Source: Bacteroidota bacterium (GTDB lineage: Bacteria; Bacteroidota; Bacteroidia; UKL13-3). Taken from it: DNA of 39,211 bases. How positions within the stretch are numbered: position 1 is the stretch's first letter; each line of letters opens with the position of its first letter. The position numbers and the translations under genes are program-made. This document shows, piece by piece, positions 1 through 39,211 of this stretch. Under the pieces are notes generated by a model. That model was not told where the DNA came from and ran no database searches. It saw only the letters and a list, made by a program, of their open reading frames with translations. The stretch lies in NCBI GenBank assembly GCA_040386055.1, contig JAZKGH010000103.1, positions 44,304 to 83,514 on the forward strand, read 5' to 3'.

Positions 1-172
1 ACGAGCTCCTTTGGCGCGTATCATGGGTATTGTTGAAGTGTTAACACAGTTTAAAGCCGACCCAGAAGAATTCACTCAATTGATGAAATATCTGAACCAA
101 TCAGCAGAAGAACTTGATAAGATAATACGTGATATTGCAAATAAGTCAGCAGAAACAAGGATATATAGGTAG
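1..172 (+). CDS. 3' end of a sensor protein ending in a HisKA-like helical domain (partial, starts before the window)
   Basis: Frame 2 reads RAPLARIMGIVEVL...LNQSAEELDKIIRDI...YR*, with TAG at 170-172. This matches the segment after the H-box in Bacteroidota PAS/HisKA proteins. No HATPase domain follows. Confidence 0.7.
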   Translation, partial: RAPLARIMGIVEVLTQFKADPEEFTQLMKYLNQSAEELDKIIRDIANKSAETRIYR

Positions 173-190
173 TGCATGTTTTTTGTTGGC

Positions 191-2275
191 TTAATTATAT
201 TTAGCAGAATGCAATACTCTGACATGCGCAATTTTATTAAACAACGATACCGGATCAAAGGGTTTGGAGATAAAGTCATTCATGCCACAAGCCAGAGCCT
301 TTATACGTGTTTCAGCAAAGGCATCTGCCGTGAGCGCAAAAATTGGAATTTCTGTATTGAAGGATCGGATTATTTTTGTTGTTTGGAAACCATCCATCTC
401 AGGCATATGCAAATCCATTAAAACCAATTCATAATTGTTTTGCTTCAGTTTCTTTAAAGCCTCATCTCCACTTTCGCAACTATCGCATAGTACATTCCAG
501 CGGGAAAGAAACTTCATCATAATAAGTGTATTCATCTTATTATCCTCTACCATTAATATCCGCATACCTTCCAGTGAACGATCCGCATACTCATGAATGG
601 GTTGAGGTTGCTGAGGTTGCTCATGTTTTTTTAACTGAAGCGTAAAGCTAAAGGTTGACCCCTTTCCTTTTTCACTTTTTAAATCAATGGCTGAGTTTAG
701 TTTTTGTATGATACGTCTCGTAATGGCAAGACCCAAACCGGAACCTCCATACCTGCGGGTGGTATCAATATTTTCCTGACTAAAACTGTCGAATATTTTG
801 TCTTGCCTGTCGGCTGCAATGCCAATACCTGTATCTTTTACAGCTATTGTTAAGGTATCCATCTCCAAAGATTCTTCCACAATTTTAATGGATATGGTTA
901 CTTGCCCTTCATCTGTAAATTTAACCGCATTCGACATCAGATTGTTGATGATCTGAATAAACCGGATTGGATCCAGAACATATGGATACGAGGGTCTGTC
1001 TGTTTCAAACTCCAGTATAATTCCCTTTTTCTGTGCTTCAAGAGTATGGGCACTAATGGTTTCTTCCATAAGCTGATACAAATCAACTGAAACTTGTTCA
1101 AACTCTACTTTGTCGAGTTCAATCTTGCTAAAGTCGAGTACATTGTTAATCAACCGCATCAGGTTGCTTCCGGCCGATTTGAGCAGCTGTAGATTTTCAA
1201 TTTGCTCAGGCCGCGTTTCATCTTGCAACAATAAATTACTTGCCCCTATCACCGCGTTCATTGGTGTACGTATCTCATGACTCATGGTTGATAAAAACTG
1301 AGACTTTGCCAATGATGATTTTTCCGCTGATTCTTTCGCAGCAATAAGTTCTTCCTGCAAGTTTTTAACTTCTGAAATGTCACGCAGTGCACCATCGTAC
1401 ATTACGTTTCCATTTGCATCAATAGTTTTATTGCTGGTTAATAACCCCCAAAACGCTGAACCATCCTTACGCTTGTATTTTACTTCCATGTTGGATACAA
1501 AACCCTCTTTCTCCAGAATAGTCACTACGCGGTTCCGCTCTTCCATGTCAATATAAAAATCATCAGGACATACTTTCAAAAGCTCATCCAGCGAATCATA
1601 TCCAAATACCTTAGCATTTGCATTATTGGCATACACAAGACTATTCGAAACTAAATCTGTTCTGCAAATAGCAACATCAATATTCTGATTAATGGAGTTA
1701 AGCAGCTTTTCGTTCTGACTCAAAATCTTTTTACTTTCCTGCAAATTTTCTTCTGCCTTTTGTGATGATCGTGAGAGTACATATGCAATCATAACCGCCA
1801 TAAAAATAGCAATAAATGTATTGAAGTAGGAAACGATTACCTGATGTTCAACTTCGTACAAATGCGCTGCAATCTTGGGTGTGAGGTCTGTAAAGGTTGT
1901 CAGACTAATACAGGTAACTGTAAGCATAATTGCAAACAGTCTTGGTAATCTGTTATCAAAATTGGTAATAATCAAATTACATAATAACAATGGAATATAG
2001 AAAACAAAACCTCTTGTAGGGCTCATGATTCCGGCATCAAAAATTAGCATAATGCTATTGGTGCACAGTACAAAAATGATAAATGCTATTTTAAGTCTTC
2101 CCTTCGAGATTAGGTATTGGTTAATAATAAACAGTACTGCACCAATGATAAAATAAAAATAATGCTCGGAGTATTCGACAAAAACTGTAAGGAAAACAAC
2201 AAAAAACAGACACACCACTATCGCCCAGAAATTGAAGCTTGTTAAGATATCCTGCTTGTTAATGTTTCTGATCAT
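191..2275 (-). CDS. Membrane hybrid sensor histidine kinase/response regulator (TM region, PAS, HisKA, HATPase, REC)
   Basis: About 6 N-terminal TM helices; PAS/PAC (YKRKDGSAFW); H-box FLSTMSHEIRTPMNAV; N-box NLMSNAVKFT; G-boxes DTGIGI and GGSGLGL; REC motifs EDN, LMDLHMP and KPF. Confidence 0.95.
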   Translation of the reverse strand: MIRNINKQDILTSFNFWAIVVCLFFVVFLTVFVEYSEHYFYFIIGAVLFIINQYLISKGRLKIAFIIFVLCTNSIMLIFDAGIMSPTRGFVFYIPLLLCNLIITNFDNRLPRLFAIMLTVTCISLTTFTDLTPKIAAHLYEVEHQVIVSYFNTFIAIFMAVMIAYVLSRSSQKAEENLQESKKILSQNEKLLNSINQNIDVAICRTDLVSNSLVYANNANAKVFGYDSLDELLKVCPDDFYIDMEERNRVVTILEKEGFVSNMEVKYKRKDGSAFWGLLTSNKTIDANGNVMYDGALRDISEVKNLQEELIAAKESAEKSSLAKSQFLSTMSHEIRTPMNAVIGASNLLLQDETRPEQIENLQLLKSAGSNLMRLINNVLDFSKIELDKVEFEQVSVDLYQLMEETISAHTLEAQKKGIILEFETDRPSYPYVLDPIRFIQIINNLMSNAVKFTDEGQVTISIKIVEESLEMDTLTIAVKDTGIGIAADRQDKIFDSFSQENIDTTRRYGGSGLGLAITRRIIQKLNSAIDLKSEKGKGSTFSFTLQLKKHEQPQQPQPIHEYADRSLEGMRILMVEDNKMNTLIMMKFLSRWNVLCDSCESGDEALKKLKQNNYELVLMDLHMPEMDGFQTTKIIRSFNTEIPIFALTADAFAETRIKALACGMNDFISKPFDPVSLFNKIAHVRVLHSAKYN

Positions 2276-2286
2276 TAATTTCGAAT

Positions 2287-3330
2287 TTAGGGTTTAGGAG
2301 GGAATGACCAAGAGGCTTCTTGAATATTGTAGTGCAGATATCCGTTTTGTATTGCAAGCGGAGAGGTTATATTATTGAGATACAGGTTACCCGTTCCCAA
2401 TCCCTGTGGCAACGTATGTTGGTGTTCTGCACACCACTGCGCTATGGCATTAAGTCCCACATTGCTTTCCAATGCGGAAGTGGCCCACCAGCCAATATGG
2501 TTGGATTGAGCATATCCAATCCATTTATCAGCATTTTTAAACCCACCTATTAATGTTGGTTTTAAGATGATGTATTGTGGTTTGATAATCTTCAACAAAT
2601 CCTTTCCTTCTATTATTACATCCACCCCAATAAGTTCCTCGTCCAAGGCAATAGGGATAGGTGTTTTCAAACATAATTCGTGCATATAATCATGTTGTCC
2701 CGCTTTAATGGGTTGTTCGATTGAATGAACCTCAAACCTTGAAAGTATTTTTAATTTTTCGGAAGATTCATCTGTAGCAAAAGCCCCATTTGCATCCAAT
2801 CGAAGCTCTACCTTAAATGCTGAATGCCGTTTTCGAAAAGCCTCCAGCATCCTGCACTCATCGTCAAAATCTAATGCGCCAACTTTAAATTTAATGCAAT
2901 CAAACCCTTGTTCCACCTTAGCAAATGCTTCCTCCAGCATTTCATCCTTAGTATTCATCCACACAAGCCCGTTTATCTTAACAGGCACACCCGCAAGAAA
3001 CGAATTGTCAAACACCATAAAGGGCACATCATATTGCAAGGATAAGGAAGCTGTTTCAAATGCAAATTGCAGTGATGGAAATCCTGATAACGGCAAAGCA
3101 TCTATTGGTAATCCATCATTGATGTATGCAATACACTCAATTACTTTTTGCTCGAAATCGGGTCTGTCGTCAATGCTTAATCCCTTGAGTGGAGCTGCTT
3201 CCCCATAACCTATGCGATTGCCTTGTTGCAATACAATATAATACACCTCATGCGTATTCATAGTACCGCGTGAGGTTCTAGCTTGCTTTTTAAGTGTTAA
3301 TTCATGCCGGATATAAGAAGCAACAATCAT
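2287..3330 (-). CDS. menC: o-succinylbenzoate synthase (enolase superfamily)
   Basis: Motifs GEAAPL, KFKVG, LRLDANG, IEQP, LDEEL, ILKP, SALES and GLGTG; adjacent to menA. Confidence 0.9.
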   Translation of the reverse strand: MIVASYIRHELTLKKQARTSRGTMNTHEVYYIVLQQGNRIGYGEAAPLKGLSIDDRPDFEQKVIECIAYINDGLPIDALPLSGFPSLQFAFETASLSLQYDVPFMVFDNSFLAGVPVKINGLVWMNTKDEMLEEAFAKVEQGFDCIKFKVGALDFDDECRMLEAFRKRHSAFKVELRLDANGAFATDESSEKLKILSRFEVHSIEQPIKAGQHDYMHELCLKTPIPIALDEELIGVDVIIEGKDLLKIIKPQYIILKPTLIGGFKNADKWIGYAQSNHIGWWATSALESNVGLNAIAQWCAEHQHTLPQGLGTGNLYLNNITSPLAIQNGYLHYNIQEASWSFPPKP

Positions 3331-3332
3331 GG

Positions 3333-4292
3333 TTATAACAGTGACTGAATAAGCTGTGAGGCCATTTCCATTCTGGCAATCATATTAGTAACAATAAATA
3401 CCAAAACCAGTAACAATGTTCCCAACGATAACTGTTTTAAAAATCCGTTATAAACCGGTGAGGGTTCTGTTTTTAATACTCCAATCCATGTTTTCACGAT
3501 TAAAACCATTGCCGGTAATTGCAACAATTGCACCCAGTATGTGTATTCTATAAACAAGTATGTACTAAACGAAAGCAATGCCAATACAATCAATACCGAA
3601 TGATAACCCCTTGCTTTTTGCAGCCCGATTTTTACAGGAATCGTAAATTTCCCGGATGCTTCATCATTGTCGATATCACGAATATTATTGGTGTTTAATA
3701 CTGCTGTGCTTAACAACCCAACGCCAATTGCCGGCAACAAAATAACCCTATCATTGACCCAATTAAAGGTTAGCCCATTGCACAATACAAATGTTCCAAT
3801 AACCGATACGGGACCAAAAAAGATAAACACTGCAACGTCTCCTAAACCACTGTAGCCATAAGCGTTTTTTCCTACTGTGTATTTGATTGCTGCAATAATT
3901 GCCGCAATACCCAGTCCAAAAAAGAGAATAAAAGTCGTGTTGAATTGTCCGTTGGTTGCCTTGTACAATAAACTTACTCCGCTCACCAGCGATAACATCA
4001 CCAATAAAATAATTGCGCTTTTCATTTGCGACACAGTAATGTCGCCACTCTGCAATGCGCGCATATTTCCTACCCGTTTATCATTATCTGTTCCCTTCAC
4101 AAAGTCTCCATAATCATTGGCCAGATTAGATAAAATCTGTAACAAAACGGCTGTGGTAAGGCACAATATGGCCACCTTACCCGTTGTACTGTAGTGTAAA
4201 TCAGAAAGGGCAATGCCTGATAAAATAGCTGATGCTGCTAATGGTAAGGTGTGTAAACGCATTGCACTCACCCATGTTTTTATAGTACTCAT
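3333..4292 (-). CDS. menA: 1,4-dihydroxy-2-naphthoate octaprenyltransferase
   Basis: UbiA family: RLHTLPL, NLANDYGD, NNIRDIDND, GKFTIPV; multiple TM helices. Confidence 0.93.
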   Translation of the reverse strand: MSTIKTWVSAMRLHTLPLAASAILSGIALSDLHYSTTGKVAILCLTTAVLLQILSNLANDYGDFVKGTDNDKRVGNMRALQSGDITVSQMKSAIILLVMLSLVSGVSLLYKATNGQFNTTFILFFGLGIAAIIAAIKYTVGKNAYGYSGLGDVAVFIFFGPVSVIGTFVLCNGLTFNWVNDRVILLPAIGVGLLSTAVLNTNNIRDIDNDEASGKFTIPVKIGLQKARGYHSVLIVLALLSFSTYLFIEYTYWVQLLQLPAMVLIVKTWIGVLKTEPSPVYNGFLKQLSLGTLLLVLVFIVTNMIARMEMASQLIQSLL

Positions 4293-4347
4293 AATTTATA
4301 TGCTAACAACAAAAATGAGCGAATGGATTTGACAAACCAAAATCCAG

Positions 4348-5649
4348 CTAATTTTTTAACCAGACTTCCGGATCCAGCTTTTTATCCATGTTCCAGATCT
4401 GAAACTGTACCTCTGTTACGCCATCTTCATTAGTGTCCACTACGCCAATGGTTTGTTTACTATCTACCACCTGCCCCTCATGAACGGTTGTTGAAGCTAA
4501 GCGTGCATAGGCCGTAAAATATTTACCATGACTAATCAATACAATTTTGCCCATGCCGGGTACATTAAATATTTTAGTCACCTTGCCTTTAAAAACTGCG
4601 CGAACATTGGCATTGGGCTGGGTACTTATATCCACTCCGTTGTTGTTTACCTGCACTCCTCTTAAAGTAGGATGTGCGTGGGTACCAAATGCTTCGGCTA
4701 TATAACCACGCTCAACAGGCCAAGGTAAATTGTTTTTGTTTTGCTCAAAATCGTTCGACATCTTGAGTACTTCGGGTGTTAAGAAAAGATCGCTTTCTAC
4801 CTTAGTTGGTTTGGCCGGCTCGGGTTTAGTCGGGGAGCTTTTTCCGGCAGCTGCATTTCTGGCAGCCTCTTCACGTCTCCGTGCTTCTTCTTTTCTCCGT
4901 GCTTCTTCAATTTCACGGGCAATCATTTCTTCGATGGCGCGGTTTAGTTTTCTGGCCGCTGCCTGACTTTCGGCTAACTGCTTGCGTACCTCTTTCTCTT
5001 GCTGTTGCAACGAAACCAATACTTTGTTTTCTTCCTGCTTATCCTGCTCAAGTTCTTTCTTCTCACTTTCTTTCATTCCAATCAAGGCCATCTTCTCCTG
5101 CTTTTTGGCAAGCATTTGATTAAGTGCTGTAATGATCTCGTTTTGAGTGCTGAGAATAAGTGCCGCCTGGCGTTGACGGTAATCGCTGTATTGGTTGAGG
5201 TATTGAATGCGTTTAAGGGCCTGGTTAAAACTTTCTGCTGAAAAAACGAACATCATCTTATCATATACATTGCGTGATTTGTAGGCACTTAAAATGCTTT
5301 TAGCATAATCAGCCTTCAGCTTTTCCAAATCGGCTTTCAGCTTGTTTAAAGAATCCCTTGATTCTTCAATCTGCTGGCCTAATACACTGATTTGTTCCTG
5401 TACGTTATTGATTACACGTTCACGTGTCTTGATTTGGCTGGTAATCGCTTTCAGCTGCGTTACGGTAGTATTTTTTTTCTGCCTGGTTTCGGCCAATACT
5501 TGTTTGGCTTCTTTTATCTTTTCGAGTAGTTCTTTCCGTTTGGTTTCCAGTGCCTGACGTTGGGCTGTGGGTGATGTTTGCGCAAACGAAACAATGGTTA
5601 AGCAAACCATTGTTGTTAAAATAAGAATCCTACATGCGCACTGTTTCAT
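4348..5649 (-). CDS. EnvC-like murein hydrolase activator (coiled coil plus M23/LytM domain)
   Basis: Signal peptide ending FAQ, long coiled coil, then LPWPV and NNGVDI (degenerate M23 without Zn ligands). Start is uncertain (5649 or 5610). Confidence 0.88.
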   Translation of the reverse strand: MKQCACRILILTTMVCLTIVSFAQTSPTAQRQALETKRKELLEKIKEAKQVLAETRQKKNTTVTQLKAITSQIKTRERVINNVQEQISVLGQQIEESRDSLNKLKADLEKLKADYAKSILSAYKSRNVYDKMMFVFSAESFNQALKRIQYLNQYSDYRQRQAALILSTQNEIITALNQMLAKKQEKMALIGMKESEKKELEQDKQEENKVLVSLQQQEKEVRKQLAESQAAARKLNRAIEEMIAREIEEARRKEEARRREEAARNAAAGKSSPTKPEPAKPTKVESDLFLTPEVLKMSNDFEQNKNNLPWPVERGYIAEAFGTHAHPTLRGVQVNNNGVDISTQPNANVRAVFKGKVTKIFNVPGMGKIVLISHGKYFTAYARLASTTVHEGQVVDSKQTIGVVDTNEDGVTEVQFQIWNMDKKLDPEVWLKN

Positions 5650-6424
5650 ATGACTTAGGGATGGTAAACTGAATGTCCTTCTTTTTTTCGAACACAAAAT
5701 TGCTGAGTTCAAATTTGGTTTCCATATTTTTTTCTGCCCTAATGTTGATAGAAAACTTGTTTGGGAATTGATTGCCGCCCTGAGTGTACACCTCTTCATA
5801 CTCAACCTTCATTTCCTGATTCTTTTGAGGGTCTGATAACGTTGAGCGGGTTACATTCAAATCCTGTCTGTACATTGTTTGCTGTGTATGCGAAGAAGAA
5901 ACAGCCTGACTGATCAAAATATAATTGAGAACACTGTCTATTTTGCTTTTTGAGGCGTTGTTGGGAAACAATGTGTTACCTATGAACAGGTTTTGCAAAT
6001 TGGTTAAGTTGAGATCAGCATGGGTAAGGTTACGCACATAATCATAACGCGCAATAATGCATTTGCGGTGAAGCATATCCAAAATCACAATCGAATCTTG
6101 TGTGGCGAACACCCGGGCTACCGTAATACCTAATATGGCGGTTACGTTCATGTAAATAAACCTGTCCTTTTCCATTACAATACTTACCCCAAGATCCTGC
6201 TTGGTGTCATTGTCTTTGTATGAGGCCTTTCCGTTTGCCGAATAATAGGAGAATGTGGTTTGTTGTTGCTCTATAGCTGCAATCAAGAGATCCTTGGTGC
6301 TGGGTTTGCCCATGTTCACTATAGACTTTTCATCCTGCTTTATTCCTTTTTTGCTCCTGCACGAAGAAGTGATAACCATCAATCCTATTATACCCAATAG
6401 CAGGTATTGAATCTTACTCTTCAT
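5630..6424 (-). CDS. DUF4292 family lipoprotein
   Basis: Lipobox ITSSC; conserved position between the TPR and EnvC-like genes in Bacteroidota; C-terminal FTIPKSYE. Confidence 0.8.
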   Translation of the reverse strand: MKSKIQYLLLGIIGLMVITSSCRSKKGIKQDEKSIVNMGKPSTKDLLIAAIEQQQTTFSYYSANGKASYKDNDTKQDLGVSIVMEKDRFIYMNVTAILGITVARVFATQDSIVILDMLHRKCIIARYDYVRNLTHADLNLTNLQNLFIGNTLFPNNASKSKIDSVLNYILISQAVSSSHTQQTMYRQDLNVTRSTLSDPQKNQEMKVEYEEVYTQGGNQFPNKFSINIRAEKNMETKFELSNFVFEKKKDIQFTIPKSYETVRM

Positions 6425-8126
6425 ACAATTTCCCTTCTTTGATTTTTTTATCGAGCAATTTACTATCACTACCTAATTCTTTGGCCTTTTTCCAACTCTT
6501 TAGCGCCCCTTCCTTATCATTGAGCTGATACAGCACATCGCCTAAATGGTCGCATACCTCTGCATTGTTAGGTGAGTATTGCAACGACTTCTCAATGTAT
6601 TCTTTTGCTCCGGTGTAATTTTTTTGTGTGAACAAAATCCATCCATACGTATCCATATATGAAGCATTTTCTGAATCAAGCTCCAGGCTTTTTTTAGACA
6701 TGACCGCAGCTTTATCCAGATTTATTTTTCGTAGACTCAGGAAGTAAGCGTAGTTATTTAATGCATATGCATTCAGCGAATCATTCTTCAGAATAGTTTC
6801 ATATGTTGAATCACTTGCTTTATAGTTTTTGAGGTAATGATAGGCATCAGCCAGCGTTGCATTCAACTGTAATTCAATTTCCTTTTGATCAGGAGTAATA
6901 ACTTCCAAACCTTTTAGTGCATGGCTAACTGCTTTATCATATTGTTTGAGCTGCATACTGGCAATGGCCGCATAGGTAAAAAATGCCGGCTCGGCCGGGA
7001 AATACTCTATTGCATCTTCACAATCCTGTAACAATAACTCATTGTTTAGCATTTGCGAGCTACAGTATATAAGTTGTTGCCAGGCAACATATGTTGACGG
7101 TTCAATCGTTAGTGCTCTACGGTATTCAAATCGAGCTGAATCATATTTACGTTGTTGTGCATACAAATCGCCTAATACCAGATAAGGGGCCGCTTCTGTG
7201 TCGTTTGCTTTTGCAAAAATGGTTGCCAGCTCAAATGTTCGTGCTGATTGATCGGTAAAATCCTGTCCACCCATGAATGATGATAGTACATTGATTTTGG
7301 ACTTGGCATCAACATCCTTGCTTGCCATACCCGCTTTCATCAAACTGTACCATTTTTCCTTGTCATTTTTCGCACGGTAATAATCTGAAAGCGAAAACAA
7401 GGCAAACCCGTTCTCCGGTTCTTTTCTCAGTATTTCATTGTATATCTCAAGGGCCTTTTCTGCCTTGCCATTTGCTACATATAAATCGGCAAGCATGCCC
7501 ATATATTTGGTTTCAGAAGGAAATGCTTTAATTAATTTTTCAACTTCCTGTATAGCTTTGCTAAGTTTGTTTTGTGCAAGGTAAATTTGTTCCTTCTGCT
7601 TCACAACATCTTCATTGATGCCCACATTTTTCTCTACCTCTTCCAACACCTTAATTGCTTTTGAATAGTCTTTAGCCATTACAAACAAGTATGATGCCTG
7701 CAACATGTTTTGCACTTCCTTTTTCTCTCTCGCTACTGCAAGCATGAGTTCGGCTGCTTCTTTATTTTTTTTGCGGGCTATATACACATCCACCAGCAAC
7801 TCTTTATACCAAATGTTTTCTTTATCCAGCTTCACGGCATCCGCCACATATCGTTCGGCATCTTCGTACATCTTCTTTTGAAAATATACATCACCGATGA
7901 TAAAATTAACCGCGGCATTTTCGGGCTGCAGTCCATAGCAATACCTGAACTGCTTTAATGCTTCATCATAATTAAAAAGAATTTTTTCCCTGTTGCCGTT
8001 TACGAAAGCAAGATCGAATTTTAACCGGTCGTCATCACTCAATGGCTTTCCGGTTTTTTGAGCAACAGCCGATAATCCAAGCGAAAGCAGAAAAAGGAAA
8101 AGAAAATGTTGGGTTAGTTTTGTCAA
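6414..8126 (-). CDS. Tetratricopeptide repeat protein with signal peptide
   Basis: Many TPRs; C-terminal ALNNYAYFL...YMDTYGWILF...DHLGDV. TTG start inferred at 8126. Confidence 0.88.
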   Translation of the reverse strand: MTKLTQHFLFLFLLSLGLSAVAQKTGKPLSDDDRLKFDLAFVNGNREKILFNYDEALKQFRYCYGLQPENAAVNFIIGDVYFQKKMYEDAERYVADAVKLDKENIWYKELLVDVYIARKKNKEAAELMLAVAREKKEVQNMLQASYLFVMAKDYSKAIKVLEEVEKNVGINEDVVKQKEQIYLAQNKLSKAIQEVEKLIKAFPSETKYMGMLADLYVANGKAEKALEIYNEILRKEPENGFALFSLSDYYRAKNDKEKWYSLMKAGMASKDVDAKSKINVLSSFMGGQDFTDQSARTFELATIFAKANDTEAAPYLVLGDLYAQQRKYDSARFEYRRALTIEPSTYVAWQQLIYCSSQMLNNELLLQDCEDAIEYFPAEPAFFTYAAIASMQLKQYDKAVSHALKGLEVITPDQKEIELQLNATLADAYHYLKNYKASDSTYETILKNDSLNAYALNNYAYFLSLRKINLDKAAVMSKKSLELDSENASYMDTYGWILFTQKNYTGAKEYIEKSLQYSPNNAEVCDHLGDVLYQLNDKEGALKSWKKAKELGSDSKLLDKKIKEGKLYEE

Positions 8127-8136
8127 TACCGTAGTT

Positions 8137-9147
8137 CTAAAGTTGTGTGCTGTAATCACCAATGCTTAAATCTTTGGCCTCACCGTTGTACTCAACGTAA
8201 TTGCCGATCATTGCATTGTCAATCACTGCATTTTTTATCTTGCTGTTGGTTTGAATAATACAATTACTCACTACAGAATTCTCAATAATCGTGCCGTCAC
8301 CAATACTGGCGTATGGGCCAACCACAGCATGTTTAATCACTACATTTTGGCCGATAAACGATGGTTGGATAATCATGGCGTTTTCTGTTTTCACGGTATC
8401 ATTTACCATTTTTTCACCTTCGGCATGCATGTGAAACAGGATACGCGAATTGGTAAATACTGTTGAATTTTTATTGCCACAATCCAGCCATTCCTGTACT
8501 TTTCCGGGTTCGAATTTCAACCCTTTTTTCTTCATGTTATCAAGAGCATCTGTCAATTGATACTCGCCTTTTGTCACGATTTTGTTATCCAACAAATATT
8601 GCAATTCGGTGCGAAGGTTACTGCCGTCTTTAAAGTAGTAAATACCTATAATGGCCAAATCGCTTACAAACTCTTGCGGCTTTTCAACAAAATCAGTGAT
8701 TACCCCATTGCCATCTAGTTTCACAACTCCAAACTGGCGGGGATCTTCAATTTGCTGAACCCAAATAATTCCGTCCTTACTTCTGTCGAGTTTAAATCCT
8801 GCCTTGAACAAGGTGTCGGCAAATACGATTAAAACATTTCCATCTAGAGCTTCTTTAGCACACATAATGGCATGTGCTGTTCCCAATGCCTCGCTTTGAT
8901 AATGAATGGTTCCTTTGGCTCCAAGCTTTCCGGCAACATCAATCAGTTTTTTCTCTACTTCTTTACCAAAACTAGGATGAATAATGTATGCTACTTCCTC
9001 AATACCTTCTCCGCAAACAGCCTCCAGGTCTTCAATAATTTTTTGCACAATTGGTTTTCCACCTACCGGGATTAACGGTTTAGGAACTGTTAATGTGTGT
9101 GGCCTCATGCGCTTGCCCATCCCGGCCATTGGTACAATTATCTTCAT
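8137..9147 (-). CDS. Sugar-phosphate nucleotidyltransferase (glucose-1-phosphate thymidylyltransferase-like)
   Basis: MKIIVPMAGMGKRMRPHT...PKPL, LGTAHA, EKP, WLDCG; C-terminal hexapeptide-like repeats. Confidence 0.9.
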   Translation of the reverse strand: MKIIVPMAGMGKRMRPHTLTVPKPLIPVGGKPIVQKIIEDLEAVCGEGIEEVAYIIHPSFGKEVEKKLIDVAGKLGAKGTIHYQSEALGTAHAIMCAKEALDGNVLIVFADTLFKAGFKLDRSKDGIIWVQQIEDPRQFGVVKLDGNGVITDFVEKPQEFVSDLAIIGIYYFKDGSNLRTELQYLLDNKIVTKGEYQLTDALDNMKKKGLKFEPGKVQEWLDCGNKNSTVFTNSRILFHMHAEGEKMVNDTVKTENAMIIQPSFIGQNVVIKHAVVGPYASIGDGTIIENSVVSNCIIQTNSKIKNAVIDNAMIGNYVEYNGEAKDLSIGDYSTQL

Positions 9148-9232
9148 TTTTGTTATGTTACTTTTATGTTCTTGTTTCTCGCGGCTTCGCAAATTTTTAT
9201 TTGATTCGTTCAGGATACATACAATCTGTGGA

Positions 9233-9260
9233 GTGGAGACACATAATTATGCGTCTCTAC
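9233..9260. repeat. GTAG-type REP-like palindrome
   Basis: gtggagacacat-aatt-atgcgtctctac, an imperfect palindrome that begins GTAG on the minus strand; intergenic. Confidence 0.65.
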
Positions 9261-9278
9261 GTTAAATTGTTCAATTAT

Positions 9279-9710
9279 CTATTTCCCTGTGCTTCCATAT
9301 CCTCCTGCTCCGCGGGATGTATCACTTAATACTTCTGTTTCTTCCCAGATCACACGTTCGTGTTTGGCTACAATCATTTGTGCAATGCGCTCACCACTTT
9401 GAATTATAAAATCTTCCTGTCCCAAATTGATGAGCAACACTTTTATTTCTCCCCGGTAATCTGCATCAATCGTGCCCGGTGAATTTAATACCGTTACGCC
9501 ATGTTTAAACGCAAGTCCGCTGCGGGGTCTGATTTGAGCTTCATAACCCTGCTCCAGCTCAATAAATAAACCTGTTGGTATCAACCTGCGCTCCATCGGT
9601 TTTAATACTACTTGCTCCTCCAATACTGCACGCAAATCCATCCCTGCCGAATGAATTGTTTCATAAGCGGGAAGCGCGTGGTTTGACTTATTAATTACTT
9701 TTAGCTGCAT
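9279..9710 (-). CDS. dut: dUTP diphosphatase
   Basis: All five dUTPase motifs present: [24 protein letters not shown] and [10 protein letters not shown]. Confidence 0.97.
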
Positions 9711-9726
9711 GGTTTTATATAAGGCG

Positions 9727-11205
9727 TTATCGTGGCGAAAATAACACTTTATTGTTTCTTTCAAACAACCATGCAAACACGATAAAAATCAACAGGAACA
9801 AACCATGAATGAGGTTTTGGACCAAAGGTGATTGTGGTAAAAATGGTAAGAGCCACTGATGTACAAAATATAAAACCAGGGCAACGGCTATAAATAGTAA
9901 AACTTTACCTGTATTATACGGAATAGGATAGTATTTGGCACCCATCCAATAACACATAACGGCCATGCTCACGTAACAGATCAAGGTAGCCCAGGCCGCA
10001 CCTGTGTAGCCCAGTAGCGGAATGAGGATAATATTGGCACCAATAGTAATGGCAGCACCCACAAGCGAAATCTTTGCTCCTTTGTTGGTTTGATCACTTA
10101 GCTTATACCAGATGGAAAGGTTATAATAAATTCCCAAAAACATATTAGCAATGAGTAATATGGGAACAATGTGCAATCCTTCACGGAAATTGGGCCCGAT
10201 AAAATGCTGGAACACATTCATAAACAACATCACACCCAAGAATAAGCACAAACAAACCAATACAAAATAATCCATCACCTGAGCATAAATGGTGCGTTTA
10301 TCGGTTGTTTGAGCGTGACTAAAAAAGAACGGTTCGGCTGCGTACCGGAAGGCCTGAATAAACAAGCTCATTAAAATCGATAGTTTATAATTGGCTCCAT
10401 AGATCCCATTCATGGAGCGGCCCACTTCGGGATCATCATAAAAATAGGTAATGATGGTACGGTCAAGGGTTTCGTTAATCATCCCTGCAAAACCTATCAC
10501 CATCATTGGCAATGCATACACCAGCATTTCCCGCCACAATACTTTGTTAAAGGAATATCCGCGCATCTCCATAAACTCTTTAGCCAGCAGCGGAAGCGGA
10601 ATAATACTTGATACCAGGTTGGAAATAAAAATATAGCCTATACCTATTTCTGCCTCATAAAAGGGTAAGGTTGTTCCCCAGTTTTTAACTGCATATGGAC
10701 ACAATACAAGGAAATAGAGGTTAAGCAGGATATTGGAAAAAATACTGATGTTTTTAATCAGCGCAAATTTGATGGGGCGGTTTTGCTGGCGCAGATATGC
10801 AAAAGGCAATGCTGCAACAGCATCCAGCGCAATGATGATCGTAAAATAAACAATGTATTCAGGATGTTCAGGGAGTTTGATAAGTGCCGCGATAGGTGAC
10901 GACAAAAAACAGAACAACAAAATGAATCCGGAGGATGTTACTAGTAAGGACTTCAGAGCTGTTGCATACACATCACCGGGTTGTTCCTGCTTTTGAGAAA
11001 ACCTGAAAAAGGCTGTTTCCATTCCATACGTAAGCAGTACGTTAAAAAAAGTAACATAAGAATACATCAAGGTAACCACGCCATACTCACCGGTAGTAAA
11101 AATAGACGTATACAGCGGTACGAGGAGGTAATTTACAAAACGACCCAATATCTGGCTCAGGCCATAAACAGCCGTTTGCGAAGCAAGTTTTTTAAGTGTA
11201 CTCAA
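9727..11205 (-). CDS. Polysaccharide biosynthesis flippase (Wzx/MOP superfamily)
   Basis: About 14 TM helices; [31 protein letters not shown]; conserved position upstream of dut. Confidence 0.88.
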
Positions 11206-11304
11206 TGTGTGCAGTTAATCTAACGATTCAAATAACATAAAATTTTGTCAAGCAATTTTCGTTTATTACACACAAGCATTCCGTAAATGTCTATTTTCGC
11301 AACT

Positions 11305-13116
11305 ATGCTGCGTTTGAGTTATCTTTTCTTTTTTCTGTTGGTTGGTTTTCAACCCCTGTTTGCCCAAACGGCAGATGAGCAACTGGCTGCCCAGTATTTT
11401 AGCAATAATGAATTTGATAAAGCAGCTGACGCTTATGAAAAGCTGATCTCCAAAAACCCCGGCTCAGGTTATTATTACGATAATTTATTAACCTGCTATT
11501 TTCGCCTTAATAAATTTGAGGATGCCGAAAAGCTTACTAAAAAACAACAACGCAGGTTTGATGATAACTACTATTTTAGGGTGGATCAGGGATTTGTTTA
11601 CAAAAAAGCAAACACACCTGATAAAGCCAAAAAGTTCTGGGACGAGCTTTTAAACAAGGTAACGGGCGAAGAACAACAAGCCGGTGAACTGGCCGCAGCC
11701 TTTCAAAAACGAGGCGAAGCCGATTATGCTATTCTGGTGTTGGAGAAAGCCCGTAAAAAAAGTAACAGTCCACTTCTGTTTTGTTTTGAGCTGGCTAAGT
11801 TGTATGCCGATAAAAAAGAAACGCAGAAAATGGTGGATGAATACCTGAGTGCATTGCAAGGAAACCCTATGTTGCAGGAAGATATTCAGGGTTACTTACA
11901 ACTCTATCTGGAACAACCGGCTGATGTCGAAATTGTTAAAAATGCACTTCTCAAAAAATACCGCGAGTATCCCAATATTGATGCTTTTAGTGAAATGCTT
12001 GTGTGGCTGTATGTGCAACGCAAAGATTTTAACAGCGCCTTTATGCAGGCCCGCGCCATAGATAAACGTTACAAAGAAGAAGGAAGACGTATTCTTGATC
12101 TGGCTAATCTGGCACTGCAAAATGAATATTATGACGATGCCACAACCATGTATAACTATATTATTGCGGGAGGCAAGGATAAAGTAAATTACATGAATGC
12201 ACGCATAGGAAGCCTGAATGCGCGCAACCGAAAAGTAATCAATACTACCCAGTATACACTTGCCGATATGAAGCTTCTTGAAACGGACTACAATTCTTTT
12301 TTAACCGAATTTGGCCGTTATTATTTTACAGCAAGTGTTATTCGCGACCTTGCCCGTTTGGAAGCCTATTACATGAATGACTACCCAACAGCTATTCAAC
12401 ATTTCATTGAGCTGATTGATATGCCGCGCCTCGACAACCAGTTTAAGGCACAATGTAAGCTGGAGTTGGGTGATATTTATATCCTGAAAGGTGAGGAATG
12501 GGATGCAATGTTATTGTATGGTCAGGTGGATAAAGACTTTAAAGAAGATCCTTTGGGACAGGAGGCTAAATTCAGAAATGCCAAACTAAGTTATTACATG
12601 GGTGAGTTTGAATGGGCCCGTGCGCAGCTGGATGTACTCAAAACAGCCACCACACAATTGATTGCCAATAATGCATTGGAGCTTTCACTTCTTATTCAGG
12701 ATAATACTCTTGATAGCATTGAAGAACCTTTGTTATTGTTTGCCAAAGCAGATCTATACTATTACCAGAACAAAATTGCCGAATCTCTGCAGTTGTTGGA
12801 TAGTATAGAAAAAACGTTTCCACGTCATTCCCTTTCTGATGATATACTCATGAAACGGGCTGAATTAAGTTACAAAAATCGGGAGTATACCCAAAGTCTT
12901 AATTATTTAAACCAGTTACTGAAAGAGCATGGTTCCGATATTTTAGGAGATAATGCCTTGTTTATGCTGGCTGATATCACAGAAAAAAAGCTCAATGATA
13001 AAGCGGCTGCTCAAAAACTGTATGAGCAATTTTTAGAGCAATATCCCGGAAGTTTCTTCACCACAGAAGTTCGTAAGAGGTTCCGTGCACTGAGAGGTGA
13101 TGCTGTTGGATTCTAG
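11305..13116 (+). CDS. Tetratricopeptide repeat protein with signal peptide
   Basis: Signal peptide ending FAQ; TPR repeats; C-terminal YPGSFFTTEVRKRFRALRGD. Confidence 0.88.
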   Translation: MLRLSYLFFFLLVGFQPLFAQTADEQLAAQYFSNNEFDKAADAYEKLISKNPGSGYYYDNLLTCYFRLNKFEDAEKLTKKQQRRFDDNYYFRVDQGFVYKKANTPDKAKKFWDELLNKVTGEEQQAGELAAAFQKRGEADYAILVLEKARKKSNSPLLFCFELAKLYADKKETQKMVDEYLSALQGNPMLQEDIQGYLQLYLEQPADVEIVKNALLKKYREYPNIDAFSEMLVWLYVQRKDFNSAFMQARAIDKRYKEEGRRILDLANLALQNEYYDDATTMYNYIIAGGKDKVNYMNARIGSLNARNRKVINTTQYTLADMKLLETDYNSFLTEFGRYYFTASVIRDLARLEAYYMNDYPTAIQHFIELIDMPRLDNQFKAQCKLELGDIYILKGEEWDAMLLYGQVDKDFKEDPLGQEAKFRNAKLSYYMGEFEWARAQLDVLKTATTQLIANNALELSLLIQDNTLDSIEEPLLLFAKADLYYYQNKIAESLQLLDSIEKTFPRHSLSDDILMKRAELSYKNREYTQSLNYLNQLLKEHGSDILGDNALFMLADITEKKLNDKAAAQKLYEQFLEQYPGSFFTTEVRKRFRALRGDAVGF

Positions 13117-13173
13117 CCTTTAGCTTTTTAAACCGAAAATTTATATCGAATTTCGACAGCCTAAATCAATAAA

Positions 13174-13479
13174 ATGATCATATACAACGTAACCATCAAT
13201 ATAGAAGACGATGCCCATGATGCCTGGGTAAAATGGATGAAAGAAATCCATATTCCAATGGTAATGGATACGGGCATGTTTGTAGCTTTTACGTTTTCAA
13301 AATTACTTTCCCGTCAGGAGGATGAAACAGGAAGTACATATGTGATTCAATATATGGCAAACACCATGGCCGATTACGAAAAGTATCAAGCCGAATATGC
13401 ACCGGCTATGCAAGCCGAAACCCGTAAATATTTTGACGGAAAATTTGTAGCGTTCCGAACATTAATGGAAAGTGTATAA
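13174..13479 (+). CDS. DUF4286 family protein
   Basis: MIIYNVT...WMKEIHIP...KFVAFRTLME pattern. Confidence 0.85.
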   Translation: MIIYNVTINIEDDAHDAWVKWMKEIHIPMVMDTGMFVAFTFSKLLSRQEDETGSTYVIQYMANTMADYEKYQAEYAPAMQAETRKYFDGKFVAFRTLMESV

Positions 13480-13500
13480 AATATTTCCCTCAAATCAGAT

Positions 13501-13537
13501 AAAAAACCTCTTCAATATTGCATTGAAGAGGTTTTTT
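13501..13537. terminator. Bidirectional intrinsic terminator
   Basis: aaaaaacctcttcaat-attgc-attgaagaggtttttt, a perfect 16-bp stem between convergent genes. Confidence 0.85.
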
Positions 13538-13541
13538 ATTT

Positions 13542-13970
13542 CTATAATCTTGAAATAATAATTAGTGCTCCCACAACATCAATAATGCCTAGAATAAATC
13601 CGGCAATTGCAAGTCCTCTACCCTTTTTACCTGACGTCCCCATTCTATTTAAAGCAATAATGCTGAATACAATTCCAAGTATGCCTAAAATAACTCCTGC
13701 AATAAAAAATCCGACAAGCGCACAAACAAATCCTGCTACTGCCATGCCGTCCATATCACCGCTCTTTACCGCCTTTGGCTCTTGAGGAAATGAAGCCTCC
13801 TCTTTACTGTTTAGCTTCTCATTGGGTATTTGCATTTGTACATTGCCTTCCGAGGCAATCATCTGCTTGTTTGATTTGTCCTTTTGTACGGGGAATGATG
13901 CATAAGCTGTTCCTCCCATAAGAAGAACATTGATTAAAAGCGTAATTAATGGGATTCTGATTTTTTTCAT
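13542..13970 (-). CDS. DUF4190-domain membrane protein with signal peptide
   Basis: C-terminal MAVAGFVCALVG...GIVFSIIAL...GRGLAIAGFILG helical hairpin. Confidence 0.8.
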   Translation of the reverse strand: MKKIRIPLITLLINVLLMGGTAYASFPVQKDKSNKQMIASEGNVQMQIPNEKLNSKEEASFPQEPKAVKSGDMDGMAVAGFVCALVGFFIAGVILGILGIVFSIIALNRMGTSGKKGRGLAIAGFILGIIDVVGALIIISRL

Positions 13971-14113
13971 AGTTAAGTAGTTTATTTGTTCGACTCTAAA
14001 TAATTAAAAAGAAATGACTGAAGCAAACTTATCTCGTTGCATTTTATTATTTACGTCTGATGGAGCGGGAATAAAATTGTTGCGCTACAACTATACAGGT
14101 GTGTCCCTAACAC

Positions 14114-14151
14114 AAAAAAACCGCCTCAAATTTCTTTGAGACGGTTTTTTT
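14114..14151 (-). terminator. Intrinsic terminator of the TM2 gene
   Basis: aaaaaaaccgcctcaaa-tttc-tttgagacggttttttt hairpin. Confidence 0.8.
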
Positions 14152-14167
14152 CGTTGATGGTTAACGA

Positions 14168-14560
14168 TTAGAAATTATCCGTTAAGATATTGATCAAATC
14201 GATAATAGCCCAGATTCCACAACCACCTAAAGTGATAATGTACAAAATGTTCCAACCAATCGGTTTTTTCTTGTACCATCTGTGAGCAGCAAATCCTCCT
14301 AAGAAGAACCATAATGCTAGTGTGATCCACATGTCATCATTTCCTCTTCCGGCTGCATCAGCAGCTGAAACAACAGTATCAGGGGTTTTGTCTTGTGCCT
14401 GGATTGTTGCATTGGTTGCAGTTGGTGCTACTTTGTCGGTAACCGTTGTAGTTTGTTCTGCAGCTCTTTCTTTTTTTGCGGGGAATGACGCGTAGGCTGT
14501 TCCACCGAAAACAAGTAAGTTAATTGCTAAAGCAATCAAAGAGATTTTTAATTTTTTCAT
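14168..14560 (-). CDS. TM2-domain protein with signal peptide
   Basis: LWFFLGGFAAHRWY...LYIITLGGCGIWAIIDLI matches the TM2 signature. Confidence 0.85.
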   Translation of the reverse strand: MKKLKISLIALAINLLVFGGTAYASFPAKKERAAEQTTTVTDKVAPTATNATIQAQDKTPDTVVSAADAAGRGNDDMWITLALWFFLGGFAAHRWYKKKPIGWNILYIITLGGCGIWAIIDLINILTDNF

Positions 14561-14606
14561 AGTTTAATGGTTTATTTGTCACCCTCAAATAATTCAAAAA
14601 AAGAGT

Positions 14607-15488
14607 ATGAAACAACTTTCTCTGATTATATTTTTTCTGCTGTTTTTCAATGCTGCTCAAAGTCAGGGAATTAAGTCCTATGAGTATATTGGCACACTGC
14701 AATTATCAAGTAAACAATTGATCACTTATAAAATCAGTCTGACTGAAATATCCCCCGGCATCATTGAAGGAACATCTATTACAGATATATATGGTAAGAA
14801 CAGAACACAGTCTGTGATTAGGGGAACGTATAATCCTAAAGCCAACAAAATTTCCTTTTATGAAACAAAGAATATCAGTTCCAAATCAACAACCAATAAG
14901 GATGAGTTTTGTTATGTACATGTTTCGGATGCCGGTATCAAATCCGTTGGTGGAAAGACAATACTACAGGGATCATTTACCGGTAACTATCTCGATGGGA
15001 AAATATGTGCCAAAGGCCTTATTTACCTTATTGCAACCAAGGATCTTGAAGCCCTCAGCAATGAAATGCTGACTCCTGAAACAATCAAAAATGAGGACTC
15101 ACTGAAACTTATAAAAGATAAGGTTAACAATATGCTCTCCAAAAAGGAGAACAGCTATTTGAGAGGCAATGATGTGCTTTCGGTAAATTCAACTGCAAAA
15201 GAATTGACAATAGAAATATGGGATGGTGGTGAAGAAGAGGATAATGATGCCATCAGCATTTTGGTGAACAACAAAATTTTTATTGACAAGATTGACATCA
15301 AAAAAGAAAGAAAAACAATCACCATTCCTATTGGAGAGGGTACTTCTCAAATTAAAATTGTTGCTCTGAGCGAAGGAAAATCACATCCCTGCACCGCTAA
15401 TATACTGGTAAAAGATGAAATCAATTCCTCCCCTATTGTAACTGTTTTAAAAAAGGGAGAGTTCGCTATCGTAGAAATAAAAAAATAG
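14607..15488 (+). CDS. Secreted hypothetical protein
   Basis: Signal peptide; 293-aa ORF with a C-terminal beta-rich domain (WDGGEEEDNDAISI). Confidence 0.75.
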   Translation: MKQLSLIIFFLLFFNAAQSQGIKSYEYIGTLQLSSKQLITYKISLTEISPGIIEGTSITDIYGKNRTQSVIRGTYNPKANKISFYETKNISSKSTTNKDEFCYVHVSDAGIKSVGGKTILQGSFTGNYLDGKICAKGLIYLIATKDLEALSNEMLTPETIKNEDSLKLIKDKVNNMLSKKENSYLRGNDVLSVNSTAKELTIEIWDGGEEEDNDAISILVNNKIFIDKIDIKKERKTITIPIGEGTSQIKIVALSEGKSHPCTANILVKDEINSSPIVTVLKKGEFAIVEIKK

Positions 15489-15514
15489 ACCCGTAAATAC
15501 CGCTTTATTTTATC

Positions 15515-15832
15515 ATGATGAATACCAACGAAAAAACAAAAACACCCCCCAGATATATTGGCTATGCGATTATTGCTGTTCTTTCAATAGTGGCAATGAC
15601 CTTACTCATACTTCCTGCCGATTATTTTGACTACGGCCGCCCAATGTGCCTTTCTGTTTTACTGCTTGATAAAGAATGTTATGGCTGTGGAATGACCCGG
15701 GGTATTCAACACCTTATTCACCTCGATTTTGAAAATGCCTGGCATTTTAATAAGCTTTCCTTTGTGGTGCTTCCGCTATTCGCTTACATGACAGTTTGGG
15801 AAATCAGAAAACGTTTTTTTCATGAAAAATAA
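15515..15832 (+). CDS. DUF2752-domain membrane protein
   Basis: C...ECYGCGMTRG...AWHFN motif between TM helices. Confidence 0.85.
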   Translation: MMNTNEKTKTPPRYIGYAIIAVLSIVAMTLLILPADYFDYGRPMCLSVLLLDKECYGCGMTRGIQHLIHLDFENAWHFNKLSFVVLPLFAYMTVWEIRKRFFHEK

Positions 15833-15957
15833 GTTTAACCTCTAGGCGCAGAAGGATTGCACGAAGATTACACTTGAATGTTATTTTGTGCAATTAGCTG
15901 AAATACAAAACGGAAATTGTTTGTTACAACTATATTCGTTAACCTCAATTACCTCTT

Positions 15958-17037
15958 ATGAAAAAACTATTCCTCTTATTGCTGATTACCCAAACAGCCT
16001 TTGCACAAAACCTTAAACCGGGCTTCGACAAAAATGAATACACCGAATTCCTGCGCATCACAGTGGAGCAGTTCGACTCTGTATACCAAAGCAAGTTTGA
16101 AAAACCCAAACAATACCAAATGGTATACCGGTCAAAAGTGATTGGTATGGATAACCGCTGGGAGTTATGGTGGAATGAACAGGATAAAGTTGCTTTGATC
16201 AGTTTACGCGGTACAACCTTGGAAACTATCAGTTGGATTGAAAATTTTTATGCTGCAATGGTACCCGCAACAGGAATCATGAAACTCAATGATTCAACAT
16301 CCTTTAGTTACAAACTGGCCGAAAATGACAGGGCTGCCGTACACGTGGGTTGGCTCACCGGTATGGCATACATTGCAACAGACCTTATGCCTCACCTGGA
16401 TTCGTGCATTCAAAAAGGTGTTACGCAATTTATTGTTTCGGGACACAGCCAAGGTGGTGCGCTTACCTTTTTGCTTACTTCACATCTGCGTTATCTGCAA
16501 AAGCAACAACGTATTCCGGCTGCCGTACAATTTAAATCGTATTGCAGCGCTGCACCTAAGCCGGGTAATTTATATTATGCTTATGATTACGAAACCATCA
16601 CACAAGGTGGCTGGAGTTATACTGTGGTGAATACGTCCGACTGGGTTCCCGAAACGCCTATCTCTATTCAAACGGCTGATGATTTCAATCCAACCAATCC
16701 GTTTGTAAATGCAAAAGATGGAATCAGTAAACAGAAGTTTCCCAATAATCTTGTGATGAAATATGTATATAATTCATTAGATAAGCCCACTAAAGAAGCA
16801 CGAGATACTTATCAGAAATACCTTGGAAAAGAAGTGTCGAAGATTGTCCAAAAACACCTTGTCGGATACAGCCCTCCGACCTTCTACAATAGCAACAATT
16901 ATATGCGTGTTGGTCCTTTTATCATTTTGAATCCTGATGCCGAATACGCTATAAAATTTCCGGAAGATCCGAAGCAAATTTTCAGGCATCACCTCATGGC
17001 ACCTTATCTTTACCTAATAGATAAGTGGAAAGAATAA
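15958..17037 (+). CDS. Secreted class 3 lipase-family protein
   Basis: Signal peptide, SLRGT, VHVGW, nucleophile elbow GHSQG, DWVP. Confidence 0.85.
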   Translation: MKKLFLLLLITQTAFAQNLKPGFDKNEYTEFLRITVEQFDSVYQSKFEKPKQYQMVYRSKVIGMDNRWELWWNEQDKVALISLRGTTLETISWIENFYAAMVPATGIMKLNDSTSFSYKLAENDRAAVHVGWLTGMAYIATDLMPHLDSCIQKGVTQFIVSGHSQGGALTFLLTSHLRYLQKQQRIPAAVQFKSYCSAAPKPGNLYYAYDYETITQGGWSYTVVNTSDWVPETPISIQTADDFNPTNPFVNAKDGISKQKFPNNLVMKYVYNSLDKPTKEARDTYQKYLGKEVSKIVQKHLVGYSPPTFYNSNNYMRVGPFIILNPDAEYAIKFPEDPKQIFRHHLMAPYLYLIDKWKE

Positions 17038-17040
17038 TGA

Positions 17041-17856
17041 TTATTGACAACGCCATGCAAGCGTGAGATCTCCTGTTAACCCTCCTTCCGAAAGATGGTA
17101 TCCTGAAGGAAATCCATTAGGTCCCTGGTCATAAGAAACAGTCATCATTTTATTCACAGAAGAACCCTGGGATTGCAACTCGTTTGTATTCGGCCGGCCT
17201 TTTCGTTCCACCCAGCTTAACCATGTTTGAAACTTACCGGGCATATTGGTATAATACGTTGCTATAAAATTTAGGGTGCTATCCGTGGCTACTCCTTTTG
17301 AATTCAGCGTTAAAGAGTACGCCTTTGTTTGATTCCCGTTTTCATAAACATAGCTCGATCCGTAATAGTAAAAGTAATTGGTATCCGTTGCTGAAATTTG
17401 AATTCTCCTGTATACTTCACGCACCAGATACCCTAAACTATTATACTCGTACAACGTTTCTCCCTTTGATGAAGAAAATGTATCAACATCCTCGGTTCGT
17501 TGAATAAATCCAACACTATTCAGAAAATGTTTGTACTCGTTTATTGTGATGCGACCGGTCGAATGAATGGATTTATACGTTTCATGGATAGTATTACCCT
17601 GATAGGTATAAATAGTTTCGTCAGAATCATGGTTCCTTGATTCACGGATGACTCTTTTGAGGTTATCATATTCATAATGTCCAATGCTTGCCTCCGTTCC
17701 AATGGTTCCACTCACATCGGTTAACAAACAGGTTGGTGCAATCAATGTGTAATTAATACCACCGGGAGTATACGGAGTTGAACCATCCTTGGTACAGGAA
17801 GAGTAAGCAATAAGTGTAACAAGCGAACAAAGAGCTGAGAGGTTTTTGATATTCAT
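17041..17856 (-). CDS. Hypothetical lipoprotein with YD-like beta repeats
   Basis: Lipobox YSSC; repeated YEYD/YTYQ/YEYN/YVYENGN strands. Confidence 0.7.
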   Translation of the reverse strand: MNIKNLSALCSLVTLIAYSSCTKDGSTPYTPGGINYTLIAPTCLLTDVSGTIGTEASIGHYEYDNLKRVIRESRNHDSDETIYTYQGNTIHETYKSIHSTGRITINEYKHFLNSVGFIQRTEDVDTFSSSKGETLYEYNSLGYLVREVYRRIQISATDTNYFYYYGSSYVYENGNQTKAYSLTLNSKGVATDSTLNFIATYYTNMPGKFQTWLSWVERKGRPNTNELQSQGSSVNKMMTVSYDQGPNGFPSGYHLSEGGLTGDLTLAWRCQ

Positions 17857-17987
17857 AAGTATGGGTTATTTAAAACTAAGGTAAGAACTTTTTTACGAGA
17901 TTCAAGACCCTACCCATCCATCATCCGACCAAATCAGAGTGTGTTGTCAAATAGTGTTATATTCGTTTTAAACAAAACCATCAGCTT

Positions 17988-19313
17988 ATGAAAAAACTAT
18001 TTACACTGATTGCCTTTTCCTTTTCTGCCATTGTCGTTTTTGCACAAAACCACCCAATGGTTATACATACCAATGGGCGTGTAGCATCCCTGCAAATGAC
18101 CCAAACCGAATTTAACCACTGGAACGATAGCGATGACTATAACAACCCGAACATTCGCACTCCTCTGGTTCAGGATATTTACCGCAAGTTTAAAGACGAT
18201 TTTGATTTCATCTTTTTGGTGTATAATAATGCAACACGTCCCACCAATTTAACATATGCAGGACAACTCATTGGTGTATCGAATGCCATTACGGGAACAG
18301 GCGCAGGAATATACAGTCAGGCATCCACCTATGGTTCGGCCGGAAAGCTGAAATCATTGATGTCGCTTACGCAAAATACCGATATGCTATTCGGGCCATC
18401 GCTTCACGAGTTGATGCACAACTGGGGTAACTTCACCCTCAACACCAGTTGCTTTGATCCTTTTGGTCCGGGTTCGGGAACGTTTAACTTTCAGCCACAC
18501 TGGGGCATCTCGGGTTGCGGAGGACAGTTAGGCGGGTTTGACCAATCGACATTGCAAACCAATGTGGGCGGAAATCCAAACCAGTATTCAGCAGGGGTTA
18601 ATGGGCATGCAGGGTTTGGTCAGTTTGCCAATGGCGGAAACAGCTTGCCCTTCTCCAATTACGAATTATACCTGATGGGATTGATTCCTAAAGATTCGAT
18701 CACAACATTTGATGTGTTCCGTGATATTACCGCTTCTAATTCTACAGCCGGTACCTTTACTGCAGCAACACGCATTACCTATGATAAAACAAAAGTGGTA
18801 ACAGAGTTTGGCGAACGCACTCCTACTCCTTTAACATCACCTAAATCGTTCAGAGTATTGGTACTGGTATTAACACCTGCTGCTTTAACGCCAACAGAAT
18901 GGACCATGTATGATGAGCAGGTAGAGAAATTTTCGCGCCCTGCTTCGGAAGGTACCACCTTATACAATTTCTGGGAAGCAACAGGAGGAAGAGCTACTTT
19001 AGATATGGGTAATTTACAAGGCTCGGTAGGTATTGAAGAGACTGCCGAACAATCCTTAACCGACATAACGTTGTATCCAAATCCTGTAACCGATAAGGTA
19101 ACACTCACGTTTGAATCGAAAGGGAAAATGGATGTGACTTGTGAGTTAACCGATAACATGGGCCGTGTAATCAATACACAACAAATTGCTGTGAGCAATG
19201 GATTAAATACAATTACTCCTGAATTGCCTGCATTAAGCACAGGTGTGTACTTTATGCGTTTGCATAATGAGAGCACGAGTGTGGTGAAGAGAGTTGTTGT
19301 TTCGAATGAGTAA
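17988..19313 (+). CDS. T9SS-secreted putative zinc metallopeptidase
   Basis: Signal peptide; HELMH (HExxH); type A CTD (LYPNPV...GVYFMRL...KRVVV). Confidence 0.8.
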   Translation: MKKLFTLIAFSFSAIVVFAQNHPMVIHTNGRVASLQMTQTEFNHWNDSDDYNNPNIRTPLVQDIYRKFKDDFDFIFLVYNNATRPTNLTYAGQLIGVSNAITGTGAGIYSQASTYGSAGKLKSLMSLTQNTDMLFGPSLHELMHNWGNFTLNTSCFDPFGPGSGTFNFQPHWGISGCGGQLGGFDQSTLQTNVGGNPNQYSAGVNGHAGFGQFANGGNSLPFSNYELYLMGLIPKDSITTFDVFRDITASNSTAGTFTAATRITYDKTKVVTEFGERTPTPLTSPKSFRVLVLVLTPAALTPTEWTMYDEQVEKFSRPASEGTTLYNFWEATGGRATLDMGNLQGSVGIEETAEQSLTDITLYPNPVTDKVTLTFESKGKMDVTCELTDNMGRVINTQQIAVSNGLNTITPELPALSTGVYFMRLHNESTSVVKRVVVSNE

Positions 19314-19318
19314 TAGAT

Positions 19319-19374
19319 AATGAGCAACTTCATTGATGAAAAAGGTACTCCATTAATGAAGTTGCTTATTTTTT
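19319..19374. terminator. Long hairpin terminator between convergent genes
   Basis: aatgagcaacttcattgatg / cattaatgaagttgcttatt form a 20-bp stem with two G-U pairs, followed by a T-run. Confidence 0.75.
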
Positions 19375-19393
19375 GTATCCAGGCCTATTGATA

Positions 19394-19945
19394 CTATAAC
19401 TTAAGTATCGGATAAGTTGTTCCTGCAAAAACTTTTCCATCCTGCACCATTTTAGCCAGATCCACAACTGATCTTCCAAATGTTTTTTGAAAATGAGGCA
19501 TGTCCGTAAACTTCCAGTCGCCTCCCCACTCCCAGCCATGTTGTTTGGCAATGGTTACAATTTCCCTCCAATCGGGTTTGCCATCTCCGTCAAAATCCAC
19601 GTTTGTTTCCCAACTGGCCGCGTCAAATTTGCCATTACCTTTTGTGTCTTTTAATAATACAATATCAAAAGCCAACCCAAAGTTATGGTATGATTGTCCC
19701 CCTTTTGCATTTGTAACAATACTACCCTTGGGGTGCTTGGTTGATTTTCCGTTCGGATTCACAACCGTTCGTCCCAAAGCAAACAAGTCATTCTGTTCTT
19801 TGTAGGTTCTAAGCGTATACGCAAACCTGCAAATGGCCTTTCCTGTTAAGGCCACATCTATTAAAGAATAAATGGTATTCATTTCCTCTCTTACGTCAGG
19901 GTGCATCAACTTCATGCGCTCCAGTGTTATTTTATCCTTTGCCAT
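19394..19945 (-). CDS. M15-family peptidase (L-alanyl-D-glutamate endopeptidase-like)
   Basis: LRTYKEQ, VTNAKGGQSYHNFGLAFD, WGGDW, DMPHFQ. Confidence 0.9.
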   Translation of the reverse strand: MAKDKITLERMKLMHPDVREEMNTIYSLIDVALTGKAICRFAYTLRTYKEQNDLFALGRTVVNPNGKSTKHPKGSIVTNAKGGQSYHNFGLAFDIVLLKDTKGNGKFDAASWETNVDFDGDGKPDWREIVTIAKQHGWEWGGDWKFTDMPHFQKTFGRSVVDLAKMVQDGKVFAGTTYPILKL

Positions 19946-20264
19946 ACTTTTGAATTATTTAAATGGAATGTACAGTATTTCTCATTACAACCGCCTAATC
20001 TTACGTTAAATGTTAATCTTTCAGAAAAGAAAGTCTGAACATTTACACTCGTTTTAAAAAGGCATTCCAACTTAACCACCAAGCCATTGTGTCCCGATTT
20101 AGCATACACTATTCTCTACAATTTGTAGAAAACGTTTCATAAAAACACCTTCGCACATTCAGGGTTTCCTTTTCTTCCCATTGCGCAAACTTCCCATACA
20201 CAACGAAAACCAAATTTTGATTCGTTTTTCTTTCACCATGGCATAATTTTTTTCTGTTTATGGA

Positions 20265-21374
20265 ATGGTTATTAAACGGTTAAATCTTGTTCGTTTTGCC
20301 CCAAAAGGAAAAGACAGCTTCTTTGAAACGGTTGTAAACCGGGTAGATGATTACTTTGAAGAGCATCAATTGTCTCCCTATGCCAATGCAGAAATGTGGT
20401 TAAAAACAGTTGTTGTGCTCCTCCTGTATTTTGTTCCGTATGCCGTTATGATCTCCGGAGTAACAGGAACAAACATTTGGCTATTTTGTGCGCTTTGGTT
20501 TTTTATGGGTTTGGGCATGGTAGGTATTGGCACCTCTGTGATGCATGATGCCAACCACGGCACTTATTCCCCTAATAAAAAAGTAAATAATTTTATCAGT
20601 CATATTCTGGAAGTAATAGGTGGGTATACTGTTACCTGGAGAATTCAGCATAATGTGTTGCATCATACATACACCAATATTGGCGGACTGGATGAAGATA
20701 TTGATACCATGGGCATTTTACGCTTATCGCCACGGCAGCCCCGCAAATTGTTTCACCGCTACCAGCATTTGTATGCCTGGTTCTTTTATGCCATCATGAC
20801 CTTGTACTGGATGACCGCCAAAGATTATGTGCAGGCTATTCATTTTAAACAACACAACCTGCTGATCAGGCAAAAGATCTCACTTAAAAAAGCATTGCTG
20901 CGCATCACCGTTTATAAACTATTCTATTATGGATACATTCTTGTTTTACCAATATGGTTATTGGGTTTCTCGTGGTACTCCGTTATTCTTGGTTTTGTAA
21001 TTATGCATGTTACTGCAGGACTCATTCTTTCCTGCATCTTTCAACCGGCACATATTGTGGAAACATCCGGGTTTGCTATTCCGGTAACGGACGATGGAAA
21101 CAAGATGATGGAAGACTCATGGGCCATTCATGAAGTGGTAAACACTACCGATTTTTCACCCGATAGCAAAATTGTTTCCTGGTTTATTGGTGGTCTTAAT
21201 TATCAAATCGAACACCATCTTTTTGCAGGTGTATGCAATGTGCACTTTCGCAAGATTGCTCCCATTGTGCAATCTGTTATGGCTGATTTTGGAATTCCGT
21301 ATCATGTAGAACCTTCTTTTTTCAAAGCACTTAAAGGTCATGTGAAAATGCTGGTAAAATTGGGTAGGAAATAA
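20265..21374 (+). CDS. Membrane fatty acid (acyl-CoA) desaturase
   Basis: Three histidine boxes HDANH, HNVLHH and QIEHH; TM helices. Confidence 0.93.
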   Translation: MVIKRLNLVRFAPKGKDSFFETVVNRVDDYFEEHQLSPYANAEMWLKTVVVLLLYFVPYAVMISGVTGTNIWLFCALWFFMGLGMVGIGTSVMHDANHGTYSPNKKVNNFISHILEVIGGYTVTWRIQHNVLHHTYTNIGGLDEDIDTMGILRLSPRQPRKLFHRYQHLYAWFFYAIMTLYWMTAKDYVQAIHFKQHNLLIRQKISLKKALLRITVYKLFYYGYILVLPIWLLGFSWYSVILGFVIMHVTAGLILSCIFQPAHIVETSGFAIPVTDDGNKMMEDSWAIHEVVNTTDFSPDSKIVSWFIGGLNYQIEHHLFAGVCNVHFRKIAPIVQSVMADFGIPYHVEPSFFKALKGHVKMLVKLGRK

Positions 21375-21441
21375 TCTTTCCATTCAGAAACGTTTAACCA
21401 TAGTTTCCTTAAGAAAACGTTGACGCGAGCTAATTATTTCC

Positions 21442-21477
21442 CGCAGATGACGCTGATCCTTTTCTGCGTCATCTGCG
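21442..21477. repeat. REP-like hairpin / terminator
   Basis: cgcagatgacgc...gcgtcatctgcg, a 12-bp perfect inverted repeat between convergent genes. Confidence 0.65.
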
Positions 21478-21494
21478 AGATCTGAGGAAAACAT

Positions 21495-22052
21495 TCACCA
21501 GGCTTCCTGAGCTGCCAGGATGTTGATGGATTCAGCTACTTCGGTCAATGTTTCATCAGCAGTTTTTTCTTCCAACAGAATCGTTTCCAGAATTTCAACC
21601 ACATTATTTAATCCCAGTATTTGGGCAAACGTGCGAAGCGTTCCATAAGTTGCGATCTCATAATGTTCCACTTTTTGAGCGGCCGAAATAATACCCGCAT
21701 CCCGCATAGCTCCCTTTTCCGTATCCTCCATAATACCTTGTGCTTCCCTGATCAGGCCATCCATTGCTTCACATTTTTTTGCCTGTACTTTTTTGTCGAT
21801 AAGCTTAAATACTTTTTCAACATTGGCTACCTGGTATTCTGTTTCTTTTAAGTGTACGCGGAGGGCATTTGCCAACTCGGGAGCCGTTGCATTTTTAATT
21901 AGTTTAGGCAAGGCTTTGGTTAACGCTTTTTCTGCCCAGTAAATGTCCTTTAACTCATCTTCAAACAATCTCATTAAGGATGATTCTTCCATTCCGTATT
22001 CCATAGATTGTGCTTGTGCTCTGCTTGCTGTTTTTTTAGCTGTTGCTTTCAT
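21495..22052 (-). CDS. Ferritin-like DUF892 (YciE/YciF family) protein
   Basis: ELKDIYWAEK, HLKET, CEAMDGLI, AAQKVEHYEIATYGTL, EEKTADETL. Confidence 0.92.
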   Translation of the reverse strand: MKATAKKTASRAQAQSMEYGMEESSLMRLFEDELKDIYWAEKALTKALPKLIKNATAPELANALRVHLKETEYQVANVEKVFKLIDKKVQAKKCEAMDGLIREAQGIMEDTEKGAMRDAGIISAAQKVEHYEIATYGTLRTFAQILGLNNVVEILETILLEEKTADETLTEVAESINILAAQEAW

Positions 22053-22079
22053 AATAATGATGATTAGAACAGGAGTGAA

Positions 22080-22095
22080 CACAATTCATGTGCCT
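22080..22095 (-). promoter_or_regulatory. Putative sigma-54 (-24/-12) promoter of the DUF892 gene
   Basis: Minus strand reads AGGCAC-ATGAA-TTGTG, against consensus TGGCAC-N5-TTGCW. Confidence 0.45.
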
Positions 22096-22273
22096 CTTCT
22101 GTTACGCCCTTATTTTTCCAAGGACATAGTTACGCTCAATATTTTTCTTTGTGGAATTTTAGGGGCTGTTTGTGGGTGTTGGTCTACACATCATTCTTCA
22201 ATATTGAGTTGGGTCGATAGATTGCGGCAAAAGTCGTGTACAGACTTGGATCTTAATTATTATTATTGTTTCA

Positions 22274-25210
22274 ATGTCCTGCTCCTTACTAAAAAGAACC
22301 TTCGTCATCTTTTCCGGAATGCTCACGCTGCCGGTTATACTTTTTTCACAAACCCTGCGATTCGAGCAGTTCGGTGTTCAGGAGGGTTTACCTTCAAGCG
22401 AGGTATATAATCTATTCCAGGATGATAAAGGGTATGTATGGGCTTTCACGCAGTATGGGATTGTAAAACACGATGGCCGGAAATTTATACCGGTTTGCAG
22501 AAACCTCTCTTTTGATGAATTAAAGGTATATGTAATTCGCAGATCGTTGCAGGGTAATCTGTATATCGGAAACTCAAATGCGCGGATCTATTGTATAAGG
22601 AACGACAGCGCTTTTCTGGTCAATGGGCTGAAAGCCGTTTCAAAAAAAATTACCACAGACAACGAGATCCTTTTCGACATGCTTGTGGTTGACTCTTCGG
22701 AGATCTATCTATCTACATACAAAACGAGTTACCGATTATTTAAAAATAAACGCTCATTGCTCACAGGTAAAGGTCCACTGACTGTCAGAAACATTGACTT
22801 CAAAAAAAAAGGAACCGATTTCATGGTCATTTATAAGAAGCCGGTACCCGGTAATACTGTTATTCGGATCATGAATGAAAAAGACAGTGTGCTGTATATT
22901 CTCCCTGCCGATACCATGCCAAATTGGGGGGTAAGGAGCTATTTACGGGAAAGCCATGGCAATTATTATATCCTGCGATGGCATGGAATAACCCATATCG
23001 GCAAAAATGGTTCAGTACATACTACAGCATTTAAGGACCGGCTAATCTGCATGGAAACTGGTCCGGGAGGTCATATATGGCTGGGCACGGATAACGGGAT
23101 ATACGAACTTGATAGTAATCTGAGAATCCTTACCCATCATTTAAAGGGTCATGCGATTTCCGATGTATTGTTTGACATGGATAACGGAATGTGGGTTTCA
23201 AGTATCGGGCATGGGTTATTCTATTGCCGTAATATGTTCAACGTTTTTTATGACGATGATGATGCACTGTCCGGAAATATTACACTGTTAAAAAAGATCG
23301 GCCACACACTTTTTATCGGAACGTCATCCGGCTCATTATTTTCAAAAAACAGTGGTGCGACCTACAAGATCAACCTGGATCAAAGTGGGTTTTCCCTGAA
23401 TGACATTATTCTTTTCAATAATGAGTACCTGATCGGAACCAAAGGGTCTATTTTAAGCATGGATACAACCTTAAAACGGTTTGTAAGCAAGCCATATACG
23501 TACATGAATGGAGAATGGATAAACAGTTACGGTTTTGCCCAGTTAAATCCTGACACACTTATTTTTATTTCGGGATCGGCCATTTTGAAAAAGGATAAAA
23601 AGCAGGGTACGATCATCTCACCCTTTTTCAGGGCGCGGACCTATACCCGAAGCCTCATTATCAGGAGTAATGATCATGCCTGTTTTGTTGGTGCACAAAA
23701 CGGCTTGTTCCTGCTGGCAGACTCATTGGTTTGTCCTCCTTTTTTATGGCCTTTGCGGGAAAGGAAAATTGTGGCATTAAAATCGGGAAAAGGAAATACT
23801 ATCTGGATTTGCACCAAGGGGTATGGCCTCTATGTATTGCAGCCTGATAACAAGCTGGAGAAAATAGCCGACTGTCCTACAAATGTCATTAACAATATCA
23901 GTTTTACGGGAGACACCACATTATTGTCAACAAACAAGGGTTTGTTCATGTCAATTTCAAACAATGTGCGACATGCATTGTGGTCTTGCATTTTTAACAA
24001 TGAGGTCTTTGCTTCGGAGATTTATGGTGAGCACATTTATATAGCAACCTCCCAGGGGCTTGTTGCGCTGAATAAAAAAAATGTATTGCAAAAAATTGCG
24101 CCACGGTTTTACCTTGAGGCGGTAACCTCAGGCAAAGAAATAAAAGATCCGCACCATTTAGATCTGACTTATCAGGAAAACGACCTTTATTTTGATTTTG
24201 ATATACCCATTTATGAAAACCAGGAATATGACTTGTCTTATCATCTTGAGGGCCCGGATGCTGGCGAAGGAGTCATTGCGGGTGAGCAATTACATTTACA
24301 GAACCTGTCTCCCGGTCACTATTTATTGCAGGTCCGGGCGGTAAACAATACCGGAACTCATTATTCCAGCCCCAGGATCGATATCCCTTTTTATATCAAA
24401 CCTGCCTTCTGGCAAACCCGTTGGTTTTTAGTTGTTGTTATCTTAAGTTGTTTGTTGAGTGCCGGTTTGGTTATGGGCTATAGTTATCGCAGGTTGAAAA
24501 GAAAAGGAGAAGCAGAGGCCCGAATTATTCGCCAGCTTGCGGGATATCGCCTTACGGCTTTAAAAGCCCAGATCAATCCGCATTTTATATCCAACTCTCT
24601 TGCCGCCATTCAACAGCTGGTATACAGCAATGAAATAGATAAGGCCAACAGATATATTGCCAAATTCAGCCTGCTAATCAGGTATGCATTGGAATATTCT
24701 GATAAAATGGTGACAAGCCTGGCTAATGAACTGAAAATTATTGATATTACAGTAGAGTTGGAACAACTGCGGTTTAGCAATCATTTTATTTTTGAAAAGC
24801 AGATTGATAAAGAGATTAACCCGGATGATTTTTTTGTGCCGCCTCTCATTACGCAGCCTCTTATTGAAAATGCAATATGGCATGGACTGTTGCCGCTTAA
24901 AGACCGGAGAGTTCCAAAGCTGATCTTAAAGATTAGTATCGACAAGGACCATCTGGTTATTTCCATTATTGATAATGGTGTGGGAAGACGGATTCCTGAT
25001 TATAACGAAGAAGAAAACAGACAGGGTCGCGATTCACGGGGAACATTCCTGATCACGAGTTGGATAGAAAGTTTAAATAAGCTTTTTCTGACAAACAGCG
25101 CGGCCATTCAGTTTATTGACCTGCCTGAAAAGCCTGATGCTCCCGGTGGAACGCGTGTCGATATTTCTTTTAAGCTGGAGGCATTAACAAAACTTTACAA
25201 CGAACATTAA
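22274..25210 (+). CDS. LytS-type sensor histidine kinase with beta-propeller and YYY domains
   Basis: EGLPSSEVY and IWLGT propeller repeats; LQNLSPGHYLLQVRA (YYY); TM helix; LKAQINPHF; QPLIENAIWHG; DNGVG. Confidence 0.92.
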   Translation: MSCSLLKRTFVIFSGMLTLPVILFSQTLRFEQFGVQEGLPSSEVYNLFQDDKGYVWAFTQYGIVKHDGRKFIPVCRNLSFDELKVYVIRRSLQGNLYIGNSNARIYCIRNDSAFLVNGLKAVSKKITTDNEILFDMLVVDSSEIYLSTYKTSYRLFKNKRSLLTGKGPLTVRNIDFKKKGTDFMVIYKKPVPGNTVIRIMNEKDSVLYILPADTMPNWGVRSYLRESHGNYYILRWHGITHIGKNGSVHTTAFKDRLICMETGPGGHIWLGTDNGIYELDSNLRILTHHLKGHAISDVLFDMDNGMWVSSIGHGLFYCRNMFNVFYDDDDALSGNITLLKKIGHTLFIGTSSGSLFSKNSGATYKINLDQSGFSLNDIILFNNEYLIGTKGSILSMDTTLKRFVSKPYTYMNGEWINSYGFAQLNPDTLIFISGSAILKKDKKQGTIISPFFRARTYTRSLIIRSNDHACFVGAQNGLFLLADSLVCPPFLWPLRERKIVALKSGKGNTIWICTKGYGLYVLQPDNKLEKIADCPTNVINNISFTGDTTLLSTNKGLFMSISNNVRHALWSCIFNNEVFASEIYGEHIYIATSQGLVALNKKNVLQKIAPRFYLEAVTSGKEIKDPHHLDLTYQENDLYFDFDIPIYENQEYDLSYHLEGPDAGEGVIAGEQLHLQNLSPGHYLLQVRAVNNTGTHYSSPRIDIPFYIKPAFWQTRWFLVVVILSCLLSAGLVMGYSYRRLKRKGEAEARIIRQLAGYRLTALKAQINPHFISNSLAAIQQLVYSNEIDKANRYIAKFSLLIRYALEYSDKMVTSLANELKIIDITVELEQLRFSNHFIFEKQIDKEINPDDFFVPPLITQPLIENAIWHGLLPLKDRRVPKLILKISIDKDHLVISIIDNGVGRRIPDYNEEENRQGRDSRGTFLITSWIESLNKLFLTNSAAIQFIDLPEKPDAPGGTRVDISFKLEALTKLYNEH

Positions 25211-25218
25211 CAGTGCTT

Positions 25219-25980
25219 ATGAAAACAATATCCACGCTGATCATTGACGATGAAGAAGCCAATCGCGACACACTAGGCATGATGCTGGCTCAGTATTGCC
25301 CAGAGGTTAGAGTGTTGGGAACGGCCTCCTCTGTTGAATCTGGCTTTCACCTGATCTCGGAAACAAACCCCAATCTTGTTTTTTTAGACATCAGGATGCC
25401 CGAAAAAACGGGATTTGACCTGTTGCGCCTGTTTACCAAAATTGATTTCCATGTCATTTTTGTTTCCGCCTTCGATCAGTATGCGATCCAGGCCTTTGAA
25501 TTTAATGCGGTAGATTATATCCTGAAGCCTATCGATCCGGACAAACTCGTAAATGCGGTAAATAAGACAGTAAGAAATATTCAGAATAATGCACAACAGA
25601 ATGTGCTTCATTTTGTGCATTCCATAGACGAAAAAAGCGCACTCATCAAACGTATCTCTTTGCACCATCAACATAAAGTTCACCTCATCGATATTGATAC
25701 GATCTGTTATGTAAGGGCTTTGCGCGAATATTGTGAGATCACGGATGAGGGTGGTCAGAAATTTATTTCAAGTAAAACATTATCCGATTACGAAGACCTC
25801 TTAAGACCCTTCCCCAATTTTTTGCGGGTGAACAAAAGTGTCATCATCAATATTCACCATGTAAGTGAATACACAAAAGGTACAGATTGTATGGTTACGC
25901 TGAATAACGATACCGAAATTGAAGTATCGAGAAGAAAAAAAACAAGCATCCTTCAATACCTCAAAGGGTATATAGGATGA
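25219..25980 (+). CDS. LytTR-family response regulator
   Basis: REC domain (IIDDE, FLDIRMP, YILKP) plus LytTR domain (FLRVNKSVIIN, VSRRKK). Confidence 0.95.
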   Translation: MKTISTLIIDDEEANRDTLGMMLAQYCPEVRVLGTASSVESGFHLISETNPNLVFLDIRMPEKTGFDLLRLFTKIDFHVIFVSAFDQYAIQAFEFNAVDYILKPIDPDKLVNAVNKTVRNIQNNAQQNVLHFVHSIDEKSALIKRISLHHQHKVHLIDIDTICYVRALREYCEITDEGGQKFISSKTLSDYEDLLRPFPNFLRVNKSVIINIHHVSEYTKGTDCMVTLNNDTEIEVSRRKKTSILQYLKGYIG

Positions 25981-26091
25981 TGACGACTTTGGGGCATGGT
26001 CATGCTTTCCTGCAATTCCCCGGATCTTAAATATCCGACATGTTGTGCCAAAAATTTCTCCAACGGTTGAGTCAGTCACATAAGCTGATCT

Positions 26092-26099
26092 TAGTTTTG
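26092..26099 (+). promoter_or_regulatory. Bacteroidota -7 promoter element (TAnnTTTG)
   Basis: TAGTTTTG upstream of the T9SS gene. Confidence 0.45.
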
Positions 26100-26229
26100 G
26101 CTATGCTATAAAGCTAGCGGTTGCCGAAAAGCTTTACGAGTAGGCAAAATTCAACCCAATTAATTTATACATTACATGTTTACGAGCACAACATTACCTT
26201 TTGAGTCGCGTTCCGGCTCTCCGCTTTTC

Positions 26230-27756
26230 ATGAAACGTTTTTTTATGTACTGCGTATGTGCAGTATTGTTATTCACCTGTACACATGCATCCGCACAAGT
26301 GATCGATCTCAGGACCGGGGTCAATGGATCAGGTCTCATTGCCGTTGGTTCAACTGACGATACCTGGACCGTAAAGGTTCCCGGCTCCACCACTTATCAG
26401 CCCGCATACTGTGGTACCGGTGTGGCTACCGGCCCGATAATTCCAATGGTATATTTAACAGGCCTTGATCCCTCAGTAAGATGGATCACCCCCTTGATTG
26501 ATGGTATAGGCGACCACCTTTATGATGCGCCAATGGGTAACTATTATTATAAGATGACTTTTGACTTCTCCAGAGAGTGTTTGGCTACGGAAGCTACATT
26601 TAATCTGAACCTGGCAGGGGCAGATGACCAGATCACTCATGTTATTGTGAATGGCAATTCATATCTAGTTGCATATGGTTTCAATCCTTTTTCTACAAAC
26701 ATTACCCTACCTATTAATCCTGCCAATATTCATCCCGGTGCAAATGAGATCATATTCAGGGTTTGGAACTATGGCAACATTTCAGAGCCCTATTCACCAA
26801 CAGGGATGGAGATCAATGGTAACCTCACCATCGTAACGGGTCCTGATGCATCGTTCTGTATGTCGACACCTACAAGTTCAAGTATGTCGCTTACGGCCAA
26901 TAGCCCAGGGGGAGGTCATCAATGGGAGATCTACAGCAGCCCCAACGGCAGCCCGGGCTCTTATACTTACATGGGCATGGAAACCGGCTCTTCAGTCAAT
27001 TACTCAGGTGCAGGCCCATGCTGGCTGGTTAAACATGCCTTAACAAATGACTGCGGTTTTGCTTGCGTTGCCCAAAGTGCTTGTTATCAATCGTGCGAAA
27101 CACCCATAAGTTATGGCTGTTCAGAATTAACGCCTCCAACCAACCTTGTATATGATGCAGCAACAGGTGTGCTCTCCTGGACCCCCGTTTCCGGAGCGGT
27201 TTCATATACCATACAATTGATTATAAATGACGCCACTTGTTGCAATCCCGACCCCGGCAGCCTTGGCGTTGTATTCACTGTTAGTGCAACAGGTAATTCT
27301 TATATACTCAATGCTGCCGCCCTTACTGCGCTCGGTGTACTAACTACCCCTAACTGTTTCTCATGGCAGGTCACTGCAATATGTTCAGGTGGAGCCACTG
27401 CACGGTCCGAAAAGAAATGTGCATTCCCGCCATCGAAATCAATCAAAGGACCCATGGCTAAAGTTGCCCCTACCGGGATAAAAGATCCGAAAACAGAAAA
27501 GGCTACTATGAATATGTATCCTAATCCTGTAAAAGGATTTGTGATGATTGATCTCTCTGTAAAAAATGATGTGACGTTCAATGTTACTATCACCGACATA
27601 AGTGGCAAAGTGGTTAAGACCTTTGAAAACCTTAAAACGAAAGATGCCAAACAAAGTGTAAAATGGAATACCGAATCGGTAAGCAAAGGCGCTTATCTTG
27701 TGAAGATTCAGACTTCAGACAATCAGGTTATTCACAATAAACTGATTGTAGAATAA
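26230..27756 (+). CDS. T9SS-secreted Cys-rich protein (lectin-like beta-sandwich, FN3-like domain, CTD)
   Basis: Signal peptide ending ASAQ; ADD..VIVNG...GANEIIF jelly-roll-like region; PTNL...LSWTPVSGAVSY (FN3-like); MYPNPV...GAYLVKI...KLIVE (CTD). Start is 26230 or 26176. Confidence 0.82.
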   Translation: MKRFFMYCVCAVLLFTCTHASAQVIDLRTGVNGSGLIAVGSTDDTWTVKVPGSTTYQPAYCGTGVATGPIIPMVYLTGLDPSVRWITPLIDGIGDHLYDAPMGNYYYKMTFDFSRECLATEATFNLNLAGADDQITHVIVNGNSYLVAYGFNPFSTNITLPINPANIHPGANEIIFRVWNYGNISEPYSPTGMEINGNLTIVTGPDASFCMSTPTSSSMSLTANSPGGGHQWEIYSSPNGSPGSYTYMGMETGSSVNYSGAGPCWLVKHALTNDCGFACVAQSACYQSCETPISYGCSELTPPTNLVYDAATGVLSWTPVSGAVSYTIQLIINDATCCNPDPGSLGVVFTVSATGNSYILNAAALTALGVLTTPNCFSWQVTAICSGGATARSEKKCAFPPSKSIKGPMAKVAPTGIKDPKTEKATMNMYPNPVKGFVMIDLSVKNDVTFNVTITDISGKVVKTFENLKTKDAKQSVKWNTESVSKGAYLVKIQTSDNQVIHNKLIVE

Positions 27757-27770
27757 AAAATATATATTAG

Positions 27771-28476
27771 TTATAGGGCATTTTAAAAGACACAAATGAA
27801 AACAACGTTAATCGCACTTTCAACACTACTTTTTTCTTTCACTGACAACCCTGTTGACAGACTTGGCGTAGAAGGACCATTAGAGTTCAATAAAATAAAT
27901 TTCACATTAGCATGGACAGACAAGCCTAATGACAATTATTATATCCAGGAATATTTACCAAACGGAGAAAAGCCAGAAAGTTTTAACCAAATGTTGACTA
28001 TCCACCTTTTTAACACTGACATAAAAACAAAGGATGCAGTAGGACAAAAAATAAAGGAATTAGCTGCAAGGAAAAAAACGGATGCTATTTGTAATTATCA
28101 GGTTAACGAAAGCCCCGATGGCAAAGAATTCATAGTGGATTTTTTACTTGGAGAAAGTAAAGACGAAAAAATGACTATCGTTGAATTCAATGTTTATCGC
28201 TACAAACAAATAGAGATTTCTAAAAAGAAAAAGGCAATTATTGTATATGCATACTCAAAACGAAGTTATGCTGACGACATTACAACCTTTTTCAAAACAC
28301 TCAAAGAAGACAGGGCAGACTACCTGAATCAAATGATTTCGGCAGATATTCCAACAGTGACATTTGAAAGTAAATAATTCATTACCGAAAGAAAAACGCC
28401 CTACAACAATACACCTGCAACGGGTGGGGTTTGATTGCTTCGCGGGTAAGCCTGCTCATAGCAAATCTCCAAAATG
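27771..28476 (+). mobile_element. Putative integron-like single-gene cassette
   Basis: Left junction G|TTATAGGGCATTTT. After the stop codon comes AAAACGCCCTACAAC (13/15 inverted match), then an imperfect hairpin ending at G|ATAA. Confidence 0.6.
27796..28377 (+). CDS. Exported hypothetical protein (cassette-borne)
   Basis: 193-aa ORF with a hydrophobic N-terminus; YYIQEYLP and EFNVYRY motifs. Confidence 0.8.
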   Translation: MKTTLIALSTLLFSFTDNPVDRLGVEGPLEFNKINFTLAWTDKPNDNYYIQEYLPNGEKPESFNQMLTIHLFNTDIKTKDAVGQKIKELAARKKTDAICNYQVNESPDGKEFIVDFLLGESKDEKMTIVEFNVYRYKQIEISKKKKAIIVYAYSKRSYADDITTFFKTLKEDRADYLNQMISADIPTVTFESK

Positions 28477-28479
28477 ATA
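28393..28479 (+). other. attC-like recombination site (degenerate)
   Basis: R''-like GCCCTACAAC; arms acctgcaacgggtggg and cctgctcatagcaaat pair imperfectly; ends at G|AT. Confidence 0.5.
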
Positions 28480-28524
28480 AATAAAAAGGACTGGTGACTT
28501 CGGTTACCGGTCCTTTTTATTTAT
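28477..28524. terminator. Intrinsic terminator with cUUCGg loop
   Basis: ataaataaaaaggactggtgac-ttcg-gttaccggtcctttttatttat. Confidence 0.88.
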
Positions 28525-28654
28525 ACCTTCAGCAGCGATATAAAAACAATTGATGTGTTTGTCTGTGGTGGTGTGTGTGTTATGCACCCGTAAATGTTAT
28601 AGTTAACCCTGGGGAATTTTAGGGTCGGTTTATGTGTGTTAGTCTGCACGTAGC

Positions 28655-28751
28655 AAGTTGCAAACATGCTCGTGTAGAATGATTGAAGTTGCAAACTTCA
28701 ATCAGCATAATCAATCAGCCAAACACAATGCTCTGTGAAGTTTGCAACTTG
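28655..28751. repeat. Degenerate REP-like cluster (AAGTTGCAAAC units)
   Basis: Two direct copies and one inverted copy; perfect hairpin tgattgaagtt-gca-aacttcaatca at 28680-28704. Confidence 0.6.
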
Positions 28752-28812
28752 CCATACCGCATAAAAATAATGTGCACTAACTATTTTTTCTCTTTTTTAG
28801 TATCTTTCGTTC

Positions 28813-29445
28813 ATGAAAACAGTAGACTGGCCTTCCGCACTCAAACCGTTGCTTGCCCAATACAAGGGCAAGCCTCACCCGCTTGAATACAAAAACCTTT
28901 ATCAATTGCTGGTAATGGTGATCCTCTCCGCACAGGATTCCGACAGGAATATTAACAGCCTGGCTCCGGCATTATTTAAAGCATTTCCGGATATGAAATC
29001 ACTTGCCCGTGCAGATGGGGAAGCGCTGTTTCCGTTCATCAGCAAAGTGCGCAACTTCGGTAACAAAACGAAGTGGTTAATGGAACTTGCCAATACCGTG
29101 AAAGACGATAAGAAGATTCCATTAACAATGGAAGAGCTCACATTGCTTCCCGGCATCGGGCGCAAGTCGGCTAATGTGATTATGCGCGAAGCCAAAGTAA
29201 AAGCCGAAGGTGTAATTGTTGATTTGCATGTGGTGCGTGTAGCCCCGCGTTTAGGCATAGCCACAGGTACCGATCCTAAAAAAATAGAAAAACAAATTAT
29301 GGATGTGGTACCTCAAAAGGACTGGGGTGAAGTAGGTATGGCCATTTCCTTTTTAGGAAGAGAAACGTGCAGACCTACTAATCCAAAGCATAGTGAGTGT
29401 GTGATGAATAAAGTGTGTGCTTTTTATGCGGAGCAGAAGGGTTGA
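28813..29445 (+). CDS. nth: Endonuclease III (HhH-GPD DNA glycosylase/AP lyase)
   Basis: ILSAQ, LPGIGRKSAN (HhH, catalytic Lys), VDLHV (catalytic Asp), C-terminal FeS-like motif. Confidence 0.92.
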   Translation: MKTVDWPSALKPLLAQYKGKPHPLEYKNLYQLLVMVILSAQDSDRNINSLAPALFKAFPDMKSLARADGEALFPFISKVRNFGNKTKWLMELANTVKDDKKIPLTMEELTLLPGIGRKSANVIMREAKVKAEGVIVDLHVVRVAPRLGIATGTDPKKIEKQIMDVVPQKDWGEVGMAISFLGRETCRPTNPKHSECVMNKVCAFYAEQKG

Positions 29446-29455
29446 TAGGTTGAGC

Positions 29456-29588
29456 AGTCAGTTCGAGTAGCGGGCGCGGGTGTTGCGTTGCGCGTATCGA
29501 GAACGGGTTCAATTTTAGCAACTTTGCTCACGAATACTTCTCGATACAGCCCTTGACACAAGCCTACCCAAGCTTACTCGAAGTGACT
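29456..29588. repeat. MITE/REPIN-like element, copy 1
   Basis: Terminal inverted repeats AGTCAGTTCGAGTA/TACTCGAAGTGACT; inner inverted repeats GTATCGAGAA/TTCTCGATAC. Confidence 0.8.
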
Positions 29589-29604
29589 ATAAACCGAAAA
29601 CCGT

Positions 29605-30552
29605 CTACGTAATAAGCTCCGTTTCCTCCTTCAACTCTGCTGCTTTTTTAATCTTCGCTATCTCAATCTTCTTCATTGGCATAAAAGCTTCCGTGATGCG
29701 GTCTATTTGTTCCTGCGTGCCTTCCTGCATCATCTTTTCCATTTCGGATGAGGTGATCTGCCATGATACTCCGTACTTATCTTTAAGCCATCCGCATTGT
29801 TCCGATTCGGGAACTGCGGAAAGTTTTTCCCAGTAATAATCGATCTCGTCCTGATTCTTGCACGTAACCATAAACGAAATGGCTTCATTAAAATCGAAAC
29901 CATGTTCCTGTGCGCTGTCCATAGCAACAAACCAGGTATCTTCTAACCTGAAATCGGTATGCATCACCGTTCCCTCCTTATCGGGTTCCATTCCCTGCGG
30001 ATACCGGTGGATGCTTCCTTGCTGGGCATTGTTAAAAACAGAGAGGTAAAATGCTCTTGCTTCTTCAGCCTTGCCGCATCTGTTGCCTGTATACATGAGC
30101 GAAGGCAGAATAGCGGGCCGTGAGTCTCCCTCCGGATCAGTGAAGATCAGTTGCCACGATACACCGTATTTATCCTGCAGCCAGCCGTACCGTTTGCTGA
30201 AAGGATAACTATCAATAGGCATCAGCACTTTGCCGCCCTCCGATAGTTTGTCCCATGCTGTATTCAGCGTTTCCAGGGCCACCGTTTCATTATCGGCCGA
30301 GGTGCCAAACAGTAACGGATCAAAGTTGACCATAAACGATACTGAGGGATTGAGTTTAAAAAGCGGACCAGCACTGATGGCCATAAATTCCTTGTTCCAA
30401 AGCACAAAACTTACAATGTCGCAATCCCCCGAAGGCGTGTTGTGTATGGTTGTGGTATGCGTCACTTTTGATTGTGGAAATACGGATGTGTAAAATGCGG
30501 CTGCTTCTACGGCTTCTTTATCGAACCATAGGTGTGGAATTATCTTTTGCAT
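29605..30552 (-). CDS. VOC-family protein (tandem PhnB/3-dmu-9_3-mt domains)
   Basis: IIPHLWF; two copies of GWLxDKYGVSWQ; FNEAISF. Confidence 0.92.
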   Translation of the reverse strand: MQKIIPHLWFDKEAVEAAAFYTSVFPQSKVTHTTTIHNTPSGDCDIVSFVLWNKEFMAISAGPLFKLNPSVSFMVNFDPLLFGTSADNETVALETLNTAWDKLSEGGKVLMPIDSYPFSKRYGWLQDKYGVSWQLIFTDPEGDSRPAILPSLMYTGNRCGKAEEARAFYLSVFNNAQQGSIHRYPQGMEPDKEGTVMHTDFRLEDTWFVAMDSAQEHGFDFNEAISFMVTCKNQDEIDYYWEKLSAVPESEQCGWLKDKYGVSWQITSSEMEKMMQEGTQEQIDRITEAFMPMKKIEIAKIKKAAELKEETELIT

Positions 30553-30583
30553 AGCGAGTCATGGGTTAAGTGTTGTTTATTGG

Positions 30584-30599
30584 AGAGAAAACTGTGCCA
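30584..30599 (-). promoter_or_regulatory. Putative sigma-54 promoter of the VOC gene
   Basis: Minus strand reads TGGCAC-AGTTT-TCTCT (perfect -24, weak -12). Confidence 0.35.
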
Positions 30600-30630
30600 A
30601 ACGGTTAGTTTAATTATGTTTTTAGGATGA

Positions 30631-30798
30631 CCGGTGATGTTTTTTTCTTATCCGTTGATACTTTTTCCTTATCCGATGGTGTTTTTTCCTTGTCCCTTCA
30701 TGGTTTTTCCTTATCCGTTGATACTTTTTCCTTATCCGATAGTGTTTTTTCCTTGTCCCTTCATGGTTTTTTCTTATCCGTTGATGGTTTTTCCTTCT
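30631..30798. repeat. Tandem array of eight 21-bp units with a 63-bp higher-order period
   Basis: Units such as ccgttgatactttttccttat, ccgatggtgttttttccttgt and cccttcatggtttttccttat. Confidence 0.92.
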
Positions 30799-30829
30799 TG
30801 AGTGATGATGTTGGGAGTTGGTTAATAGT

Positions 30830-30973
30830 AGTCAGTTCGAGTAGCGGGGTTGGTGTTGCGTTACGCGTATCGAGAACGGGTTCAATTTAAGCCGTATGCT
30901 CACGAATACTTCTCGATATAGCTCTTGACACCGACCACCCCTCCCGATAGCTATCGGGATACTCGAAGTGACT
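30830..30973. repeat. MITE/REPIN-like element, copy 2
   Basis: Direct copy of 29456-29588 with an extra perfect 18-bp palindrome tcccgatagctatcggga at 30942-30959. Confidence 0.8.
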
Positions 30974-30979
30974 GTTTCT

Positions 30980-31264
30980 CTATTGTTGAAGCATTTCATA
31001 ACATGCTTCGGCCAGCGGTTGCAAATTATTCCCGGTTGCGGTAACAGGATAGTTGCCTGCTTTCCCCACAAAATCCATGTAGTGTTCAAACCATTCCCCA
31101 CTCCTGTCCGCTTCGGGTATGCCCATTAGCTCTGCCACAACACCTGAAAGATCCAGACTATGCCAATCGCTTTCAAAGCCCAGGCGGCTGAGGCCCGCTA
31201 GTAGCTGTTCGTGTTTCATGTCGGCAATAAGGAGTTGGATGATGAGGGGTTTGTTGGGGTTCAT
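30980..31264 (-). CDS. Small hypothetical protein
   Basis: 94-aa ATG ORF with amphipathic helical composition. Confidence 0.7.
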   Translation of the reverse strand: MNPNKPLIIQLLIADMKHEQLLAGLSRLGFESDWHSLDLSGVVAELMGIPEADRSGEWFEHYMDFVGKAGNYPVTATGNNLQPLAEACYEMLQQ

Positions 31265-31365
31265 GATGTAAACTTATGTTACTGCAAGTTTATTTTTCTT
31301 GAATGATAAAGGTGTCATATACTAATTGACGAATTCTTAGTTGAATAATAGCACGAACCATCCAC

Positions 31366-31512
31366 AGCCAGCCATTTCCATTCAGGTGTTTCGTTCCATG
31401 TATTTCCCCCATCTGCACTTTGGGCAAGTTTAGTTCCATCAAGTTTGTAAAACACCGCTTCTTTATCGGACCAAATTCCGTCAGCGTCCTCTTGCCAATT
31501 TTTTCCATCTGC
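31366..31512 (-). pseudogene. Duplicated internal fragment of the 34545-34937 gene
   Basis: 147-bp direct repeat of 34602-34748 with 7 substitutions by my count; has no start of its own. Confidence 0.85.
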
Positions 31513-31541
31513 CCGGAAGCGGCTAAAAATAAGCCTTAAAC

Positions 31542-31586
31542 AAAAATCCCCAAGACTTGCGACTGATGCAAGTTTTGAGGATTTTT
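31542..31586 (-). terminator. Intrinsic terminator downstream of the T9SS gene
   Basis: aaaaatccccaagacttgc...gcaagttttgaggattttt hairpin. Confidence 0.75.
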
Positions 31587-31647
31587 ATAGTCCCTGAAGG
31601 ACAAATTTCGAACCGCTTTGAAGAAGGATTTCAGGCAGCTATAAAGC

Positions 31648-33387
31648 TTACTGGACTATTGTTTTTATATGATTTTTTATTCCGTTTGCATTCAGGATAA
31701 CAAGATAAATTCCTTTGGTGCTATTTTCCCAGGTAAACGTATTTTTTCCCGATAACAGTTTATCGGAAACGATCGTTTTTACCTTATTCCCTGATACATC
31801 ATACACTTCCAGCGTAGTAACAACTTCATCTTCACCGAGGTCAAATTCTATATTTGTTTCATGAACTGTTGGGTTCGGAAATACTTTCAGACCGAATGTT
31901 GAACGGTCCTGTTTCAAAATTCCGGTTGAACCAGACCCCTCAGAGACCCGTGAGGGCAATGCACCACAATAATCATTGTTTGTCAAACAGTGCATTTCCA
32001 CTTCTTCTGAAACTGCCGCAAAGGTCATATTTAGAACGGAGGCCTGGCAAGCTCTATTAACAATTGTGGGAGTAATTGTATTGGTGCTATATGGCAGAAT
32101 AGTATGGCAAGGGCTAAGTGTTGTTGCATTTAGTTCTGTATTAAAATAAATCCCCCGCTTTAGCCCTGGAGCATATTCATAGTAATTAATACCCTTGATA
32201 AGATGGTAAGCAAGACCCTCTTCGTCTTCAATTTCAATTACCTGGAATATATTATTCCCCGAGCTTAACTCACTGTTAGCAGGCTGCCCTATCTTGCGAA
32301 CTGGTGTTAAAAGATTTCCGGAGGCATCCACTTGTGAAAACCAGGTATCTCTTAAACTGCCGTTAGTGTATCCGCCTGATAGAAAAAAGGTATTTCCACT
32401 ACTAATAATATGGAGAGCTACCTCTGTTTGGCCTGTTCCATAATATTTTGCGGCAAGTAGATTTCCATTAATATCCAGTTTAAAAAAAGTGGCATCAGGA
32501 TTAAAGCTTGGCTGGCCCGAATATCCTCTGCCGACTCCAACAGCCGCTATATTACCAGAAGGATCCTGAACAATAGAATAAACACTATTGTCTTCAGTAT
32601 CCCCGCCATTACCGTGATATTCTTTTATCCATAAAACAGCTCCGTTTCCGTCAAGCTTTAAAAAAACAGTTTGTTGCGCACTATTTGCTCCTGCGTGGGA
32701 ACCTCCAACCATAATATCCGTTCCGTTTCTTAACTCAATAATGGTTGTTGCATAAGCGGCTTGATACGCTGGGCCTCCCGGGGCAGAAGAGTTGGTATAC
32801 ATGTTTTTCCACACAAGGCTCCCGCCTGCAGTTATTTTCATCACCAGCATTTTTCTGGCGGCATTATTGGTAAATGCAGGGCTGTTAAAGCCACAGATCA
32901 CATAGCCTCCGACTGATGTTTGGAAAATACCATGTCCATGATCATGACCAACATTTTTAAAAATCCGGTGCGTGGTATGTGCCAGGTTGCTGTTTAATTT
33001 CACAAACATGATATCATAATTGGTTGGATCATGTAGGTTCGAACCTCCAAGTATAGCATACCCTCCGTCTGAAGTTTGTATGATACTTGATGCAATTTCT
33101 GAAGAACCTGGCATGTTAAGCCGTTGTGAATACAGGATATTTCCTTTGGATGAAATTTTCAGAAAAATAAGGTCTGTGTTCGTACCTGACTCTTCCTCCA
33201 GAACTGTTCCTACCACAACGCTGTTGGCACCAAAATCGGCCGGAGCAAGAGAGACAAACTGGATATTCTGAAACTCGTCATCGTAATGCCGGATAAATTT
33301 CTGCGCAGTAAGATTGCCCGAACTAAGCAGCAGCATAATGCCTATGATCAACCTTGTTGATATAGACCCGTAATTTATGTATTTCAT
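31648..33387 (-). CDS. T9SS-secreted beta-propeller protein
   Basis: Signal peptide ending TAQ; repeats of the type SIIQTSDGGYAILG...KLD.NG..LW.K.Y; CTD VFPNPT...KGIYLVIL. Confidence 0.85.
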   Translation of the reverse strand: MKYINYGSISTRLIIGIMLLLSSGNLTAQKFIRHYDDEFQNIQFVSLAPADFGANSVVVGTVLEEESGTNTDLIFLKISSKGNILYSQRLNMPGSSEIASSIIQTSDGGYAILGGSNLHDPTNYDIMFVKLNSNLAHTTHRIFKNVGHDHGHGIFQTSVGGYVICGFNSPAFTNNAARKMLVMKITAGGSLVWKNMYTNSSAPGGPAYQAAYATTIIELRNGTDIMVGGSHAGANSAQQTVFLKLDGNGAVLWIKEYHGNGGDTEDNSVYSIVQDPSGNIAAVGVGRGYSGQPSFNPDATFFKLDINGNLLAAKYYGTGQTEVALHIISSGNTFFLSGGYTNGSLRDTWFSQVDASGNLLTPVRKIGQPANSELSSGNNIFQVIEIEDEEGLAYHLIKGINYYEYAPGLKRGIYFNTELNATTLSPCHTILPYSTNTITPTIVNRACQASVLNMTFAAVSEEVEMHCLTNNDYCGALPSRVSEGSGSTGILKQDRSTFGLKVFPNPTVHETNIEFDLGEDEVVTTLEVYDVSGNKVKTIVSDKLLSGKNTFTWENSTKGIYLVILNANGIKNHIKTIVQ

Positions 33388-33753
33388 AGTGTTAAAGATT
33401 ATCAATCAAAAGTGAGAAAATATATCCGGGCTGTTTCCCAGATTAAAAATTCAGCGGCAATGGCTGTAAATTTGGTATGATATACACAAAATCAGGTAGC
33501 GTCAGAAGCCTGAAATAACTCCTGTGCCATAATGAGGGTGCAGTACTATGGGATTCCCTAACTTACAATCTAATATGGTCGGTTCGATTCCGAACGTATC
33601 AATCCCAGGAATGGGAAGATTCGCCCAAGATTACTAAAAACCGGCCTAAAAATAGGGATGATGCGGCAGCTGAAGGTAAGTAGGTTTCCCGACAATTGGC
33701 CGCTTTGAGAACCTGTAACTAATACAAATCTGCTAATCTTTAAGAGCAAGCGT

Positions 33754-33950
33754 ATGGACGCCCAACAACCATCACAAGATGACAGTGTTTATGTCATACA
33801 GTATAGTGTGCTGATCCTAACAAGAAATGGCGTTGACATTTTTGCAATCATTGTTTGGAAAAAAACAAATACTACAGCTTCACCAGCAATACTGTTTTAC
33901 ACAACTTATGATCAAGATGCAAGTGATGTAATATTTGGGGAAAATAGGCA
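33754..33950 (+). pseudogene. Probable remnant of a CocE/NonD-family hydrolase gene
   Basis: DSVYVIQYSVLILTRNGVDIFAIIVWKK...PAILFYTTY resembles the CocE N-terminal I.TRDG..I.A....P.IL..T.Y pattern; the similarity stops before the catalytic region. Confidence 0.5.
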
Positions 33951-34036
33951 GACAGAGCCTGTAACATTTCTTTCGAATACTATGCGCATCACCTTTCCCG
34001 AACTAGAACAAGACCGCTTCATTTTACTTTGCAGAT

Positions 34037-34440
34037 CTATTTCATAATAACTATTTTATCAATCGTTGTTCTGCGTGCAGAAGTAATTTTTACAAAGTAC
34101 ATTCCTTCCTTCACCTGTGATGTTGCAATCTTATATGTTAAAGATTTTCCATCTGCAATAGTACAGTTATTGTCACTTAATATCTGCTTTCCTGCCATAT
34201 CAATCAGCTCAATCGTAAGCTGCCCGTTATTGCTTCCCGGTGTGATCTGAATATACAGGTAATCCGTTGCAGGGTTGGGATAAATCGCCAAGTTTTTCAA
34301 ATTGGGATACGAGCTGTTTTCTTCTCTTGAAAAACCCGTTATGTTCCTTTTGCCAAAAGCTATTTTATACTCATAAGCTCCTATATCATAGGCACCCTCT
34401 TGAGGCCTGGCAATGTCTCTGATATCAACCGTAATTCCGT
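34037..34440 (-). pseudogene. 5'-truncated T9SS cargo gene (choice-of-anchor Q-like motif plus CTD)
   Basis: The frame upstream of the ORF-track start reads ITVDIRDIARPQEGAYDIGAYEY...GKR...IYPNPA. There is no signal peptide, and an in-frame stop lies just upstream (~34476). Confidence 0.78.
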
Positions 34441-34441
34441 T

Positions 34442-34464
34442 GTCGCGGACGTGCCATCCGTGAC
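34442..34464. repeat. REP-like hairpin at the gene truncation point
   Basis: gtcgcgga-cgtgcca-tccgtgac. Confidence 0.5.
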
Positions 34465-34544
34465 TTGTTATCTGTTATCCTTAGAAACAAGCTCTTTTCC
34501 AGAAGATTTTAGTCTTGTGCAAACCGGGTTTTAATGCTCCTTAT

Positions 34545-34937
34545 TTACTTACTCACCCAAACATCCCAGTCTTTATCCAATCTATACCAACGTCCATCAA
34601 TAGCCAGCCATTTCCATTCAGGTGTTTCGTTCCATGTATTTCCTCCATCTGTACTTTGGATAAGTTTAGTCCCATCAAGTTTGTAAAACACGGCTTCTTT
34701 ATCGGACCAAATTCCGTCAGCGTCCTCTTGCCAATTCTTTCCATCTGCGCTGAACCAAAGTTTAGCATTTGCATCTAACTTATACCTATAGGTTTGCTGA
34801 TCTACAACACCCGGCCATGAATTATTCCTGGCTTTCTTCCATACATATTTGTGAGTGTCTATAGTTGTTTCCTGAGCCATTAGCAGTAATGGCTGAATGC
34901 AACACATTACAAGAAAAATTTTAAGTATAGTTTTCAT
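34545..34937 (-). CDS. Small secreted Trp-rich repeat protein
   Basis: Signal peptide ending MAQ; about 2.5 repeats of YKLD....L..S.DG..W.E....W. Confidence 0.8.
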   Translation of the reverse strand: MKTILKIFLVMCCIQPLLLMAQETTIDTHKYVWKKARNNSWPGVVDQQTYRYKLDANAKLWFSADGKNWQEDADGIWSDKEAVFYKLDGTKLIQSTDGGNTWNETPEWKWLAIDGRWYRLDKDWDVWVSK

Positions 34938-34960
34938 ATAAAAGATTTTTTATATTTTAA

Positions 34961-34976
34961 TGAAATAACTATGCCA
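34961..34976 (-). promoter_or_regulatory. Putative sigma-54 promoter
   Basis: Minus strand reads TGGCAT-AGTTA-TTTCA. Confidence 0.45.
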
Positions 34977-35178
34977 ATCAGCCAAGTATGCTTATTGCGT
35001 TGGGTTCCAGAAAAGTCTATATTTTCTTTATGTGGAATAATATTCTCATTTGAGGAAATCAATCGTTGATTTATGATGCAGGAGACGAATCACATACTCA
35101 TACGCATCATTAACTGTGCCTAATAAACAGAGAACTAAAAGAAATATAAAAGCAATTCTTGCCATCAGCTTATTATTA

Positions 35179-35210
35179 AACCCCGTTCTGGTTTTCACCG
35201 GAACGGGGTT
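35179..35210 (-). terminator. Intrinsic terminator of the large T9SS gene
   Basis: aaccccgttctggt-tttc-accggaacggggtt. Confidence 0.8.
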
Positions 35211-35217
35211 AATGTTC

Positions 35218-38200
35218 TTATTTTACTATTACAATTCTTTCAGTATGTTTTGTTTGCCCTGAAGCATCTATTATTTTTATAAAATAGACCCCACCCTCAA
35301 AGTTAATGGTATTTATGCTCATTGCCTTACCCATTTTATTGGTATATATTTTTTGACCAAGCAGGTTATGCAGCTCCACATCATAAAAGAGATCACCGGG
35401 AAGGTCAATATGAATGAAGGTATTGGCCGGGTTAGGATAGATTCGGATCGGTCCACTTGTAAGTTCATTGTTATTTACAAGATCCGGTTTGGGATCATTC
35501 CCTTTCTTAGTCATCGCTCCACCACAATCCAGGTAATAATTATTGGATGCAACTTGTAATAATTCATTCAGGGTCATCAATCCGGGGCCATTGTTCGGAT
35601 AGTTTAATTGGAATTTATAGGTGAGATCCTGATCCAAATCGGCCAAGTATGCAGGCATCACATATACTTTTCCTTCTTCGCTAAGCATTACAGGGATCTC
35701 ATTATAAACGAAACCTGTTTCATCTATAAGCTTCACCTGTAAGTCTTCCGGCACACTGCATGATCCAAAACGGATTCTTGCACCTATGCCCGGCTCCCTG
35801 TCGGTTTCAGCATCGTAAAACTCAAGGCCTGCTTCACACCACAACATTCCTCTTGCTATGTATACTGACGCTCCGGCATGTTTAGGATTTTGTGCAGCAA
35901 TGGCCGAGAGCGTATTTACTTGCGCGCTTGTTAACAAACCGGTTTCTGATGTTCTTGCATCAATGATAGTATGGTAAACCGTAAGGTAATTGAGGCCGAA
36001 AATATGATTGGTTTCCATCATGACTGCCCGTTCATGCGCTTCTTCGTATTGCGAAGTTGCTATCAGTTCCTGCAAATCAATAAGCTGGCTCATAAACGGG
36101 TTAATGGCCGATTCTCCAATAGTTTTAAGATACAGTTCGTAATCATACACCTGCTGCCAGTAGATAAAAGTATCACCAGCAAGGCTATCATCAGGCATGG
36201 GTGCGCCATGCTCGTCACCATCATGGTCATCATCACCTCCATCATCGGGTGGACTTATTGCACAGGTATTAAAGGTGCGTCCTCCAAAAATATAGTTAAA
36301 ATGCTGCTTTGAGGGAGGTTGATTAAAATACTGTGGCAGGTTGGGGTCAGGGAAAATTAAGGTAAAGGGGCTTGAGTGAGTAAACAGCCATTGATTGCTG
36401 TTAACCATGTTGCGCAACTGGGTAAAGGTGGCATTATCCTGAATATACAGTTCTATATCACTTCCATTGGGTAAGGTATTATTAAAGGAATTTTCTCTTG
36501 ATTCTTTTAACCTCACACCATGCACATCACCACTATTTCTAAGAAAATGATCATTTAACGATATCCCGTTTACATTACCATTAAAGGTATTACAGAGGTA
36601 ATTATTATCATAAGCTGAAAGTTTAGCTGCAATACCCCGCCCGGCTTTAATGGTATTTCCTCGAACCAGCGAGGCCATCGTATTGTTACATGCCACTCCC
36701 ATATTTCGCCACAATTGCACCGTTTGGCTACTGGCAATCGTATTGTTCACAATATTTAATCCTTTGCTGTTATTTAACTGCACACCTGTATTGTAGTCGG
36801 TTGGCAATCGATTAGCAGTGGCCGTAGCAAAATAATTTACTGCATTATTATTAAAGTCACTTTGTTTTAATGAATTTGGACCGTCATTATATTCTCCTTT
36901 AATATCCTGGTGCCCCACAACCTGGAAAGTTTTTATCCCATAGGCTAAGTTATCAAATGCATTTTGCGCTATTTTTAGTTTTCGATAAGTCGCATCTTTT
37001 GTTTGTCCATCCTCGTGAATGGTGATCCCGGTGGCCCCGGTGTATTGGGTATAGTTAGTAAAACCATTCTCATCAATCTGTATGGTTGCTTGATTTGCAC
37101 TTGGGGTACCCGCATTGTTATATAATAAAATACCATTCTGGATAAAGTTGTTAAACCCATTCCGATTGATAATGATTTCACAGTTGGGATTCTGACTGAT
37201 ATTTAATGCATTTCTTGTAATACCGTAACCAAATACCTGGTTAAACTCGGTAAATTCAATTTTTTTGGCACCGTTGTATATAATCACCGGGTTTATAATA
37301 CTGTAAAACTCATTAGAGGACGCTTTAAAATTATTACCTGTTTTTTTCATGTTCACATTCACTGCTACGGCATTGCCATAATCCATATTTTTAAATACGT
37401 TCAGATTCAGTTTCACCATAACTCCATAAGAGGTAACTCCATAAATGCCTTTGTCAAACAGGTTTAATGCAATATCTACAGCATGTGTAATTGATGAACC
37501 AGAATTATACATATCAATGCTGGTCTTTCCATGATTCAAGTATCCATTTGAAAGGGGAAAAGGATACATCACGCCAATGGATTGATCTTTTAAAGGCTGG
37601 TTATGCAGGAAACGGTTACTGGCTATATAATGGGTAACCACACCCGCTGTTCCATAGCAATCCACTAATTGTATATGTTTAAAATTCGCATCAAATTCAG
37701 TATTGTAAATAGCATACCGTGCATTGTTTCCGGTAATGGTTATAGCAGTTACTGCATCATAAATTTTGCTGAGATAGCCACCTGCATTTAAAATGCTTCC
37801 AGGGGCAGGAGAAGTATTGGTATTGATCGTTCCACCATTGGCCACTTTAATTCCCTGCCACATTCCTCCACACGTAGCGTCACCCTTTAAAACAGTATTT
37901 ACCAGGTTAAGGGTAACTCCATTACCTACATTTACCACTGCATCTTTATTCATTTCAAATACCATATTCTGGAGGGTATAAGTGCCGGGAACAATAAAAT
38001 TAAGTGCCCGTGCCACGCGTATAGATGACAGGTTATTTTGAATCGGATTACTGATCATTGTCCATGTTGCCGTTGGTGCGGCATCTATGGCATAATACAG
38101 ATCAGCGTTAAAGGGCAAAGCAAGGCCAGGTTCATAATCATACCCATCGATCTGGTCGGGGAACATACCACAGGTGGGAACCCAATCCTGGGTAACAATG

Positions 38201-39211
38201 GTTTTGGTAGCGGGATCAATTCCGGCAATATGGTTTGATGAATTATCGGATGTGGAAACATAGATTAGTCCGTTCTGCGCTCTTTCAATCTGGCAATTTC
38301 CATAAAGCCTTGTTCCGCTGATGAGGGTATGGGTATGTGCTGCAATATTTCTTACATAGATCCCGCTTGCCGTGGAAGAAGCGGTATTACCGGTCGCTAC
38401 ATATAATTCCGTTCCTGTGGCATTAAATTCCACTCCGTGTAATTCAAGGTGTGAAATCCCTGCACTGATAGTAAATGACTCTTGTACATTATTCCAGTTT
38501 CCTGTAGAAGCATCAAGGTTGATGATATGATAACTTGAATAGCCTTCTTCACTATTATTATCATATCCCCAGGCTAACTTCGTGTCATCCGGTGAAAGAT
38601 CCAGTTCATTTGTTGACATATGGTAAGATGGAACATTCCCTGAACCGAAGATGAGAACAGGAGTGCTTAACCCCATATTGTTACCCGGAGTTGGTGTACT
38701 GATCGTAATTTTCTTAATACCATCACCGGCTGAAAAATACAGGTATCGGACACCATTATGAATATTACTTGCTGCCAACCCTGCACAAATATATCCACTC
38801 CCCGATTGAGCTATCGGTTTAAGCGCACCGTTTCCATCAACAATATCATCAACCGTAACCTGTTTTGTATGGATATTGTATGTGGCTACCTTACAAAACA
38901 GGTAGGAATCATTGGGGTCGTAAACAGCATAAAATATATAATAGCGTTGATCACTGCATGAGGTATTATCCATAAAAGGTACAATAGAAACTTCTCTGGT
39001 AGTAATATGCGCTGACGAAGGGATATTTAAAAAATCATCGAGCATGTTTCCTTCTTTTCCATAAACACCTCCTATTAAAGAGTTAGGAGAACTATTGTAA
39101 TACCATGCATTTACATAAAAAATGGCAGCTCCGTTTTTATCATAAATGCCATTAAATGCTGCTCCGTTAAATGCACTTAGCATACCTGTATTTGGAGAAG
39201 GAAGATTGAGG
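35218..39211 (-). CDS. Large T9SS-secreted multidomain protein (beta-propeller, parallel beta-helix, CTD); 5' end lies outside the window
   Basis: The frame is open to the window edge. ELDLSPDDTKLAW and GVEFNATGTELY (propeller); Asn-rich N.F/N.I repeats (beta-helix); IYPNPA...GGVYFIKI (CTD). Confidence 0.85.
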   Translation of the reverse strand, partial: LNLPSPNTGMLSAFNGAAFNGIYDKNGAAIFYVNAWYYNSSPNSLIGGVYGKEGNMLDDFLNIPSSAHITTREVSIVPFMDNTSCSDQRYYIFYAVYDPNDSYLFCKVATYNIHTKQVTVDDIVDGNGALKPIAQSGSGYICAGLAASNIHNGVRYLYFSAGDGIKKITISTPTPGNNMGLSTPVLIFGSGNVPSYHMSTNELDLSPDDTKLAWGYDNNSEEGYSSYHIINLDASTGNWNNVQESFTISAGISHLELHGVEFNATGTELYVATGNTASSTASGIYVRNIAAHTHTLISGTRLYGNCQIERAQNGLIYVSTSDNSSNHIAGIDPATKTIVTQDWVPTCGMFPDQIDGYDYEPGLALPFNADLYYAIDAAPTATWTMISNPIQNNLSSIRVARALNFIVPGTYTLQNMVFEMNKDAVVNVGNGVTLNLVNTVLKGDATCGGMWQGIKVANGGTINTNTSPAPGSILNAGGYLSKIYDAVTAITITGNNARYAIYNTEFDANFKHIQLVDCYGTAGVVTHYIASNRFLHNQPLKDQSIGVMYPFPLSNGYLNHGKTSIDMYNSGSSITHAVDIALNLFDKGIYGVTSYGVMVKLNLNVFKNMDYGNAVAVNVNMKKTGNNFKASSNEFYSIINPVIIYNGAKKIEFTEFNQVFGYGITRNALNISQNPNCEIIINRNGFNNFIQNGILLYNNAGTPSANQATIQIDENGFTNYTQYTGATGITIHEDGQTKDATYRKLKIAQNAFDNLAYGIKTFQVVGHQDIKGEYNDGPNSLKQSDFNNNAVNYFATATANRLPTDYNTGVQLNNSKGLNIVNNTIASSQTVQLWRNMGVACNNTMASLVRGNTIKAGRGIAAKLSAYDNNYLCNTFNGNVNGISLNDHFLRNSGDVHGVRLKESRENSFNNTLPNGSDIELYIQDNATFTQLRNMVNSNQWLFTHSSPFTLIFPDPNLPQYFNQPPSKQHFNYIFGGRTFNTCAISPPDDGGDDDHDGDEHGAPMPDDSLAGDTFIYWQQVYDYELYLKTIGESAINPFMSQLIDLQELIATSQYEEAHERAVMMETNHIFGLNYLTVYHTIIDARTSETGLLTSAQVNTLSAIAAQNPKHAGASVYIARGMLWCEAGLEFYDAETDREPGIGARIRFGSCSVPEDLQVKLIDETGFVYNEIPVMLSEEGKVYVMPAYLADLDQDLTYKFQLNYPNNGPGLMTLNELLQVASNNYYLDCGGAMTKKGNDPKPDLVNNNELTSGPIRIYPNPANTFIHIDLPGDLFYDVELHNLLGQKIYTNKMGKAMSINTINFEGGVYFIKIIDASGQTKHTERIVIVK

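Follow-up and report, generated by a model that had tools for sequence, protein, structure and literature searches.

A probable integron-like gene cassette outside its array, between a T9SS gene and the terminator of that gene, in a Bacteroidota genome

Introduction

As far as published descriptions allow a comparison, the closest kin of the system discussed here appear to be the rAID-1 arrays of gut Bacteroidales, which look like the same design. Such arrays were reported from 226 of 423 Bacteroidales genomes, with a XerD-like recombinase gene at the 5' end, followed by co-directional low-GC genes whose intergenic repeats were called “reminiscent of integrons” (Ross et al. 2019, 10.1101/471110). 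According to the accessible text of that report, an array is recognised by a recombinase whose identity to the reference enzyme of B. fragilis NCTC 9343 exceeds 44% and by at least two co-directional downstream genes with a GC content of at most 41%, and its cargo is enriched in orphan immunity genes (10.1101/471110). The mechanism by which rAIDs arise is called an open question in the accessible part of a 2025 preprint (PMC12247911).

Integrons provide the second point of reference. The Bacteroidota are listed among the phyla with integrons in a review (PMC8618304), and the IntegronFinder 2.0 preprint, in its accessible part, gives for the Bacteroidetes only In0 elements and one complete integron, that of Salinibacter ruber. 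Among simple tyrosine recombinases, an “integron-like” subgroup has been delimited in which conservation of the IntI-specific insertion is incomplete (Smyshlyaev et al. 2021, PMC8138268); the accessible text of that paper does not describe arrays or sites for the members that lack the insertion.

The window analysed here is a stretch of 39,211 nucleotides from a Bacteroidota bacterium (contig JAZKGH010000103.1 of assembly GCA_040386055.1), and all coordinates refer to it. A first-pass annotation had proposed that it carries a solitary integron-like gene cassette, inserted at a G|ATAA site and without an integrase, in a Bacteroidota genome. The system to which this cassette belongs is partly in print; the novelty lies in a cassette that sits outside an array, together with a comparison site that is unoccupied and a target that resembles attI.

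Results

Comparison with an ortholog from another genus (G106) indicates that extra DNA separates the stop codon of a T9SS gene from its terminator (Table 1), which was the position originally suggested for the block. The T9SS gene is matched in 6 of 119 family genomes, its own (G000) included, at E <= 1e-10. Its best ortholog, 68% identical, is the one in G106; that of G135 is 50% identical and lies on a contig that ends 44 nt past the gene. Alignment of the G106 ortholog with the window extends to position 27759 (63/80 columns identical) and resumes at 28478 (40/47), and the gap from gene to terminator measures 10 nt in G106 and about 718 nt in the window. The insert itself shares nothing with the G106 region beyond a 15-nt chance match. 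The terminator had been described as strong, and its predicted RNA fold of -29.9 kcal/mol agrees with this (z -10.4, with 0 of 200 shuffles as good).

Table 1. Features of the T9SS gene, the block inserted behind it and the terminator
Feature	Coordinates	Strand	Remarks
T9SS-secreted host gene, 5' of the insert	26176..27756	+	Pfam PF18962 Por_Secre_tail, E 7.1e-15
Left half of the insertion site (TATATATTAG)	27761..27770	+	mimics the attI-like junction 3' of recombinase genes
Cassette 5' end, extended R' box, G|TTATAGGGCATTTT	27770..27784	+	same box opens the cassettes at L023 and L026
Inserted block as first delimited	27771..28476	+	706 bases, one ORF; left end precise
Cassette cargo ORF	27796..28377	+	193 aa, signal-peptide-like N-terminus, family PF27161
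Extended R'' box of the attC-like site (AAAACGCCCTACAAC)	28393..28407	+	aligns with R'' boxes of the intact L022, L072 and L023 sites
What remains of the attC-like site (spacer, left arm, some of the central region)	28408..28469	+	right arm missing
Intrinsic terminator of the T9SS gene, now also ending the cassette ORF	28477..28524	+	40/47 bases as in the G106 terminator

Within the genus, the T9SS gene has no close ortholog (the match in G003 is to the tail domain only) and the insert DNA has no match in the 7 other genomes. Upstream of nth, the DNA of G003 and G004 is different. The empty allele that had been predicted was found in one genome of a different genus (G106) and was not obtained from the window's own. 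Synteny on either side of the T9SS gene also differs between G000 and G106, so the comparison with an unoccupied site rests on one genome; the G106 lineage may have lost the block instead of the window lineage having gained it. Assembled Logan contigs from the probable source sample, in which rare forms are invisible, include one that spans the stretch and none with a joint or empty form or a circle.

The two ends of the block differ in how well they can be placed. The left junction (27761-27772, TATATATTA|GTT) falls exactly at G|TT, matches the attI-like motif TA[TAC]A-N4-AGTT described below and is the same as the junction at locus L183 over the nine bases preceding GTT. The right end is uncertain and can be located only to about 28440-28479, because the 3' half of the hairpin site is missing. 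Of the two junctions first postulated, G|TT and G|AT, the left one is therefore exact, while the right one cannot be mapped: G|ATAA is compatible with the window data and cannot be demonstrated. At 35.3%, the GC content of the insert lies below that of both flanking genes (45%) and of the genome (39.7%).

As originally described, GTTATAGGGCATTTT at 27770-27784 and AAAACGCCCTACAAC at 28393-28407 form an inverted repeat with 13 of 15 positions matching, and the ORF is compact, its ATG following position 27771 after a leader of 25 nt. Stated for a cassette, the R' box is the reverse complement (13/15) of the unit's own R'' box. At the two mismatched positions the top strand has C.A and the bottom strand G.T, and the bottom strand of a computed circle junction forms an unbroken 16-bp stem, which agrees with the earlier claim that the mismatches become G-T pairs on that strand only. 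Taken alone, such a repeat is not above chance, as a genome-wide scan for GTT plus 12 bases against 12 bases plus AAC (at least 10/12 matching, 200-2500 nt apart) yielded 470 pairs in the 3.29-Mb genome. The repeat is not rare by itself, and its meaning thus comes from comparative data.

A blastn-short search with both block ends revealed no second copy in the own genome, a result that is misleading as a test because the hairpin sites are conserved in structure and not in sequence. Rfam gave 9 matches over 27000-29500, all far under the gathering scores, and only a terminator look-alike among them was useful.

The cargo ORF is a member of a family with 404 homologs at E <= 0.001 among 492 candidates, for which the label PF27161 is precomputed; the local Pfam and NCBIfam copies contain no match to the protein. 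Its AlphaFold model has a mean pLDDT of 87.7, and Foldseek found no PDB entry at E <= 0.001, the weak top rows being PsbP/Mog1/START-like folds. Homologs at 60–90% identity are scattered patchily over records from Cytophagales, Saprospirales-type bacteria, Flavobacteriales, Sphingobacteriales, Bacteroidales and Ignavibacteria. Three genomes of 61, G000 being one of them, were found to have the ORF; it was found in none of the 7 others of the genus.

The nearest relatives of the ORF, 89% (L072), 87% (L022) and 84% (L023) identical, come from Cytophagales, Saprospirales-type and Flavobacterium MAGs, are located in or beside cassette arrays, and have the same boxes together with intact hairpin sites. 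End boxes identical to those in the window occur at these three loci and at L026. The cassettes at L023 and L026 open with GTTATAGGGCAT..., and at L022 and L072 the stop codon is followed by AAAACGCCCTATAAC and then by a long hairpin ending in ...AAAACGTT. A rule common to these units is that the box 3' of the ORF, reverse-complemented, gives their first ~15 bases. It applies with other boxes at L028, L108, L111, L118 and L122, and also on two contigs of the own genome, C273 and C267. This is the pattern expected if a cassette is circularised and cut between G and TT. At L118 an array of co-oriented cassettes, at least 5 in number and including this ORF family, has ~125-nt hairpins between its members, one hairpin having collapsed to boxes and spacers; at L023 and L122 a hairpin site lies directly 5' of the ORF.

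Most homologs of the ORF lack signs of a cassette. The covariance model R1 (see below) matches at 10 of 81 ORF loci, and the end-box signature (>=9/12) was detected at 3 of 54 loci with a complete ORF and flanks, loci with a truncated ORF or short flanks being excluded, against 22 of 2000 mismatched control pairs. In Bacteroides (L029, L030, L114, L116), the homologs are plain chromosomal genes in a conserved context. The expectation that ORF homologs keep the same ends is supported by the closest loci.

The 3' site of the window aligns with the 5' half of the intact L022, L023 and L072 sites and lacks both the complement of its left arm and the usual ...AAAACGTT ending. R1 did not match it, even with filters off and at E <= 10. 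An imperfect hairpin of ~80 nt had been annotated here, which we could not substantiate: 28393-28476 folds no better than shuffled sequence on the top strand (z -0.57, 52/200 as good) or on the bottom strand (z +0.56, 144/200). Judged from these alignments, the site is truncated or a hybrid, and the cassette is probably stranded, immobile and fixed in place.

Intact sites in related genomes are ~121 nt long and of the form AAC...GTT. The structure proposed on an alignment of 28 sites from 7 genomes (A5) has 94.6% of cells paired and compensatory changes in 16 of 17 arm pairs, compared with 30–38% paired cells in slid controls; conserved bulged (extrahelical) bases were not seen in the arms of A5. 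A first mixed alignment (A4) was too heterogeneous and was not used for the model. R1, which was built solely from the ~121-nt sites of relatives, detected 9 sites in the own genome, on five other contigs (C220, C229, C267, C273, C275), so that the similar sites which the first-pass annotation had proposed to look for do exist. At E <= 1e-5, sites were found in 37 of 41 genomes, G000 included, seven of these 37 having supplied training sites. No Rfam family matched them, the array at L214 giving 0 matches at E <= 0.01. The intact L072 site beats shuffles on the bottom strand only (z -2.69, versus -0.47 on top), and across cassettes the bottom strand repeatedly shows the AAAAC/CATTTT box mismatch as G.T. 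Together, these folding and pairing patterns hint at use of the bottom strand, as in integrons.

A genome scan for cassette-like box pairs led to an array on the minus strand of C273, in which cassettes with ~121-nt sites, comprising at least 3 co-directional ORFs, come after a leader. The 54 nt preceding the leader are identical to the end of contig C304 and cover the final 14 codons of a gene for a 347-aa tyrosine recombinase, while the next 141 nt upstream on C273 are unrelated to C304 (34/141), so that the assembly graph branches there. The array has a GC content of 33.6%, versus 39.0% for the recombinase gene. The recombinase has the domains PF13495 and PF00589 and scores 222 bits with NF040815 (cut-off 220) and 194.5 with TIGR02249 (cut-off 265). 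It aligns end to end with XerA structures, has 15 residues where the integron integrase VchIntIA (2a3v) has 57, and carries an extra N-terminal part of ~85 residues; a Pfam search with the first 90 residues at E <= 10 returned DUF7912 alone (E 0.098). The own genome, which is 84% complete, contains 3 tyrosine recombinase genes with PF00589, and none reaches the TIGR02249 cut-off for integron integrases.

These data revise what had been proposed about the enzyme. The phrase “without an integrase” is correct for the locus in the window and wrong for the genome, which has a recombinase on C304 and nine sites on five contigs. A search for an adjacent tyrosine recombinase had been recommended and succeeded in so far as an array-linked one was found (C304/C273), though one without the IntI-specific insertion. 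An integron platform based on IntI is not supported, as the array-linked recombinase is Xer-like, does not have the IntI insertion and is co-oriented with the cassettes.

At E <= 1e-40, 26 of 41 genomes were found to have homologs of this recombinase, often at the end of a contig, and none was detected at this threshold in the other 15, several of which have sites (37 in G001, for example). Arrays lie downstream of the recombinase and on the same strand in G006, G007, G008, G014, G017, G022 and G046. An attI-like junction, ...TATAnnnnA|GTTA..., recurs 3' of the stop codon in the recombinase gene. Among leaders of at least 120 nt, the motif TA[TAC]A-N4-AGTT is present in 16 of 18, at 72-93 nt past the stop codon, as against 155 of 5000 random 150-nt windows; the two misses are near variants, and four shorter leaders show the junction by eye. 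The recombinase at L122 was set aside as part of an unrelated integrase element with excisionase-like neighbours. Four genomes reached via ORF loci (two Bacteroidaceae, by way of L029 and L030, Chryseolinea serpens and Pontibacter vulgaris) have recombinase matches that are only 30–35% identical.

Discussion

With the extra DNA, cassette ends, hairpin arrays and the link between recombinase and array documented by comparison among genomes, we consider it likely that the DNA from 27771 to about 28476 is a gene cassette of an integron-like system widespread in the Bacteroidota, which was inserted outside an array at an attI look-alike and later lost half of its site. The assignment to a Bacteroidota attC-like system with a non-canonical core (of the GTTATAG type) was already part of the first-pass annotation and is upheld. 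From the comparisons we infer the role of the recombinase, the insertion event, the order of events and the expression of the ORF. In this system, a Xer-like recombinase gene is followed on the same strand by an attI-like junction and then by promoterless cassettes in a row, which have one gene apiece and a ~121-nt AAC...GTT hairpin site at the end, and the enzyme would cut folded sites at G|TT. Most likely it placed the circular cassette, which would have been captured in trans, into an AT-rich attI look-alike between the stop codon of the T9SS gene and the terminator. The ORF would then be co-transcribed with the T9SS gene, by read-through from the promoter of the latter. Subsequent loss or replacement of the 3' half of the hairpin site would have left a cassette that is now probably fixed.

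Of the other explanations, the one that fares best attributes the block to an array instead of to a single insertion. The T9SS gene would have headed, or arrived with, a small array, and a deletion that began midway in the first hairpin and took the rest of the array would have left one cassette and a half-site; alternatively, the whole block would have come from a similarly arranged donor by homologous or illegitimate recombination. The missing right arm would be explained, as would the alignment of the remnant with only the 5' and central parts of intact sites, and components of the scenario have parallels elsewhere: at L122 an array begins directly 3' of a T9SS-tail gene, on C229 a one-cassette unit lies 3' of a GH92-like gene, and at L118 a hairpin has collapsed by internal deletion. 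That the T9SS gene and its terminator occupy different neighbourhoods in G000 and G106 also counts in its favour. Such a deletion must, however, end within a few bases of the point where homology to the terminator resumes, and the exact G|TT junction on the left fits an insertion, although an array founded at this position would give the same junction. On balance we regard this course of events as unlikely.

A classical integron cassette, moved in trans by an IntI-type integrase that recombines a folded bottom-strand attC site with a GWT secondary site, is in our view very improbable. It accounts for the AAC and GTT triplets, the cassette logic, the bottom-strand bias of the two mismatches and the intact relative site that beats shuffles on that strand only, and the phylum does figure in the review's list of those with integrons (PMC8618304). 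Against this stand the enzymes. The best of the three tyrosine recombinases of the genome stays below the integron-integrase cut-off (194.5 < 265), the one linked to the array has no IntI insertion, and a co-oriented Xer-like enzyme heads the arrays in many genomes; the scarcity of Bacteroidetes integrons in the accessible part of the IntegronFinder 2.0 preprint (only In0 and the one complete case in Salinibacter ruber) points the same way.

We give hardly any credence to an ordinary two-gene operon with the T9SS gene, from which relatives lost the ORF and in which the repeat arose by chance. The 470 equivalent repeat pairs in the genome and the many homologs that are plain chromosomal genes, e.g. 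L029, L030, L114 and L116, would be in keeping with it. It leaves unexplained that the same end boxes accompany the closest homologs in unrelated orders, that the ORF is 84–89% identical to copies in Cytophagales, Saprospirales-type and Flavobacterium MAGs and was not found in its own genus, that the GC content of the insert is 10 points under that of the flanks, and that intact sites have homologs of the R'' box and the left arm. Least probable of all is an origin as a small transposon or a MITE-like unit with the 13/15 inverted repeat as its ends, since, despite the position of the repeat near both ends of the ORF, its right arm is internal, the extra DNA running on for about 70 nt beyond it, neither a target duplication nor a transposase is present, no further copy exists in the genome, and the R'/R'' boxes in arrays account for the same geometry.

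Seen against known systems, the one to which the cassette belongs is an integron analogue, rAID-like, and not an IntI integron. With rAID-1, in the accessible descriptions, it shares co-directional short low-GC genes, repetitive intergenic sequences and arrays that break assemblies; the C273 array, with its at least three co-directional ORFs and 33.6% GC, has the gene number and GC content required of a rAID-1. It differs in that rAID-1 is described there only for the order Bacteroidales and with immunity-gene cargo, and in that the hairpin structure, the R'/R'' box rule and stand-alone cassettes do not appear in those descriptions. Lexical searches of open-access main texts likewise yielded no description of hairpin sites, box rule or stand-alone cassettes for this type of recombinase.

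The likeness to classical integrons extends to promoterless single-ORF cassettes in one orientation, to imperfect hairpins bounded by ...AAC and GTT..., to a crossover that would lie at G|TT and to an insertion site adjoining the recombinase gene. Paired boxes with AAC/GTT are found in the arrays, and the window's own site is not intact. There are differences as well: the enzyme lacks the IntI-specific insertion (15 versus 57 residues in VchIntIA), its gene is transcribed towards the array and not away from it, with the attI-like junction 72-93 nt past the stop codon, the R stems extend to about 15 bp, the arms have no evident bulges, and the core reads GTT-A/G-T/G... where integrons have GTTRRRY. 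Insertion into secondary sites is known for integrons. Single cassettes away from an integrase also have a place among the categories of IntegronFinder in its accessible description (SALIN, with CALIN likewise a category); a cassette of the SALIN kind would be bounded by G|TT on the left and by an intact attC ending in G on the right, and in the window the left junction is exact and the right one unmappable for a missing 3' half-site. Enzymes without the insertion, such as that on C304, might fit among the members of the “integron-like” subgroup (PMC8138268).

Modules of genes can also be moved by Xer-type recombinases without a dedicated transposase, as in the pdif modules of Acinetobacter plasmids and in IMEX elements. 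Those systems use short double-stranded dif-like sites and the XerC/D of the host, whereas the present one has hairpins of ~121 nt with covarying arms and a dedicated recombinase gene heading the array.

Integrons are usually called nearly absent from the Bacteroidota in the literature accessible to us, yet hairpin sites occur in 37 of the 41 genomes searched. To these the window adds a cassette outside an array, with an unoccupied site for comparison (G106). A stranded cassette gives a concrete picture of how cassette genes leave arrays and become fixed chromosomal genes. If insertion at look-alikes is real, the platform would be a steady, genome-wide source of accessory genes in the Bacteroidota, and a second, independent solution to recombination at hairpin sites. 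As a tentative generalisation, less likely than not, the recombinase, with no IntI insertion and no bulged bases to read, may rely on the long R stem and the G.T wobble that recurs in it to select the strand, and may insert both at its own attI-like site and at TATAnnnnAG look-alikes throughout the genome, typically in gaps between a stop codon and a terminator, where cassettes would ride on host transcription and decay into ordinary genes. The attI-like junction supplies a testable target motif for the recombinase. Three contigs from other assemblies break off only a few bases from this junction, where breaks would be expected if populations are variable in their first cassette.

Array and one-cassette units in the same genome

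The genome that carries the window possesses a cassette array of its own, split over contigs C273 and C304, in which at least three cassettes come after a leader that contains two palindromes. An identical overlap of 54 nt links this array to the end of a gene for the Xer-like tyrosine recombinase (C304), and a second upstream path leads into the array without a recombinase gene. Three one-cassette units were found on further contigs of this genome (see table). No recombinase gene adjoins the attI-like leader on either C275 or C220. The unit on C229 has a 121-nt site, and its left junction reads ...TATACAATA|GTTATAGGC.

Cassette array and one-cassette units located outside the window in the same genome
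Feature	Location	Strand	Context
Cassette array of the genome	C273 184 onward; C304 1-1056	minus (C273)	leader, cassettes, overlap with recombinase gene end
attI-like leader and one cassette	C275 5040-6170	minus	after RibD_C/DHFR-like gene; site intact
attI-like leader and one cassette	C220 2730-3893	minus	after RibD_C/DHFR-like gene; site intact
One-cassette unit	C229 8386-8883	minus	directly 3' of GH92-like gene; site intact

Cassettes and arrays in other genomes

A single cassette with an intact site also occurs in a Chryseolinea serpens record (L022, 2900-3735), where it lies directly 3' of mnmE and encodes an ORF 87% identical to that of the window; the best recombinase hit there shows just 35% identity. 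At locus L122 (1-1600 and 3840-4412), a T9SS-tail gene is directly followed by a cassette array; the integrase element downstream of the array, which includes excisionase-like genes, is unrelated.

At L118 (2925-2960) a hairpin site, just 5' of the ORF homolog, is reduced to the R'' box, spacers and the R' box. This collapse, which leaves two cassettes fused, is a deletion between short direct repeats. In three other assemblies (L182, L186 and L192) the contig ends after the recombinase gene, 1-4 nt from the attI-like A|GTT(A) junction, which suggests that the first cassette differs within those populations.

Other features of the window

Within 28578-28594, another GTTATAG heptamer occurs 112 nt past the proposed right junction; the CACCCGT that comes before it forms the complement of 28420-28426, part of the left arm of the window's site. 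Covariance model R1, built from the hairpin sites of relatives, detects no half-site at this position, and the match may be due to chance.

The products encoded directly 5' of the T9SS gene (22274-25980), a hybrid sensor kinase containing beta-propeller repeats and a response regulator of the LytTR type, possibly regulate that gene.

A hairpin repeat of about 55 nt with arms of the GTTGCAAAC type (28649-28709) is multicopy in this genome (e.g. on C260, C146, C178, C150, C264 and C267) and likewise in two of the other genomes compared, G003 and G007. Members of an intergenic repeat family of 130-150 nt (29439-29589 and about 30827-30931) lie between nth and a 3-demethylubiquinone-methyltransferase-like gene, with further copies on C49, C250, C75, C65, C48, C124 and C300 and also in G002, G003 and G007. 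The repetitive peptide of the FSLS type specified by overlapping ORFs at 30627-30890 suggests that the DNA there is a tandem repeat.
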